Of a stretch of 44,066 nucleotides of DNA, positions 1 through 44,066 are shown piece by piece; within the stretch, counting starts at the first letter, position 1; each line of letters begins with the position of its first letter. Where the stretch lies: NCBI GenBank assembly GCA_029093145.1, contig GCA_029093145.1_4347.1; one strand, given 5' to 3'. The notes under the pieces were generated by a model, which did not search any database, was not told the origin of the DNA, and was given only the letters and a program-made list of their open reading frames with translations. The stretch comes from a phage. The position numbers and the translations under genes were made by a program.

Positions 1-9
1 AATGACTAG

Positions 10-38
10 TTGACTATTACCTACGACCCTATTATATT
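10..38 (+). promoter_or_regulatory. sigma70-like promoter TTGACT-N17-TATATT upstream of first early gene
   Basis: TTGACT at 10-15, 17-nt spacer, TATATT at 33-38; SD GGAG then ATG at 72. Confidence 0.45.
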
Positions 39-71
39 TACTCCATCGACAACGAGAACGGAGTAGAGAAG

Positions 72-320
72 ATGAGTAACGTACAGACAATCGCAATAAC
101 CGAGGAACTTGAAGCCAAATGTATCGCATGGACTATGGGTAATGACCCGGTTGCTATGCGTAAATTTCCAATGAAAATCACAGACATCGAAGCATTCAAA
201 GATGCACAACTGATGGCACGCATCGCCGTTAGTAACCTGAGCAATAGCATCCCTGCGGACGCGTTCTGGTTCGCTGCAATGCAGACCCTGAAGGCCGCTT
301 ATGCAGGAGAGAAGAAATGA
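72..320 (+). CDS. hypothetical early protein (82 aa)
   Basis: ORF with SD GGAGTAGAGAAG upstream of ATG; first of a chain of overlapping small genes. Confidence 0.5.
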   Translation: MSNVQTIAITEELEAKCIAWTMGNDPVAMRKFPMKITDIEAFKDAQLMARIAVSNLSNSIPADAFWFAAMQTLKAAYAGEKK

Positions 321-514
321 AAGTTAAAGCCGCTAAAATTCTCTGGTTAGCCGCCCTTGACTATGTGACAGAGGGTAAAGTGTATGATGTATACAACCCG
401 ACAGCTACTGGTTTCGGTTATATAGTCGCCGACGACGACTGCGATATTTTCATAGACTTTGGTAACGATGAAGGTGATGGTTTCCACGGCGTTAAATGGG
501 AGGTTGTAGAATGA
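317..514 (+). CDS. small acidic hypothetical protein (65 aa)
   Basis: ATGA start/stop overlap with upstream gene; D/E-rich (ADDDCDIFIDFGNDEGDG). Confidence 0.5.
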   Translation: MKVKAAKILWLAALDYVTEGKVYDVYNPTATGFGYIVADDDCDIFIDFGNDEGDGFHGVKWEVVE

Positions 515-669
515 GCGAACAAGGTCAAGTAAGCCAACCACTACGGGTAGGCCGTAAAGTCAGCCACACCCCGTTCCCGACACGCGAGGAACTGATGAAA
601 CGTAACAGTTTCCCTGGGCCGGACAAGAACAAGTATCTCAATCGCATGTGGGGAGAGCGTAAAGAATGA
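511..669 (+). CDS. hypothetical small protein (52 aa)
   Basis: ATGA overlap with previous gene; hand-translated ORF below the track length cutoff. Confidence 0.35.
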   Translation: MSEQGQVSQPLRVGRKVSHTPFPTREELMKRNSFPGPDKNKYLNRMWGERKE

Positions 670-779
670 CTGACCGCGAATACGAGAAGGCATGCGTAGA
701 GTCGGCGCTAGGTATGTACGCTATTGAAGAGTGCGACAAGACGATTGCCGAATTAGAAAAGGCGTTATCTGTGGGGTAG
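666..779 (+). CDS. hypothetical small protein (37 aa)
   Basis: ATGA overlap with previous ORF; hand-translated. Confidence 0.3.
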   Translation: MTDREYEKACVESALGMYAIEECDKTIAELEKALSVG

Positions 780-785
780 ATACTA

Positions 786-956
786 ATGTTCAGCGACATC
801 AACGCAGCAATCGAAGAGGCAATCTGGCGCCGTTACAACGGCGAGCAACAGCGTCACTTCTGCCTGGTGCAACGCGGCAACATGGTCGCCGTAGTGCAGG
901 ACCGCGATAACAAATATCCGAATGCGATGTGGACGACGAGGAATTTCTTAGGATGA
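786..956 (+). CDS. hypothetical small protein (56 aa)
   Basis: ATG at 786; stop overlaps ATG at 953 of next gene. Confidence 0.35.
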   Translation: MFSDINAAIEEAIWRRYNGEQQRHFCLVQRGNMVAVVQDRDNKYPNAMWTTRNFLG

Positions 957-1189
957 TTACCAGCATTCCTAACCTTATTAAAGAATTTGGCACGATGGCG
1001 GAGACGTGCCGACAAACAGGCCTCAACGAAATGACGATTGCGAAGTACAGCAAAGACGTGAAATGCGAGCGCCATGTAATTTATAATAACCGCCTTATGA
1101 CGCACGTTAAGACAAGCCCGGTGTTATTCACGCGCCGCGGTATCACTAAAACAGAGCAACGAATCGCTAGAGGGGATGGCGGGGAATGA
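953..1189 (+). CDS. hypothetical protein (78 aa; track ORF 929-1189 with GTG start)
   Basis: ATG 953 overlaps stop of upstream ORF (GGATGATT); in frame with track ORF. Confidence 0.45.
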   Translation: MITSIPNLIKEFGTMAETCRQTGLNEMTIAKYSKDVKCERHVIYNNRLMTHVKTSPVLFTRRGITKTEQRIARGDGGE

Positions 1190-1458
1190 TTGGATATGAT
1201 AACTACCACATAAACCGGTGTGAGGCGCTTGAGTTTTTGTCCAGAAACTTCCGCGATTTCCCGGAGCACATGCCAAATGTACGCGAAGTCGCGGAGGGTA
1301 TTTCCGATAACATATTCAAAGGCTGGCGATTCGTCGTTATTGATTCTGGTGAGTTGGTTTTCGCTGACTGCCTTTCACCATGTATTCGTAAAATAGACCT
1401 TGAGGAATTTAATGCAACTTTTAGTCTTTCCGAATGCCTGGACTATAGCCGTAGCTAA
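1186..1458 (+). CDS. hypothetical protein (90 aa)
   Basis: ATGA overlap with upstream gene; followed by hairpin terminator. Confidence 0.5.
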   Translation: MIGYDNYHINRCEALEFLSRNFRDFPEHMPNVREVAEGISDNIFKGWRFVVIDSGELVFADCLSPCIRKIDLEEFNATFSLSECLDYSRS

Positions 1459-1516
1459 CGACCATTACGGCGGCGATGGTAAAAGAGCACCACGACACGG
1501 CCTATATAACTGATAC

Positions 1517-1540
1517 AAGCCCTCTACGGAGGGCTTTTCT
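1517..1540 (+). terminator. rho-independent terminator-like hairpin
   Basis: AAGCCCTC-TACGG-AGGGCTT followed by TTTCT. Confidence 0.5.
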
Positions 1541-1634
1541 GTACATCCCGCCCAATCCCCTTATATAATCCCTTTAGACGCGCAGGGCGCGTCTGGTGCG
1601 CTCTGATGGTCAGACGCATATGCAAGGGGATTCT

Positions 1635-2180
1635 ATGAAGCTGAAACTCAAGCAGCCATCACCAGAGGTGGTGCAAGCTGCACATGAAGAAGCTGTTAGC
1701 GCAAACCGTCGCCGTAAACGACCGCGCGGTAAACAGAGCCTTTATCAATCATCCCGTAATTCCGCCGCGTTGTGGGACCCGGGCTATTGCGATGCACTAA
1801 TCGAGTTCTTCGACCGCACGTCGTGGGAGCTTGTGCCTACGTCTAAGGGTGACGAACGCCCGCTGATTCAGGATAAACCACCGTCACTGGCCCGCTTCGC
1901 CTTACACATCGGAGTCACTATCCCGATTATTAAGCTTTGGCTGCGTGAGATTCCCGCATTTGCAGAAGCCTGGGAGACGGCGCAGGCACTGGAAGAGGCG
2001 TACTTCACTGAGACAGGGGCTGCGGGCATCTCGGCTACGTTTGCCGCGGCTAAACTGGGCCTCAGCAAAGAGAAACCGGTTGCATCCACCGAAGAACCAG
2101 CACCGACTGAGATTGTTTTCAGTGTTGCGGAGCCTGTAGGTAAAATCGTAACAACGAACATGGGTGAGGTAGAGGAATGA
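1635..2180 (+). CDS. terS: terminase small subunit (putative)
   Basis: Immediately upstream of and overlapping the large terminase gene; basic N-terminal patch (NRRRKRPRGK); SD AAGGGGA before ATG 1635 (track ORF opens at 1596). Confidence 0.55.
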   Translation: MKLKLKQPSPEVVQAAHEEAVSANRRRKRPRGKQSLYQSSRNSAALWDPGYCDALIEFFDRTSWELVPTSKGDERPLIQDKPPSLARFALHIGVTIPIIKLWLREIPAFAEAWETAQALEEAYFTETGAAGISATFAAAKLGLSKEKPVASTEEPAPTEIVFSVAEPVGKIVTTNMGEVEE

Positions 2181-3427
2181 GTATTCAGCTATCCGCACCA
2201 CAGGCACTGTTCCTGAATTGCGATAACAAATACAAGGCCTATGTCGGAGGCTTCGGTAGCGGCAAGACATTTGTCGGCTGTCTCGACCTGCTTACGTTCA
2301 TGCTCCGGAACCCGGGTACCCGCCTGGGCTACTTCGGCCCCACCTACCCGGCTATCCGCGACATCTTCTACCCGACATTCGAGGAAGCGGCTAACCTCCT
2401 CGGCCTCGATGTGCTGGTTAAATCTGGCGACAAAGAAGTCGTGGTCACTCGCGGTAAGACGGTGCTCGGAACTGTTATCTGCCGCTCGATGGATAACCCC
2501 GGCTCGATAGTCGGCTTCAAAATCGCGGCTGCGGTCGTGGATGAGCTGGACGTATTGAGCCGTGAGAAAGCCGAGCTGGCGTGGAACAAAATCGTAGCCC
2601 GCATGCGTCTGGTTATCCCGGGGGTAATTAACCACATCTCCGTCACCACGACTCCGGAAGGGTTCAAGTTCGTTTACGCCAAGTTCAAGGAGAACCCGAC
2701 GCCGAGTTACTCAATGGTGCAGGCGTCCACTCACGAGAACGCCAGATTCCTGCCGCCGGATTACATTAGCTCGCTGACTGAGACTTACCCGGCGCAACTG
2801 ATTAACGCGTATCTGAACGGTGAGTTTGTCAACCTGACATCCGGAAGCGTGTATTACGCATACGACCGACGCAAGCACCGCAGCAAAGAGACAATTCAAC
2901 CGGGCGACACGCTGTACATCGGGCAGGACTTCAACGTTACGAAGAACGCCAGCGCCGTGTATGTGCAGCGTAAAGATGGATGGCACGCGGTTGCAGAACT
3001 GAAGGGCCTGTTCGATACGCCGGACACCGTGCGCGTAATTACCGAGAAGTGGAAGTCACAAGGCCACCGCATCGTCGTTTACCCCGACGCTAGCGGCAAG
3101 AACCGTAAGACAAACTCGGCGTCAATCTCTGATATTGCATTACTCCAGCAGGCGGGTTTCGATGTTCGCGCTAAATCAGCCAACCCCCCGGTTAAAGACC
3201 GCGTTTTAGCCGTGAACACCGCGCTGGAAAAAGGTAAGCTGTGGGTTAATGACCACTTATGTCCTGAGATAGCCAAGACGCTGGAACAGCAGGCATACGA
3301 CGATAACGGAGAGCCGGCTAAAGACGGCGTCATTGACCATATGGCTGATGCTCTCGGCTATCCTGTAGTTTATGAGATGCCGGTGGTTAAACCAGTAATC
3401 AACATCCCGGTGACTTTCGCACTTTAA
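2177..3427 (+). CDS. terL: terminase large subunit
   Basis: Walker A GGFGSGKT, Walker B-like AAAVVDELD, size 416 aa, position before portal. Confidence 0.9.
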   Translation: MSIQLSAPQALFLNCDNKYKAYVGGFGSGKTFVGCLDLLTFMLRNPGTRLGYFGPTYPAIRDIFYPTFEEAANLLGLDVLVKSGDKEVVVTRGKTVLGTVICRSMDNPGSIVGFKIAAAVVDELDVLSREKAELAWNKIVARMRLVIPGVINHISVTTTPEGFKFVYAKFKENPTPSYSMVQASTHENARFLPPDYISSLTETYPAQLINAYLNGEFVNLTSGSVYYAYDRRKHRSKETIQPGDTLYIGQDFNVTKNASAVYVQRKDGWHAVAELKGLFDTPDTVRVITEKWKSQGHRIVVYPDASGKNRKTNSASISDIALLQQAGFDVRAKSANPPVKDRVLAVNTALEKGKLWVNDHLCPEIAKTLEQQAYDDNGEPAKDGVIDHMADALGYPVVYEMPVVKPVINIPVTFAL

Positions 3428-3439
3428 GAGGATTATTAA

Positions 3440-4909
3440 ATGTTAACTATGAACGGTCAGAATCAGGGTGTTAAGACAAAACACCGGGAATGGCTGCATC
3501 ACTTCGATAAATGGCAGAAGGTACGCCACGCGCTGGAAGGCGACCTTATTCGCTATCTGCGCAACGTCGGGAAGAACGAACCTGACCCGACCTACGCAGC
3601 CCAGCGCCAGGAAGAATACGAGAACGGTGCTATCTGTTACAACTTCACTAAACGTACCCTGGCGGGGATGACGGGGTCAGTGATGCGCAAAGACCCTGAG
3701 CAGATTATCCCGCCTGAACTTGAGTACCTGTTGCACAACGCTGACGGTTCGGGTGTAGGGCTGTGGCAGCACGCGCAGGATACGTTAATGGAGATTGACT
3801 CGATAGGACGCGGTGGGTTGCTGGTGGATGCCCCGGAAACAGCCGCAGCAACGGCGGCAGAGCAGAACGCGGGATTATTAAACCCGGTAATCGCATTCTA
3901 TACCGCGGAGAACATTATCAACTGGAGACTCACCCGCATCGGTTCAGTGAACCGCGTGACGATGGTTGTATTGCGTGAGGCATGGGAATACTCGGAACCA
4001 GGCGCTGAGTTTGAAACAAAATTAGGCGAGCAATACCGCGTCCTTGACCTGATTGACGGTCGCTACCGCCAGCGCATCTACCGCTTCGATGCCGAAGGTG
4101 GTGCACAGGATGAAGTAATCGAAATCTTCCCGGAACTCGGCGAACAGTTGCGCGGTAAAATCCCGTTCACGTTCATTGGCGCAAGCAACAACGACGCCAC
4201 TATAGACGATGCGCCTTTACTGCCGTTAGCTGAGCTAAATATAGGACACTTCAGAAATTCGGCCGATGTGGAAGAGGCCAGCTTTATAGTAGGTCAACCG
4301 ACACTGTTCATTGCCCCCGGCGAGAACATGAGCATGGAGCAGTGGAAAGAAGCCAACCCACACGGCATACGCATGGGGTCGCGTTCAGGCCACAACATCG
4401 GCTCCGGCGGAAATGCGTTTCTGGTTCAGGCGGCGGAAACTAACCTCGCCAAACAGAATATGCTGGATAAAGAGAATCAGGCCATCCAGATTGGCGCGCA
4501 GCTTATCACCCCGACGCAGCAAATCACCGCGGAATCGGCCCGCCTGCAACGCGGCGCCGACACGTCAGTCATGGCAACAATAGCACGTAATGTAAGCATG
4601 GCGTATACCGATGCGTTGCGCTGGGTTGCGGGTATGCTTGGGCTTAGTGAAGATACTGAGATTGAATTCAAACTTAACATGGAGTTCTTCCTGCAACCGA
4701 TGACCGCTCAGGACCGTGCACAGTGGATGGCGGATATTAACGCGGGCCTGTTACCAGCTACTGCTTACTATGCGGCATTGCGTAAAGCAGGCGTAACCGA
4801 TTGGACCGATGAGGACATTCAGAACGCTATTGGGGACGCACCGCTGCCGTTGGGTGCGGTTGCTCAGGTAGCAGGAGAAATTCCGCAGTCCGCGCAACAA
4901 CAGGAGTAA
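3440..4909 (+). CDS. portal protein
   Basis: 489 aa ORF directly after terL with SD AGAGGA; canonical position. Confidence 0.8.
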   Translation: MLTMNGQNQGVKTKHREWLHHFDKWQKVRHALEGDLIRYLRNVGKNEPDPTYAAQRQEEYENGAICYNFTKRTLAGMTGSVMRKDPEQIIPPELEYLLHNADGSGVGLWQHAQDTLMEIDSIGRGGLLVDAPETAAATAAEQNAGLLNPVIAFYTAENIINWRLTRIGSVNRVTMVVLREAWEYSEPGAEFETKLGEQYRVLDLIDGRYRQRIYRFDAEGGAQDEVIEIFPELGEQLRGKIPFTFIGASNNDATIDDAPLLPLAELNIGHFRNSADVEEASFIVGQPTLFIAPGENMSMEQWKEANPHGIRMGSRSGHNIGSGGNAFLVQAAETNLAKQNMLDKENQAIQIGAQLITPTQQITAESARLQRGADTSVMATIARNVSMAYTDALRWVAGMLGLSEDTEIEFKLNMEFFLQPMTAQDRAQWMADINAGLLPATAYYAALRKAGVTDWTDEDIQNAIGDAPLPLGAVAQVAGEIPQSAQQQE

Positions 4910-4913
4910 ATAG

Positions 4914-4940
4914 AAAGGCCCCGCTAGGGGCCTTAGTTTT
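4914..4940. terminator. bidirectional terminator hairpin
   Basis: AGGCCCC-GCTA-GGGGCCT then TAGTTTT; sits between convergent genes. Confidence 0.6.
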
Positions 4941-5592
4941 AACGTATATTAGCCGCACATTTACGCACAACCCGAGGTATCGCCTCTTTCAGTTCACCCC
5001 ATGTATTAACGGCCTCCATGTCAAGAAGCGTCACCAGAGCTTTCTGGATGTCACTTCGCAACTGATTGGTCTTCGCATCCTGAGAGTCCCATGTATCGAA
5101 ACCCGTTACGTCGCGGATATCTACGGATTCCTTTACCGCTTTAGCCACCTGTATGAAGTGTCCACTGTGGCCAATTCTTCCCTCCGTGCGCTCGATCATT
5201 CGACTAACGGCAGCGTTAAGCTCGACAAAGCTCACCGCGCCAATGTTTCGTAGTTCTACCTGCCGTTGTGTGATAAAGCGGTCGATAACGAGGAAATGGA
5301 AATAGGCGCTGTATTGCTCAGCAATATATACTGCCAGATGGAGACATGCAAAGGTGCGACCGTTTCGGCCTTTCGTCGCCCTTATGGCATTCTCGATTCC
5401 GAGTTGTTTTTCGCATTCCTCCTTGAAAATCTTGAAGCCATCCGTTGCCATGACCTGGCGAAGCTCTCTGGCCCCCATGCCGTTGTCTAAACGCCAACGG
5501 TTCATCTGGTCAACCAGCTCGTTTACGTTAATAAAGTTTTCACGGTCAAAAGTGATTTCTCCATAAGGGAACTCTAATGTTTGCAGTTTCAT
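4939..5592 (-). CDS. KilA-N/APSES-type DNA-binding protein (antirepressor-like)
   Basis: N-terminal region resembles KilA-N pattern (INVNELVD ... GRTFACLHLAVYIAEQ); antisense to flanking structural genes; SD AGGAGA. Confidence 0.4.
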   Translation of the reverse strand: MKLQTLEFPYGEITFDRENFINVNELVDQMNRWRLDNGMGARELRQVMATDGFKIFKEECEKQLGIENAIRATKGRNGRTFACLHLAVYIAEQYSAYFHFLVIDRFITQRQVELRNIGAVSFVELNAAVSRMIERTEGRIGHSGHFIQVAKAVKESVDIRDVTGFDTWDSQDAKTNQLRSDIQKALVTLLDMEAVNTWGELKEAIPRVVRKCAANIR

Positions 5593-5620
5593 GTGTATTT
5601 CTCCTGTTTAAGTGTACGTT

Positions 5621-5648
5621 TAAATTCTACATTTGAATGTAGAATTTA
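5621..5648. promoter_or_regulatory. operator-like palindrome in divergent promoter region
   Basis: TAAATTCTACAT-TTGA-ATGTAGAATTTA, 12-bp perfect arms, between start of minus gene (5592) and plus gene (5735). Confidence 0.4.
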
Positions 5649-5734
5649 ATCAAGCTCTTTTTAACCTTAAATGCGTATGATTATGCCAATACGTTACCGA
5701 CTGATATGATTGTCATATCGAAACAGGAGGGTAT

Positions 5735-6778
5735 ATGAGCTTACTGACATCACTAATCAGCCACCAGATTTGGCTGCAACGCACCGCATCTGGTGAAGTG
5801 AAAGACCTAGCACCGTTCATTCAGGAGATGCGGGACGAAATAAAACGGCAGGTGCTGTTATTCGGTGACGACGGGCGAAGCACTGCCCGACTGAATAAAT
5901 TGTTACGCGACCTTGAAGAAGCACTGGTGAGGCTTACGGGCGACTGGCAGACAAAGCTGACAGAAGACCTTAAGGAACTGGCGGCGTATGAGGCTGAGTG
6001 GAACGTAAAGACACTGACCGCCAACGTAGACGCGGAATTTGTTACGCCTACCGCTGAGCAGGTATGGGCCGCTGCCGAGTTTCAACCATTATCATTGAGC
6101 GACAAGCCCGTTGATTTCACCAAGCTGATGTCTGGATGGGGTGAAACGGAAGTAGCACGTCTTGTAACTGGAGTTAAGATGGGCTTTGTGCAAGGTCAAA
6201 CCACACGGCAGATTGTTAAGAATGTTGTTGGCGCTGGTGGACTAGCCGACATCTCAGAACGTAACGCGACTACGGTAATCCGCACCGCGCTGTCCCACGT
6301 ATCCAACGAGGCCCGTAACGAGACGTACCGCCAGAACGACGACATCATCGAGAAATATGAGTGGGTGTCAACTTTGGACAGCCGTACCAGCACGATTTGC
6401 AGGGCCAGAGACGGAATGACGTGGGAAATCGGTAAAGGTCCGATGCCACCAGCCCATCCTAATTGCCGGTCGTGCACGGCTCCGGTAATCAGTTCCGAGT
6501 TCGACTTCCTCGATAAAGGCGCAAAACGCGCGGCTAAAGGCGCGGAAGGTGGCACTCAGGTAAGCGCAGACACCACTTACTACGAGTTCCTTAAACAACA
6601 ACCGGCGTGGTTTCAGGACCAGGCGCTCGGCCCGGTGCGAGGTAAGATTTTCCGTAACAGCGGTATATCGCCGGAAGAGTTTCGCGTAATATCTGTAGAT
6701 GGTTTCGGGAATCCGCTCACGCTTAAGCAGATGGCGGAACTCGATAAACGTGTTGCTGATTATCTGAAAGGGGAATAA
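5735..6778 (+). CDS. head morphogenesis protein (Mu F / SPP1 gp7-like, putative)
   Basis: 347 aa ORF after portal with SD AGGAGGG; canonical position of minor head morphogenesis protein. Confidence 0.6.
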   Translation: MSLLTSLISHQIWLQRTASGEVKDLAPFIQEMRDEIKRQVLLFGDDGRSTARLNKLLRDLEEALVRLTGDWQTKLTEDLKELAAYEAEWNVKTLTANVDAEFVTPTAEQVWAAAEFQPLSLSDKPVDFTKLMSGWGETEVARLVTGVKMGFVQGQTTRQIVKNVVGAGGLADISERNATTVIRTALSHVSNEARNETYRQNDDIIEKYEWVSTLDSRTSTICRARDGMTWEIGKGPMPPAHPNCRSCTAPVISSEFDFLDKGAKRAAKGAEGGTQVSADTTYYEFLKQQPAWFQDQALGPVRGKIFRNSGISPEEFRVISVDGFGNPLTLKQMAELDKRVADYLKGE

Positions 6779-7239
6779 TGATGGGCTTTTTCAAAGTAAC
6801 TGACGTACCGTCTCGTCGCGTAGTCCAGTACGCCCGCGTGTCTGGCTCTGGCGAGAACGTGGTATTTATTGGGGACGAAAGTGTACTCGGTACACCGGTA
6901 GATGATATGCCGTTTGCATATAAAACCGGTATTGCGTTGCCCGCCGCCGGTATGCTTTATGAAATTCCGTATCTGGCGGACGCTGGCGACGTGTATTTCT
7001 CTGCGCAACCGCAGGACGCTGAACTGGCGGGCGGCAGCGCAACCATCACTGTCGAGGTTAAGGCAGGCAAAGCGCCGTATTCTCTGACCTGGTACAAAGA
7101 CGGTAAGGAAGTGGTGAATGCGCCTGAGGAGGCTCTGTCTCTGACGGTTAATGCGGTCGGCGAATACTTCGTTAAAGTTACCGATGCCGGTGGCGTAGAG
7201 GCCGTCAGTAAAGCGGCGAAGGTCGCTAAACCAGAATGA
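6778..7239 (+). CDS. Ig-like domain protein (possible capsid/virion decoration)
   Basis: Ig-like motif ATITVEVKAGKAPYSLTWYKDGKEV ... GEYFVKVTDAGG. Confidence 0.55.
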   Translation: MMGFFKVTDVPSRRVVQYARVSGSGENVVFIGDESVLGTPVDDMPFAYKTGIALPAAGMLYEIPYLADAGDVYFSAQPQDAELAGGSATITVEVKAGKAPYSLTWYKDGKEVVNAPEEALSLTVNAVGEYFVKVTDAGGVEAVSKAAKVAKPE

Positions 7240-7242
7240 TAA

Positions 7243-7270
7243 AAGGCCCCATTAAGGGGCCTTAGTTTTC
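7243..7270. terminator. terminator hairpin
   Basis: AAGGCCCC-ATTA-AGGGGCCTT then AGTTTTC. Confidence 0.6.
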
Positions 7271-7472
7271 AACGGAATCTTGTGTTTAAATCCTGCTCAT
7301 GGACAACCCTCAGAACAGTGTCATAATCCTCGTATCTTCCAGGTTCAAATATATCTAATGCCTTGTAAGCAGACATTGCGTCAGGGAAAACCTGCAGAAC
7401 CTTTTTAACCCGGCACAAGTCACCGTCGAACTCTTCATCGAACTCTTGAACTACTTCGCAAATTGCATACAT
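7269..7472 (-). CDS. small acidic hypothetical protein (67 aa), antisense moron
   Basis: Own promoter (7500-7528) and SD AGGAGGTGA; D/E-rich. Confidence 0.5.
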   Translation of the reverse strand: MYAICEVVQEFDEEFDGDLCRVKKVLQVFPDAMSAYKALDIFEPGRYEDYDTVLRVVHEQDLNTRFR

Positions 7473-7499
7473 TTTTCACCTCCTGTTTAAGTTAACTGA

Positions 7500-7528
7500 A
7501 TAGTACCCTATTATATTGGGGTGTGCAA
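7500..7528 (-). promoter_or_regulatory. class B promoter TTGCAC-N17-TACTAT with embedded AATAG-N4-CTATT dyad
   Basis: On minus strand TTGCACACCCCAATATAATAGGGTACTATTCA; near-identical copies at 16744-16772, 40040-40068, 41236-41264. Confidence 0.5.
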
Positions 7529-7580
7529 ACTATTTATTTACGTATTCCAGTTATTCCACCGAATTGTAAATGTTGGAATA

Positions 7581-7596
7581 AACTATTCGAATAGTT
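7581..7596. promoter_or_regulatory. perfect 16-bp palindrome AACTATTCGAATAGTT
   Basis: Self-complementary; half-site ACTATTC matches the promoter-associated motif. Confidence 0.4.
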
Positions 7597-7800
7597 GACT
7601 TTTCACTAAAAATATGATAAGCTCCACCTGAGCTTGTGAAGTATGAACAAGCGACCGCGGCGCGGGCAGGTAACGGAGCGGGACGTAAGTCCTGAGTGTA
7701 GTTACGCTGACGCGTTCGGAAGGGCCATACTCTATTGCTTGTGTAAAAAGTAACTGGTTTACTGAGATTACGCCGTTTCTATGTTTAAATGATAAGGACT

Positions 7801-7830
7801 AGCGCCCCGCTTTATGGCGGGGCTTTACTT
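7801..7830 (+). terminator. terminator-like hairpin upstream of spanin genes
   Basis: AGCGCCCCGC-TTTATG-GCGGGGCT followed by TTACTT. Confidence 0.4.
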
Positions 7831-7848
7831 ATCGAGAAAGGGGGAAAC

Positions 7849-8235
7849 ATGAATCTTAAAGCAACTGTCGTAGCAGGAGCATGTTTCATCATCCTGGCTT
7901 ACGCACACGGCATCTACCAGTACCGCAGCGGCTGGAGCGAAGGCCGGGCGAATCTCGTTTCGCAGCAACAGCAGAAAGCGCAGGCTGAGTTAGCGAAGAA
8001 AACACAACGGCAGCAGCAGGACGAATCAAAGGCCGCAGCCGCTGGCAACGAAGGCAAGACGAAATCAGAGGTGATTACCCGTGAAGTCGTTAAGTACATT
8101 AAAACACCTGGCCGTAGCGTGTGCACTTTTGACCCTGAGCGCGTGCAGCTCAAGTCCCGCGCCGTCGCCAACGCCAATTCCATCCCCGGATACGACGATG
8201 ATGCAGCCGCCGTGCAAACTGGCGCAGCCAAGTAG
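7849..8235 (+). CDS. i-spanin (Rz-like)
   Basis: N-terminal TM segment VVAGACFIILAYAHGI then Q/A/K-rich coiled-coil-like region; SD GGGGGAA; an overlapping lipoprotein gene in +1 frame. Confidence 0.55.
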   Translation: MNLKATVVAGACFIILAYAHGIYQYRSGWSEGRANLVSQQQQKAQAELAKKTQRQQQDESKAAAAGNEGKTKSEVITREVVKYIKTPGRSVCTFDPERVQLKSRAVANANSIPGYDDDAAAVQTGAAK

Positions 8236-8344
8236 CGACGCTGACGAAGATTTGGCTATCGACGTTCAGAATGCCGAATGTGTACGGCAACTGAGACTGA
8301 AAGTGTTCATGTTGCAGGATTACGTGAGGAATATTCTGGAATAG
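8081..8344 (+). CDS. o-spanin (Rz1-like lipoprotein), overlapping the Rz-like gene
   Basis: Signal peptide with lipobox LTLSAC followed by proline-rich segment PAPSPTPIPSP; embedded/overlapping in alternate frame of Rz-like ORF. Confidence 0.55.
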   Translation: MKSLSTLKHLAVACALLTLSACSSSPAPSPTPIPSPDTTMMQPPCKLAQPSSDADEDLAIDVQNAECVRQLRLKVFMLQDYVRNILE

Positions 8345-8426
8345 TTGCCTTGCATGTTGGGATAATTTATTCTTGACATGTAAATCCGGGTGGCCCGGAT
8401 TCCAACGTCCAGGGGACATACTGACT

Positions 8427-9128
8427 ATGAATCGTTTTTTACGTTATCCGTTCCAGGAAGAAGCTGGAGCAGAAGATAAAGCTGGTGGCGGTGACGCGCC
8501 GAAAATGTTCACCGCTGAAGAAGTTCAGGTGCTGATTGAGAAAGAAGTTGCCGGGCTTAAGGCTAATCAGGAAGCATTGTTGGCGGAGAAGAAAGAAGCC
8601 GCTCGCAAAGCAAAAGAGGCCGAAGAAGAACGGCAGCGCGCGCACCAGGAGGCGTTAAAAGCCGCTGGTAAGATGGATGAGTTCGAAAAGACGATTCGTA
8701 GCCAGTATGACCCGGTGTTAGCCGAGAAAGACGGTCGCATCTCCAGAATGGCAGAGCGTATCCTCGGCAGCGAACGTAAAGCGGTGCTAGGCTCTTTCGC
8801 GGGTGACTTTATTACCCCAGAAGCAGTGGACATTCTTGCGCCGTTCGTTAAGACTGAGTTCGAAGGCGATGATGTGGTTACTAAGTTTGTTGGTGCAGAC
8901 GGTAACGTAATCACGACTGACCCGGAACAGTTCCGCAAATACCTGCGCGAACACAAGGCGTTTTCGCATTTGATCAAAGCAAATGCAGCTTCCGGCGGCG
9001 GGGCTTCCGGTAGCAAAGGCGGCGGGGCCGCACCAGCGTTTAAAGACATGAGTGAAGCAGAGCGTTTAGCCCTGTATAAATCGAACCCTGCCGAATTTGA
9101 ACGGCAACTTAAAGCCCTGAGGAAATAA
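8427..9128 (+). CDS. scaffolding protein (putative)
   Basis: Charged, alanine/glutamate-rich coiled-coil-like ORF directly upstream of major capsid gene (track ORF opens at 8373). Confidence 0.6.
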   Translation: MNRFLRYPFQEEAGAEDKAGGGDAPKMFTAEEVQVLIEKEVAGLKANQEALLAEKKEAARKAKEAEEERQRAHQEALKAAGKMDEFEKTIRSQYDPVLAEKDGRISRMAERILGSERKAVLGSFAGDFITPEAVDILAPFVKTEFEGDDVVTKFVGADGNVITTDPEQFRKYLREHKAFSHLIKANAASGGGASGSKGGGAAPAFKDMSEAERLALYKSNPAEFERQLKALRK

Positions 9129-9130
9129 TA

Positions 9131-10180
9131 ATGGCAATTACCACTATCGGCGATATCGTAACTGGCAACATCCCGGTCCTGGCGTCTTATATGACCGAGG
9201 ACCCGGTAGAAAAAACCGCGTTCTTCCAGTCTGGTATTCTGACCCCGACCCCGTACGCTGCCGAGATTGCCCGCGGCCCGTCCAACGTCGCTAATATTCC
9301 GTTCTGGAAAGCGATTGATACCTCTATCGAGCCTAACTACTCGAACGATGTATACCAGGACATCGCCACCCCGCGTAACGTGCAGACCGGCGAGATGATG
9401 GCGCGCGTTGCATACCTGAACGAAGGTTTCGGTCAGGCGGATTTGACCGTTGAACTGACCAGCCAGAACCCGCTGCAATCCGTAGCGTCACGTCTGGATA
9501 ACTTCTGGCAGCGTCAGGCACAACGCCGTCTGATTGCTACCGCGCTCGGGCTGTACAATGACAACGTAGCCGCTACCGACGCATACCACGAGCAGAATGA
9601 CATGGTAATCGACGTGTCTGCTACTCTGGGCTTCGATGCGGGCGCGTTCATCGACGCTACCCAGACTATGGGCGATGCTCTGATGGGCAACGGCGGTGAA
9701 GTGCTGGGGGCTATCGCGATGCATAGCTTCGTTTATGCGCAGGCACGTAAGCAGCAGCTTATCGACTTCATCCGTGACGCGGACAACAACACCATGTTCG
9801 CCACCTACCAGGGCTACCGCGTGATTGTTGACGACAGCATGACCGTAGTCGGCACTGGCCCGACCCGTAAGTTCATCTCCATCATCTTCGGCAACGGCGC
9901 TATCGGTTACGGTGAAGGTTCTCCGTCCAACCCGCTGGAATACGAGCGCGAAGCGTCCCGCGGCAACGGCGGCGGCGTTGAAACCCTGTGGACCCGTAAG
10001 ACCTGGTTGCTACATCCGTTTGGTTACAGCTTCACCAGTGCAGTAATCACTGGCAACGGCACCGAGACTACCCCGCGCTCTGCTTCCTGGCAGGACCTGG
10101 CGAACGCCTCCAACTGGAACCGTGTGGTTGACCGCAAGCACGTACCGATTGCCTTCCTGGTAACTGGTGTCGGTGCTTAA
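9131..10180 (+). CDS. major capsid protein
   Basis: 349 aa ORF after scaffold, followed by strong UUCG-loop terminator. Confidence 0.75.
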   Translation: MAITTIGDIVTGNIPVLASYMTEDPVEKTAFFQSGILTPTPYAAEIARGPSNVANIPFWKAIDTSIEPNYSNDVYQDIATPRNVQTGEMMARVAYLNEGFGQADLTVELTSQNPLQSVASRLDNFWQRQAQRRLIATALGLYNDNVAATDAYHEQNDMVIDVSATLGFDAGAFIDATQTMGDALMGNGGEVLGAIAMHSFVYAQARKQQLIDFIRDADNNTMFATYQGYRVIVDDSMTVVGTGPTRKFISIIFGNGAIGYGEGSPSNPLEYEREASRGNGGGVETLWTRKTWLLHPFGYSFTSAVITGNGTETTPRSASWQDLANASNWNRVVDRKHVPIAFLVTGVGA

Positions 10181-10195
10181 GGTTAAGCTATAATC

Positions 10196-10224
10196 GAGAG
10201 GGACTTCGGTCCCTCTTTTCATTT
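10196..10224 (+). terminator. rho-independent terminator after capsid gene
   Basis: GAGAGGGAC-TTCG-GTCCCTCT followed by TTTCATTT. Confidence 0.7.
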
Positions 10225-10241
10225 ACTAAGAGGATTCCTAA

Positions 10242-10583
10242 ATGGTAGACGTATTGAAGCGACGTATCACCGGCGTCTCCGCTGACGCCCCGGGCGCTAA
10301 GATTGACATGGCGACTATTTCTCCTGCGTCTTTCTCTTCCGCGCTGGCGGCTACTACCGCAGTGACCACAGGTGAAACTATGACGCTGACCGTAACGGTA
10401 GCCGGTGGTCTGGAGCCATATTCTTACCAGTGGTATAAGAATAACAACGCCATCGCCGGGGCTACCGCAGCTACCTATGCTAAAGCATCGACCACTGCCG
10501 CCGACTCCGGTACGTATAAAGTGGTTGTTCACGATGCGTATGGTAATATTATCTCCAGCAGCACTGTAGCAACTGTGTCTTAA
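10242..10583 (+). CDS. Ig-like domain protein (head decoration candidate)
   Basis: Ig-like motif LTVTVAGGLEPYSYQWYKNNNAI ... SGTYKVVVHDAYG; SD AAGAGGA. Confidence 0.5.
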   Translation: MVDVLKRRITGVSADAPGAKIDMATISPASFSSALAATTAVTTGETMTLTVTVAGGLEPYSYQWYKNNNAIAGATAATYAKASTTAADSGTYKVVVHDAYGNIISSSTVATVS

Positions 10584-10588
10584 TACAG

Positions 10589-10604
10589 CGGCCCTTCGGG
10601 GCCG
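10589..10604 (+). other. stable GC hairpin with UUCG-type loop, no U-tract
   Basis: CGGCCC-TTCG-GGGCCG immediately after decoration gene. Confidence 0.4.
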
Positions 10605-10619
10605 TAATAAGGAAAGGTC

Positions 10620-10799
10620 ATGGCAGATAATTATGTAATCCGTGAAAAGTACACCCACGTTGATATTGTAGACGGTCAGGTGATGCCTGTTCGCGGTGTG
10701 GTAGAAGCGGATGAACTGGTTGCGACTCAACCGGACAACGAAGAAGCGCACAACAACGGCGGTGGTGCTAAGCGTCGTCGCCGTAAATCAGAGGAATAA
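10620..10799 (+). CDS. hypothetical small protein with basic C-terminus (59 aa)
   Basis: Hand-translated ORF with SD AAGGAAAGG; ends GGGAKRRRRKSEE. Confidence 0.35.
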   Translation: MADNYVIREKYTHVDIVDGQVMPVRGVVEADELVATQPDNEEAHNNGGGAKRRRRKSEE

Positions 10800-10802
10800 T
10801 TT

Positions 10803-11315
10803 ATGCCGCTAATCGTGGAAGACGGGTCGATAGTACCTAACGCCGACAGTTACATTAGTCTGGCTGACGCCCGCGCGTTAGCGGCTAATTACGGTCTTGA
10901 GTTACCCGCAGACGATACTGCCGCAGAGGTGGCACTGCGCAACGGTGCTACTTATGTCGGGCTTGCAGAACCTCAGATGTGTGGCCACCGCGTATCCGCC
11001 GAGCAGTCCCTGGCGTACCCCCGCACCGGCGTTACGTTAAACGGGTTCCCGGTGGTCAACAACGCCATTCCGAAACAGGTGATTCTTGCGCAGGTAATCG
11101 CTGCCGCTACATATGGCGAGGGCACCGAAGTCCGGGCTAACTCAGACGGTCGCGCCGTGCAGACTGAGCGTGTCGAGGGTGCAGTAACAGTGACCTACTT
11201 CAACAATGGCAACAGTGGCGCTACGACCGCGATTACCGCTGCTGACGACGCCTTACGCCCGTTACTGTGTGGTGGTCTTAACAACGGCTTCTCATTTAAT
11301 GTGTACCGGGGTTAA
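10803..11315 (+). CDS. head-tail connector/adaptor protein (putative)
   Basis: Position between capsid genes and tail genes; 170 aa. Confidence 0.45.
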   Translation: MPLIVEDGSIVPNADSYISLADARALAANYGLELPADDTAAEVALRNGATYVGLAEPQMCGHRVSAEQSLAYPRTGVTLNGFPVVNNAIPKQVILAQVIAAATYGEGTEVRANSDGRAVQTERVEGAVTVTYFNNGNSGATTAITAADDALRPLLCGGLNNGFSFNVYRG

Positions 11316-11317
11316 AA

Positions 11318-11932
11318 ATGGCGAAGACTAAAACAGAGATATTTACCCTTATCGGTTCAGAGCTACCTGACAACACAACAGGGCTTATCACACCAGCTAA
11401 ATTACGCGGCGTACTTACACAGATGGCCGACTCGCCTATTTACGCCACTCCGGGTGTTAAAGAGGTTGAAGTTCTCCGCGCTGCGTCTACCGTAATACAA
11501 GCGCCAACAGCGACGAACACGGCGTTGCAGTTAACTTTTGGCTCCGCTCAGGGAAGTACATCTGACCCGGTAATGATTAATGCCGCAGGGCTTGTTACGT
11601 TCAACACCGCTGGTAACTACGCCGTTCGCATCAAGTTACAGGCGGGTCGCACAGGGGCGAGTGGTACATCAATCCTTTTATCACGCATTCTCCTTAACGG
11701 CGCCCAGTACGGCTCACCCGCCGCCACGAAACTGGTAAGCGCGGACACCACAATCCCGATTGAATCTCGCGTCGTTATCAATCCTACCGCAGGTCAGACG
11801 TTTTCCGTGCAGATTATGCGGGATAGCGCCGGAAGCAACTTCGGTGGCGTATACCCGCAAGCGGCTACTGTAACTGCATGGGGCACGGCACCGTCCGCGC
11901 TACTGGTTATTTCGAGACTGGAGGCTGCCTGA
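11318..11932 (+). CDS. hypothetical structural protein
   Basis: Tightly packed in head-tail joining region; beta-rich composition. Confidence 0.4.
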   Translation: MAKTKTEIFTLIGSELPDNTTGLITPAKLRGVLTQMADSPIYATPGVKEVEVLRAASTVIQAPTATNTALQLTFGSAQGSTSDPVMINAAGLVTFNTAGNYAVRIKLQAGRTGASGTSILLSRILLNGAQYGSPAATKLVSADTTIPIESRVVINPTAGQTFSVQIMRDSAGSNFGGVYPQAATVTAWGTAPSALLVISRLEAA

Positions 11933-12291
11933 TGAGCACTGCTTTCAGTAAACGTATGCAAGGCGTGGGTACACGCCTGCTAACCAAATTCGGTAGCACG
12001 GTATCTCTGATTCGCGCTGGCTCGAAAGTGTGGGATGAAGTTCTCGGTGAGTACGTCTGGTCTGCGGACGAAGTGTTGCCGTTGAAGGCCGTTCCGGTTC
12101 CTGTTAATGCGGGTCTGGTGAACGGTACGACGATTCAGGCTGGTGACATGATTGTTAAAGCCGATTACAGCGTCGTTCCTAAGATGGAAGACAAAGTGCA
12201 ATTCGGCGGCGAGCAATGGTCCGTCGTAGCCATTGAGCAGAAGGTGGTTAACGATGATGTTGTGGCCTACTTTATTCAGGTGAGAAAATGA
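11932..12291 (+). CDS. head-tail joining/closure protein (putative)
   Basis: ATGA overlap with upstream gene (ATG at 11932 within track ORF 11878-12291). Confidence 0.4.
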   Translation: MSTAFSKRMQGVGTRLLTKFGSTVSLIRAGSKVWDEVLGEYVWSADEVLPLKAVPVPVNAGLVNGTTIQAGDMIVKADYSVVPKMEDKVQFGGEQWSVVAIEQKVVNDDVVAYFIQVRK

Positions 12292-12683
12292 GTTTCGCGC
12301 TGGACGTCTCTAAGTTCGTGGAAAAGGCGAAGAAGAACCCTGAGAAGGTGATGCGTCAGGTGTCTATCAAGCTGTTTTCCGCTATTATAAAGGCGAGTCC
12401 GGTAGATACTGGTCGGTTTCGCATGAACTGGATGGCATCTGGCGGTACTCCTGCTTCCGGGATTACGGATGCTACGGATAAATCAGGAAACACAGCAACC
12501 GGAAACGCTACAAGTTTCGTGCTGAAAGCCACCGACTGGCATGAGTTCACGCTGACAAATAACCTGCCGTATGCACAACGGCTGGAGTATGGCTGGTCGC
12601 AACAGGCCCCGCAAGGATTCGTCAGGACTAACGTGTCCCGCTTCCAGCAACTCATTAACGAAGAAGCTAGCAAGGTGAGATGA
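12288..12683 (+). CDS. tail completion/neck protein (HK97 gp10-like, putative)
   Basis: Position and size; overlapping start with upstream gene. Confidence 0.45.
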   Translation: MSFALDVSKFVEKAKKNPEKVMRQVSIKLFSAIIKASPVDTGRFRMNWMASGGTPASGITDATDKSGNTATGNATSFVLKATDWHEFTLTNNLPYAQRLEYGWSQQAPQGFVRTNVSRFQQLINEEASKVR

Positions 12684-13096
12684 TGGGCTACTTTGAGGAC
12701 TTAACAAAAGCGTTTGATGTGCCGCTGGTAGCCTTCGGAACCACCAACGGCATCAAGGTAGCGCTTGAAAACATCGACGCGCCGACGTCAACAGATACGC
12801 CGTATCTGGCAAGTTACATGTTGCTGGCGGATACCGAGCAGGCTGACTTATTCTTCACGGAACAACGCGCCGGTGTCTATCAGATAGACATTAACTACGC
12901 ATCGGTGAAAGGTAGCGCGCCAATCAATAAAATGGCAGACTTACTTAACACGGCGTTTAAATCAGGTAAGGCATTTTCGCGTAACGACATCTGCGCCGAG
13001 GTTCAATCGGTTAGCCTGGGGCCGCTGATTGTAGAAAACGGATGGGCCAAACGACCATTGTCAATTAACTTTATTGCATTCACCAAGAGGCTGTGA
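12680..13096 (+). CDS. tail-associated hypothetical protein
   Basis: Position immediately upstream of major tail gene. Confidence 0.4.
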   Translation: MMGYFEDLTKAFDVPLVAFGTTNGIKVALENIDAPTSTDTPYLASYMLLADTEQADLFFTEQRAGVYQIDINYASVKGSAPINKMADLLNTAFKSGKAFSRNDICAEVQSVSLGPLIVENGWAKRPLSINFIAFTKRL

Positions 13097-13098
13097 AT

Positions 13099-14265
13099 AT
13101 GGCTACAACTCCTTTTAAGGGCGCGAATACCGCGCAATTCTATGTGGCGGAAGTGACCCCGGGCGTAACACCGACTAACCCGGTATGGTCGCCACTGCGT
13201 AACACAGGCGGCGTTCCTGCCATTACCCGTGACACGCTGACCTCCAACGAACTTGACGGCAGCCGAGAAACCACATCCATCCGCACCGGTAACAAGCAGG
13301 TTAGCGGAGAATACGCTATTGAGCTTAGCTCTAAAAGTCAGGACGACTGGTTAGCCGGGGCTTTAGGCTCTACGTGGCAATCCGGCGTTTCCCTGTCAGG
13401 ACTATCGATTACCGTCGCACCCGCGGGCAAGACGTTCACACGCGCTACCGGCAGTTTTATCACTGACGGAGTTGGGGTAGGCGACCTGATTGCGTTTACC
13501 GATTTAACAGGCGATAACGTAAAACCATTTATTGTTACTGCAGTAACGGCTACGGTTGTTACTGGTGCGGGCATCCAACACACCCTGACCACCGAGACAA
13601 AAACTAGTAAGGCTAAAACTGGCGACACGTTGGAAACCGGTAACACGTGTAAGACGTTCTCTATCCTTACCTGGTACAAAGGCCAGTGCGGCGGTACTGA
13701 CGCGTACACGTTAACCAAAGGCGTGGAAGTTTCTGGTTTTACCATCGAACAGGCTGTTAACGCGATGGTAACTGGCAGCTTCCCATTCATCGGTCGCAGT
13801 CAGGAGATTCTCACTACGCCGCCGACCGGTTCCAACTTCTCATCTGTTACTTTTGGTGATGAGCCGTTCTCTTCGGTTGACGTTTCCGTGTTCGACGGCT
13901 CTACGCCGTTGCGTTGCGACAGCCTGACTATCACCAACGATAACAGCGCGTCCGCGCAGTTCGAACTTGGTAACACTAACGTAGCGTTTGTGGAGCGTAG
14001 CCGTGCAGCTAACACATTCTCTATCTCTGGCAAGCTGTACGACATGGCGATGATTCAGAAGTTTATCAACGAGCAGCAGGTAGAGATTAACTCTATTCTG
14101 GCAGGGGTAAACGGGGCTATGTCTTTCAGTTTGAAACGTGCAGAGCTTACGGCGGTTACACCTGAGATTGGTGGGCCTGAGTCAATCACTCAGTCCATTG
14201 AAGGCCAGGCTACCGGCAATCAGTACCAGTCGTCTATCGTAATTCAACGTATCACCTACGCATAA
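13099..14265 (+). CDS. major tail protein (putative)
   Basis: ~388 aa ORF upstream of chaperone/tape-measure region; SD AAGAGG before ATG 13099. Confidence 0.6.
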   Translation: MATTPFKGANTAQFYVAEVTPGVTPTNPVWSPLRNTGGVPAITRDTLTSNELDGSRETTSIRTGNKQVSGEYAIELSSKSQDDWLAGALGSTWQSGVSLSGLSITVAPAGKTFTRATGSFITDGVGVGDLIAFTDLTGDNVKPFIVTAVTATVVTGAGIQHTLTTETKTSKAKTGDTLETGNTCKTFSILTWYKGQCGGTDAYTLTKGVEVSGFTIEQAVNAMVTGSFPFIGRSQEILTTPPTGSNFSSVTFGDEPFSSVDVSVFDGSTPLRCDSLTITNDNSASAQFELGNTNVAFVERSRAANTFSISGKLYDMAMIQKFINEQQVEINSILAGVNGAMSFSLKRAELTAVTPEIGGPESITQSIEGQATGNQYQSSIVIQRITYA

Positions 14266-14296
14266 AACTAAGGCCCCTTTCGGGGCCTTTTTCTTA
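14265..14296. terminator. bidirectional terminator
   Basis: AAAACTAAGGCCCC-TTTC-GGGGCCTTTTTCTT; A-run and T-run on both sides of the hairpin. Confidence 0.65.
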
Positions 14297-14848
14297 CAAA
14301 CCTAATTTTAAAGCAATGTCTATAACGTTCGATTTAACGTCACCCGGTATGATGTAGGTGTCGTAATCTTTTACACCACTAACATCGTACAGATAGCCAC
14401 GGCTATCGCAGATGAACGTATAGCCGTCACGATGGAGGCGGACGATTCGCACGTCATGCCCCGCGGCGACGATAGGGGCAACTTCACTGGCGAATCCACC
14501 ATCGGACACTACAAAAACTTCGTCGCCGTCAGGCAAGTTTTCAGCAAGATACTTACCGAAATAATCATCGCCGAATACCGGTTTAATGAATTGCTCAGAA
14601 ATGGCAATCATTAACCGGCGGCGGGACAACCCATTAAGAAAACCCTCGGGTTTTTCTTTCCGCGCCCGGTCGTCGTAGCCGTCGAGAAATTCGTGGTAAG
14701 CATCCTGGCCTAACGCTGCCAAAGCAATATTGAACATTGGATTCTTGAAACTGGTAGTTCCTTTCGCAAAGCCCATTTCTACCAGCGCCATAGCAAGCGT
14801 GTCTTTCCCGCAACCCGCAGGGCCATTAAGAATAATTACCTTAGCCAT
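14294..14848 (-). CDS. P-loop kinase, dNMP-kinase-like
   Basis: Walker A GPAGCGKDT at N-terminus; SRRRLM segment recalled as typical of T4 gp1-type dNMP kinases. Confidence 0.65.
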   Translation of the reverse strand: MAKVIILNGPAGCGKDTLAMALVEMGFAKGTTSFKNPMFNIALAALGQDAYHEFLDGYDDRARKEKPEGFLNGLSRRRLMIAISEQFIKPVFGDDYFGKYLAENLPDGDEVFVVSDGGFASEVAPIVAAGHDVRIVRLHRDGYTFICDSRGYLYDVSGVKDYDTYIIPGDVKSNVIDIALKLGL

Positions 14849-15336
14849 TATTTATCGCTCCCGTGTGGTTTTAAGTGTGTAGAGTTCCCGTTACAGTCGT
14901 ATTCGGTAACTGCGTGTGCAGTTATGCCGAGGTCACGGAAATGCTTTATTACCGCTGGAGAGTCGTCGAACGCACACAAGATTCTTTCCAGTCCGAAAGC
15001 ACGCAACACCTCTTCTTTAATTACGATGTCTTTTCTGTTGTCGTGTTTGCTGCGCATGATTAGCGTGTCAAACCTAACGTTATTCTCTCGTAACCATTCG
15101 CGAGTCTCCTCCTCAGCGTCATCACTTCGCCCGGTAAGGATAATTATAGTAAGTCCGGAATGCCACAGTACGCTACACAAATGGATATTGTCGTATATCG
15201 GAGCGTCATCTTTGCAGGCCATGTTAAATGGCTTCCACGCCCACGTTTCTCCGTAGTTATCTTTTGGTAACAGGTGTAAGCGATGGGTACCGTCGGCCAA
15301 TGTCCCGTCTAAATCGAAAATTACAATATCTTTCAT
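14848..15336 (-). CDS. HAD-superfamily phosphatase (Pnk-phosphatase / 5'-nucleotidase-like)
   Basis: HAD motif I IVIFDLDGTLA, motif II ILTGR, motif IV AFDDS; overlaps flanking genes by 1-4 nt. Confidence 0.7.
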   Translation of the reverse strand: MKDIVIFDLDGTLADGTHRLHLLPKDNYGETWAWKPFNMACKDDAPIYDNIHLCSVLWHSGLTIIILTGRSDDAEEETREWLRENNVRFDTLIMRSKHDNRKDIVIKEEVLRAFGLERILCAFDDSPAVIKHFRDLGITAHAVTEYDCNGNSTHLKPHGSDK

Positions 15337-16463
15337 CCCAGCATCTCCGGTGAAATAGTTAAACGTGCGACCTCGCCATATTCGGCGCTATAAGTAATTA
15401 CATTTGCACTGCGGCCCGACATCCATCCGCCGCGAGAGGCGTAGGCGTCTTTAGCCGCTAAGGTGCGGTGTTGCTCAACAATCATGTTACGGCTTTCTAC
15501 AATCTTCTGGTGGTGCAGATGGCCTACGTGGGCGTAGCTGTAAACACTCTCGCCGAACGCTTTACGGAACTTGGCAATCATAACCGGTTCGATAGCGTCG
15601 AATCGTGCTTTATGCCCGTGATGGAAGAACAGCGTCGTTTTGCCGTGTTGCACCATCTTGTAAACATCCGGCGACGTATCAACAATCACTCGGCTGTCGT
15701 TTGAGTATAAAACCGTGAACATTTCAGCAAGCCATACGGAGCCAACAGGGTCGTGGTTACCTTGAACGATTAAAAGTTTTACTGTGTGATGCTTAACCAG
15801 CGCCATATCAACAACACGGCGGACCATACGAATCATGTAACGTACCAGTTTCTGATAGCGAGTATCCGCATCTAATACATGGCGCGACTCGGGGGTAACG
15901 GCATCAAGACTATCGAAGTGTGCGAAGTCCCCAAGCAGGTTAATAACTCCTGTTCCTGCATCCGGTGCTTTCTGAAACGCCGCGTCGAACCACCGAGAGA
16001 ACAGGTCTTCTGCAATCTTCATGTCCCAGTCGTCGCCGCTCTCATCGGCCCATGCCAGCATACCGAGATGGAAATCAGATACCGTGTAAAGATTGAGTAG
16101 TTTATCGTCACGTTTGGCGCGCGCCGCTTTAACAGGCGCAACGGGCGTAATCTCTGACTTCATGCCCTCTATTACGGCTTTCATCAATTCAACCTGACGT
16201 TCGGCGTCGGTATCAGTCTTAACCCATTGCAACTTAGTGTTGCCGAACTCGTCCACCAGGGACGACGTTCCTTTAATCTTGTAACCGTCTGGTACAAGGT
16301 GGCTAACGTCGCGCCCGTGGCCCACGCCTTTCTTAGCCAGCTTCGCTTTACGGATACGAATTACGCGGTCTGAGATGCCGTATTTACGGGCGATATCTAC
16401 ATTCTTCATACCGGCGTTCAATTCTTCCTGCAACTGTTCGTCGGTTATTTTCTTCCGGGCCAT
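15333..16463 (-). CDS. HTH-fused calcineurin-like metallophosphoesterase
   Basis: N-terminal HTH-like region; metallophosphoesterase motifs SDFHLG, GDFAHFD, GNHD, HHGH, GHLHH; SD GAGGAA. Confidence 0.65.
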   Translation of the reverse strand: MARKKITDEQLQEELNAGMKNVDIARKYGISDRVIRIRKAKLAKKGVGHGRDVSHLVPDGYKIKGTSSLVDEFGNTKLQWVKTDTDAERQVELMKAVIEGMKSEITPVAPVKAARAKRDDKLLNLYTVSDFHLGMLAWADESGDDWDMKIAEDLFSRWFDAAFQKAPDAGTGVINLLGDFAHFDSLDAVTPESRHVLDADTRYQKLVRYMIRMVRRVVDMALVKHHTVKLLIVQGNHDPVGSVWLAEMFTVLYSNDSRVIVDTSPDVYKMVQHGKTTLFFHHGHKARFDAIEPVMIAKFRKAFGESVYSYAHVGHLHHQKIVESRNMIVEQHRTLAAKDAYASRGGWMSGRSANVITYSAEYGEVARLTISPEMLG

Positions 16464-16500
16464 GTTTATTCCTCGTGCTTAGGATTTGTCTTATAGTAGC

Positions 16501-16692
16501 CTACTTCTCTTTCACGTTCGAGTTGCAAGCCCAGATTAAAATGAATACCCACGGCAACAGAATCCACCCGAGAAATAAGTTAGCCATGAATATCGCCAGC
16601 TTTGCTTTATGGTTACGCATATGTGCCACCAAAAACGGGATAAAATAAACGGCTACAAAAATAATTAAGAAGAACATAGTGATACCGGTCAT
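16501..16692 (-). CDS. small membrane protein resembling superinfection-immunity-type proteins
   Basis: Two hydrophobic segments with NLFLGWILLPWVFILIWA motif; SD AGGAG before ATG 16692 (track ORF extends to 16719). Confidence 0.4.
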   Translation of the reverse strand: MTGITMFFLIIFVAVYFIPFLVAHMRNHKAKLAIFMANLFLGWILLPWVFILIWACNSNVKEK

Positions 16693-16743
16693 AACATAAC
16701 TCCTGATTTGAGATAACATCGTTGGTGTAAGTGAATAGTACGC

Positions 16744-16772
16744 TATTATATTGGGGAGTGCAAGTAGTGTGC
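16744..16772 (-). promoter_or_regulatory. class B promoter TTGCAC-N17-TACTAT driving the accessory operon
   Basis: Minus strand TTGCACTCCCCAATATAATAGCGTACTATTCAC; dyad AATAG-N4-CTATT at 16743-16756. Confidence 0.5.
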
Positions 16773-16870
16773 TAGAATAATTTTGCGCCTAGTGTCGCAC
16801 ACGAAAAGCGGGTGGTTCCCGTCTGGCGCATTTCCTTTAACCAGTAACCTCTTAACCAAAGGATTAAAGA

Positions 16871-17287
16871 TTGAAACTTTCTGATTTTTATTACGAAGCG
16901 GAAGCCGAAAAGGGCGCACGTATGCCGATACCGCTAAAAGACGGTACTGATTCCGGGGAATGGCTTAATGTTGTTTCTCCTGAGGCGGACGTTGCCGTTA
17001 AGGCTATGCGCGCGTTCACCCTTGCATACCGGGCAGTATTAGGGAAATTAAAACCGCTTCGTGATAAGTGCGAAGAGATGAAAGATTTCTCTGAATACAA
17101 CCTGAAGATGGAAGACGCGGCGACGGACCTTAACCGTCAGTTAGCGATTGAATTGGTTAACGGGTGGAGCCTTGACGACGAATTCAATAAAGAGAATCTG
17201 AACACACTCCTGACGCAATATAAACGACTCGCGGAACTTGTTGTTGTGTTTCATAACGAACAACTGCACCAGCTACAGGAAAAGTAG
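16871..17287 (+). CDS. tail assembly chaperone (gpG-like)
   Basis: Position immediately upstream of tape measure; TTG start with SD AAGGA. Confidence 0.55.
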   Translation: MKLSDFYYEAEAEKGARMPIPLKDGTDSGEWLNVVSPEADVAVKAMRAFTLAYRAVLGKLKPLRDKCEEMKDFSEYNLKMEDAATDLNRQLAIELVNGWSLDDEFNKENLNTLLTQYKRLAELVVVFHNEQLHQLQEK

Positions 17288-17292
17288 ACGCG

Positions 17293-17652
17293 TTGCTCCA
17301 GTTCGCCCGTTGGAACTTCATAACCCGCCACAAACGGCGGGAATTTGACAGTATCGCCGATGGGCATAAAGCCGCGCTAATTGCTATGGGGGTTATGCAA
17401 GACGCGCCGGATGCAACGCAGGCCGCTGGGCCGGAATGCCCCCCTGAGCTACTAACCACATTTGAGAAGTACAGGGAAATTAAATTCACCCGCCGAGTGG
17501 ACGACGACGGCATCAAGATGTACCCGCGCGAGCAATTACGATGGTCAGATTTAGTGGCGTACAGCACCGTTTCAGGCCAGAATATAGGGATGTTCGAATC
17601 CGACATCATCATGAGCTTAGACGCTATTTTCGAGGGTAGAAACGATGGCTGA
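17293..17652 (+). CDS. tail assembly chaperone extension (gpT-like), possible frameshift product
   Basis: Open in -1 frame from 17257, overlapping the end of the gpG-like ORF; classic G/GT arrangement before tape measure. Confidence 0.4.
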   Translation: MLQFARWNFITRHKRREFDSIADGHKAALIAMGVMQDAPDATQAAGPECPPELLTTFEKYREIKFTRRVDDDGIKMYPREQLRWSDLVAYSTVSGQNIGMFESDIIMSLDAIFEGRNDG

Positions 17653-19984
17653 TGTAGCTAGTTTAGTAGTAAAAGTATCAGAGCAAGGCGCGAAAGCTAC
17701 ATCAGACCGTCTTGATAACCTTTCCAAGTCTGCAAAGGTAGCCGGAGCTGCGGTAGCGGGCCTCGCTTCCATCGTCGCCGCTACCGCTTACAAGGCCGCA
17801 CAGGAACTGGTAGAATCCCAACGGCAACTGGACAAGATGTCCGCCAGCCTGAAAACACTAACCGGAAGCACGCAGGGTGCAAGACAGGCGTTAAGCATCC
17901 TGCAAGACTTCGCGCGCGACACTCCGTATGGCCTTGAACAGGCGGTAGAGGGATTCCGTAAACTTGTGGCGCTTGGTCTTACACCGTCAGAAGAAGCGTT
18001 GCGTTCCTACGGAAACACCGCCGCTGCTATGGGTAAAGACCTGAATCAGATGATTGAGGCGGTTGCAGACGCTAGTACTTTTGAATTTGAGCGCCTTAAA
18101 GAATTTGGTATCAAGGCCAAACAGAACAAAAACGATGTTGAATTTACATTCCAGGGTACTACTACGGTAGTTAAGAAGAGCGCTGCCGACATCGAGCAAT
18201 ACCTGCTCAACATCGGTAACGTAAACTTCGCGGGGGCTATGGCGGACCAGGCCAACACACTTAACGGGGCCATCGCCAGTGCCAGCGACTCATGGTCGCA
18301 GTTAAAAATGACACTGGCTACCAGTCTTGATGTTGGTGCGCTCGCCGAACCTATCCGATACATCGATGATTTAATCCAGGAACTTAACGCACAGGTTGCA
18401 TCCGGTGAACTTGCCGCAGAGATGCGTATGTGGGGTGACATCGCGTCGGAAGTAGGAAGCGCGATAGAGATGTCGTTCGACGCGGCATTTGGTTTTGTAG
18501 GTGACGCGATAAATGGACTGAATGAACTTTGGGATTTTAGCAGTAAAAGTATCACCGATAGCGGCGAACAAACGGCGACAACCATCGCGGAATCAGCTGC
18601 CGATGCGCTCGATTTCATCGCGGAAGAATTTACCGCGATGGAGCGCTTCTTTGAAGATATGGTTAAAGGGGCACAGGATGCTGGCCGGTTGGTGAAAGCT
18701 GCCTTCACACCAGGGGAATCTGTAGACGTAGCAAAAAACATTAACTTCCAGCTAGGGATGGCACTGGATACTCAGCGCGATGTTGCGGACCTGACCCGTA
18801 AAAGTTTCCGCGAACAGGTGGAGGCTCAGCAAAATATCGTCGCGCTTAAACGCGCAGCGTATGACATCGACAAAGAAGCCGCTAAGGAAGAAGGGCTTAG
18901 TAAATTTAAGGTAACTGGTGCTGGTGGCGGGTCCGAAGATGATAACGCTGGTGCAAAAGCCGCCAAGAAAGCTGCGGATGCGTTCGAGCGCCAGAAGAAA
19001 GCCGCCGAGGATTTCTACTACCAGTCGATTCATCTCAATGATGACGTATTCCAGAAAATAGAAGCCAACCAGGAACAGCAGTTAACCAAGCTACAAGAGT
19101 TTTACAGCAACCAGCTTCTTAGCGACCAGCAATACGAGAACGCCAAGACGCAGATTATGCTGGAGGCGGACACCGCACGTCAGGAAGAATTGGATAAGCG
19201 CGAGAAAGAACGGCAGGAGAAAAAGCAGAAAGGCGACGACTTCATGGCTCAGATTATGGGCCAGAACGCTACTGAGCTTGAGCTTCTCGACATCCAGGAA
19301 CAGCAGAAACTGGCGGTAGCCGATAAGTACCGTGAGCAGGGTCTTATTAGTGAGAAGCAGTATCAGGCTGCGCTTAATGCCATCAACGAGCAGTACGCCA
19401 CGAAGCGTGCCGACGCAACGGCAACGGCCTTCGGTAACATGGCCTCAAACATCGGTTCGGCTTTGGGCGAGGCTTCTGGCGCGTACAAGGCATTCGCTAT
19501 CGTGCAGGCCACTATAGCCACGTACACCGCGGCTATTGAGGCGTATAAGTCAACAGCGGCTATCCCTGTAGTTGGCCCGTTCCTGGCTCCTGTAGCTGCC
19601 GCTGCTGCCGTTGGGGCGGGTATGGCTCAGGTTTCCGCTATCAGGTCAGCACGTGAACAGGGCGGTCAGTTATCAGCGGGACAGGCTTCCACCATCGCCG
19701 AGCGCGGAAAACCAGAAGTTATCATGCCTGCGGGTGCATCGCGTGTGCGCACCGCGCAGCAGATGAAAGAAATTATGGGGCAAAACGGCGGCAGTACCGG
19801 ACCAGCCAATATCAGCATTATAAATAACACCAGTGCACAAATTGGCAACACCAGCGTTGAACAGGACGAAGAAGGCCGCCTACGTATCATCATCGAAGAA
19901 CAGGTAGCCGCCTCTTTGCAGAATAGCAACAGCAAAATATCGAAAGCGAGGAAGGCTACAAGAAACGCACCGGGCTTTAAGTAG
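17645..19984 (+). CDS. tape measure protein
   Basis: 779 aa, Ala/Gln/Glu-rich, follows chaperone pair. Confidence 0.85.
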   Translation: MADVASLVVKVSEQGAKATSDRLDNLSKSAKVAGAAVAGLASIVAATAYKAAQELVESQRQLDKMSASLKTLTGSTQGARQALSILQDFARDTPYGLEQAVEGFRKLVALGLTPSEEALRSYGNTAAAMGKDLNQMIEAVADASTFEFERLKEFGIKAKQNKNDVEFTFQGTTTVVKKSAADIEQYLLNIGNVNFAGAMADQANTLNGAIASASDSWSQLKMTLATSLDVGALAEPIRYIDDLIQELNAQVASGELAAEMRMWGDIASEVGSAIEMSFDAAFGFVGDAINGLNELWDFSSKSITDSGEQTATTIAESAADALDFIAEEFTAMERFFEDMVKGAQDAGRLVKAAFTPGESVDVAKNINFQLGMALDTQRDVADLTRKSFREQVEAQQNIVALKRAAYDIDKEAAKEEGLSKFKVTGAGGGSEDDNAGAKAAKKAADAFERQKKAAEDFYYQSIHLNDDVFQKIEANQEQQLTKLQEFYSNQLLSDQQYENAKTQIMLEADTARQEELDKREKERQEKKQKGDDFMAQIMGQNATELELLDIQEQQKLAVADKYREQGLISEKQYQAALNAINEQYATKRADATATAFGNMASNIGSALGEASGAYKAFAIVQATIATYTAAIEAYKSTAAIPVVGPFLAPVAAAAAVGAGMAQVSAIRSAREQGGQLSAGQASTIAERGKPEVIMPAGASRVRTAQQMKEIMGQNGGSTGPANISIINNTSAQIGNTSVEQDEEGRLRIIIEEQVAASLQNSNSKISKARKATRNAPGFK

Positions 19985-19987
19985 TAA

Positions 19988-20022
19988 CAAAAAAAAAAAT
20001 AAGGCCCGAAAGGGCCTTATTT
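19988..20022. terminator. bidirectional terminator (A10 / hairpin / T-run)
   Basis: AAAAAAAAAAT-AAGGCCC-GAAA-GGGCCTT-ATTTAT. Confidence 0.7.
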
Positions 20023-20835
20023 ATGCGGAACTTTAGGCTTCACTCCGTCCCTACAAAGGGCCAAAATCTCTGGAATTATCTTAGGGTCTGAGGTTAGCAT
20101 CCACTCCGTGGATCCGTCGAAGCTGCCATAGCCCCACTCATTCGACGCTATTTTGTAAGTGTTATGGAAATACACTTCTAGCATTCGTATTTTTGCGCCG
20201 TTATCGTCGCGATGAATGCCAAGCACTTCGAAACCAAAGGGGGTAGCGTTACGCAGGTGACGTATCCGCTGTTTAGGCCTGTTTGATATCCCTATCTTCA
20301 CGAATCGGCCGCATTCACTAAGTAACGCATAGAGGAACCCAGTTTTATTAGGGTCGTACCCGCTAGAGGCACATCCAGGACATCCTTGATTCTGATGAAT
20401 GATATCTGCTATTCGCTGGCTAAACTCACCATGGATATCGCAAAGCCGCACCGCTTTGCTATACTGATTCTTATACCCTCCTTCGAAGCGCAAGAACTTC
20501 CACTTATCACTCACGGCGTAAATCTGCGAGATGCGTTCCTCCTCTGAGTATGAAGGTCTTCCCGCGCAACTAGGACACCCATGTTCCTTACTAATTGCGT
20601 TAGCTATCAAAGTGTCGAACTCCCCGTGTTCGGGACAGAGCCTACGTACCTTAGAATAGGCGTTTCGATAGCCGTTAGGAAATCCTACAAAACTGTATTG
20701 CGGGGCTACCTTAGCTAGTTCCTCTACTACATTGCTCTCAGGTTTTCGCTGTTTGCTTGATGAAGATTCTTTTCCACACCTAGGGCACCCAATACCTTTT
20801 TTTAATACTAGCGGCCGTTGCCGAGAAAGCCCCAT
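20017..20835 (-). CDS. T5orf172 (GIY-YIG-like) domain protein with tandem zinc-ribbon repeats; homing-endonuclease-like
   Basis: Two repeats Y(R/K)N(A/Q)YSK-(V/A)(R/V)(R/L)C-x2-HGEF ... HGCPxC; C-terminal GFLYALLSECGRFVKIGISNRPKQRIRHL resembles T5orf172; antisense between tail genes. Confidence 0.6.
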   Translation of the reverse strand: MGLSRQRPLVLKKGIGCPRCGKESSSSKQRKPESNVVEELAKVAPQYSFVGFPNGYRNAYSKVRRLCPEHGEFDTLIANAISKEHGCPSCAGRPSYSEEERISQIYAVSDKWKFLRFEGGYKNQYSKAVRLCDIHGEFSQRIADIIHQNQGCPGCASSGYDPNKTGFLYALLSECGRFVKIGISNRPKQRIRHLRNATPFGFEVLGIHRDDNGAKIRMLEVYFHNTYKIASNEWGYGSFDGSTEWMLTSDPKIIPEILALCRDGVKPKVPHK

Positions 20836-21122
20836 GTTCGCGGCAAAATAGGGTTATCTTACTAAACGCACCTGTATACCCCGCACCATCGTCCAACAAC
20901 TCGTATTTACCGCCGTGGTTGGCTAAATCAGCTAATATCCTCTCGCGGCGCTCAGGCTATAGTATTTTCCGGCACATAATCAACCTCAATAAAGAGTATT
21001 AACTAGTATACTATTCAACCATGGGGCCCGGGTCAACATAAACGTCGTGATGTTACGCCCCCTCCATGGTAGCATTGGCTTAAAGTTATTGCGATGGTAT
21101 CCAATCTACCGGGGTTTAAATA

Positions 21123-22529
21123 ATGAGCGACTTATACTTTCCACGTAGCCTTAAGCCGGTGGTATCAAAAGGCTACTCAATGACCAGACGTAACAACGTC
21201 TGGAGTGTCGATTTAGCGGGTGGCGGGGTGCGTCAGGGCCGTGACACGTATTATGATGTGTTCCCAATAAGCGTAACCCTGATTACATCCGCAATGGGGC
21301 GGCAGGCGTTTCTGTCGTTCCTCGAGAAAGTCGATGGTGGCGCGTCAAGTTTCTGGATGGCGCACGACTTCGGCATGGGTATTGAGGATTATCAAGTCAC
21401 CATTACATCCACCGTCGCCGAGTCCACTGAAGACGGCATTAACTGGACGATTACTTTCACGGCAACCGCCGAGAAATCACCGTTCCAGGACCTTGAGAAC
21501 CAGTGCCTGATTAACAATCTGCCAGATTTGTACGGCTGCTATGGTGACTGCCTGGGTAGTTTCCTGAAAATATACGCTAACTATGAGACGACGTTCCCGC
21601 GCATCTGGAGCAATGAAGGGCCTGCAGGATACCCGCCGATTAACCTTCTGGCATCCACGCTTGATAGCCGCATTGTGTATGATGGACCACAGGTTTACTA
21701 CATCAACAGAAACGGTAATCTTGTGCAGTCAGCAACTAATGAATGGCCTCTTACGTTTATTAATGGGGTTGCTGTTGGGCGAGTTCCGCCTGAGGATGAA
21801 TCAACAAATAGTATCTTATATTCTGCAGACTTCAATAATTCATCGTGGAGTAGAACAAGGATAACAGTTGAGAATGACGTTTTATCTTCCCCTCTCATGC
21901 ATAGTCTTGCCGACAAGTTAGTGGCAACATCAGTAAATGGAGCGCACGGATTAACTCAACCAATACTACCAATCGGCTCAAATGAGTACTCTGTTAGCTT
22001 TTTCATTAAAGCTGGTGGTCTGGGGAAATCTCTTGTGCAAATAGGGACATTTTCAAGCCAGACCAACCCTAACCCAGTAACTATTGACCTTATCAGCGGA
22101 GTTATAACGTCAGCCAATGATTTCACAAGATGCGGAATATTACCTATCTCAGATGACTGGTATTTCGTCTGGACATCATCAACAACAACTTCATCACCAA
22201 GCAATATCCGGGCTGCGTGTTTTCTTACCGATCAATCAGGTAATACCACATTTACAGGAAATGATGTGGATGGTATCTATCTATGGGGAGCAAAATTAGA
22301 AAAATCAGAATTTGCCACTTCGCCAATAATAACCAATTCTTCTGCTGTAACCCGCCAAGCGGCATCGGCAAAAGTAGTAATGAACGACGCAATAAGCATC
22401 GACATAACCTATTCCGACGGCTCTGTGGTAAACGTTCAGGCTGTTGACGGTTATGCCGCCATCCCCCAAGCGGATTCTTCGTGGGGCAGTAAATACATCA
22501 CTCGTATCGACTTTAATGTGGGCGGTTAA
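21123..22529 (+). CDS. minor/distal tail protein (putative)
   Basis: 468 aa ORF first after tape measure; ATG with upstream GGGG. Confidence 0.5.
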   Translation: MSDLYFPRSLKPVVSKGYSMTRRNNVWSVDLAGGGVRQGRDTYYDVFPISVTLITSAMGRQAFLSFLEKVDGGASSFWMAHDFGMGIEDYQVTITSTVAESTEDGINWTITFTATAEKSPFQDLENQCLINNLPDLYGCYGDCLGSFLKIYANYETTFPRIWSNEGPAGYPPINLLASTLDSRIVYDGPQVYYINRNGNLVQSATNEWPLTFINGVAVGRVPPEDESTNSILYSADFNNSSWSRTRITVENDVLSSPLMHSLADKLVATSVNGAHGLTQPILPIGSNEYSVSFFIKAGGLGKSLVQIGTFSSQTNPNPVTIDLISGVITSANDFTRCGILPISDDWYFVWTSSTTTSSPSNIRAACFLTDQSGNTTFTGNDVDGIYLWGAKLEKSEFATSPIITNSSAVTRQAASAKVVMNDAISIDITYSDGSVVNVQAVDGYAAIPQADSSWGSKYITRIDFNVGG

Positions 22530-22532
22530 TTT

Positions 22533-23048
22533 ATGAGTCAGGAATCAGTAGAAGCAGCCTATCGCCGTAAGCTGGCCTCAAACCCCGACGGCGAGATGGA
22601 CTACATTACGTTACAAATCAGCCACCCGTTGCTGTCGAAGACGTACTATCTTGTGCGCGGGCTACAGGAACTTACGGCAACACTGGAGACAGGCGAAACT
22701 ATCACATTCGAACCTACCCCGATGGAGGCGTCGGGGGCGGCTAACAACAGTGATATGGACCAGACGACAACATTCACTCTGCCGGATATTCTCAATCAAC
22801 TGGATGATGAGATGGATAAAATCCCGATGAGTAATACCGAGTTACCGAAGTTCATATTCCGCCGTTACGTCAGCACTGACCTGTCTTACCCGGCTGACGG
22901 CCCTGTCGTGTACGAGTTACAGGCCATTAATCAGGAGAAGGGCGAGTTCTCCGCGGATGTTGGTACACCTATGCTGAACCAGCGAAGCACTGGTATACTG
23001 ATGACACCTAAAGAGATACCGTTATTACGCGGCCTGTTGACCACATGA
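22533..23048 (+). CDS. minor tail protein (putative)
   Basis: Position in tail tip module. Confidence 0.45.
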   Translation: MSQESVEAAYRRKLASNPDGEMDYITLQISHPLLSKTYYLVRGLQELTATLETGETITFEPTPMEASGAANNSDMDQTTTFTLPDILNQLDDEMDKIPMSNTELPKFIFRRYVSTDLSYPADGPVVYELQAINQEKGEFSADVGTPMLNQRSTGILMTPKEIPLLRGLLTT

Positions 23049-23410
23049 ATATTAACGACTACACGGGCATACCTTACGACTTTCGCAAGCGCAATTGCTG
23101 GCATCACGTTCGCATTGTACGGGCCGATGCCGGGTTAGAAACCCCGGCGTTCGACGTTACAAGCCCAACGGCGATTAACGAAGCGTTCGACGAAGGCCAT
23201 CGTGACACGAAGGGGCTTACAAAAATTGATAAGCCTGAAAACTTCTGTGCGGTTCTTATGGGGTATCGCCGTGGCGGTCGTATCGTGTGGCACGCGGGAG
23301 TTTACTTCGACGGGATGGTGAGTCATTGCGAGCTTGCGTCCCGTCAGGTACGACTTGACCGGCTGGCGGACCTCAGAGACACGTACACGGAGATTGAATT
23401 TTGGCGATAA
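23045..23410 (+). CDS. tail assembly protein (Cys/His-containing, possibly NlpC/P60-like)
   Basis: Overlapping start; NCWHHV and SHCE motifs; position before large tip protein. Confidence 0.35.
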   Translation: MNINDYTGIPYDFRKRNCWHHVRIVRADAGLETPAFDVTSPTAINEAFDEGHRDTKGLTKIDKPENFCAVLMGYRRGGRIVWHAGVYFDGMVSHCELASRQVRLDRLADLRDTYTEIEFWR

Positions 23411-25968
23411 TCCTGCACTACACGCGAAACGCTGAAGGCGCTTTCGACCGTACAAAACACGTCGGGATGCCGATAGATTTTGTCGTTAACCATATTCCTG
23501 ACGGGGTGCCTGCGCGCGTCTACCTCGGCGAGATTGGCGATGATACTGATGTTACAGACGACTTCAATGCGCTCAAAGACGAGGACGCCGTGTACCACAT
23601 TATCGAGGGTGCAGGCGGTGGTATCGGCGACGCTATCGGTAGTGTATTCAGTTTCATCCTTAAGCCAATTGCCAAATTGTTCGGGCTAAACACAGCAGCT
23701 AACGCTAATTATTCCGCTACCAACAATCAGGCTACGTCGCCTAACAACAGTCTTACCGACCGCTCGAACAAGCCACGTCCTTATGAACGTTCTTATGACA
23801 TCTGCGGGACAGTGCAGACTATACCCAATGACCTGATGCAGACGTATAAGGTGTTTAACGCCACGGGGGCGCTTATTGAATATGCGTACTATGACGCCGG
23901 TCGAGGGTATCTGCATATTGAGGAAGACGGTGTAACTGAGGCAGATACCCGAATCAGCGAGATAACTGGCTCGTCGGTGGCGGTGTATTCCCCTTACACT
24001 TCGCCGAATAACACCAGCACACCACAATTGCATATCGGCGACCCTATAGACCAGAAATTGTACGTTACATTTAAAAACGCCGATGTCGATGGCGCTGTTC
24101 TTCCCGCCCCTAATGATATCGCTATAGACGTGCAGGACTACACTGTCCAGCGGCAGGGAACAACCGGCGTTGTAGTAGGCGATGACGCTGGTTTCGATGA
24201 GTTTTTGGCGGTCGGGGACCTGGCATACTTCGATAACGTATATGCAGATACAACCCCAGGGTCTTTGGGTAATGAGGTTAACCTGGACGGGAGGTACACG
24301 GTTCTTTCTGTTAGTGAAACGACCCTTATTGTGGACGTCAGTACAAATCAATCAATATGGAACCAGCTAGGAACATCTGTATGGTTTATAGGTGAAGAGG
24401 GCAACCATCTTATAGGCCCGGCGGATACTTACGCGGCTTCCCTCTCTGAATGGGCGTACATCACCCGCGGAACCGTCGACCGTGTTGTAGCCAATGTGGC
24501 TGCCAGCAACGGCATGTACAAATACAACGGCGACTATAACCGCGCTTCAGTGACAGTCGAACTGCAATACCAGATGGTAGATGAATTGAAACAGCCTGTA
24601 GGTGACATATTTACCGTACGAGGAACCGTAACAGGCCGGAACACGGATTACACAGGGATTACTCTTTACGGAAGTTTACCAACTGCTTCCAGATTCCGCG
24701 CCCGTATGCGTCGTGTTTCGGACACCGATAAAGATTTTGAAGGTACTGTTAGCGACGAGGTTACTTTCACTAATCTGTATGGGCAGTCGCTGGACACAAC
24801 CCCCCACTACGGCAACCGTACTACCGTACACTGCGCCCGTAAACAAACCCCACGTGCAGCCGAGGTGTCCGAACCGGAACTGCGCATGATTGCAACCGAG
24901 ATGTGCTACAAATACTTAGGTAACGGCGTATTCGATACGGTAATGACACCGAACACTCAGGCCGTGCAGTCGCTAATCAGGCTGGCGCGTGACCCTGTGG
25001 TGGGTAATCTGGAACTGACAACGGCAAATATGGACAAGTTACTTGCCGTGCAGGAAGAAATTGAGTCGTATTTTGACAGTGAATTAGCCGGGCAGTTCTG
25101 CTACACATTCGACGACTACGACACAACCATGCAAGACATCGTTCAGACCATCGCGGAAGCCGTGTTTTGTACGGCATACCGTAAAGGTGCTGATATTATG
25201 CTGCGATTCGACCGTCCTGTTGCGGGGCCTGAGATGGTTTTCACCCACCGCAGCAAAACGACCGGTACGGAGAAATGGACGCGCACGTTCAACGATTCGA
25301 CAACCTACGATAGCCTGTCGTTCTCGTACATTGACCCGGATACAAACGTACAGGAGACGATTTATATCCCGGAAGAACTCGGCGCGAACACCGAGGAGTA
25401 CGAATCGAAGGGTGTACGTAACTATCAGCAAGCGTACTGGCTGGCGTGGCGTCGCTACCAGCGCAACACGTTAAGTAAAGTTGTCGTAGAGTTCGAAGCT
25501 ACCGAAGAAGGCGCTCTCGCTACTCCCGGCGGCGTAATCAGTGTGGTTAAAGGCTCGCGTATCGCGCCGCAGGATGGTTATGTTGTTGCCGTCAATGGCC
25601 TTACGCTGACGCTGTCTCAGCCTGTTACGTTTACTCCTGGTGATGACCATTCCATCATTCTTAAGAAGCGCGACGGCTCTGTGCAGAGTATTTCTGTTAT
25701 CAAAGGAAGCCACGACCGCGAAGTGATTATGCTCTCCGCGCCGGAGGAGGCAATCTACACGGGGAATAGTGCGCTAAAAACTGAGTTTTCATTCGGCAAC
25801 GAAGCAAGGCATAATGCTCAGAAGATAGTTGTTTCTTCAATCGACCCCGGCGACGACCGCACGGTCAAGATTACGGGCTACAACTATGATGACGGATTCT
25901 ATAAATACGACGGCGTCGCGCCATACGGCAGCGGTTTCTCCGACGGATTCAGCAATGGTTTTAATTAA
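23401..25968 (+). CDS. tail tip / central fibre protein (J-like, putative)
   Basis: 855 aa ORF in distal tail module; start codon uncertain (TTG 23401 or downstream ATG). Confidence 0.55.
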   Translation: MAIILHYTRNAEGAFDRTKHVGMPIDFVVNHIPDGVPARVYLGEIGDDTDVTDDFNALKDEDAVYHIIEGAGGGIGDAIGSVFSFILKPIAKLFGLNTAANANYSATNNQATSPNNSLTDRSNKPRPYERSYDICGTVQTIPNDLMQTYKVFNATGALIEYAYYDAGRGYLHIEEDGVTEADTRISEITGSSVAVYSPYTSPNNTSTPQLHIGDPIDQKLYVTFKNADVDGAVLPAPNDIAIDVQDYTVQRQGTTGVVVGDDAGFDEFLAVGDLAYFDNVYADTTPGSLGNEVNLDGRYTVLSVSETTLIVDVSTNQSIWNQLGTSVWFIGEEGNHLIGPADTYAASLSEWAYITRGTVDRVVANVAASNGMYKYNGDYNRASVTVELQYQMVDELKQPVGDIFTVRGTVTGRNTDYTGITLYGSLPTASRFRARMRRVSDTDKDFEGTVSDEVTFTNLYGQSLDTTPHYGNRTTVHCARKQTPRAAEVSEPELRMIATEMCYKYLGNGVFDTVMTPNTQAVQSLIRLARDPVVGNLELTTANMDKLLAVQEEIESYFDSELAGQFCYTFDDYDTTMQDIVQTIAEAVFCTAYRKGADIMLRFDRPVAGPEMVFTHRSKTTGTEKWTRTFNDSTTYDSLSFSYIDPDTNVQETIYIPEELGANTEEYESKGVRNYQQAYWLAWRRYQRNTLSKVVVEFEATEEGALATPGGVISVVKGSRIAPQDGYVVAVNGLTLTLSQPVTFTPGDDHSIILKKRDGSVQSISVIKGSHDREVIMLSAPEEAIYTGNSALKTEFSFGNEARHNAQKIVVSSIDPGDDRTVKITGYNYDDGFYKYDGVAPYGSGFSDGFSNGFN

Positions 25969-25980
25969 AGAGGACTCTAT

Positions 25981-27966
25981 ATGTCAAGCGGATGCGGTGA
26001 CGTTTTAAGCCTGGCGGATTTACAAACCGCCAAGAAACACCAAATTTTTGAAGCCGAGGTTATCACCGGTAAATCCGGCGGGGTTGCTGGTGGCGCCGAT
26101 ATTGATTACGCGACCAACCCTGTTACCGGGCAGACCCAGAAGACGCTTCCTGCTGTGTTGCGTGATGCCGGTTTTTCTCCCGTATCGTGGGACTTTTCCA
26201 CCGGCGGTACGTTAACAGTTAATGACCGCGACAAAGTGGTGTATGACCCCGTAAGCAAGACGTGGTACTCATATGCGGGTACGTTGCCGGTTGTTGTTCC
26301 CGCGAGTTTTAATCCAGTCGGTAACGCTAACTGGAAGCCGCAGACAGACCCAAATTTGCGTAATGATTTGGCGTCAAGTACCGCCGGTTTAGGGGCTTCA
26401 CTGGTGTCTTTTTCCAACGGTAACACCGTTGAAACATTATCTGACGCGGAAGGTGCCAAGAACATAGGCAGTGGCGAAAGGAGTTTGCTTGCACGTAACA
26501 ATGATATTAAGCATTCTGGCGACTTTTCTACCCTTCAAGCCGCGGTAGATGCGTCGTTAACTAAAAACGACTTAATTGTTTCTCCGGGTGAGTATACAGA
26601 AGCAATCACTCTGGGTAGTAATCAGATAAAAGGTGTAGGTGGCGCTGCAATATTAAAACCATCGGCAAACTATGCAAATACTGTACAGGTTAATTTATCC
26701 ACCCCGCACTGGCAGTTTCGACACAGCGGTGGTTTTGCCGTAGATGGTACAGGTACAACTGGGGCCGTAGGTATTAGTTTTGACCCGTCAGACCAATATT
26801 CCGGACGTCATAATTTTAGTGATTTATACATCCACAACATCAACAAGGCCATTCAGAAGCCTTCCGGGAACATCGGCAATACGTGGAGAAGTATTGGGAT
26901 ATCTACGTGTGATTGGGGGTATTACGCGATTAGTGGCTCGGAGATGCATTGCGGGGCCGATACCCTCTACAATATCCACTTCGACGGCATCTCCACCTAT
27001 GCCGTCTACCTAAACGGCACTGTCGATAACGGCGGGATAGGCGGATGGTGGCTTAAAGACTCCATTATTGAGGCTTCCGGAGGCGGCGGGATATATTTAA
27101 AAAGCAAATCAGGTGACTGCCCTACATCTCCATGCGGGGTATCCAATGTATGGACGGAAGCGATTGCAACATCATCGGCTGTTCAGGTAGACGGCGTGGC
27201 GCAAAAACCGCGAGTTCTCAAGTTGGTAGACACCGCGATATTCTTTGCTGAGTATTCTTATCTCAATAACATCGAGCTATCCAACTCCAACTTAGTAACT
27301 TATGGTTGCCGTTTTGACAACGCTGATGGTAATCAGGATATTGTAGTGGATGCACAAAGCACCATCGTAGCCCACGACGTGTATTTAAACGGCAGCTCTG
27401 GAAAGGACGTTATTGTAGAGTCTGTCGCGTCGCAATCCGCAACGATAGCCACTACAAACTTGTCTCTACGAGGAAATTTAACAAGGGGACGAGTGTTTAA
27501 TACGCCGACGGGGAATAAGTTAAAAGCTATCACATTTGACTCAGGTAGCCATAATTTTTCTGGTAGCGGTACCGTTAACGGTTCGACTGTATCTGACGGA
27601 CTTCACGCCGCTACATGTACCGAATTTTCATTCCCTGGGTCCGGTTTATATGAAATGGTAGCGTCAAGAACGACACTTACATCCGGTAGATGGTACGTGT
27701 GGGGCGTCAACTCTCGCCTCCAATCAGGAACAGCAGATGTGAGTATAACGTTAGGTATTACTATGGGTAGCGTTTATACTAAGTCTGGTGAGTGGATTAG
27801 CACATTTGGGGTGGGTAAAGCTTCCGCTAACGGTATTGTAGGTCTGTACGTCTCTACTGGGGGAGGTTCAGGTGCTGTTATCAGATTTAGTGACTTCTTC
27901 ATCGCTGAGTTTACGACGCAGGCTCAGGCTTTAGCTTTCGCTAACTCCCGAATGTCGTTGGCTTAA
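25981..27966 (+). CDS. tailspike / receptor-binding protein (putative)
   Basis: 661 aa, last gene of tail module, Gly/Ser/Thr/Asn-rich repetitive beta-type composition; SD AAGAGGA. Confidence 0.55.
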   Translation: MSSGCGDVLSLADLQTAKKHQIFEAEVITGKSGGVAGGADIDYATNPVTGQTQKTLPAVLRDAGFSPVSWDFSTGGTLTVNDRDKVVYDPVSKTWYSYAGTLPVVVPASFNPVGNANWKPQTDPNLRNDLASSTAGLGASLVSFSNGNTVETLSDAEGAKNIGSGERSLLARNNDIKHSGDFSTLQAAVDASLTKNDLIVSPGEYTEAITLGSNQIKGVGGAAILKPSANYANTVQVNLSTPHWQFRHSGGFAVDGTGTTGAVGISFDPSDQYSGRHNFSDLYIHNINKAIQKPSGNIGNTWRSIGISTCDWGYYAISGSEMHCGADTLYNIHFDGISTYAVYLNGTVDNGGIGGWWLKDSIIEASGGGGIYLKSKSGDCPTSPCGVSNVWTEAIATSSAVQVDGVAQKPRVLKLVDTAIFFAEYSYLNNIELSNSNLVTYGCRFDNADGNQDIVVDAQSTIVAHDVYLNGSSGKDVIVESVASQSATIATTNLSLRGNLTRGRVFNTPTGNKLKAITFDSGSHNFSGSGTVNGSTVSDGLHAATCTEFSFPGSGLYEMVASRTTLTSGRWYVWGVNSRLQSGTADVSITLGITMGSVYTKSGEWISTFGVGKASANGIVGLYVSTGGGSGAVIRFSDFFIAEFTTQAQALAFANSRMSLA

Positions 27967-27968
27967 AA

Positions 27969-27995
27969 CTAAGGCCCCAAACGGGGCCTTTTCTC
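27969..27995. terminator. bidirectional terminator
   Basis: AAGGCCCC-AAAC-GGGGCCTT then TTCTCT. Confidence 0.65.
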
Positions 27996-28132
27996 TACTC
28001 TTCTGATAACTTCTCCAGTACAAACGCCAGTTGCGCATTAGCGGCGTCTCTTTGCTGACGTAGCCGCAGAACCTCTTCTTCGAGTTCCTTGATACGTTTT
28101 TGCAATGCCGGAATTGGGGCTATGATGTTCAT
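27995..28132 (-). CDS. small hypothetical protein (45 aa)
   Basis: Hand-translated minus ORF, ATGA-coupled to upstream Toprim gene. Confidence 0.3.
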   Translation of the reverse strand: MNIIAPIPALQKRIKELEEEVLRLRQQRDAANAQLAFVLEKLSEE

Positions 28133-28644
28133 CTGGTAAATTTCCTCGCAAGATACGTTATTTCTTCTTCACAAAGTTCATCGAGGTCGTTAGATACAAA
28201 TCCTCTGGTGAATGTTTTGCTGAACTTTAAGCCCGCTTTATCACTGTCACCGGCGCACACCCATTCATACGGCAAAAGTGACATTTGCTGCCGTAAGTCA
28301 GCTGGTATGTTCGACCCCAATGCGCTAACTGCATTAAACCCGCAATTCATCAAAGCAACAGCTTTAAATATGCTTTCGGTAACAAATACCACCCCGCTAC
28401 TTGGCAAATACTCAAGTCCCCATAAACACGGCCTTGTTGTTCGGGTAAAGTACCGCGCGTCTTTAGGGTTTTTACAGTTCTTTTCAGCATGCGGCTTGTA
28501 ATGCTGGTATCCTCGTAGCCTGCCGTCAAAACCCCACAAGTAGAATGTAGCAACGCCAGGGGCTAAGACTACCTGGAGACGGTCAGCGTCAAACCCACGC
28601 GCCAGCAGATGAGCTTTAAGTAGAAACTCTTCGAAATCCATCAT
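28129..28644 (-). CDS. Toprim-domain protein (DnaG-like primase catalytic core)
   Basis: VVFVTESIFKAVALMNCGFNAVSALG ... WVCAGDSDKAG matches Toprim E and DxD motifs. Confidence 0.6.
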   Translation of the reverse strand: MMDFEEFLLKAHLLARGFDADRLQVVLAPGVATFYLWGFDGRLRGYQHYKPHAEKNCKNPKDARYFTRTTRPCLWGLEYLPSSGVVFVTESIFKAVALMNCGFNAVSALGSNIPADLRQQMSLLPYEWVCAGDSDKAGLKFSKTFTRGFVSNDLDELCEEEITYLARKFTR

Positions 28645-30071
28645 TTCTTACTCCTACGTTTCATATAATTAAGTAGTTCATCCTGTACAGACCTTTTCTC
28701 GTCGGTACGCGCGGCGACAACCTCGTCCAGAGTGTCTTTAGCAACGATGTGATAAAGGAACACCGGGCGCTCGTGACCCGCCTGTTTCTGGCGGACTGGG
28801 CCTATGCGCTCAACAACCTGCAAATAGTGCTCAAGGTTCCAGCCTTGCGAGATGAACGCCAGATGATGACCCCCGTCCTGTAAATTCAAACCATGCCCGG
28901 CTGACGCAGGATGCACGCATAAAATCTCGATTTCCCCACGGTTCCACGCTTCCATCTGCTTGTTCCCCCTAGCGCCTTTGGCGAACGCCTGTGCCTGTGG
29001 GAATCGCTTAAGGATACGCTCCAGTTCGTGTTTAAACTGATAGGCTACCAGCAACGGCGCACCCTGCAACTCCTCAACAATCGACTCGAGCGCATCCAGT
29101 TTCGTGTCGTGCACTTTCCCCCAGTCTTTGGTCGCTTCGCCATCCGGCCCTGACACATACACGGCACCAGATGCAATCTGCAAGCACTTTGAGGTCTTCG
29201 CCGCAGCGTTAGCCGCTTCAACTTCCCCGCTCTCCAGTTCTGCGAATAACTTCTCCTCCATATCTATGTACGCCTGACGCGCTTTCTTCGGCAGGTCTAT
29301 TTCCACCGGTACGATAACAGGCGCTTCACAACCAAACCACTCGGCAGGGTCTATGGTCAGGCTGATGTCTTTCATCTTCTGATGAATCTCATTATCCGCA
29401 CCCGGTCGTGCATGATACTCGCGGGCCATAGCCGATTTACCTTTCTGTACCGAGTTAAACCAGCGGTCGGTGAATGCTGTGTACGAAGAGCCGAGGCGCT
29501 CGCCAGCGTCGATAAACCAGTTCTGACCCCACAAGTCTTTGAGGCCGTTTGGTGACGGTGTGCCTGTCAGGTTGATGAAACGCTTAACCTTTCCGAACGC
29601 AACCTTGCTGAGCGCCTTTGCCCGCTTGCTACCACCCGAACGGCTGCGGAACGATTTAAGCTTCGTGCTTTCATCGGCAACGATAACCGTAAAAGGCCAG
29701 TCGTCTTTGCCGTAGTAGTCAATTAGCCACTCGATAACTTCGTAGTTAGTGCACACCACGTTAGCATCTGACTCCAGCGCTGCGATGCGGCGCTTCTCCG
29801 AACCAGTTGCATCTACGACACGCAGACAAGGGAATTGCCATTTCTCTTGTTCAGCGGGCCACGTACCGGACGCAACACGTAACGGGGCAAGGATTAACAC
29901 GCGGTCCTCTTCCGTAAGCTGCCCGTTGCGGAACAGGCGGTTGAGCACCCACATAGTGGAGGAGGTTTTACCTCCCCCCATTCCGCACCAGATATTACAG
30001 CGCGGGTGTTGCAGCATGAACGAGGTCATGAGCTTCTGGTACTCGCGTCTTTGAAACTTAGACATGTTCAA
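28641..30071 (-). CDS. SF2 (DEAD/SNF2-like) helicase
   Basis: Motif I GMGGGKTS, motif II VADESTK, motif III LTGTPSPN. Confidence 0.85.
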   Translation of the reverse strand: MNMSKFQRREYQKLMTSFMLQHPRCNIWCGMGGGKTSSTMWVLNRLFRNGQLTEEDRVLILAPLRVASGTWPAEQEKWQFPCLRVVDATGSEKRRIAALESDANVVCTNYEVIEWLIDYYGKDDWPFTVIVADESTKLKSFRSRSGGSKRAKALSKVAFGKVKRFINLTGTPSPNGLKDLWGQNWFIDAGERLGSSYTAFTDRWFNSVQKGKSAMAREYHARPGADNEIHQKMKDISLTIDPAEWFGCEAPVIVPVEIDLPKKARQAYIDMEEKLFAELESGEVEAANAAAKTSKCLQIASGAVYVSGPDGEATKDWGKVHDTKLDALESIVEELQGAPLLVAYQFKHELERILKRFPQAQAFAKGARGNKQMEAWNRGEIEILCVHPASAGHGLNLQDGGHHLAFISQGWNLEHYLQVVERIGPVRQKQAGHERPVFLYHIVAKDTLDEVVAARTDEKRSVQDELLNYMKRRSKK

Positions 30072-30262
30072 TCCTTAACGTAGAGTACCAGCTCTTTACG
30101 CCCGAACGCGGTAACGTTGCCAGTTACGTCTTCGATAACCAGTTTACCGTTCGACTCGACGAACACCGTATCCACGGCAACAGGCCGACGGGTCTTAACG
30201 TTGAAAATCATGTCGCCCGGTACGATGTAACGTGCTGGTTTGCGGTCGTATTCGTGTTTCAT
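30068..30262 (-). CDS. hypothetical small protein (64 aa)
   Basis: SD AAGGA upstream; ATGA-type coupling to helicase gene. Confidence 0.45.
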   Translation of the reverse strand: MKHEYDRKPARYIVPGDMIFNVKTRRPVAVDTVFVESNGKLVIEDVTGNVTAFGRKELVLYVKD

Positions 30263-30292
30263 TTCTCAATTCCTTATATTGTTGGTGTAAGG

Positions 30293-30580
30293 CTAACTAT
30301 AATAGCTAGCTATTAGGGTGTCAACCTGTTTGAACGAACCAACTACAAAAACATTTGCACCACGCTTACGCATCCGCTCGTGCTCTCGTAACTGGTGCGG
30401 GTCAGGCTTCGTGCTTTCGTCTTTCTTCACCTCGACGAACCAGACGATGCCGCCAGGGAGAATTACCAGCAGGTCGGGAGCGCCGGAACGTCCTTCGTAG
30501 GAGAGCTTGCGAACGAGGCCACCGAGGGCCTCGAATCGCTCTTTTGCGTATTTCTGTATGCGCCCCTCAGGCGTACTCAT
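30293..30580 (-). CDS. VRR-NUC domain nuclease
   Basis: PD-(D/E)xK-type motifs APDLLV ... FVEVKK; SD GAGGGGTG. Confidence 0.75.
   Translation of the reverse strand: MSTPEGRIQKYAKERFEALGGLVRKLSYEGRSGAPDLLVILPGGIVWFVEVKKDESTKPDPHQLREHERMRKRGANVFVVGSFKQVDTLIASYYS
30296..30324 (-). promoter_or_regulatory. class A promoter TTGACA-N17-TATAGT with AATAG-N4-CTATT dyad in spacer
   Basis: Minus strand TTGACACCCTAATAGCTAGCTATTATAGT; dyad 30301-30314. Confidence 0.5.
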
Positions 30581-30661
30581 CTATACACCCCTCACGTTTC
30601 GTATGCTCAATACCGCAGCGCGGGCAGATTCGACAGTCTTCTTCGTAGAACCGGTAAATTT

Positions 30662-30793
30662 TCATTCCAGCACCCACAGATAAATTGCGATGAACATGCC
30701 CAATATGGCAACCATCATGCCGTATTGACCCTCGTGACAGTAGACACCTGCGGCAAATCCCGCCAGTACCGCGATAATCAGTTTACTTAGCAT
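30662..30793 (-). CDS. small hydrophobic protein (43 aa)
   Basis: Hand-translated; overlaps 3' end of polymerase gene; hydrophobic MLSKLIIAVLAGFAAGV. Confidence 0.3.
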   Translation of the reverse strand: MLSKLIIAVLAGFAAGVYCHEGQYGMMVAILGMFIAIYLWVLE

Positions 30794-32954
30794 AGCGTTT
30801 TAACTCCTGACCTTCCGCTACAAGAGGGAACCCCTCCGCCCATTCTGGTAATTCGCACATCAATCGCTCAAGCTCTGCGACATTGTATTCCGGCGTATCT
30901 GGAGTTTCGCAGATAATCTCATCGTGGACATGAAGTACAATCGGGTAGCCGTTTGCTTCAACGTTAAGTAGCGCATTAGCCAGCAAGTCACGGCACAGTG
31001 CCTGAGTGCAGTTTTCCACCAGTTTACCGGAGTAGGTGTACTGGAAGCCCCACTGCCTGGTTAACTGATTTTCACCCTGATACTTGATGCGCACGTTAGT
31101 AGAAACTTTTCCGTCTTCGTCTGTCTCTTTTGACACGCTCAACCCGACGCCCGGGTATGACATAACGCGACCTGACGGCAACGTCATGCGCAACCACCAA
31201 CCAGCGACTTTGTTGCCGTTGTTGTCTGTTTCTACGTTGCGAGAAAACTTAACCCCGCGAGGGCCAGCGGTGAACTCTTTCCCCGGATTACGGATTGCTG
31301 CCATAGCTGCGTCTTCAATATCGCGCCAGAATTGGACTATTGCAGGATTAGCTTCCCGGTACATGCGCTTTAAAGCGTCACAGGTGCGCCAAACTTTCTT
31401 ATCAAGGATATATGAGGGTCGGTCATCTTTTTCACCAGGACGTGGTGGTCGCTTGGCTTCCTGAATACGCGCCCATTCGTATCCGCGTGCGGTAGCGGCC
31501 CAAATATGGTCCGGGAATGTACCGTCTAAAGTGTTAGTCATGTCATTCAAATCAAGACCTAAGTTTTTAGCAAACGTGACGAAAGCACCGACGCCCCCCG
31601 CGTAGCCGAGTCCCAGAACCATTGCTTTGGCTATTTGTCTTTGGTCCTTTGTTACGGCTTCATATGCAACATTGAACACCGTTGATGCGAGTTTCTTATA
31701 CACATCAACCCCGTTTACAAATACTTCGATTAAATCGTCTTCACCCGCCAGCCACGCAAGACCGCGGCCTTCGACGTTAGAGTAATCGGCGACGACAAAC
31801 TTATGCCCAGCTTCCGGTATAATGCAGCTACGAACGGTAGATGCCGTCAGCTTGGCTACGTCAAATCGGCGGTGCGCCCGGCCCTTAAGTAACGCTGAAA
31901 TGCCTTTATCCAGTTCATCATCGTGATAGTACCCACGCGCCAGGTTCTGTGGCTGGAAGCCTTTACCCGCGAACCGTAACGTACGCTTTGCCCCACCGTA
32001 CTGGATACAACCGCGGCGTCGGTCGTCAGACGAGCGGCCCAACAGCAGCGGGTTATATTTCGTGGACGCGGTGGACGCCGCCCCGAGGCGCATTTCGATA
32101 ATCATCCGGGCGTCGTCCGGTAAATCATCATCTGCCAACAGGTCGTTAAGCGTCGACTTCTGTGCATTGTGTATGCGGTGCGCGGGCGAAAGTTCACGCA
32201 GAATCGGAAGGAAGTCTTTACCGGTAAGCGAGCCGCCGTATTTACGTTGAGCTTCTTCCTGTAACTGTGCCTTGTGCTTCTCTACGGCTTCAATAGCGGC
32301 TTCCGCCAGTGCGACGTCAACCTTAAATCCGCGGTCGTTGATTAACTGGTCAAGCTCCAGTACACGGTCTTCGAACTCGGAGTTACCCCAACGCGGCAGC
32401 TTATGGAAGACTTCACGCATCGCAGTGATGTCGCTCACGGCGTACCTGATGAACATCGCCCACTCGTCAGGGTGAGTTTCTGCGGTGTAGCGGCGGATTT
32501 TGTAGTTCTTCGGCGTCGGTTTAGAGAAACGCTTAATCAGAGCCTTGCCGCGTTTATCTTTCGCGTTGTCTGCAGACACGCCCAGCACTTCGCACAGCGC
32601 ATCAAGAGAACCCGGCAGCGCGTGACGGAACGCCCAAATCATAGTATCAATGGTGTTACTTACCGGAATATCAAAGTCCCAGCAGTGTTTCATGATTAGG
32701 CGATCGAAAAGTCCACCGTTGTGCCACACCATCTTGATGCGGCTGTTGGGCTTAACAAGGCGGCGCAGTGCGCGGTGTAAATCCCCCGGCATGTCGCTGC
32801 CGTCGGTGCAATCCCATACCCGCACAGGTTCGTCGTCAAAAGCATATGTACAGATAAGCACTTCGGTTGACGGGTGTTCGGCGTAAGCGTAAGAACCGAC
32901 TTTCTTCAAATCGGCTTCTGAGAATGTTTCAAAGTCTAAGAACAGGTAACTCAT
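30783..32954 (-). CDS. DNA polymerase, family A, with 3'-5' exonuclease domain
   Basis: Exo motif FLDFETFS; Pol motif A DYSNVEGR, motif B RQIAKAMVLGLGYAGG, motif C HVHDEI. Confidence 0.92.
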   Translation of the reverse strand: MSYLFLDFETFSEADLKKVGSYAYAEHPSTEVLICTYAFDDEPVRVWDCTDGSDMPGDLHRALRRLVKPNSRIKMVWHNGGLFDRLIMKHCWDFDIPVSNTIDTMIWAFRHALPGSLDALCEVLGVSADNAKDKRGKALIKRFSKPTPKNYKIRRYTAETHPDEWAMFIRYAVSDITAMREVFHKLPRWGNSEFEDRVLELDQLINDRGFKVDVALAEAAIEAVEKHKAQLQEEAQRKYGGSLTGKDFLPILRELSPAHRIHNAQKSTLNDLLADDDLPDDARMIIEMRLGAASTASTKYNPLLLGRSSDDRRRGCIQYGGAKRTLRFAGKGFQPQNLARGYYHDDELDKGISALLKGRAHRRFDVAKLTASTVRSCIIPEAGHKFVVADYSNVEGRGLAWLAGEDDLIEVFVNGVDVYKKLASTVFNVAYEAVTKDQRQIAKAMVLGLGYAGGVGAFVTFAKNLGLDLNDMTNTLDGTFPDHIWAATARGYEWARIQEAKRPPRPGEKDDRPSYILDKKVWRTCDALKRMYREANPAIVQFWRDIEDAAMAAIRNPGKEFTAGPRGVKFSRNVETDNNGNKVAGWWLRMTLPSGRVMSYPGVGLSVSKETDEDGKVSTNVRIKYQGENQLTRQWGFQYTYSGKLVENCTQALCRDLLANALLNVEANGYPIVLHVHDEIICETPDTPEYNVAELERLMCELPEWAEGFPLVAEGQELKRYAK

Positions 32955-32971
32955 TATTTTTGACCCCTAGT

Positions 32972-32996
32972 AAAAAGGCCCAATGAAGGGCCTTAG
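32972..32996 (-). terminator. attenuator/terminator hairpin between SSB-like and polymerase genes
   Basis: Minus strand AAGGCCC-TTCATT-GGGCCTT followed by TTTTACTAGG. Confidence 0.45.
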
Positions 32997-33014
32997 TTAA
33001 AATTGATTCAGATA

Positions 33015-33641
33015 TTAGCGGCGACGACGTTCACGGCGCGGTGCTTCATCTTCTTCGTCATCTTCCAGGTCATTGACGCTCGCGGCGACTTTAGAACCGC
33101 CGAACGCTTTGCCTTCGCCAACGTATTTAATCGCCAGCAGGTTAACGCCGAGGACTTTGTATTTCTGGCTGAACCAGATTTCAACGCTTACGTTAGCTAA
33201 GCATCCGCTGTAAACCTGTTCACCTTCAATCTGTTCGCCGTCTACGTTGAAGTCCTGCTCTACCTGAGTCTCGCCTTTTTTAGAGGTTACAATCAGCGGT
33301 TGTTTCTGTGCCTTCGCTTTGAAGTAGAAGCCTTCCGGGAAGTCTTCAAACGGATTGTCGCGCTCGGCAATGTCTTTAATCGCGCATTTATCCATGTGCT
33401 TACCTTCACCGTAGTTGGACTTCATCCATTTCTCGGCAGCGGCTGCGCCTAACGCTTCTTCAACTACAGCGTAAACGGTGTCGTAGAGTGCATCGATTTG
33501 AGCATGGTCAGACGGCAGGATGATAGTCGCGCTGTACTGGCCTTTAGTGATTGAGCCATCATCGTTTTCACGGTCTTTTTCACGTTCAAATACGTTAACC
33601 CATGCAGTGTTTACTTTACGCAGATTCAGTTTAATACCCAT
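33015..33641 (-). CDS. SSB-like protein (DUF2815-like), acidic C-terminal region
   Basis: Position next to Cas4-like nuclease and polymerase; DLEDDEEDE near C-terminus. Confidence 0.45.
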   Translation of the reverse strand: MGIKLNLRKVNTAWVNVFEREKDRENDDGSITKGQYSATIILPSDHAQIDALYDTVYAVVEEALGAAAAEKWMKSNYGEGKHMDKCAIKDIAERDNPFEDFPEGFYFKAKAQKQPLIVTSKKGETQVEQDFNVDGEQIEGEQVYSGCLANVSVEIWFSQKYKVLGVNLLAIKYVGEGKAFGGSKVAASVNDLEDDEEDEAPRRERRRR

Positions 33642-33709
33642 CGTGATTTCTCGCTTTTCAGTTTATATTTCAAAGTTTACTCCGGGAAGCTGCCCGGCCA
33701 GTGATTAGA

Positions 33710-33738
33710 ACTATAATAGCTAACTATTCAGGTGTCAA
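33710..33738 (-). promoter_or_regulatory. class A promoter TTGACA-N17-TATAGT with AATAG-N4-CTATT dyad
   Basis: Minus strand TTGACACCTGAATAGTTAGCTATTATAGT; dyad 33715-33728. Confidence 0.5.
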
Positions 33739-33927
33739 ATAAAATTTTGCAATAGGGATTATGTTCTCGAAATTAAGCATATTGGCCGGTTCGAACTCAT
33801 CCTCTACAGGGTAGTATCGCATCATGGTACCGTTCAAGAACGTGAACGATTCCGAGTGTAGATACCCATCCCAGTGCCATACCATCAAAAAATCTTTATC
33901 AGTCGGCATTTCATTTACTTGAATCAT
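33724..33927 (-). CDS. hypothetical small protein (67 aa)
   Basis: ATG 33927 overlaps stop of upstream gene; SD GAGGAGGA lies inside upstream C-terminal codons (track ORF opens at GTG 33957). Confidence 0.45.
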   Translation of the reverse strand: MIQVNEMPTDKDFLMVWHWDGYLHSESFTFLNGTMMRYYPVEDEFEPANMLNFENIIPIAKFYLTPE

Positions 33928-35165
33928 TCTAAATCCTCCTCTGTAACTTGATTCCACTCAGGACGTTTGTCATCCGCCGTTGCGACGCATGGCGCACCGG
34001 GCTTACGGGTAATGAAATCTTTCAGTTCTTCTTCCGGTACAATTTTAACCGCTTCGGTCGGTGTCATAAGAACTACCTTTTGCAGCATAGTACCGTACTT
34101 CTCGAATACTGCATCGGTATCTTTCCACGCACGATTACCCGGGCGTCCTTCAACCAGTTTATACCCCGGCACTTTCTTACCGGAATGTAACGCAGCAGCC
34201 ATAGCTTTCTCAACCTTGTCGATGTGCTGGCGCAACAACGGCAACTTCTCATACTCAGCTACGAGTTGCTCTGGCGTAAGCTCAAGTGCAAAGTCGTCCT
34301 CCAGTTCTTCCGCCAGCCCCGCGTTAACGGTTTTTGTACGCGCTGCGCATTGTTCAGAGAACCGACACCACTGACAACCATCTACCGACGGCTTGAAGTC
34401 CGACGCTTTCAGGTTCTTTTTACCCCGGAAATAGGCATCAAGAGCCAACAGCGCCCGTTTCTGTGCAAACTTAGCGAACAGTTCCAGACCTTCAACCGAG
34501 ATGTCCCACTCTGTCGCGCCCCCAGCGTAAGGCTGGAAGATGACCAGACGAACGGTTGTTATGTTATAACGTCTCTTGAGTCGACGATAAACACCGAGAG
34601 CGTAAAGCATAAGCTGCTTGTTTTCTTTCGCTTCGACGCGATGCCGCCCGGTTTTCAGGTCGCCGATAATGAGCATGTGCTCGTCGGTGTTTGCCAGTTC
34701 CTGGACAGCAACGAGGTCAGCGGTTCCGAACGTCTCAACGCCTTCATACCCCGGATGCAATACCTCAGTAAGATTGACACGCATTTCCAGCTTGGCGTAA
34801 GTCGCTACGTCTATAATCGCTTTGCAGTAGTCGGTGTACTTGCGCACCTGCTCAATCATGTCCGCCGTAATCAGTACCGCGCCTTTCATCGGGCTGATTA
34901 GCGCCTTAATCTGACCTTTGCCTTCATCCAGTACGTAAGCACCGACTTCACGCTCTAGCGGCAACGCAGTTCCGCGGATATAGGCGTTGAGATGGACCTC
35001 AGCTATTGTGTGCATAGCTGTGCCTAATACAGCAGCTTTACCTGACGTGTTAGGAATATCTTTTTCACAGGCCAGCGATGCGGCGCAACTTAGCCACTTT
35101 TTAGCCCCAGACGGCGACAGCAGGGCGTGCACATCGTTACTGCCGCCACGTTCTTTTAGTTTCAT
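33924..35165 (-). CDS. PD-(D/E)xK nuclease, Cas4/RecB-like (DUF2800-like) with Cys cluster
   Basis: Motifs GTADLVAV, IIGDLKTG, QLMLYA; cysteines CAASLAC and CQWCRFSEQC; SD GGGTGGGAG before ATG 35165 (track ORF opens at 35186). Confidence 0.7.
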   Translation of the reverse strand: MKLKERGGSNDVHALLSPSGAKKWLSCAASLACEKDIPNTSGKAAVLGTAMHTIAEVHLNAYIRGTALPLEREVGAYVLDEGKGQIKALISPMKGAVLITADMIEQVRKYTDYCKAIIDVATYAKLEMRVNLTEVLHPGYEGVETFGTADLVAVQELANTDEHMLIIGDLKTGRHRVEAKENKQLMLYALGVYRRLKRRYNITTVRLVIFQPYAGGATEWDISVEGLELFAKFAQKRALLALDAYFRGKKNLKASDFKPSVDGCQWCRFSEQCAARTKTVNAGLAEELEDDFALELTPEQLVAEYEKLPLLRQHIDKVEKAMAAALHSGKKVPGYKLVEGRPGNRAWKDTDAVFEKYGTMLQKVVLMTPTEAVKIVPEEELKDFITRKPGAPCVATADDKRPEWNQVTEEDLE

Positions 35166-35316
35166 GCTCTTAAACTCCCACCCCATTTAACTTTACGCGT
35201 TTTGCGTTTGTAGGCGCACGTGTCGCCGCTACGGTTGAATATAATCAGCCAAGTCGAGTTGCTTACGCGAAAAGGCTGATGGCGTTTAACAAACAGAAAA
35301 CGGGCTTTACGGTTCG

Positions 35317-35445
35317 TCACTCCTCACTCTCCTCAATCCATGCGTAGTCGAAACTGTCAGCGTCAAGTTCGTGTATCATATTCTCGGCCTCTGCGGATGT
35401 AAGGTATCTACTGTGTTCGTACTCTTCCTCACCGATTTGATACAT
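35317..35445 (-). CDS. tiny acidic hypothetical protein (42 aa)
   Basis: Hand-translated, start 2 nt after upstream stop. Confidence 0.25.
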   Translation of the reverse strand: MYQIGEEEYEHSRYLTSAEAENMIHELDADSFDYAWIEESEE

Positions 35446-35447
35446 AA

Positions 35448-35726
35448 TTACAAACATACCCTGTTCTCCCACTGGTCGATTAAATGTCTGGTCTTGTGGT
35501 CACAATGTAAGGCCCAGCCGTACATCGACTCGAAGACATAAAAGTCAGGCTTGGCGAAAGTCGTGCGTTTAATCTGCGACACGTGACGGCCTATATCTTT
35601 AGGCCGCGGCACTTTGCCTAAGTACACCATCTCTTCCATCTGGTGCGCACCGGACGGCGCACGCAACAGCCACAACGCCTCTGTGTTATCCCGCCTGTCT
35701 ACGGCGCGGTAGAGTTGGTAAATCAT
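35448..35726 (-). CDS. hypothetical protein (92 aa)
   Basis: SD GGAGGGG upstream of ATG. Confidence 0.45.
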   Translation of the reverse strand: MIYQLYRAVDRRDNTEALWLLRAPSGAHQMEEMVYLGKVPRPKDIGRHVSQIKRTTFAKPDFYVFESMYGWALHCDHKTRHLIDQWENRVCL

Positions 35727-35769
35727 ATTTCCGCCCCTCCGTTAAAGCGGCCCGAAGGCCGCCTGATAG

Positions 35770-36270
35770 TTATTCTTCTTCGAAATACTTGTTCTTGATT
35801 GCTGTCAAGCGTTCCAGGTACTCAACCAGGTCTTCGTCTTTAATCGCGGCAATCTTCATCTTCTTACCTGTGAACTCTTCCAGCAGTTCATCAGAATCAT
35901 CGCACGCGGCATCGCTAGGACCTTCATTAATTGCATCGTCGATGGCCTGAATCTGGTCACGCAGAGACTTATAGTCTACTTCTTCTTTCTCTTCTTCCGG
36001 CTCTGGCGTCGTTTCCTCTACTTTAGCTTTACGCGGCTTGCGTTTTGGCTTCTCTTCTTCTGCCGGTTTAGTGTCAACGATGTCTTCACCTTCTACCGGG
36101 ATTTCTTTTGTTGCTTCTTCAGCACACTCAGCTACCGCTTCTTTGGTGTACGATACCGTCTCTACTTCCAGCGGCGCGGCAACCTGAACAACTTGTTTCG
36201 CACTGTTCGCGGCAATCAGTTCATGTGCAACTACGAAACGTTCCAGTAATACTAAGAATTTCTCTAACAT
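35770..36270 (-). CDS. highly acidic hypothetical protein (166 aa)
   Basis: SD AGGAGAA; long E/D-rich tracts (EPEEEKEEVD, DDSDELLEE). Confidence 0.5.
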   Translation of the reverse strand: MLEKFLVLLERFVVAHELIAANSAKQVVQVAAPLEVETVSYTKEAVAECAEEATKEIPVEGEDIVDTKPAEEEKPKRKPRKAKVEETTPEPEEEKEEVDYKSLRDQIQAIDDAINEGPSDAACDDSDELLEEFTGKKMKIAAIKDEDLVEYLERLTAIKNKYFEEE

Positions 36271-36294
36271 TATTTATTCTCCTGTTTATTTGGG

Positions 36295-36522
36295 TTACTC
36301 GCCGTCGCCTTCTGTAAGGCTATCGTCTATTAATTCAAATCTACCGTTTGAGTGTTGAATAGCTTCTTGCCCGCAATGGTCACAGACAACAAGTTTATCG
36401 AACCCATCAAACTCATCCCCTACTACGCAAGAAAGTACAAATTTATGTTTTGTGCACACTTCTTGCGGAGCGCCGAAAATTGCTCGAAAACCTTTAGCTA
36501 TGGCCCCAGTGATTGTGTTCAT
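36295..36522 (-). CDS. small Cys-containing (zinc-finger-like) protein
   Basis: SD GAGAGGGG; CTKH ... CDHCG cysteine pattern; first gene after class A promoter. Confidence 0.5.
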   Translation of the reverse strand: MNTITGAIAKGFRAIFGAPQEVCTKHKFVLSCVVGDEFDGFDKLVVCDHCGQEAIQHSNGRFELIDDSLTEGDGE

Positions 36523-36550
36523 ATCTGCCCCTCTCGTTTGGTATGGGCTA

Positions 36551-36579
36551 ACTATAATAGCGAACTATTCACATGTCAA
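36551..36579 (-). promoter_or_regulatory. class A promoter TTGACA-N17-TATAGT with AATAG-N4-CTATT dyad
   Basis: Minus strand TTGACATGTGAATAGTTCGCTATTATAGT; dyad 36556-36569. Confidence 0.5.
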
Positions 36580-36643
36580 TGGGCTTTTCTAAAATAATTA
36601 ATATGGTACTATTCACATATCAACTGACTAAGGAGTAACTGAC

Positions 36644-36859
36644 ATGCAACCATCTGAACTAGGCACCCGTGTAGAACAACGCCGTAAAGAACTCGGCATC
36701 TCCCAGCGCCGTTTGGCGGCCCTGACCGGCGTTTCCCAGGGCGCGATTAACCAACTGGCACTTGGAGTAACTCAGGACGTCCGCCCGGCAACGCTGTTCA
36801 AACTGGCGGAAGTTCTGGAAGTAGACGCCAAGTGGCTGGCGTTAGGTGAAGGGGCTTAA
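36644..36859 (+). CDS. Cro/CI-type HTH (XRE family) transcriptional regulator
   Basis: ISQRRLAALTGVSQGAINQLALG helix-turn-helix; SD AAGGAG; divergent from replication operon. Confidence 0.85.
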   Translation: MQPSELGTRVEQRRKELGISQRRLAALTGVSQGAINQLALGVTQDVRPATLFKLAEVLEVDAKWLALGEGA

Positions 36860-36875
36860 AGCCCCTTTCTTTTTA
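36849..36875 (+). terminator. rho-independent terminator
   Basis: AAGGGGC-TTAAA-GCCCCTT followed by TCTTTTT. Confidence 0.6.
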
Positions 36876-36876
36876 C

Positions 36877-39144
36877 CTATTCCAAATCCTCCTCTGTCAC
36901 TGTCAACATTTCATTCGGTTCGTATATTGTCTTTGGAATCTTGTTATCAGTTATTCTGGTGTTCAGCCTGTAACGACCTGGGATTATCTGATTGTTTTCG
37001 TCAGTACCCGGAACAAGATACCCGGCCTCAACCATTTTCTTAATCTTCCCGCGTTCTATGGCTTCTTTGGAGTTAAACGCCTTTGCGTTTGGGTCTGACT
37101 GTGCGAGCTTATTCGCCGCGGCGACTGTGATGCCTTCGTTGCCGTTGTAGGTTCCTTCCGCCAGTTCAAACGCCGCGAGTATCGTGGCCTCCGAACTGTT
37201 GACGGCGTTCTCTACGGTTTTACGTACATTTTCTTTACCTTCTTTCGTCAACCCTTCTTCCCGCTCTTTCTCCTCGTCAGTTTTGAACGGCTCGAAACCC
37301 CACGGCATCAACACAAGCGCCTTGTGTGGTTCAGGCAGGTCCAGGTTTACGATTGTGCCGTATTCCTCTGTGCTACCCAGGAACTCAACCGCTCGGTATT
37401 CTTTAGGTGGCGGCGCTTCACGGAACTGTACCGACTCCAGCACCATGCCAACCGTCTTCTGCTGAGGCCCGTGCTTGAATTTCGAGTGATATACGTTTAT
37501 CTGACGGTCGGTTGCACGTTCGATTGTCAGTTCCACATCAACACCCGCATACAGCGCCCCACTGCCGCGTGCTTTCTTTCCACCCTTCGGCGTATGGTGG
37601 ACAACGCCTACTGCGGCTTTAGTTGCATCGCGTACTTCTTTCAGAATGGCGATAACTTTACCCATGCCGATTGCTGTTGATGAACTGTTCTCGTCGAACT
37701 TATCAATCGTCAGTGCCAGGGTCTGGTTAAGGGTGTCGAACGCAACCATGCCAATTGGCTCGTCGCCAGCAGTTTCGCGCATTAACTTAATCAGGCTTTT
37801 AAGTTTGCCGACTTCGCCCATATCGATGACATGTACATAATCTTTACCTTCCTCGCCGTATTTAGCCGCGAGCGCATCAATACGTGTACGTGTGGCTGCC
37901 CCACCCTCGCCGTCGATATAGAAATGGTGACAACGCTGGGTGTCAGCCCCTGCAAACCGGTATCCGGCGGCGCTCAGGTACATCATCCCCAGCGTATAGA
38001 ATGATTTGTACGTGCCCGATCCTCCGACGATACCCCAGATACAATCCGACGGCATGTACCCCTCAACGACGAAATCAGCCTTTACCGGCTCCGGTAACTC
38101 GTCCTCCTCTGAGTCCTCGTCGTCTTCCAGGTCGTCGAGGCTGCATGAGACAGATTCACGCGCCCCCCAACCGATGGCCTCTGCGACTTCACTGAACGGC
38201 AGCCCGGTCGCATCGCACGCGTACTTCCACACCTCTTTCGGTGACAGGCCTTCTGTCGCCGTAATGTCTGTGTCGTGAATCATGGTTACGTTTGGCGCTT
38301 CATACCCCTCGCGCGGGAAGCACAGCAGGAAGTCGTCCGGGCGCGGTGTCGGGTCGCTGTAGTTTTCGGCATGTTCCGGTGTGGCTGGCATCTTAAGGCC
38401 GCGCGGCGTCATGACGCCGCCGTACTCAAACGCCAGTGCTTCAAACGCGTCTGTAAACGCGGTGCGCAGTTCTTCCGGTATCTGGTAATCCGATGCGCTG
38501 CTAACGTCAACGGCTGGGATGCCTTCCAGTAACTCGTTCGGGTCGATCAGGTCGTTGCGGCGCGACCAGATAACGGTAGCGCCGACCGGCGGCAGGTACA
38601 TCGGCTGCGACAGAGTGAACCCGCTGCGGTCCGCACCCATGCCTTTGAAGAAGTGCTCCAGCAACCCATGACGAACACGGATGATATCACCACCCTCAAC
38701 TGGGCGGGCCAGCGGCATGACGACGCGAAAGCGAGGCGACTCATCGGTATGTGATGCCGTGGTGTAGAGACACATCGCCCGGCAGCTGCGATTAACCAGG
38801 CGCACCGCTTCCTGGTACTCTTCCGGTGTTGCACTGTCGAAGTCCAGATACGCCAGCGACGATTTGCTCACAGACGCGTCACAGCGATAGAAGAAGCCTT
38901 TACGCGCTTGTTTAAAGCCACCGGTTTCCGGGTCTTTTACGGTGCTGTGTGTAGAATCGCACGCGGCCGTGATATAACCGGGCGCAGTCTTGGGGTTAAT
39001 CCCGTCACGAACGGCATCGAGCGGCTGGATTAACTCTTTCAGGTCGTCCAGTGTTGCCGTGTGTGCGGTTCTGACATTTATATCCTTTTTCCCCGCCCGC
39101 GCGTTGCGGCGTGACCACGAGTAGGATAAAATTACATCGGACAT
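36877..39144 (-). CDS. primase-helicase (AEP-type primase-polymerase domain fused to RecA-like ATPase)
   Basis: N-terminal YLDFD and TTASHTD motifs (AEP-like); central Walker A GGSGTYKS and Walker B GMVAFDTL. Confidence 0.6.
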   Translation of the reverse strand: MSDVILSYSWSRRNARAGKKDINVRTAHTATLDDLKELIQPLDAVRDGINPKTAPGYITAACDSTHSTVKDPETGGFKQARKGFFYRCDASVSKSSLAYLDFDSATPEEYQEAVRLVNRSCRAMCLYTTASHTDESPRFRVVMPLARPVEGGDIIRVRHGLLEHFFKGMGADRSGFTLSQPMYLPPVGATVIWSRRNDLIDPNELLEGIPAVDVSSASDYQIPEELRTAFTDAFEALAFEYGGVMTPRGLKMPATPEHAENYSDPTPRPDDFLLCFPREGYEAPNVTMIHDTDITATEGLSPKEVWKYACDATGLPFSEVAEAIGWGARESVSCSLDDLEDDEDSEEDELPEPVKADFVVEGYMPSDCIWGIVGGSGTYKSFYTLGMMYLSAAGYRFAGADTQRCHHFYIDGEGGAATRTRIDALAAKYGEEGKDYVHVIDMGEVGKLKSLIKLMRETAGDEPIGMVAFDTLNQTLALTIDKFDENSSSTAIGMGKVIAILKEVRDATKAAVGVVHHTPKGGKKARGSGALYAGVDVELTIERATDRQINVYHSKFKHGPQQKTVGMVLESVQFREAPPPKEYRAVEFLGSTEEYGTIVNLDLPEPHKALVLMPWGFEPFKTDEEKEREEGLTKEGKENVRKTVENAVNSSEATILAAFELAEGTYNGNEGITVAAANKLAQSDPNAKAFNSKEAIERGKIKKMVEAGYLVPGTDENNQIIPGRYRLNTRITDNKIPKTIYEPNEMLTVTEEDLE

Positions 39145-39202
39145 GTTGTATTTCCTTCAGCAAGTAATTTGGCCTCGGCGTTCACCGCGTCGGGGCTTTC
39201 TT

Positions 39203-39436
39203 TTATTCCAGGTCTTCTAAAGTAGCGGTCATTCCGCGAACTTCAGCAAAGGCACTATATTTCCCGCCAACATTTTTCACGACGCCAGATTTAACCAGCA
39301 CTTTTAACGACCCTTCAATAATGACGGAACTATAGTACTTAAAATAACTGCGGCGCAAGTCGATAACGCTGCACGACCCTTTTTTACGTGTTAATGAAAC
39401 GACTGCCGTAAATACGCGTGACTGGAACTCGGTCAT
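39203..39436 (-). CDS. hypothetical protein (77 aa)
   Basis: Overlaps HTH gene start by 4 nt; shares C-terminal LEDLE tail with two replication proteins. Confidence 0.45.
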   Translation of the reverse strand: MTEFQSRVFTAVVSLTRKKGSCSVIDLRRSYFKYYSSVIIEGSLKVLVKSGVVKNVGGKYSAFAEVRGMTATLEDLE

Positions 39437-39630
39437 TTTACATTCTCCTTAATCCACGCTTCCACTTTCTCCCGGTCAAACGTACCTGGCTGACGGCGGC
39501 CCATAATGCGGACACAACAATCCGGGAACTTCCCACTCTTTAACCAGTTATTCAGCGTGCGACGGGTAACCCCGATACGCTCAGCTACCTCATTCTGTGT
39601 CATCCTCAAGCCCCCATTATCAGTTAACAA
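39433..39630 (-). CDS. AlpA/excisionase-like HTH DNA-binding protein
   Basis: MTQNEVAERIGVTRRTLNNWLKSGKFP helix-turn-helix. Confidence 0.6.
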   Translation of the reverse strand: MLTDNGGLRMTQNEVAERIGVTRRTLNNWLKSGKFPDCCVRIMGRRQPGTFDREKVEAWIKENVK

Positions 39631-39635
39631 AATCG

Positions 39636-39664
39636 AGTATACATTGTGAATAATGGGAAATCAA
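39636..39664 (-). promoter_or_regulatory. sigma70-like promoter TTGATT-N17-TATACT
   Basis: Minus strand TTGATTTCCCATTATTCACAATGTATACT upstream of HTH gene. Confidence 0.4.
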
Positions 39665-40039
39665 ACATAATCGCACCTATTGACATTATGAAAATCTTCG
39701 TTTAAGGTGCTTTTATATCTTAGTTACTTTGATTCTTGTTCACCTTGTAATACCCGCTTGAAACGCAGCGGCGCACCAGCGCCAGCGAAGTGTTAAGCGG
39801 CAGATTACTGAACATATGAATTATCGTAACTTTCCTTCCTAAGTATCTCAGGTTGCCCTGGGCAAGCTCTATTCTCATCGACGGCATATCTCTTAAGTAT
39901 CTGATAATTAAAAGTTTCTATAGTTGCCGTGAGCAAGGTAGAGAGTACTTCACTCCGCTGGGGTGGGCTAACGCCCACCCACTGCGTTGCGTACTCTTTT
40001 AAGAAACGAAAGAATCACAACGGCAACGTAACTATTCTC

Positions 40040-40068
40040 TTGCACACCCCAACATAATAGGTTACTAT
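40040..40068 (+). promoter_or_regulatory. class B promoter TTGCAC-N17-TACTAT
   Basis: TTGCACACCCCAACATAATAGGTTACTATTCA; dyad 40056-40069. Confidence 0.5.
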
Positions 40069-40102
40069 TCACTTATCGAAACGAGACATAAGGAATTTAG
40101 AA

Positions 40103-40321
40103 ATGAACAAAGCGACCGCAAGCGTAGTTTCCGCAATCAAACAAGTTTACGGCATCGATATTTCAGAGCGCGTAATTATCGGGAACAAACGCAACTTCTT
40201 TACGTTCGGCACCGACGGTATGGATGAAAATGATTTTGTTAACGTACAACGTTTCGCTAACGGTAAAGGACTTCGTAACGAGCCAGCGGGTTACAAGAAA
40301 TTTGCTATCTACTTTAAATAA
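40103..40321 (+). CDS. hypothetical protein (72 aa)
   Basis: SD AAGGAA; downstream of class B promoter. Confidence 0.5.
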   Translation: MNKATASVVSAIKQVYGIDISERVIIGNKRNFFTFGTDGMDENDFVNVQRFANGKGLRNEPAGYKKFAIYFK

Positions 40322-40442
40322 ACCCACGGCGCCGAATCATGGCGCCAGTGCCGACGACTCTGAGGGAGGTTGCCGTGAATAATTACCCGTTTATTTTAAT
40401 TGCCAGCGCCGTTTATGTGGCGCACGCGTTGTGGGGGTTGGT

Positions 40443-40598
40443 ATGAGAATCCGTATAACTGACCGCAGGCTTATAGATTTCGGTATCTCGGTAGGTGATG
40501 TTTTTCTGGCGTTCAGCAGCAACCATTATGGGTATATGATTGAGTACAAAGGGTCGCTATTGTTCGTGTATCGGGATGAATGCGAGGTTCTGGTATGA
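40443..40598 (+). CDS. hypothetical small protein (51 aa)
   Basis: Hand-translated ORF. Confidence 0.3.
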   Translation: MRIRITDRRLIDFGISVGDVFLAFSSNHYGYMIEYKGSLLFVYRDECEVLV

Positions 40599-40738
40599 GA
40601 GAAGCATTCGAACGGTGGGCCATCGTCGAGGGTCTGCCGGTTAATAAGGGTTCGAAGAAAGAGTACCTGAACGTTAAGACGCGTCTCGCGTGGCGGGCGT
40701 GGAAAGCTGGTGCGCAAGCTGTGATGAATAAGGGGTGA
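40595..40738 (+). CDS. hypothetical small protein (47 aa)
   Basis: ATGA overlap with upstream ORF. Confidence 0.3.
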   Translation: MREAFERWAIVEGLPVNKGSKKEYLNVKTRLAWRAWKAGAQAVMNKG

Positions 40739-40741
40739 TTT

Positions 40742-40927
40742 ATGGGCGAGTGGATTAAGTGTAGTGAGCGGATGCCGGAGCCTTATGAATACGTTCTTGT
40801 AACTGATTGTTTTGTTGGCTGTGAGGTTATGCGTGTTAATTCAGATGGCTACTGGGGGCCTGCAAAGAGTTTATATCACGGTGATATAACGCACTGGATG
40901 CCGTTACCTGAGCCGCCGGAGGTGTGA
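40742..40927 (+). CDS. DUF551-like phage protein
   Basis: C-terminal HWMPLPEPPEV motif recalled as typical of this family. Confidence 0.4.
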   Translation: MGEWIKCSERMPEPYEYVLVTDCFVGCEVMRVNSDGYWGPAKSLYHGDITHWMPLPEPPEV

Positions 40928-41051
40928 TGTTCAATAGTTCGGGATTTTACTGAGTGACTTACGCTGCTACACAGCAGCGTATCATTTTTCTCATTTTTGT
41001 TCTATTTCACCAAACGCAACAATCGAAGCGACTATTGCAGGAGATGCAACA

Positions 41052-41228
41052 ATGGAAACGTTCACAGAGAAACTTATGTGGTGCGTTGCAAAGCGAGACG
41101 CTGCGGCCAGAAGCTACCGTAAATGTGCCAACTGCGGCAGCGAGCAGGTACAGCTAATCTCGTACCTGGGCGGCACGGTTACACATAAGTGTCGAAAGTG
41201 CCATCACGTACATTCACAACACCAATAA
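41052..41228 (+). CDS. small zinc-ribbon protein (58 aa)
   Basis: SD AGGAG; CANCG ... CRKCH four-cysteine pattern (hand-translated; track shows a different frame 40954-41157). Confidence 0.4.
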   Translation: METFTEKLMWCVAKRDAAARSYRKCANCGSEQVQLISYLGGTVTHKCRKCHHVHSQHQ

Positions 41229-41235
41229 AATTTAC

Positions 41236-41264
41236 TTGCACACTAAGATAGAATAGGCTACTAT
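41236..41264 (+). promoter_or_regulatory. class B promoter TTGCAC-N17-TACTAT
   Basis: TTGCACACTAAGATAGAATAGGCTACTATTCA; dyad 41252-41265. Confidence 0.5.
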
Positions 41265-41295
41265 TCATTTACACGAACGAGAGGAGAGACAGAAG

Positions 41296-41421
41296 ATGAA
41301 AGATTATAGTGAAGTAACTTTAGGCGAGTTGCAGGACGAGTACGAAGATATGCTCTACCCGTTCATCTGCGACGGAGATTACAACGGCGTCTATAACGGA
41401 GTGAGCGAAGAATATGAATAG
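41296..41421 (+). CDS. hypothetical small acidic protein (41 aa)
   Basis: SD GAGAGGAGAG; hand-translated. Confidence 0.35.
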   Translation: MKDYSEVTLGELQDEYEDMLYPFICDGDYNGVYNGVSEEYE

Positions 41422-41923
41422 CAAAAACGAAGTATTTGAGTACCTGATTAACCAACTACGGCAGCAGGTGAGTAACAACCCATATAAGCAACAGTGCGAA
41501 GACTTGGCGCATGAGGTGCAGTCACTCAAGAATCAGTTACGTGATGCGTCAGCACTGGTGGCGGAGTTACATGAAACAATAAAACTAATGAACGAGGACT
41601 TTAACCGTGCAACCGGGCGAGGTGGCTCACTGCCGAAAGGGGAGAGCTACGTAGTAGGTGAACATGGGCCCGAGCAATCCGGTTGCCGTAAGGAAGATAC
41701 TCAGGAATGCGAGCACTCTTGGATTATTATGCCTGGGTTGTTTCTCAGCGAAGGCAATACGAACAACGTTCCTGGTAGTGAGCTTTGCTCTAAATGTGGT
41801 AAACGTGAGTGGGACGACAAGGAATATAAACCGAAAAACGATACACAGGAGTGCGAGCATGAATGGGAATATTATTACCCCGACGGTAGGCGTTGTACCA
41901 AATGCGGGGTGATAAACTTATGA
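41414..41923 (+). CDS. hypothetical protein with repeated Cys/His motifs
   Basis: Repeats DTQECEH(S/E)W and C(S/T)KCG; N-terminal coiled-coil-like region. Confidence 0.5.
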   Translation: MNSKNEVFEYLINQLRQQVSNNPYKQQCEDLAHEVQSLKNQLRDASALVAELHETIKLMNEDFNRATGRGGSLPKGESYVVGEHGPEQSGCRKEDTQECEHSWIIMPGLFLSEGNTNNVPGSELCSKCGKREWDDKEYKPKNDTQECEHEWEYYYPDGRRCTKCGVINL

Positions 41924-42123
41924 CCAGCATCTTATTTATCTGGGTACTGTCCGCAGGCCAGATGCACCTCGCGGCATCGGAAACGTTTTATTCTATGGAG
42001 GCGTGCCAGTCCGCGGCACGCGCAGCAGAGAACGCGCACTTCCTGTTTCAGGGTGACAAGCCCAACGATTCGGAGGTACGCGCTATCTGCTCACCTAAGC
42101 GACTTGGTAAACAGGAGAAGTGA
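41920..42123 (+). CDS. small putative secreted protein
   Basis: ATGA overlap; N-terminal hydrophobic signal-like segment MTSILFIWVLSAGQMHLAAS. Confidence 0.45.
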   Translation: MTSILFIWVLSAGQMHLAASETFYSMEACQSAARAAENAHFLFQGDKPNDSEVRAICSPKRLGKQEK

Positions 42124-42125
42124 TT

Positions 42126-42407
42126 ATGGTACAGAGATACGATTTAAAAGAAGACTGGGTTACGGGGCGTATTGACTTAGAGAAAGACGCAGACGGTGAC
42201 TGGGTTGATTACGAAGACTACGCGGAACTTGAGCGTAAGTTCAATGAACTCAGGACATGGCGTACGCAGATACTCAATGACGCTTTCGACTTTTTATCGC
42301 AGGCAGAAAAAGCGGAAGCCGAGTTGCAGAAATACAAGGACCAGTTCCCGGATTACGTAGAGTGCGCGAACTGCGGGTCAATTACACATGTGGAAGGGGT
42401 GGAGTGA
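42126..42407 (+). CDS. hypothetical protein, paralog A
   Basis: SD AGGAG; shares MV(Q/H)RY start and WV-x-YEDYAEL-x-RK motif with next gene. Confidence 0.5.
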   Translation: MVQRYDLKEDWVTGRIDLEKDADGDWVDYEDYAELERKFNELRTWRTQILNDAFDFLSQAEKAEAELQKYKDQFPDYVECANCGSITHVEGVE

Positions 42408-42586
42408 TGGTGCATAGATACGAAAACGACCACGGCGATATGTTTCAGGCCGCGGGAGGGCGCTGGGTCCTATACGAAGACTACGCGGAGCTGGCGCGTA
42501 AACTGCGCGAGCTTGCTAAGCAGGTAGTAAACAGTCCGTGCGACTGGAAGACGGATGAATTAGCGCGCGAGATTCTGGACCTATGA
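42407..42586 (+). CDS. hypothetical protein, paralog B
   Basis: Overlapping start; MVHRYENDHG ... RWVLYEDYAELARK. Confidence 0.45.
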   Translation: MVHRYENDHGDMFQAAGGRWVLYEDYAELARKLRELAKQVVNSPCDWKTDELAREILDL

Positions 42587-42876
42587 GCCTTGCAACTGAC
42601 ATCCTGAAACGGAGCGGCCTTGCGCCGCTGTCGCCGAGAGCGAACACACGAATATACAAGCGTCGCCGTAACGTGCTGTACCCAGAGATTCAGGACAGAC
42701 GTAAAGCTATCCGCGCCTGTGGATTCCAGAACGGGAAGGCTGTGAATCTCGGTGAGTTTAAAACGCAGGAACGTGCGGCTATCGCTAATCGGTTATTTAA
42801 TTACTGGAAATCGCTGGGTTATGAAGATATTCCGACGAAACCACAGAGACGACAATACATCTGGCGTCATAAATAA
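42583..42876 (+). CDS. hypothetical basic protein (97 aa)
   Basis: ATGA overlap with upstream gene. Confidence 0.5.
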   Translation: MSLATDILKRSGLAPLSPRANTRIYKRRRNVLYPEIQDRRKAIRACGFQNGKAVNLGEFKTQERAAIANRLFNYWKSLGYEDIPTKPQRRQYIWRHK

Positions 42877-42951
42877 ACCGTTATTAAGATAATTCCTAAC
42901 CGTGCTATCCTCCAGTTACTGCATACTTAATACGCACCTGGAGGATTCATC

Positions 42952-43260
42952 TTGGATAAATTTACTGAAACAGTGACAGGCTGGCTTCTCGCTGCCGCGC
43001 TAGCCGGAGGGGTAATCGGACTACGACAACATAAGTCTGTTATTTCTGGCCCCATCGACGGATTCTGCTTTATCGCAACTGGCTTCACTTGCGCTGTATT
43101 CGGCGCGCCTCTTGCCGCTCAATGGTTCGGTATTACCGGAGAGCGCGAGATAGCTGGCCTCGGATTCATCATCGCAATTCTCTGGATGCCCATCTATTCC
43201 CGTCTCTCCGGTATCGTCTCTGGAGAATACATCGCTCGTCGAGGAGGCACAGATGAATGA
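42952..43260 (+). CDS. holin (putative, multi-TM)
   Basis: TTG start with SD GGAGG; hydrophobic segments; immediately upstream of endolysin region. Confidence 0.5.
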   Translation: MDKFTETVTGWLLAAALAGGVIGLRQHKSVISGPIDGFCFIATGFTCAVFGAPLAAQWFGITGEREIAGLGFIIAILWMPIYSRLSGIVSGEYIARRGGTDE

Positions 43261-43525
43261 GTTATTCTGGTTCGGTGGTATGCTGGCAATCGGGGGCACA
43301 TCGCTGTTTAATGTGTATCATCCCAGCGTGGACGACGGATTATTTGGCCGGGTGCTCTATATCCAGACTGCCATCGTCTGTGCTGCCGGATGTATCCACC
43401 TGTTACAGGGCAGCATGTCACCGACGCTGCCTGAGACATTAATCACATTAGTTGCGCTGCGCCAGATTCGTCAGGCGTGGCTGTCATACGGAGGGCATAA
43501 GCGTGTCTCGAAATATTTCAGATAA
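43253..43525 (+). CDS. small membrane protein (holin/antiholin partner candidate)
   Basis: SD GGAGG; hydrophobic segments LFWFGGMLAIGG and IQTAIVCAAGCIHLL. Confidence 0.45.
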   Translation: MNELFWFGGMLAIGGTSLFNVYHPSVDDGLFGRVLYIQTAIVCAAGCIHLLQGSMSPTLPETLITLVALRQIRQAWLSYGGHKRVSKYFR

Positions 43526-43991
43526 TGGATTGCATTTCTGTGCCGCGTTCGAGGGATTCCGCGGAACTGCGTATCGCGCTACGCCGAATGAGAAGTACCT
43601 GACGATAGGCTATGGGCACTATGGGCCGGACGTAACACCTGGCAGGACCATCACGCCAGGGCAGGGCCTCCTGTTACTGAATCGCGATATGGCTAAGGCC
43701 GTAGCCGCGGTCGATGCCGCAGGACACCATTCACTGACACAGGCACAGTTCGACGCCGTGTGTGACCTGGTCTATAACGCCGGTGCTGGTGTGATTGCGG
43801 CTACTACCGGCACGGGTAAGGCTCTGTGTTCCGGCGATATTGCAACACTGCGGGCTAAGCTGGCGCTGTTCATCAACCAGAACGGCAAGCCGTTACTCGG
43901 CCTGCGTCGCCGTACAGCCGGGCGTCTGGCGCTGTTCGACGGTAAACCGTGGCAAGAGGCTGAGGCTATTGGGCGCGCGGTGAAAGGTTGA
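43452..43991 (+). CDS. endolysin, GH24 lysozyme family
   Basis: FEGFRGTAYRATPNEKYLTIGYGHYG lysozyme motif; true start may be GTG 43503 preceded by GGAGGG. Confidence 0.85.
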   Translation: MRCARFVRRGCHTEGISVSRNISDNGLHFCAAFEGFRGTAYRATPNEKYLTIGYGHYGPDVTPGRTITPGQGLLLLNRDMAKAVAAVDAAGHHSLTQAQFDAVCDLVYNAGAGVIAATTGTGKALCSGDIATLRAKLALFINQNGKPLLGLRRRTAGRLALFDGKPWQEAEAIGRAVKG

Positions 43992-44066
43992 CACCTGAGA
44001 CTAATCCGACGATACTTAAATCACCTCCTGTCCCATACCTCTGCTCTCCAGTTTTATCCCGGCCCT

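Follow-up and report, generated by a model that had tools for sequence, protein, structure and literature searches.

A candidate promoter and structured RNA cassette in the gap beside the primase-helicase operon of a Kagunavirus phage

Genes and promoters around the gap

The window analysed here is a 44 066-nt stretch of a Kagunavirus (Guernseyvirinae) phage genome. Within it, a non-coding gap separates a leftward operon from the first rightward ORF. The leftward operon opens with the gene for a 56-aa helix-turn-helix (HTH) protein, followed by genes for a 77-aa protein and a 755-aa primase-helicase carrying an AAA_25 (RepA-like) domain. The gap region is conserved in 448 Guernseyvirinae phage records; the stretch picked out in an initial annotation (39665-40039) is its centre. 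The features discussed below are:

7595-7833, + strand: paralogous locus of the A2 family, with a putative promoter (TTGACT-17-TAAGCT, 7595-7623), a structured RNA and a terminator-like hairpin
39433-39603, - strand: 56-aa HTH protein gene (HTH_17/AlpA-excisionase-like), from its ORF and translation (Pfam PF12728, E 3.7e-8; PHROG 66)
39604-40102: the whole non-coding gap, between the ATG of the HTH gene (39603) and that of the rightward 72-aa ORF (40103)
39636-39664, - strand: putative leftward promoter, TTGATT-17 nt-TATACT, from a consensus scan; it recurs in the relative L019
39680-39708, + strand: putative rightward sigma-70-like promoter, TTGACA-17 nt-TAAGGT, read from the alignment with a spacing check
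39722-39831, + strand: 110-nt irregular hairpin, module A1, from folding and covariation among variants
39754-39800, + strand: hypervariable upper part of the A1 hairpin, comprising P5 (39754-64 with 39790-800) and the apex GGCGC-ACCA-GCGCC
39832-39912, + strand: conserved, mostly unpaired core, nearly invariant among Kagunavirus and Jerseyvirus relatives that carry A1
39913-40009, + strand: replaceable 3' module, allele B1, including a 60-nt hairpin (39940-39999)
40012-40035, + strand: conserved block GAATCACAACGGCAACGTAACTAT, between the 3' module and the class-B promoter, common to B1 and B2 and to both genera
40039-40068, + strand: putative class-B promoter CTTGCACACCCCAACATAATAGGTTACTAT (-35 TTGCAC, 40040-45; -10 TACTAT, 40063-68), recognised from its repeated copies
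40103-40321, + strand: first rightward ORF (72 aa), downstream of the class-B promoter

The initial annotation had found no credible ORFs here, and comparison with relatives agrees. No ORF is conserved in the gap: those of at least 30 aa shift in frame and position among relatives, and are absent from four of the five Salmonella-phage versions examined. A coding reading was rejected since no ORF is kept in frame or position, and ORF calls in the gap should cease.

The AT-rich part described earlier (39665-39770) has a GC content of 0.36, below that of 39771-40039 (0.46) and of the whole 44-kb window (0.51). On our reading of the sequence, this stretch corresponds to a pair of putative back-to-back promoters. 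The flanking promoters proposed previously were both recovered, the leftward promoter-like site at 39664-39636 and the class-B promoter at 40039-68; the + strand promoter inside the AT-rich part and the 110-nt hairpin that follows it had gone unnoticed. The -35 of this rightward promoter (TTGACA, 39680-85) is invariant across Kagunavirus and Jerseyvirus, and its -10 (TAAGGT, 39703-08) is TAAGGT or TAAGTT; the predicted start is at ~39715-39717. The -10 is weak (3/6 consensus matches) and the promoter scan did not list the site. At the same place, the non-homologous alleles described below carry + strand promoters of their own (TTGACT-17-TAAGCT, TTGACA-16-TAAAAT and TTGAAA-18-TATAAT). A predicted promoter pointing into the gap is therefore not only conserved, it is remade at the same position in every non-homologous allele. 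The class-B promoter exists in four related copies in the window (three of them elsewhere), and in none in shuffled sequences; no homologous block was found upstream of the other class-B promoters in the window.

The same annotation had suggested that the region might be a replication origin. The phage origin, or a part of it, would then consist of an AT-rich unwinding element with hairpins or 9-mers to which the primase-helicase or an accessory protein binds at the DNA level, and transcription from the divergent promoters could activate or prime initiation. The region adjoins the primase-helicase operon, its left part has the low GC content given above, and the cumulative GC-skew minimum of the window lies at ~40 kb. 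The RepA-like domain of the primase-helicase also fits, as IncQ origins served by RepA-like helicases contain hairpin priming signals. However, the AT-rich stretch is explained by the two back-to-back promoters, and the skew minimum is not diagnostic because it coincides with a switch in gene orientation. The iteron search suggested with the annotation returned no iteron array or tandem repeat, either in the region or elsewhere in the window; there are only two 9-mers, 54 bp apart, and these are absent from alleles A2-A4. Beyond its position, nothing spoke positively for an origin, and we consider one improbable, the more so in view of the allele distribution described below.

Conserved pairing and the modules of the RNA

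The + strand of 39700-40060 folds far better than shuffled sequences (z -5.95). The first element of this fold is the A1 hairpin, for which the minimum free energy is -44.8 kcal/mol and the z-score, computed over 39718-39835, is -6.58 on the + strand vs -2.94 on the - strand. From its base, the hairpin consists of helices P1 (AGTTAC/GTAACT), P2 and P3 (TTCA/TGAA), a 5' CCTT bulge, P4 (GTAAT/ATTAC), P5 and the apex. All sequence variants of the A1 hairpin, from related phages of E. coli and of Salmonella, are predicted to adopt one shared fold. The upper part is only 46% identical to that of a relative whose flanks match at 88-100%, and each of its five variants (W and V2-V5) folds back on itself as a hairpin, with energies from -11 to -26 kcal/mol; when W is compared with V4, one 10-bp helix contains three pairs that are doubly compensated, along with two repairs. 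As judged from these comparisons, the lower helices and the CCUU bulge are fixed, and the upper part varies in sequence while staying paired.

Covariation was scored on an alignment that had been fitted to the structure model. The A1 score was 0.161, compared with 0.098 for shuffled alignments (0/500 reach the observed value) and 0.049-0.088 for slid partners, a drop in the latter controls to about one third to one half. Cells changed on both sides numbered 55 vs 30.1 +/- 4.5 in shuffles (again 0/500), many of which stem from a few events, namely one Kagunavirus/Jerseyvirus split and the five apex variants; the two other measures that concern pairs with a double change and further pair types, out of five in all, were no higher than shuffles. 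P2 and P4 each contain pairs altered on both sides, and compensatory changes are also present in P5. Covariation alone fits an RNA hairpin or a single-stranded DNA hairpin alike, and hairpins in a single-stranded origin would covary too. In helices P1-P4, however, G-U/U-G cells number 27 vs 4 for A-C/C-A cells, so that selection acts on the + strand, most simply as RNA; the folding z-scores for the window's allele and its closest relatives favour the same strand. The pairing is thus kept by compensatory changes and is specific to the + strand, which points to a structured RNA under selection. This was the other possibility raised by the initial annotation, and the rightward promoter found in all alleles, the compensatory folds and the + strand bias of G-U over A-C pairs all argue for it. 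Pairing specific to the transcribed strand is also unlike iteron and IncQ origins.

Two other candidates in this part of the gap were discarded. A long-range pairing of 39721-37 with 40010-34 was rejected because its 5' strand varies in Salmonella phages and its 3' strand is fixed; the compensating changes sit at 39818-31 instead. A P4-type TGTTCACC iteron was dropped, as there is a single copy (39737-44) and it is not kept in Jerseyvirus (TGTTTCACC).

The hairpin is followed by the core, which contains in order a C/U-rich run, a first copy of TAAGTATCT, a small hairpin (TTGCC-CTG-GGCAA, 39853-65) that is weak when folded alone (z -0.9), CTCTATTCTCATC and a second copy of TAAGTATCT. The repeated motif noted previously is indeed present twice; the coordinates then given (39838-47 and 39893-902) were slightly off, the exact copies lying at 39840-39848 and 39894-39902. 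Extended to 12-mers the two are 92% identical, and one further exact 9-mer occurs in the 44 kb. In the RNA the repeat would read UAAGUAUCU, in two copies. Both are retained in nearly all A1-carrying relatives, with point changes in a few. The core also contains TCTATT, which is common to five of six allele representatives (0/200 shuffles reach this) and is TATATT in many Salmonella phages. The latter variation, together with a match at 6/8 boxA positions, leaves a boxA-like reading of GCTCTATT as a lead only.

For the 3' module, the window and its relatives have one of three alleles (B1, B2 or B3) that lack homology to one another and yet share the position of a G+C-rich hairpin. The 60-nt hairpin of B1, the window's allele, has a free energy of -32.6 kcal/mol (z -5.4). 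Its tip bears out the strong hairpin recorded earlier at 39960-39980, to within 1 nt: GGGTGGGC (39961-68), TAAC and GCCCACCC (39973-80) form an exact 8-bp stem (-18.1 kcal/mol, z -3.8). The proposal that a discrete transcript ends at the GGGTGGGC hairpin is doubtful for B1. The scan called no terminator at 39940-40003, and the hairpin is not terminator-like because the U run lies inside the stem. B3 likewise has no terminator U tract. The commonest allele, B2, has GGGCAGGC-loop-GCCTGCCC followed by TTTAGTT, which was called terminator-like on the RNA-sense strand. Downstream, ACGGCAAC in the conserved block is able to pair with GTTGCCGT at 39923-30, with no covariation seen between the two.

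Exchange of alleles and a second locus at 7.6 kb

Between conserved anchors, the primase-side gap carries one of four A alleles (A1-A4) and one of three B alleles, a mosaic structure that the initial annotation had not recorded. In other Kagunaviruses, the same gap holds unrelated modules, each with its own + strand promoter. Exchange appears to be anchored by AAGTNNCTGA at the A/B junction and by GAATCACAACGGCAACGTAACTAT with the class-B promoter at the other end. A1-A4 can replace one another ahead of unchanged downstream genes and next to primases that are almost identical: primases that are 96-99% identical adjoin A1, A2 or A3, and primases just 58% identical adjoin the same A1/B2 combination. 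Among the primase, the 77-aa protein and the HTH protein, no residue tracks the hairpin variants. For an origin recognised by replication proteins, this uncoupling from the primase type and the lack of any tracking residue are unfavourable.

The HTH protein is 89-98% identical in genomes with A1, against 73-86% next to the other alleles, so that HTH allele and A allele travel together. This could be explained if the gap were mainly a DNA-level regulatory and recombination region, with operators for the HTH protein or another early regulator and a PeSL-like (promoter-early stem-loop) anchor for exchange, the folds being by-products. The short conserved anchors do border non-homologous inserts, the promoter and RNA unit occurs at two genome positions, and one Jerseyvirus (L003) has two 3' modules in tandem. 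PeSLs themselves are sigma-70 promoters with stem-loop terminators that mediate shuffling (PMC2839356). Against this, the compensatory changes and the G-U excess reflect selection on one-strand pairing, which neither operators nor anchors explain; the two variable HTH residues do not follow the hairpin variants; and the same A2 allele is found with two promoter-region variants, so that the A module can part from the segment holding the HTH gene and the leftward promoter. We judge a purely DNA-level role improbable.

A paralogous locus of the A2 family, also new to this analysis, lies at 7.6 kb. Over 145 nt it matches A2b, the allele in the primase-side gap of other Kagunaviruses, at 87.6% identity, and across 179 genomes the locus is 94-99% identical. 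Its long hairpin contains two pairs that each occur as three Watson-Crick types, and a further two that are always G-U. The terminator-like hairpin (7804-7823 plus TTTACTTATC) ends at 7833, and the Rz/Rz1 spanin genes follow, with an ATG at 7849. The locus precedes spanin and head genes, with no intervening promoter called by the scan; by eye, there is a weak promoter candidate (TTTACT-16-TATGTT) between the hairpin and the genes. A homologous module at this position, far from any replication gene, is a further point against an origin. A third rightward operon also opens with a promoter-proximal structured RNA, the Rfam family int-alpA (16782-16846).

The size and selected structure of these units set them beside, and apart from, the PeSL cassettes of T4-type phages (Arbiol et al. 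2010, PMC2839356). Like PeSLs, they are small cassettes that join a sigma-70-like promoter to a stem-loop, lie in the plastic early region of a virulent phage genome, and occur at several loci with short conserved borders across which modules swap. Unlike PeSLs, which are short near-identical repeats whose stem-loop is a terminator, the gap encodes a predicted RNA of ~290 nt with an elaborate covarying structure, and its alleles are not repeats of one another. With the A2 unit at two loci, and four A and three B alleles between anchors, the arrangement seems to be PeSL-like as a cassette, differing in size and in the selected RNA structure.

The distribution is narrow. Matches to the hairpin model in IMG/VR and metagenomes were found only in Guernseyvirinae-sized contigs, and 5,426 E. 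coli genomes gave no match; the one 44-kb 'plasmid' matched is probably a phage. Scanning with a 14-nt pattern produced matches at chance level only. Rfam 15, searched over the whole window, gave only int-alpA at the gathering threshold and nothing in the gap. A permissive scan of 39500-40200 (E up to 10) gave two chance-level matches only (ctRNA_p42d, 16.3 bits against a threshold of 50, E 1.7; PhrS, 9.5 bits against 37, E 7.7). In the literature searched, no origin, transcript map or non-coding RNA is described for these phages; one Kagunavirus RNA-seq paper gives gene-level counts only and classes the HTH gene as early.

A possible cis-acting leader

We put at roughly 0.4 the probability that the region is a modular cassette of promoter and structured non-coding RNA which serves the rightward early transcripts as a cis-acting leader. 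The sigma-70-type promoter at 39680-39708, back to back with the HTH-primase promoter, would fire rightward and produce an RNA from ~39716 of about 290 bases, comprising the 110-nt bulged hairpin, the single-stranded C/U-rich core and the G+C-rich 3' hairpin module. This RNA would be the 5' leader of the rightward early unit. As B1 has no canonical terminator before the class-B promoter and the early genes, polymerase from 39716 probably reads on. The folded leader could then alter the fate of the transcript, for example by read-through of terminators or Rho, by protection of the 5' end or as a processing site. In relatives with B2, a fraction of the transcripts probably stops at the terminator, which would release a discrete RNA of ~270 nt.

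Several observations favour such a cis-acting cassette: the homologous A2 unit lies in the primase-side gap in some phages and before the spanin and head genes here; A1-A4 swap before the same genes; B1 lacks a free U tract; and int-alpA heads the third rightward operon. Other observations count against a leader. The -10 of the promoter is weak, and a strong-looking class-B promoter, which a simple leader would not need, stands between the RNA and the genes. The good intrinsic terminator of the commonest allele, B2, fits a discrete small RNA (sRNA) at least as well, and the upper hairpin, which diverges far faster than its flanks, may point to a determinant of specificity and not to a leader with a structural role alone.

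The main rival is an independent trans-acting sRNA of ~270-290 nt, running from the 39680-39708 promoter to the 3' hairpin module. Its partner, an RNA or protein of either the host or the phage, would be paired with or sequestered through the C/U-rich core or the apex loop, and the possible roles are those of a regulatory sRNA, of a sponge or of a decoy against defences. In its favour, a promoter of its own and a structured domain at the 5' end are predicted for the transcript, and an unpaired A/U-rich stretch leads into the G+C-rich 3' hairpin, which in B2, the majority allele, is a canonical intrinsic terminator when read in the RNA sense. The downstream genes have a separate promoter after the 3' module, and a fast-evolving apex within conserved flanks is what would be expected of a specificity determinant. 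However, complementarity to the phage genome is at chance (four 11-mers vs 5.8 expected, and no 12-mer), and the C/U-rich core has no complement elsewhere in it. B1 and B3 have no terminator U tract. A2-A4 replace the whole 5' domain while the neighbours stay unchanged, which is hard to square with one specific target, and the A2 unit is also found directly before genes at the second locus. We consider a trans-acting sRNA possible, though rather unlikely.

The cis-acting leader has its closest parallels in the lambdoid antitermination leaders, which include the putL/putR RNA of HK022, the lambda nut sites and the lambda PR'-6S RNA-tR' arrangement, and whose promoters are constitutive and host-type. 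Here too, folded RNA begins directly after a putative host-type promoter, a terminator-like hairpin stands between it and a long operon, and structure is conserved beyond sequence; the operon after the 7.6-kb locus starts with lysis genes, as does the lambda late operon. At both the gap and the 7.6-kb loci, the promoter-proximal position upstream of terminators would fit a put/nut-type leader. Unlike put, with its two ~35-nt stem-loops, there is a single 110-nt hairpin. Unlike nut, there is no recognisable boxA/boxB, the nearest sequence being the variable GCTCTATT. Several mutually unrelated alleles, and a second promoter between RNA and genes at the gap locus, also set the present case apart from lambdoid leaders. 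int-alpA (RF02996) is likewise a promoter-proximal structured RNA in a divergent-promoter gap heading a rightward operon; its 65-71 nt, three-helix design has no sequence or model similarity to the gap RNA.

A further comparison is with the antisense control RNAs of plasmids and phages that have long bulged hairpins, such as CopA of R1, RNA I of ColE1 and the P4 CI RNA. Like them, the gap RNA adjoins a replication operon and has a long bulge-interrupted hairpin, and close relatives differ strongly in its upper stem and loop, a pattern also seen in incompatibility or immunity determinants. Unlike them, it heads away from the replication genes, and the searches found neither a complementary target elsewhere in the phage genome nor a conserved promoter for a complementary transcript. 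Scanning the window and relatives for promoter-like sites, a search that weak promoters may escape, we found no conserved - strand promoter to the right of the RNA; the sole - strand site called is the putative leftward promoter at 39664-39636, on its left. The iteron and IncQ origins, for their part, share with the gap the neighbouring RepA-like (AAA_25) primase-helicase, the AT-rich stretch and the hairpins, and differ in having iterons and in co-variation with replication proteins.

More broadly, the swappable, fast-evolving RNAs that head rightward operons in Guernseyvirinae (at the gap, at 7.6 kb and perhaps as int-alpA) might form a new class of cis-acting elements that reprogram the host RNA polymerase without a protein, by put-like processive antitermination or an anti-Rho effect; alternatively, the hypervariable upper hairpin might set specificity in a conflict, either by letting phage RNA evade a host sensor or by RNA-based exclusion between related phages. 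We regard this wider proposal as unlikely.

Phages of the genera Kagunavirus and Jerseyvirus are widely isolated with therapy or biocontrol in view, and have been proposed as small chassis for synthetic biology. Their regulation is essentially unstudied, and all their genes depend on the host RNA polymerase. What the analysis defines is a candidate element that opens the early region, in which a putative promoter precedes a covarying 110-nt hairpin, a conserved core and an exchangeable 3' module; its paralogue stands before the genes for lysis and the head. Were the RNA to influence elongation or termination, this would account for the timing of long operons by a phage without its own polymerase, and would provide a second natural class of example beside HK022 put; if it acts in trans, it would be a candidate host-takeover or anti-defence factor. 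For engineering, the gap is unsuitable as a neutral insertion or cut site, and many database records are currently cut there.

The divergent gap and its promoter-like sites

BLAST queries with 39200-40400, and with the gap alone (39604-40102), gave gap relatives in 448 phage records, at 78-96% identity in E. coli Kagunavirus and 66-71% in Salmonella Jerseyvirus. The window belongs to Kagunavirus, siphoviruses of the subfamily Guernseyvirinae, and the annotated relatives share its layout: a leftward operon (56-aa HTH protein, 77-aa protein and primase-helicase), then ~460-690 bp without annotated genes, and then rightward small early genes.

Features of the gap and its flanks, with the class-B sites
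36877-39144, - strand: primase-helicase, AAA_25 domain
39433-39603, - strand: 56-aa HTH gene, matching HTH_17 / AlpA-excisionase-like families
39680-39685, + strand: TTGACA of a rightward promoter-like site (then 17 nt and TAAGGT), from an alignment of 27 relatives
39722-39831, + strand: main element, an irregular 110-nt hairpin (-44.8 kcal/mol; + strand z -6.58, - strand z -2.94)
39832-39912, + strand: core, largely unpaired; includes both TAAGTATCT copies, a run rich in C/U and one weak hairpin of small size
39913-40009, + strand: 3' module, allele B1 in the window
40103-40321, + strand: first rightward ORF
7500-7529 (-), 16735-16764 (-), 40039-40068 (+), 41235-41264 (+): class-B promoter family, conserved spacer CTTGCACNCCCCAAYATAATAGNNTACTAT

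The initial annotation had described an AT-rich, then hairpin-rich non-coding region between a leftward promoter and a class-B promoter. Both promoters are plausible (leftward TTGATT-17-TATACT at 39664-39636; class-B at 40039-68). The AT-rich part is also present, with a GC of 0.36 for 39665-39770 vs 0.51 for the window, and is accounted for by a back-to-back promoter pair: the leftward promoter and the rightward promoter-like site with TTGACA at 39680-85. This rightward site is conserved; its TTGACA is invariant in the 27 aligned relatives, while the -10 TAAGGT reads TAAGTT in Jerseyvirus, and a + strand transcript is predicted to start at ~39716. The alternative 5' modules of other Kagunaviruses (A2, A3 and A4) cannot be aligned with that of the window (A1), and each carries an equivalent + strand site: TTGACT-17-TAAGCT, TTGACA-16-TAAAAT and TTGAAA-18-TATAAT, respectively. 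By consensus and conservation, these rightward sites are putative promoters. In the class-B family, conservation between -35 and -10 suggests recognition of this stretch by a phage or host factor. Two tandem 25-nt copies resembling the -10 half of these promoters (TAATAGNNNACTATTCACAT; 36555-36579 and 36599-36623, +; 84% identical) lie in the gap just past the primase-helicase 3' end, a position at which relatives have a gene annotated as a Cro/DicA-like repressor.

Among the relative loci compared (L003-L047), Kagunavirus and Jerseyvirus share 89-93% identity in the HTH protein (39433-39603), but just 58% in the adjoining primase-helicase, a contrast that would reflect either a sharp mosaic boundary or strong constraint. 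In two IMG/VR contigs (L023 and L026), ~140 bp of extra sequence, ending in a leftward start codon, separates the HTH gene from the conserved gap; the gap thus does not always directly adjoin the HTH gene. Several Guernseyvirinae GenBank genomes, e.g. dunkel, blauehaus and EM1, begin or end in or beside the gap, probably by convention.

A covarying hairpin, a core and exchangeable 3' modules

No credible ORF had been reported for the gap, and this holds among relatives: gap ORFs of at least 30 aa shift in frame and position, and of the five versions inspected from Salmonella phages, four have none. What the gap has instead of coding potential is strand-specific, covarying structure. The 39700-40060 fold has z -5.95 on the + strand vs -3.5 on the - strand. 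The main hairpin comprises P1 (AGTTAC/GTAACT), P2, P3, a CCUU bulge, P4, P5 and an apex. Its upper part occurs in five different versions (W, V2-V5), all with the same predicted architecture; in a comparison with one clade-2 Kagunavirus, identity is 88-100% in the flanks, 46% in the upper hairpin and 38-50% in the B module.

Covariation was assessed in 26 distinct sequences, using RNAalifold and alignment to a covariance model. Compensatory changes were found in P2 (UA/AU, AU/GC, CG/UA) and P4 (GC/AU/UA and AU/GU/GC). Cells changed on both sides numbered 55 vs 30 ± 4.5 in shuffles (0/500 reached 55), counts that stem from a handful of evolutionary events in an alignment fitted to the model. 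The covariation score was 0.161, whereas shuffles gave 0.098 and slid partners 0.05-0.09. Of five measures, two (count of double-change pairs; further pair types) were no higher than in shuffles. In P5, W and V4 differ at 8 of 20 positions, with three pairs doubly compensated and two mismatches or wobbles repaired. The 27 G-U cells in P1-P4, vs 4 A-C cells, indicate selection for + strand pairing. A hairpin formed by single-stranded DNA should leave an equal covariation trace; RNA is the simpler reading because of the promoter-like site immediately upstream.

The core (39832-39912) is near-identical across A1-bearing Kagunavirus and Jerseyvirus, with point changes in some. The TAAGTATCT repeat noted initially does occur twice here (39840-48 and 39894-902), shifted by 1-2 nt relative to the positions first given, and has one further exact copy only in the whole 44 kb.

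A G+C-rich hairpin occupies the 3' module in all three alleles: B1, the unrelated B2 (carried by most relatives) and B3 (in SETP3-like phages). In B1, the strong hairpin recognized from the outset, GGGTGGGC-TAAC-GCCCACCC, is a perfect 8-bp stem at 39961-80 and the tip of a 60-nt hairpin (39940-39999; -32.6 kcal/mol, z -5.4). B2 is GGGCAGGC-loop-GCCTGCCC followed by TTTAGTT, called as a terminator on the RNA-sense strand, and its loop-closing pair has one C-G to U-A exchange. The terminator scan made no call in B1, as the U run is consumed within the stem; in the window, a transcript starting at 39716 would therefore meet no canonical stop ahead of the early genes. Both B1 and B2 are followed by the block GAATCACAACGGCAACGTAACTAT (40012-35) and then the class-B promoter. 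Salmonella phage Kenya-K4 (L003, a Jerseyvirus) carries tandem 3' modules ~300-580 nt into the gap, B2 with a class-B promoter and then a B3-like segment with another promoter; SETP3 has the second only. Recombination appears to have taken place between AAGTATCTGA and ACTTATCGAA, which resemble each other.

Related loci at 7.6 kb and 16.8 kb

The putative promoter–RNA unit undergoes duplication as well as modular replacement. An unexpected paralogue of the A2 module lies in the window at 7595-7737 (87.6% identity), within a promoter and structured-RNA locus (7530-7850, +) that has a leftward class-B promoter on one side and the Rz/Rz1 genes on the other.

Parts of the 7.6-kb locus
Part 1, + strand: promoter TTGACT-17-TAAGCT
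Part 2, + strand: short hairpin
Part 3, + strand: 66-nt hairpin; two pairs with three Watson-Crick types each, two invariant G-U pairs
Part 4, 7804-7823 plus TTTACTTATC, + strand: terminator-like hairpin

Across 179 genomes of Kagunavirus and Jerseyvirus, the locus keeps 94-99% identity. Next come the Rz/Rz1 spanin genes, the canonical terminator-like hairpin ending 25 nt ahead of the spanin start codon; in the interval from the RNA to these genes, our scan detected no promoter, and by eye there is a weak TTTACT-16-TATGTT candidate. The stem CCCCGC/GCGGGG recurs in this terminator hairpin (7803-7826) and in allele A3 (L012, L009 and L046). The type I-E CRISPR repeat of E. coli and Salmonella presumably shares this stem; the sequences on either side are different.

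In a third divergent gap, the segment 16782-16846 (+) matches Rfam int-alpA (RF02996; 36.6 bits vs a threshold of 35.8) and lies directly after a TTGGGG-16-TAGAAT promoter-like site that overlaps a leftward class-B promoter. Downstream are rightward ORFs, probably tail genes, one of which (779 aa) is probably the tape-measure protein. Three rightward gene blocks thus each start with a promoter-proximal structured RNA.

Function and distribution of the gap element

Since like units head different operons, and unrelated alleles substitute for each other, we favour a generic function, acting in cis on the element's own transcript or on the polymerase making it (probability about 0.4). Candidate effects would be terminator or Rho read-through, 5'-end protection, or a processing site. 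The main rival, a discrete trans-acting sRNA, strikes us as rather unlikely. The good terminator of B2, the separate class-B promoter of the genes and the fast-evolving apex favour it; a search within the phage found no complementary target. A DNA-level regulatory or recombination cassette, comparable with the PeSLs of T4-type phages (PMC2839356), would account for the mosaicism but leave the covariation unexplained.

A replication origin, one of two readings offered initially, is improbable, though less so for the shared block at 40012-35 and the promoter region. The gap adjoins replication genes, has an AT-rich stretch and lies near the cumulative GC-skew minimum (~40 kb), though this coincides with the gene-orientation switch. 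Against this, iterons or tandem repeats were sought and none found anywhere in the window, the 9-mers are lost in other alleles, a homologous module lies far from replication genes, and there is no co-variation with any replication protein. Primases beside A2 or A3 are 96-99% identical to that of the window, those beside A1/B2 86-88%, and those of Jerseyvirus, beside A1/B2 or A1/B3, 58%; near-identical primases thus accompany different alleles and differing ones shared alleles, uncoupling the alleles from the replication proteins. No residues in the HTH protein, 77-aa protein or primase track the hairpin variants. The HTH and A alleles do travel together, which may be mere linkage, as the same A2 allele is found with two different leftward-promoter segments.

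Rfam 15 has no family for the gap element, and the literature searched holds no description of it. Phage promoter-proximal structured RNAs are a familiar class, and the element forms a new family among them, unusual in having multiple alleles and behaving like a cassette. The hairpin element had no match in 5,426 E. coli genomes, and its covariance model matched only Guernseyvirinae genomes and similarly sized contigs. An E. coli 'plasmid' record matching the region, CP088689.1 (44,086 bp), is probably a Kagunavirus genome.

Follow-up and report, generated by a model that had tools for sequence, protein, structure and literature searches.

What kind of protein is encoded by a small phage gene in which the same Cys/His motif occurs twice, and what might it do? 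The gene lies at 41414-41923 on the plus strand of the 44,066-nucleotide stretch of phage DNA analysed here (the window), as do all of its features described below. An initial annotation described its product as a 169-residue protein with two copies of DTQECEH(S/E)W, each followed by C(S/T)KCG, and interpreted these as two zinc-binding knuckles downstream of a coiled-coil-like N-terminal region. The Cys/His repeat within the protein is genuine and under selection, and the protein belongs to an uncharacterised family that is notable for the cassette-like turnover of its modules. The behaviour of the modules as swappable cassettes is new here and was overlooked in the earlier reading of the sequence. 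Our confidence is high in the structural description of the protein and low in what we propose about its function.

The gene, its surroundings and its internal repeat

The coding sequence opens with an ATG and specifies 169 residues. Its start is fixed by an in-frame stop three codons upstream, and the resulting N-terminus is common to the homologues of the protein. A purine-rich stretch resembling a Shine-Dalgarno sequence (GGAGTGAG, 41398-41405) can be read 8 nt ahead of the ATG. The preceding open reading frame, which encodes 41 residues (41296-41421), overlaps the start of the gene by 8 nt, and the stop of the gene shares ATGA (41920-41923) with the ATG of the next gene. These overlaps at both ends indicate a tightly packed operon.

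The window matches Kagunavirus and Jerseyvirus phages (Guernseyvirinae) of Escherichia and Salmonella, and its source is a Kagunavirus/Jerseyvirus-like siphophage of the Guernseyvirinae. The neighbourhood of the gene fits this assignment: the minus strand encodes a P4-type helicase-primase and an HTH_17 regulator, and small plus-strand genes form a block that leads up to two holins and a lysozyme. The genes immediately around the 169-residue frame are small and carry no functional annotation. The initial annotation had also placed the gene before the lysis genes, and this is correct, as the holin genes lie approximately 1 kb downstream on the same strand with the endolysin beyond them. At its upstream end, the plus-strand block adjoins a divergent regulatory region that contains one promoter-like site, at 39644-39671. 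A promoter scan found fewer sites than expected by chance, so neither "early" nor "late" expression of the block is supported.

The open reading frame and all four motifs of the repeat were located as described. The first nonapeptide, DTQECEHSW, occupies residues 95-103 and is followed by CSKCG at residues 125-129; the second, DTQECEHEW, occupies residues 143-151 and is followed by CTKCG at residues 161-165. At the DNA level, the two Cys/His patterns correspond to 41708-41797 and 41852-41905. The repeat is far beyond chance, with a best 9-mer self-match of 8 of 9 positions compared to a maximum of 6 in 2000 composition-preserving shuffles. When the C-terminal 85 residues were shuffled 20000 times, two C.H...C..C modules never arose. 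The same C.H...C..C pattern is absent from all other open reading frames of the window. Underlying the peptide repeat are two direct DNA repeats spaced 144 nt apart, the first of which (GATACTCAGGAATGCGAGCA, 41696-41715) encodes DTQECEH and the second of which (GATACACAGGAGTGCGAGCA, 41840-41859) is identical to the first at 18 of 20 positions. The two DTQECEH copies differ in three codons (ACT/ACA, GAA/GAG and CAC/CAT), and since all three differences are synonymous, the peptide appears to have been maintained by selection rather than to reflect a very recent duplication.

Protein anatomy and predicted zinc sites

The first 67 residues of the protein (41414-41614) form an N-terminal head (NKNEVFEYLI.QLRQQV) and a heptad coiled coil, which together make up a presumed oligomerisation stalk. 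AlphaFold places helices at residues 3-20 and 25-67 with pLDDT values of 76-89, and the 4-3-4-3 spacing of hydrophobic a/d positions, as read from the sequence, is unbroken from L31 to F63. The head and coiled coil are conserved in two alignments of the family (A1 and A6), and searches of the N-terminal region against Pfam and the PDB returned coiled-coil matches only. The predicted helix across residues 3-67 and the continuous a/d spacing make a coiled-coil stalk at the N-terminus very likely, which bears out the coiled-coil-like region of the initial annotation.

The stalk is followed by a Gly-rich hinge (TGRGGSLPKGESYVVGEHG, residues 68-85, 41615-41668), which is modelled with low confidence and is variable or replaced in relatives. 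Beyond the hinge is a junction motif (PEQSGCRKEDTQE, residues 86-98, 41669-41707), the most widely conserved peptide of the family. The junction peptide, PEQSGCRKEDTQEC, sits between the coiled coil and hinge on one side and the module array on the other, and its residues E87, G90, C91 and K93 are invariant (alignments A1 and A4). The junction is retained even in a syntenic relative (P0130, locus L043) that possesses an entirely different N-terminal domain. The array itself begins with module 1, a long type designated A that spans residues 99-133 (41708-41812) and has the form C99-x-H101-x-W103...C125-x-x-C128-G129...W133 with a conserved loop of 17 residues (PGLFLSEGNTNNVPGSE). A conserved inter-module linker of acidic and basic residues (DDKEYKPKNDTQE, residues 134-146, 41813-41851) then leads into module 2, a short type designated B that spans residues 147-169 (41852-41920) and has the form C147-x-H149-x-W151...C161-x-x-C164-G165.

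The N-terminus of the protein (MNSKNEVFEYLINQLRQQVSNN) is hydrophilic, and the sequence is devoid of a signal peptide or membrane segment, which would place the protein in the reducing cytoplasm. The protein is also acidic, with a pI of 5.1 and a net charge of -9; the median pI of the family is 5.3. The module arrays carry -4.6 charges per 100 residues, and basic module types exist as well (G, +5; H, +4; D, +2).

Each repeat joins a C-x-H to the next C-x-x-C and thus provides four potential metal ligands per module. Relatives with a single module occur, which indicates that the C-x-H and C-x-x-C pairs are combined sequentially and are not cross-braced. Our first module alignments were chosen by the Cys/His pattern itself, and conservation was re-tested with anchors that contain no ligand. 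Among 85 distinct segments of the long module aligned on a GLF anchor, the first Cys and the His were each present in 84, and the Trp and both cysteines of the second pair were present in all 85. For the post-linker module, aligned on the anchor RE[W]..KPK, the Cys was retained in 77 of 80 distinct segments, the His in 76, the Trp in 75 and the downstream C..C in 77. The residues between these positions differ and fall into approximately 20 unrelated sequence types. In addition, 81% of the cysteines in the arrays lie within C.H or C..C motifs, with the remainder being mostly the junction Cys.

Structure prediction provides a rationale for this pattern. In both AlphaFold models, a strand that starts from the conserved Trp pairs with a strand that ends at the first Cys of C-x-x-C, which would bring the two half-sites together at the base of one hairpin. 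By DSSP, these strands lie at the ligand pairs, at residues 103-105 and 123-125 of module 1 and at residues 151-154 and 158-161 of module 2. The latter correspond to positions 16-19 and 23-26, which form the hairpin in a 34-residue model of module 2 alone (mean pLDDT of 70). The pLDDT values within the modules are only 46-80. From the conserved ligands and the modelled strand pairing, we strongly infer that each module binds one zinc through Cys-His-Cys-Cys, giving two predicted sites in the 169-residue protein. The two zinc-binding knuckles of the initial annotation can therefore be kept as predicted sites, supported by conserved four-ligand modules, strand pairing and sequential pairing of the half-sites, but no zinc-ribbon model reached threshold and the modules are modelled at the modest confidence given above.

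Sequence and fold comparisons bear on which type of zinc module this might be. The Pfam zinc ribbons remained below threshold for the protein (Zn_Ribbon_1, 13.9 bits with a cut-off of 25; DZR, 10.3 bits with a cut-off of 27.3), and isolated modules scanned against Pfam matched no family. Foldseek searches returned nothing significant, and their top neighbours were mostly zinc-ribbon chains (eS27, RPA70-C, Pol I A12.2 and ZifS). The phage modules resemble the zinc-ribbon or rubredoxin-like knuckles of Zn_Ribbon_1 (PF13240) and the "double zinc ribbon" DZR (PF12773) in their length of approximately 20-35 residues, their occurrence in tandem copies, the predicted position of the ligand pairs at the two ends of a β-hairpin and the C-x-x-C-G form of the second pair. 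They differ in the first pair, which is a C-x-H followed by an invariant Trp instead of a C-x-x-C, and in a family-specific leader, KPKNDTQE or QSGCRKEDTQE. The modules are therefore most likely zinc-ribbon-like, with one zinc each and an unusual C-x-H first half-site, as judged from conservation and modelling.

A different view of the same pattern is that it does not bind metal at all, and reflects disulfides, another reason for conservation or the nearly neutral accretion of small domains without function. Metal binding in the modules is a prediction, the C-x-H half-site is non-canonical, the confidence of the models within the modules is low and the fold matches are not significant, all of which leave some room for this view. 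However, the second half-site is a canonical C-x-x-C-G knuckle, and the four ligands, the Trp and the Gly are retained across approximately 20 otherwise unrelated module types. The concentration of array cysteines in the two motifs and a pN/pS of approximately 0.35 are likewise difficult to reconcile with it, and a protein with neither signal peptide nor membrane segment is expected in a reducing compartment. We consider a pattern unrelated to metal very improbable indeed.

Cassette turnover in a narrowly distributed family

The protein is a member of PHROG 6094, a family labelled as unknown function, which it matches with an E-value of 1e-50 and 172 bits between residues 1-137 and profile positions 1-113 of 142. 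The 142-position profile holds one module, and the window protein aligns to it in a second stretch as well. A large protein collection contains 1323 homologous clusters. In Pfam, NCBIfam and PADLOC, no family was found for the protein, and the matches were limited to sub-threshold coiled-coil and generic zinc-ribbon noise; a sequence search of the PDB with the family profile retrieved coiled-coil proteins only.

We also considered a wider spread of the module beyond this family and rejected it. A profile of the C-terminal 85 residues, searched against 1.84 billion representatives at an E-value of 1e-3 or lower, retrieved 19 clusters only: 18 with the N-terminus typical of the family, plus the syntenic variant. 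None of the 34 IMG/VR loci lies on a contig longer than 45 kb; the contigs mostly measure 41-45 kb, and the others are shorter fragments. In a search of 185,579 bacterial and archaeal genomes, matches were confined to two short contigs from unrelated taxa, which are probably phage contamination. The family is thus almost confined to Guernseyvirinae phages. A narrow distribution of this kind is typical of fast-evolving accessory genes.

Several names attached to these proteins in GenBank did not withstand closer inspection. For "TolA-binding protein", the TolA_bind_tri model gives an E-value of 0.14 and 12.7 bits compared to a cut-off of 30.1; for "cell division protein", the EzrA/FtsL-type matches are coiled-coil noise; and "lactocepin", found on homologue records, is a coiled-coil artefact or belongs to a neighbouring feature. 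An Rz-type i-spanin was also rejected, given that the N-terminal transmembrane segment is absent and phrog_6197 matches with an E-value of only 0.012, on the coiled coil. A literature search covering the PHROG 6094-type family, Guernseyvirinae small genes, transcriptomes and zinc-ribbon counter-defence proteins found nothing on the gene. A phage genome-reduction study with potential essentiality data concerns Skatevirus, which is not a relative.

The module arrays of the family vary widely in composition. In a survey of 121 proteins, comprising the 120 best homologues and the window protein, each protein carries 1-4 modules, and the 284 modules found (132 distinct) fall into approximately 20 types and 36 architectures. 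The commonest architecture in this set is a long A module followed by a short B module, as in the window protein. Relatives from IMG/VR and GenBank add further cassettes, among them ones of a non-zinc kind, including a Trp-rich β module of approximately 55 residues that is phrog_9174-like, and some of them contain a C-x-C...H-C...C-x-x-C module. In some relatives, there are also coiled-coil inserts bounded by repeated LRQQV.

One case documents directly how a module is lost. The gene of one relative (P0077, locus L006) lacks exactly 144 nt between the direct repeats of the window allele and is 100% identical to that allele on both flanks, in a comparison covering the two-thirds of the gene at its 3′ end. 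The left edge of the deletion is the first direct repeat (41696-41715), and the remaining sequence has the synonymous variants of copy 1 on the left of the repeat and those of copy 2 on its right side. This is module loss by repeat-mediated deletion. Frameshifted, truncated and fused variants of the family also occur, and these suggest that the gene is dispensable. By tblastn, the protein is found in 243 phage records compared to 328 records that match the surrounding 1.5 kb of DNA. The gene therefore appears to be accessory and dispensable.

Given the conservation of the junction, we considered whether it acts as a recombination signal at the DNA level. This was rejected, as synonymous codon heterozygosity is higher in the junction (0.34) than in the N-terminal segments (0.13-0.19). 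The junction is conserved as a peptide and not as DNA, and recombination at the repeats consequently looks like a by-product rather than the work of a dedicated signal. Comparisons within one module type give a pN/pS of approximately 0.3-0.35, based on few sequences; this value fits selection on the protein and, being below 1, gives no sign of diversifying selection within the type.

Candidate functions and their implications

The explanation we find best is that the protein is a non-structural, cytoplasmic accessory protein in which a coiled-coil stalk, the junction and a set of zinc-module cassettes form a multivalent protein-binding adaptor or inhibitor, a reading that comes close to probable without quite reaching it. 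The N-terminal head and heptad coiled coil would assemble, most likely into a dimer or trimer, and the conserved junction peptide would link this stalk to the array. The small modules would fold independently, with the Cys-x-His at the start of one strand and the Cys-x-x-Cys-Gly after its partner strand holding one zinc between them, and cassettes would be lost or swapped through recombination at the repeated junction and linker sequences. In this arrangement, the constant stalk would serve oligomerisation and perhaps one constant partner, and the variable zinc modules would act as heads that engage proteins of the host, either to take it over or to counter its defences. The protein-binding and counter-defence roles are the speculative part of this proposal. 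A constant stalk, a variable and apparently dispensable array, restriction to one phage group and a small-gene setting all fit a protein-binding accessory role, and the acidity of the protein argues against a general nucleic-acid binder and favours protein binding. Against this explanation, a variety of cassettes is also expected if small domains under weak selection sit in an accessory region that recombines, no annotated homologue bears on function and the C-x-H first half-site is non-canonical. The basic module types G and H would also allow contact with nucleic acids.

Nucleic-acid contact is central to a second explanation, in which the zinc modules bind DNA or RNA, the coiled coil dimerises and the protein regulates the lysis and morphogenesis genes downstream, at the level of transcription or translation, much like the zinc-finger regulators P2 Ogr, P4 Delta or Mu Com. 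Binding to nucleic acids is common among zinc ribbons, the lysis genes follow approximately 1 kb downstream on the same strand, basic module types occur in the family and the tandem metal modules are joined by conserved linkers reminiscent of DNA-binding finger arrays. Yet the protein and its arrays are acidic, the truncated and fused variants suggest dispensability, and the number and type of modules vary freely among close relatives, which is hard to square with a fixed cis target. Moreover, Pfam detects neither Ogr_Delta, DksA/TraR nor any other DNA-binding family in the window protein even at an E-value of 10 or lower, and the Ogr_Delta and DksA/TraR models are equally absent at this threshold from four multi-module relatives.

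Known systems with a tandem metal module show both likenesses and differences. Ogr and Delta are activators of late genes, and P4 Delta is a covalent tandem of two Ogr-like zinc-finger units, so that these proteins share with ours a small size, a phage origin and a metal module duplicated within one polypeptide. In contrast, Ogr is a C4 protein with other ligand spacing, has no coiled coil and shows no Pfam sequence match here, whereas the 169-residue protein is acidic and its module content varies. Eukaryotic C2H2 arrays likewise consist of metal-stabilised modules with a conserved linker, undergo gain, loss and shuffling, and are found with an N-terminal oligomerisation or effector domain. 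This likeness of small linker-joined metal modules, module turnover and an N-terminal oligomerisation domain is an analogy only and implies no homology, as the fold and ligand pattern differ and C2H2 arrays are basic and DNA-binding, unlike the acidic protein described here. On balance, we regard a nucleic-acid-binding regulator as distinctly unlikely.

The stalk offers a separate lead. Residues 29-57 (41498-41584) resemble the coiled-coil helix (residues 21-49) of T7 Gp5.9, an inhibitor of RecBCD, which raises the idea that the protein is a Gp5.9-like DNA mimic, with a parallel coiled coil that fills the DNA site of RecBCD (or of, for example, MukBEF) and protects the linear phage genome, and with zinc modules that add contacts. 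A phmmer search of the PDB aligns the two segments with 14 of 31 residues identical and an E-value of 0.08, and phrog_9014, labelled "Gp5.9-like inhibitor", matches with an E-value of 0.003. With hhalign, the probability is 93% and the score is 35.8, compared to 13.5 ± 3.2 (maximum 25.3) for 200 shuffles that preserve the heptad register, suggesting that the similarity exceeds generic coiled-coil resemblance. Gp5.9 itself is a parallel coiled-coil dimer that mimics DNA (PMC9836394), and it is reported to inhibit MukBEF as well (PMC7617805). T7 Gp5.9 (PDB 8B1R) and the window protein are alike in a coiled-coil helix of the form SLKNQL...VAEL, with 45-48% identity over approximately 30 residues, and both are acidic, small accessory proteins of enterobacterial phages.

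This match is nevertheless borderline once the number of families scanned is allowed for, and Pfam PF25708, which is found on true homologues of Gp5.9, has no match to the window protein at an E-value of 10 or lower. Within the aligned stretch, the acidic residues of Gp5.9 that contact RecBCD are D21/E24, E36, D38/E39 and E45 (PMC9836394, Table 1), but the window protein has an acidic residue only opposite D21 (E29) and E36 (D44). Distant Gp5.9 proteins align over residues 4-26 only, a conserved N-terminal strand and helix for which the window protein has no counterpart, and do not conserve the helix that it resembles. Within the family, ALVAELHETI, which makes up the second half of the match, is itself an exchangeable cassette. 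Gp5.9 also differs in its length of 52 residues, its pI of 4.0 with surface Asp/Glu residues that imitate DNA phosphates, and its lack of zinc modules, compared to 169 residues and a pI of 5.1 here. The resemblance is best described as a real-looking similarity over one helix that comes without the defining features of Gp5.9, and we treat it as a weak lead and not as a classification; a DNA mimic of this type would be a long shot.

The coiled coil also weakly matches scaffold proteins and a "virion structural protein" (phrog_473, E-value of 0.13; Phage_scaffold, E-values of 0.0045-0.014), and the first gene of the small-gene block matches phrog_7673, labelled "internal head protein". The protein might accordingly be associated with the virion or its assembly, for example as a decoration protein, a scaffold-like protein or one that is ejected, with its modules on the surface of the particle or packed inside; decoration proteins are known to carry small domains in varying number. 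The scaffold and structural matches are, however, far below threshold and arise from coiled-coil composition, and the gene is not part of the blocks that encode the head and tail. Natural truncations and deletions count further against a place in the particle, as does the fact that zinc-thiolate sites are unusual on extracellular surfaces. A virion role therefore seems highly unlikely.

Returning to the multivalent adaptor or inhibitor, a more far-reaching form of this idea is that the oligomeric stalk stays constant and carries the array as a recombining natural library of minimal binding heads stabilised by zinc. Every type of module would be directed at its own host factor or defence protein and neutralise it, the types would be re-assorted at the conserved junctions on new hosts, and the Gp5.9-like stalk might itself be a DNA-mimic inhibitor. 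We consider this library unlikely, although if it were true, the protein would be a modular counter-defence protein of an undescribed kind.

The meaning of these observations for the phages depends on which reading holds. If the protein proves dispensable without a phenotype, the finding would be an ordinary one. If the modules are independent binding heads held by zinc, the family would illustrate, in compact and natural form, how domains are shuffled in an accessory gene of phages. Guernseyvirinae are widely used for the biocontrol of Salmonella and E. coli, and hardly any of their small genes has an annotation; the protein described here is a candidate host-takeover or counter-defence factor in this group. 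The C-x-H-x-W...C-x-x-C-G module lies outside current Pfam models, and its description would improve the annotation of more than 1000 database proteins.

Cassettes in the stalk and the zinc-module array

In several relatives of the array protein, a Trp-rich beta-type cassette of approximately 55 residues is found in place of the zinc modules or between them. This cassette, with the consensus W..W.GG.CPV....V.V.FR.G....W.W....I..YRV, is present at the relatives' loci L001 (4001-4687, Bas75_0065), L002, L019, L026 and L035, as well as in the homologous protein P0038. It matches phrog_9174, 26870 and 16943, which are all annotated as unknown function, and has no Pfam family match. The coiled-coil region also accepts cassettes, at a site equivalent to window position ~41470, as observed in P0001, P0033, L004, L011, L037 and others. 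One is a 49-residue insert (NKKDVTSF...DSLRQQV) and a second begins LPVADVMGEIKRWSIDRS..., with the repeated peptide LRQQV flanking the coiled-coil cassettes. The second half of the stalk occurs in at least three alternative versions among the relatives.

Neighboring genes and other Cys/His proteins

The opening part of the small-gene block encodes a 72-aa protein (40103-40321, +) matching phrog_7673, which carries the PHROG label "internal head protein" (E 4e-26), and a DUF551 protein (40742-40927, +; E 1e-15). Two genes upstream of the array gene, a 58-aa protein (41052-41228, +) contains a classical C-x-x-C...C-x-x-C zinc ribbon (CANCG...CRKC). It gives a match to phrog_1474 (annotated unknown function) as well as a weak one to the PaaD zinc ribbon. 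Directly downstream of the array gene, the gene at 41920-42123 (+) is translationally coupled to it via an ATGA overlap. Its 67-aa product (phrog_3766, annotated unknown function) has a hydrophobic N-terminus and two cysteines, and its counterpart still adjoins the array gene in the divergent relative L043. Within the tail-gene block, a 271-aa ORF (20017-20835, -) contains two tandem C-x2-H-G-x-F...G-C-P-x-C fingers, at 20371-20442 and 20566-20637. The family matches of this ORF to CapR/DUF723 and T5orf172/MUG113 suggest that it is a homing-endonuclease-like mobile gene.

Matches in bacterial assemblies

Across the 185,579 bacterial and archaeal genomes of the collection, the array family was matched only in L049 (Taishania pollutisoli scaffold22) and L050 (a Bacillota MAG). 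Because both contigs are short and assigned to taxa unrelated to the phage's hosts, these matches most likely represent phage contamination of the respective assemblies.

Fusions with neighboring genes

The gene two places downstream of the array gene (42126-42407, +) encodes a product ending ...CANCGSITHVEGVE, and the array protein of the IMG/VR relative L038 (2501-3115) ends ...CDNCGSVTHVEGVE. A deletion in L038 has apparently fused the tail of the downstream gene's counterpart onto the array. In the 74-aa protein P0132, a homologue of the upstream acidic 41-aa ORF (41296-41421) runs into the final zinc module, with the fusion point at ...SEEY|KPKNDTQ.... Since almost the entire array gene is deleted in P0132, this protein suggests either that the array gene is dispensable or that P0132 is an assembly variant.

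Follow-up and report, generated by a model that had tools for sequence, protein, structure and literature searches.

Two short genes that stand side by side in a phage genome, begin with almost the same peptide and carry a second motif in common raise a simple question: are they copies of one gene, made locally and since diverged, as the initial annotation of this DNA had it, or do they share some more limited part? The answer that we consider probable, though well short of certain, is that the two, which we call g1 and g2, are real, translationally coupled accessory genes sharing only one ancient mobile N-terminal module, with tails that have been shuffled in a hot-spot slot. This reading builds on what was observed directly, namely that the genes are real, where their homology ends, how widely the module occurs, how its copy number varies, and where the mosaic joints fall.

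Two overlapping genes and the extent of their homology

The window, that is, the whole 44,066-bp stretch that was analyzed, covers essentially the entire genome of an E. coli siphophage of the Kagunavirus type (Guernseyvirinae); an exact copy of g1 is on record on a contig of 44,066 bp. Comparison of region 41400-43000 with phage records returned 328 matches, the top ones to Kagunavirus and other Escherichia phages. The two genes lie within a string of small genes on the + strand (~40.1-42.9 kb) that continues, at 42952-43991, with two holin genes and an endolysin gene, and their parts are as follows.

42126..42407, + strand: g1, with ATG at 42126 and TGA at 42405-42407; 93 aa, pI 4.3; N-module, then a long helix, then a C-terminal AELQKYKDQFPDYVECANCGSITHVEGVE module
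42126..42239, + strand: N-module of g1, residues 1-38, as drawn from profile, alignment and AF2
42126-42140, + strand: MVQRY strand of g1
42141-42200, + strand: variable hairpin loop of g1
42201-42239, + strand: conserved W-V-D-YEDYAELERK of g1
42210..42344, + strand: single predicted helix of g1, residues 29-73 (45 residues), with a continuous heptad pattern
42318..42404, + strand: constant C-module of g1, AELQKYKDQFPDYVECANCGSITHVEGVE, nearly invariant in the family alignment
42363-42374, + strand: CxxC knuckle of g1, C80-C83
42407..42586, + strand: g2, with ATG at 42407 and stop at 42584-42586; 59 aa, MVHRY..., pI 4.9
Residues 1-32 of g2, + strand: N-module of g2, with the motif at 42464-42502
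42503-42583, + strand: helix-loop-helix tail of g2, RKLRELAKQVVNSPCDWKTDELAREILDL

The g1 protein reads MVQRY...CANCGSITHVEGVE, and its stop codon overlaps the start of g2 as ATGA. Both are genuine genes, and both are coding. Relatives have both annotated as CDS, and across 21 DNA variants of the g1 C-module the synonymous share of codon differences is 68%. Already catalogued as hypothetical proteins and PHROGs, the genes themselves are of low novelty, and the Kagunavirus literature makes no mention of them. The minus-strand ORFs beneath them (35-47 aa) are without support, a search of Rfam gave no match in the g1/g2 region, and a scan for promoters and terminators gave no usable signal.

The initial annotation gave the coordinates and sequences of the pair correctly, and the features on which it built its case hold: both genes begin MV(Q/H)RY, WVxYEDYAELxRK is common to both (g1 residues 26-38, g2 residues 20-32), and the CANCG cysteine pair belongs to g1 alone (C80-x2-C83), g2 having one cysteine (C45). 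Pairwise alignment, which had been proposed as a check, bears out the similarity, with BLASTP pairing residues 1-56 of g1 with residues 1-47 of g2 at 23/56 identities and E 3e-9. The Smith-Waterman score is 84, compared with 26 +/- 5 for 5000 shuffles of g2, none of which reaches it (z = 11). Identity is concentrated in residues 1-5 and in the 13-residue motif, and homology ends after ~45 N-terminal residues. The concern that the likeness might be confined to a short low-complexity stretch can be set aside because the shared stretch, although short, is specific, and a profile of it recovers hundreds of proteins.

It is the inference drawn from these features, local duplication and divergence, that was not borne out. 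A recent tandem duplication of one gene in this phage would account for two adjacent, overlapping genes on the same strand with the same start peptide and motif, but the C-terminal halves are non-homologous, so that homology does not run along most of both proteins as it would in whole-gene duplicates. Nor is there the nucleotide similarity that local copying would leave, the sole direct DNA repeat within 40400-43000 being 42200-42238 / 42463-42501, 39 nt at 82% identity around a 17-nt exact core, TACGAAGACTACGCGGA. Further, each gene is much closer to its counterparts in other phages than to its neighbor; g2 is 100% identical in phage vB-Eco-KMB35, whereas the g1 of that phage differs. The pair or single members of it occur across Kagunavirus, and the module occurs as well in distant relatives and in lambdoid phages. 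Tandem duplication is thus already largely refuted, and we regard it as very unlikely. The claim of paralogy stands for the N-terminal module and fails for the C-terminal halves, which fall into different PHROGs and have different predicted structures. In sum, g1 and g2 are domain-sharing paralogues in a recombining accessory slot rather than products of recent local duplication.

Predicted architecture and the breadth of the N-terminal module

In PHROGs, g1 and g2 are direct members of phrog_29624 and phrog_37174, both families of small Guernseyvirinae proteins labeled "unknown function." The match of g1 to phrog_29624 (E 4.6e-25, 88.6 bits) comes in two pieces, one N-terminal and one C-terminal, that cover profile positions ~1-40 and 29-60, and g1 can thus be read as a 60-aa family core with an inserted helix cassette. 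Residues 5-57 of g2 match profile positions 14-67 of 69 in phrog_37174 (E 3.4e-8), and g2 also matches the N-half of phrog_29624 weakly (E 0.007). The catalogue therefore splits the two into separate families without domain structure, whereas the shared N-module cuts across families, appearing also at the start of phrog_1378 and phrog_3592.

Structure prediction, another of the checks proposed at the outset, gave different bodies for the two proteins behind the shared head. The AF2 model of g1 from the family alignment (pLDDT 83) has strands at residues 2-9, 16-20, and 26-27, a helix at 29-73 with pLDDT 88-95, and a hairpin at 77-88 that holds the CxxC. In one register the helix is hydrophobic at 11 of 12 a/d positions; its middle (~42233-42315) is one of several alternative cassettes. 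Overall, the prediction for g1 is a beta meander, then 45 residues of helix with a heptad pattern, then one CxxC knuckle. The corresponding model of g2 has helices at residues 23-41 and 47-56 (pLDDT >90) behind an N-module predicted at low confidence (pLDDT 53-58), the N-terminus being poorly defined; the prediction is of the module plus a helical hairpin. The C-terminal half of g1, coiled coil plus CxxC knuckle, is unrelated to the helix-loop-helix of g2, and because both the PHROG assignments and the AF2 bodies differ behind the head, the pair has the head and nothing else in common.

The module itself is far more widespread than the two genes. Its consensus is an M-V-x-R-Y strand, a hairpin of variable length and sequence, and G-x-(W/Y)-V-x-Y-E-D-Y-A-x-L-E running into an alpha-helix, ~35-45 residues in all and almost always at the very N-terminus. 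A head-only profile of 38 positions, searched against 1.84 billion representatives at a threshold of E<=1e-3, recovered 644 protein clusters (at 50% identity). Among the best 144 of these 644, the module starts at residue 5 or earlier in 130, the median length is 75 aa, pI is below 5.5 in 90%, and two modules occur in one chain in 8. The clusters, at least 644 in number, span virulent and temperate enterobacterial phages. Partners of the module include an EaE/Ead-like C-terminal domain, a WTVW...DIIAYRV domain, zinc ribbons, and plain coiled coils. One lambdoid Enterobacter phage has a module-bearing "EaE protein" in its early-left operon, between N and xis/int, and in Deseoctovirus C1 a module gene lies in the small-gene string upstream of terminase. 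Neither Pfam nor NCBIfam has a model for the N-module, the novelty of which, as a cross-family module lacking a model in either, we consider moderate; the cluster names and contig context of the distant module proteins yielded nothing informative.

The two-module polypeptides look like a fused equivalent of the tandem g1-g2 pair, judging by their sequences. In seven such chains (P0144, P0148, P0151, P0189, P0190, P0222, and P0245) a helix follows each copy of the module.

A bolder interpretation is that MVxRY...YEDYAxLE is an undescribed, widespread docking or oligomerization head whose hairpin is under diversifying pressure, and that g1 and g2 bind host factors or defense systems, with loops and tails swapped. 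We hold this interpretation only tentatively and would sooner expect it to be wrong than right. Under the reading that we prefer, accessory genes with a shared mobile head and shuffled tails, module and helix may likewise serve as a common scaffold, with the variable loop and the C-terminal module supplying specificity. Although g1 and g2 alone are a routine case of mosaic small accessory phage genes, a by-product of their study is a clean definition of an unnamed N-module now scattered over several "unknown function" families, which provides a handle for grouping hypothetical genes of Kagunavirus, more distant members of its phage group, and lambdoid phages.

A mosaic slot between two conserved genes

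Homologues of g1 number 431 proteins of 53-157 aa, nearly all on phage contigs of ~44 kb; those of g2 number 22, almost entirely on contigs of ~44 kb. A "pre-mRNA-splicing factor" label on one relative was taken to be an annotation artifact. The genes that bound the pair, and a further member of the same pool of mosaic genes, are these.

41414..41923, + strand: 169-aa gene of the same mosaic pool; coiled coil plus two ECEHxW...CxKCG (CHCC) modules; phrog_6094
41920..42123, + strand: upstream flank of the slot; conserved 67-aa protein with hydrophobic N-terminus; phrog_3766, E 4e-36
42583..42876, + strand: downstream flank of the slot; conserved 97-aa basic protein; phrog_9632, E 2.4e-54

The start of the phrog_9632 gene overlaps the g2 stop as ATGA. 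Its protein is without a Pfam match and has a weak match to a PHROG of HNH endonucleases; the stretch NGKAVNLGEFKTQERAAIANRLF resembles an AP2-type DNA-binding motif.

When 63 related loci were fetched, anchored on this downstream gene, the slot was found to hold 0, 1, or 2 module genes, which answers the suggestion that copy number be compared in related phages: the module HMM finds no copy in 27, one in 23, and two in 15. Because the phrog_3766 and phrog_9632 genes abut directly in ~17 related loci, the genes in the slot must be dispensable. The positions at which sequences have been exchanged were taken from the ends of BLAST segments between the 44,066-bp genome and the related loci, and these ends fall overwhelmingly at five sites: 42119-42146, at the gene start and MVQRY; 42229-42233, just after YEDYAEL; 42315-42318, the start of the g1 constant C-module (20 loci); 42403-42411, the g1/g2 junction; and 42583-42592. 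The slot combines short genes, overlapping stop and start codons, variation in presence and absence, and exchange at gene or module borders. Since the exchange points inside genes are both ends of the variable hairpin and the start of the constant C-module, single proteins are three-part chimeras.

The proteins of the family show the same build. MVQRY, a hairpin of 10-25 residues that comes in discrete classes, and G-x-(W/Y)-V-x-YEDYA-x-LE make up the first part, cassettes the second, and the tail the third; between head and tail, g1-type proteins carry up to two helix cassettes, drawn from several alternatives, or lack one altogether. We counted ~27 classes of loop and ~20 of tail (C-terminal module), and 15 of the 27 loop classes were found with two or more tails (g1-type, g2-type, or other). 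For instance, P0114 has the g2 loop (ENDHGDMFQ...) on a g1 tail, and P0135-P0138 have g1-type loops on g2 tails. The g1 of this genome is itself a chimera, with a loop like that of one set of phages and a helix cassette like that of another, and its C-module together with g2 is 98% identical to KMB35. The C-terminal block of the 169-aa gene is found fused behind g1-type genes in other phages, residues 88-167 of its product being 70% identical to the C-terminal extension of the g1-family protein P0070.

Two of the related loci hold natural hybrid genes, recombinants between the tandem genes. In L032 (2672-3004), a g1-type head, cassette, and QKYKEQFPDYV are fused directly to a g2-type tail, with the joint at DYV. 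In L021 (2604-2810), a head with a foreign tail still ends in HVEGVE, the terminal sequence of g1, and there overlaps the ribosome-binding site of the next gene.

Judged by sequence, the g1/g2 slot is probably a case of ordinary phage mosaicism, dispensable and heavily recombining. This hot spot has a conserved gene on either side and lies upstream of the holin-endolysin cassette; within it, loops, helix cassettes, and C-terminal modules are probably re-assorted, both between phages and between the tandem genes, through recombination at conserved motif borders. In the natural swap series that result, a given head recurs with several tails and a given tail with several loops, and such series could be used to map binding.

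The coincidence of mosaic joints with the motif and the MVQRY start raises the alternative that the motif serves first of all as a linker for recombination at the DNA level, a "boundary sequence" kept because it enables exchange of cassettes, and not as a conserved protein domain. The 17 nt of exact identity between g1 and g2 fit such a linker, as does the use of one codon: of 48 distinct genes, 32 use the rare codon AGA for the MVQRY arginine (codon 4; 42135-42137 and 42416-42418), although AGA makes up 6% of the Arg codons when the genome's long ORFs are counted, and the V and Y codons of MVQRY also lean toward A/T-ending forms. We read this bias as possible selection on the start region, but shared ancestry could also lie behind it. 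However, the Y-E-D-Y codons vary synonymously in genome-typical proportions, and the motif is thus kept at the protein level; hundreds of distant proteins keep the amino-acid motif although their DNA and contexts differ, and AF2 places the motif at the strand-to-helix junction of a small fold. A primarily DNA-level role is therefore improbable, although the two roles, recombination linker and protein domain, are not mutually exclusive.

Possible roles and neighboring features

For neither g1 nor g2 did Pfam or NCBIfam return a match that rose above noise. A search of PDB sequences and three fold searches gave nothing specific; matches in PDB were limited to generic long helices, and those in BFVD to uncharacterized relatives. 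Two apparent leads were rejected: the assignment of g2 to an NCBIfam "phage head-tail joining protein" or a PHROG "head-tail adaptor," which fell far short of the cut-off and would be misplaced in this part of the genome, and the best match of the module profile among PDB sequences (E 0.012 over 12 residues).

By analogy, the closest counterparts appear to be the Ea22/EaE early genes of lambdoid phages, Ea22 of lambda and Stx phages and EaE of the P22 type. In Ea22, a short segment at the N-terminus leads into a long coiled coil, behind which acidic C-terminal domains can be interchanged; the protein is non-essential and oligomeric, full-length lambda Ea22 being reported as a tetramer, and its make-up varies mosaically from phage to phage, within the mosaic lambdoid exo-xis region (PMC10834534). 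The g1 family likewise has a short N-segment, a coiled coil, and a swappable acidic C-terminal domain, and is mosaic. One Stx-phage variant of Ea22 has DUF551 as its C-terminal domain (PMC10834534), and in the genome studied here DUF551 stands as a gene of its own. Some N-module proteins, further, carry an EaE/Ead-like C-terminal domain and lie in an early-left operon. The N-module itself, however, is outside canonical EaE, matches spanning the C-terminal part only, and Ead_Ea22 (PF13935) has no match to g1 or g2 (E<=1) or to ten distant module proteins (0.01). Moreover, because this phage is virulent, the pro-lysogenic role of Ea22 is not transferable. From the small size, acidity, heptad helix, and dispensability of these proteins, as well as the hypervariable loop, free exchange of modules, and "ea"-type lambdoid neighbors (DUF551), we infer that g1 and g2 may be small acidic oligomeric (coiled-coil) accessory or host-interaction binding proteins in the manner of Ea22. 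Oligomerization and zinc binding are both suggested by monomer models and sequence pattern. The DUF551 gene encodes a 61-aa protein at 40742-40927 (+), with a clear match at E 1.2e-15 and 58.5 bits against a cut-off of 22.

The position of g1 and g2 directly upstream of the holin/endolysin cassette might instead point to regulators of lysis timing or of late genes. They share the + strand string that includes the holins and endolysin (42952-43991), and a hairpin that would sequester a ribosome-binding site lies ahead of the holin, but the slot is empty in about one-third of relatives with the same lysis cassette, and the module occurs in many other contexts, including lambdoid early-left operons. 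We give such a role little credence.

Very unlikely, too, is that g1 is an N-terminally extended zinc-ribbon protein of the Lar/RalR type (the restriction alleviation / small DNase toxin family). In longer relatives of g1 the zinc-ribbon model of Pfam for Lar, PF14354 (Lar_restr_allev; the Lar of the Rac prophage is RalR), is the top or only zinc-ribbon match (10 of 18 at E<=0.05, best 7.7e-5), and weak matches to phrog_3592, labeled "Lar-like," fall in the N-module region of distant members. However, the Pfam matches are sub-threshold, the long relatives for which bits are shown reaching at most 19.6 bits and g1 itself 13.0 bits (E 0.13) against a cut-off of 28.6 bits; g1 ends after the first knuckle, with two cysteines (one CxxC) and not four; and hhalign of the long-form g1-family alignment against E. 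coli Lar/RalR gives a probability of 2.3% over 14 columns. On these three grounds, sub-threshold bits, one knuckle, and failure in hhalign, we have not filed g1 as Lar-like. Published Kagunavirus isolates are, in addition, described as very sensitive to restriction-modification (PMC11990801), and there is thus no support from that side for an anti-restriction role; Bas70-76 are Kagunavirus isolates of the BASEL collection (PMC11990801), and Bas70-74 are among the relatives found here, Bas70 having an identical block of C-module and g2.

In the long relatives, HVEGVE is followed by ...QSGCRKEDAQECEHxW...CxxCG, which gives a second CxxCG, and the pattern, with the predicted structure, suggests that the lone CxxC of g1 may be a remnant of their full zinc ribbon or else half of a zinc site shared between subunits. 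Four of 18 long g1-family members match PF20576 (HEWD), again at scores short of the curated cut-off.

Several further features of the genome deserve mention. Some long forms with an extension of the 169-aa type match the Pfam HEWD domain. A 58-aa ORF at 41052-41228 (+) encodes a complete small zinc ribbon, KCANCGS...KCRKCHH, with the same CANCGS knuckle as g1, and has only weak zinc-ribbon matches in Pfam (best E 0.001). The holin starts at a TTG (42952), and ahead of it, at 42907-42946, the two 9-bp arms of an inverted repeat, ATCCTCCAG / CTGGAGGAT, enclose a loop of 22 nt; the 3' arm contains the holin Shine-Dalgarno sequence GGAGG. The RNA of 42890-42965 folds at -18.4 kcal/mol (z = -3.7), a stability that none of 200 shuffles attained, and the modeled hairpin could possibly serve translational control of the holin. 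At 16782-16846 (+), directly upstream of the block of tail genes that starts at 16871, there is a match to the Rfam int-alpA RNA (RF02996) at 36.6 bits, against a gathering score of 35.8.
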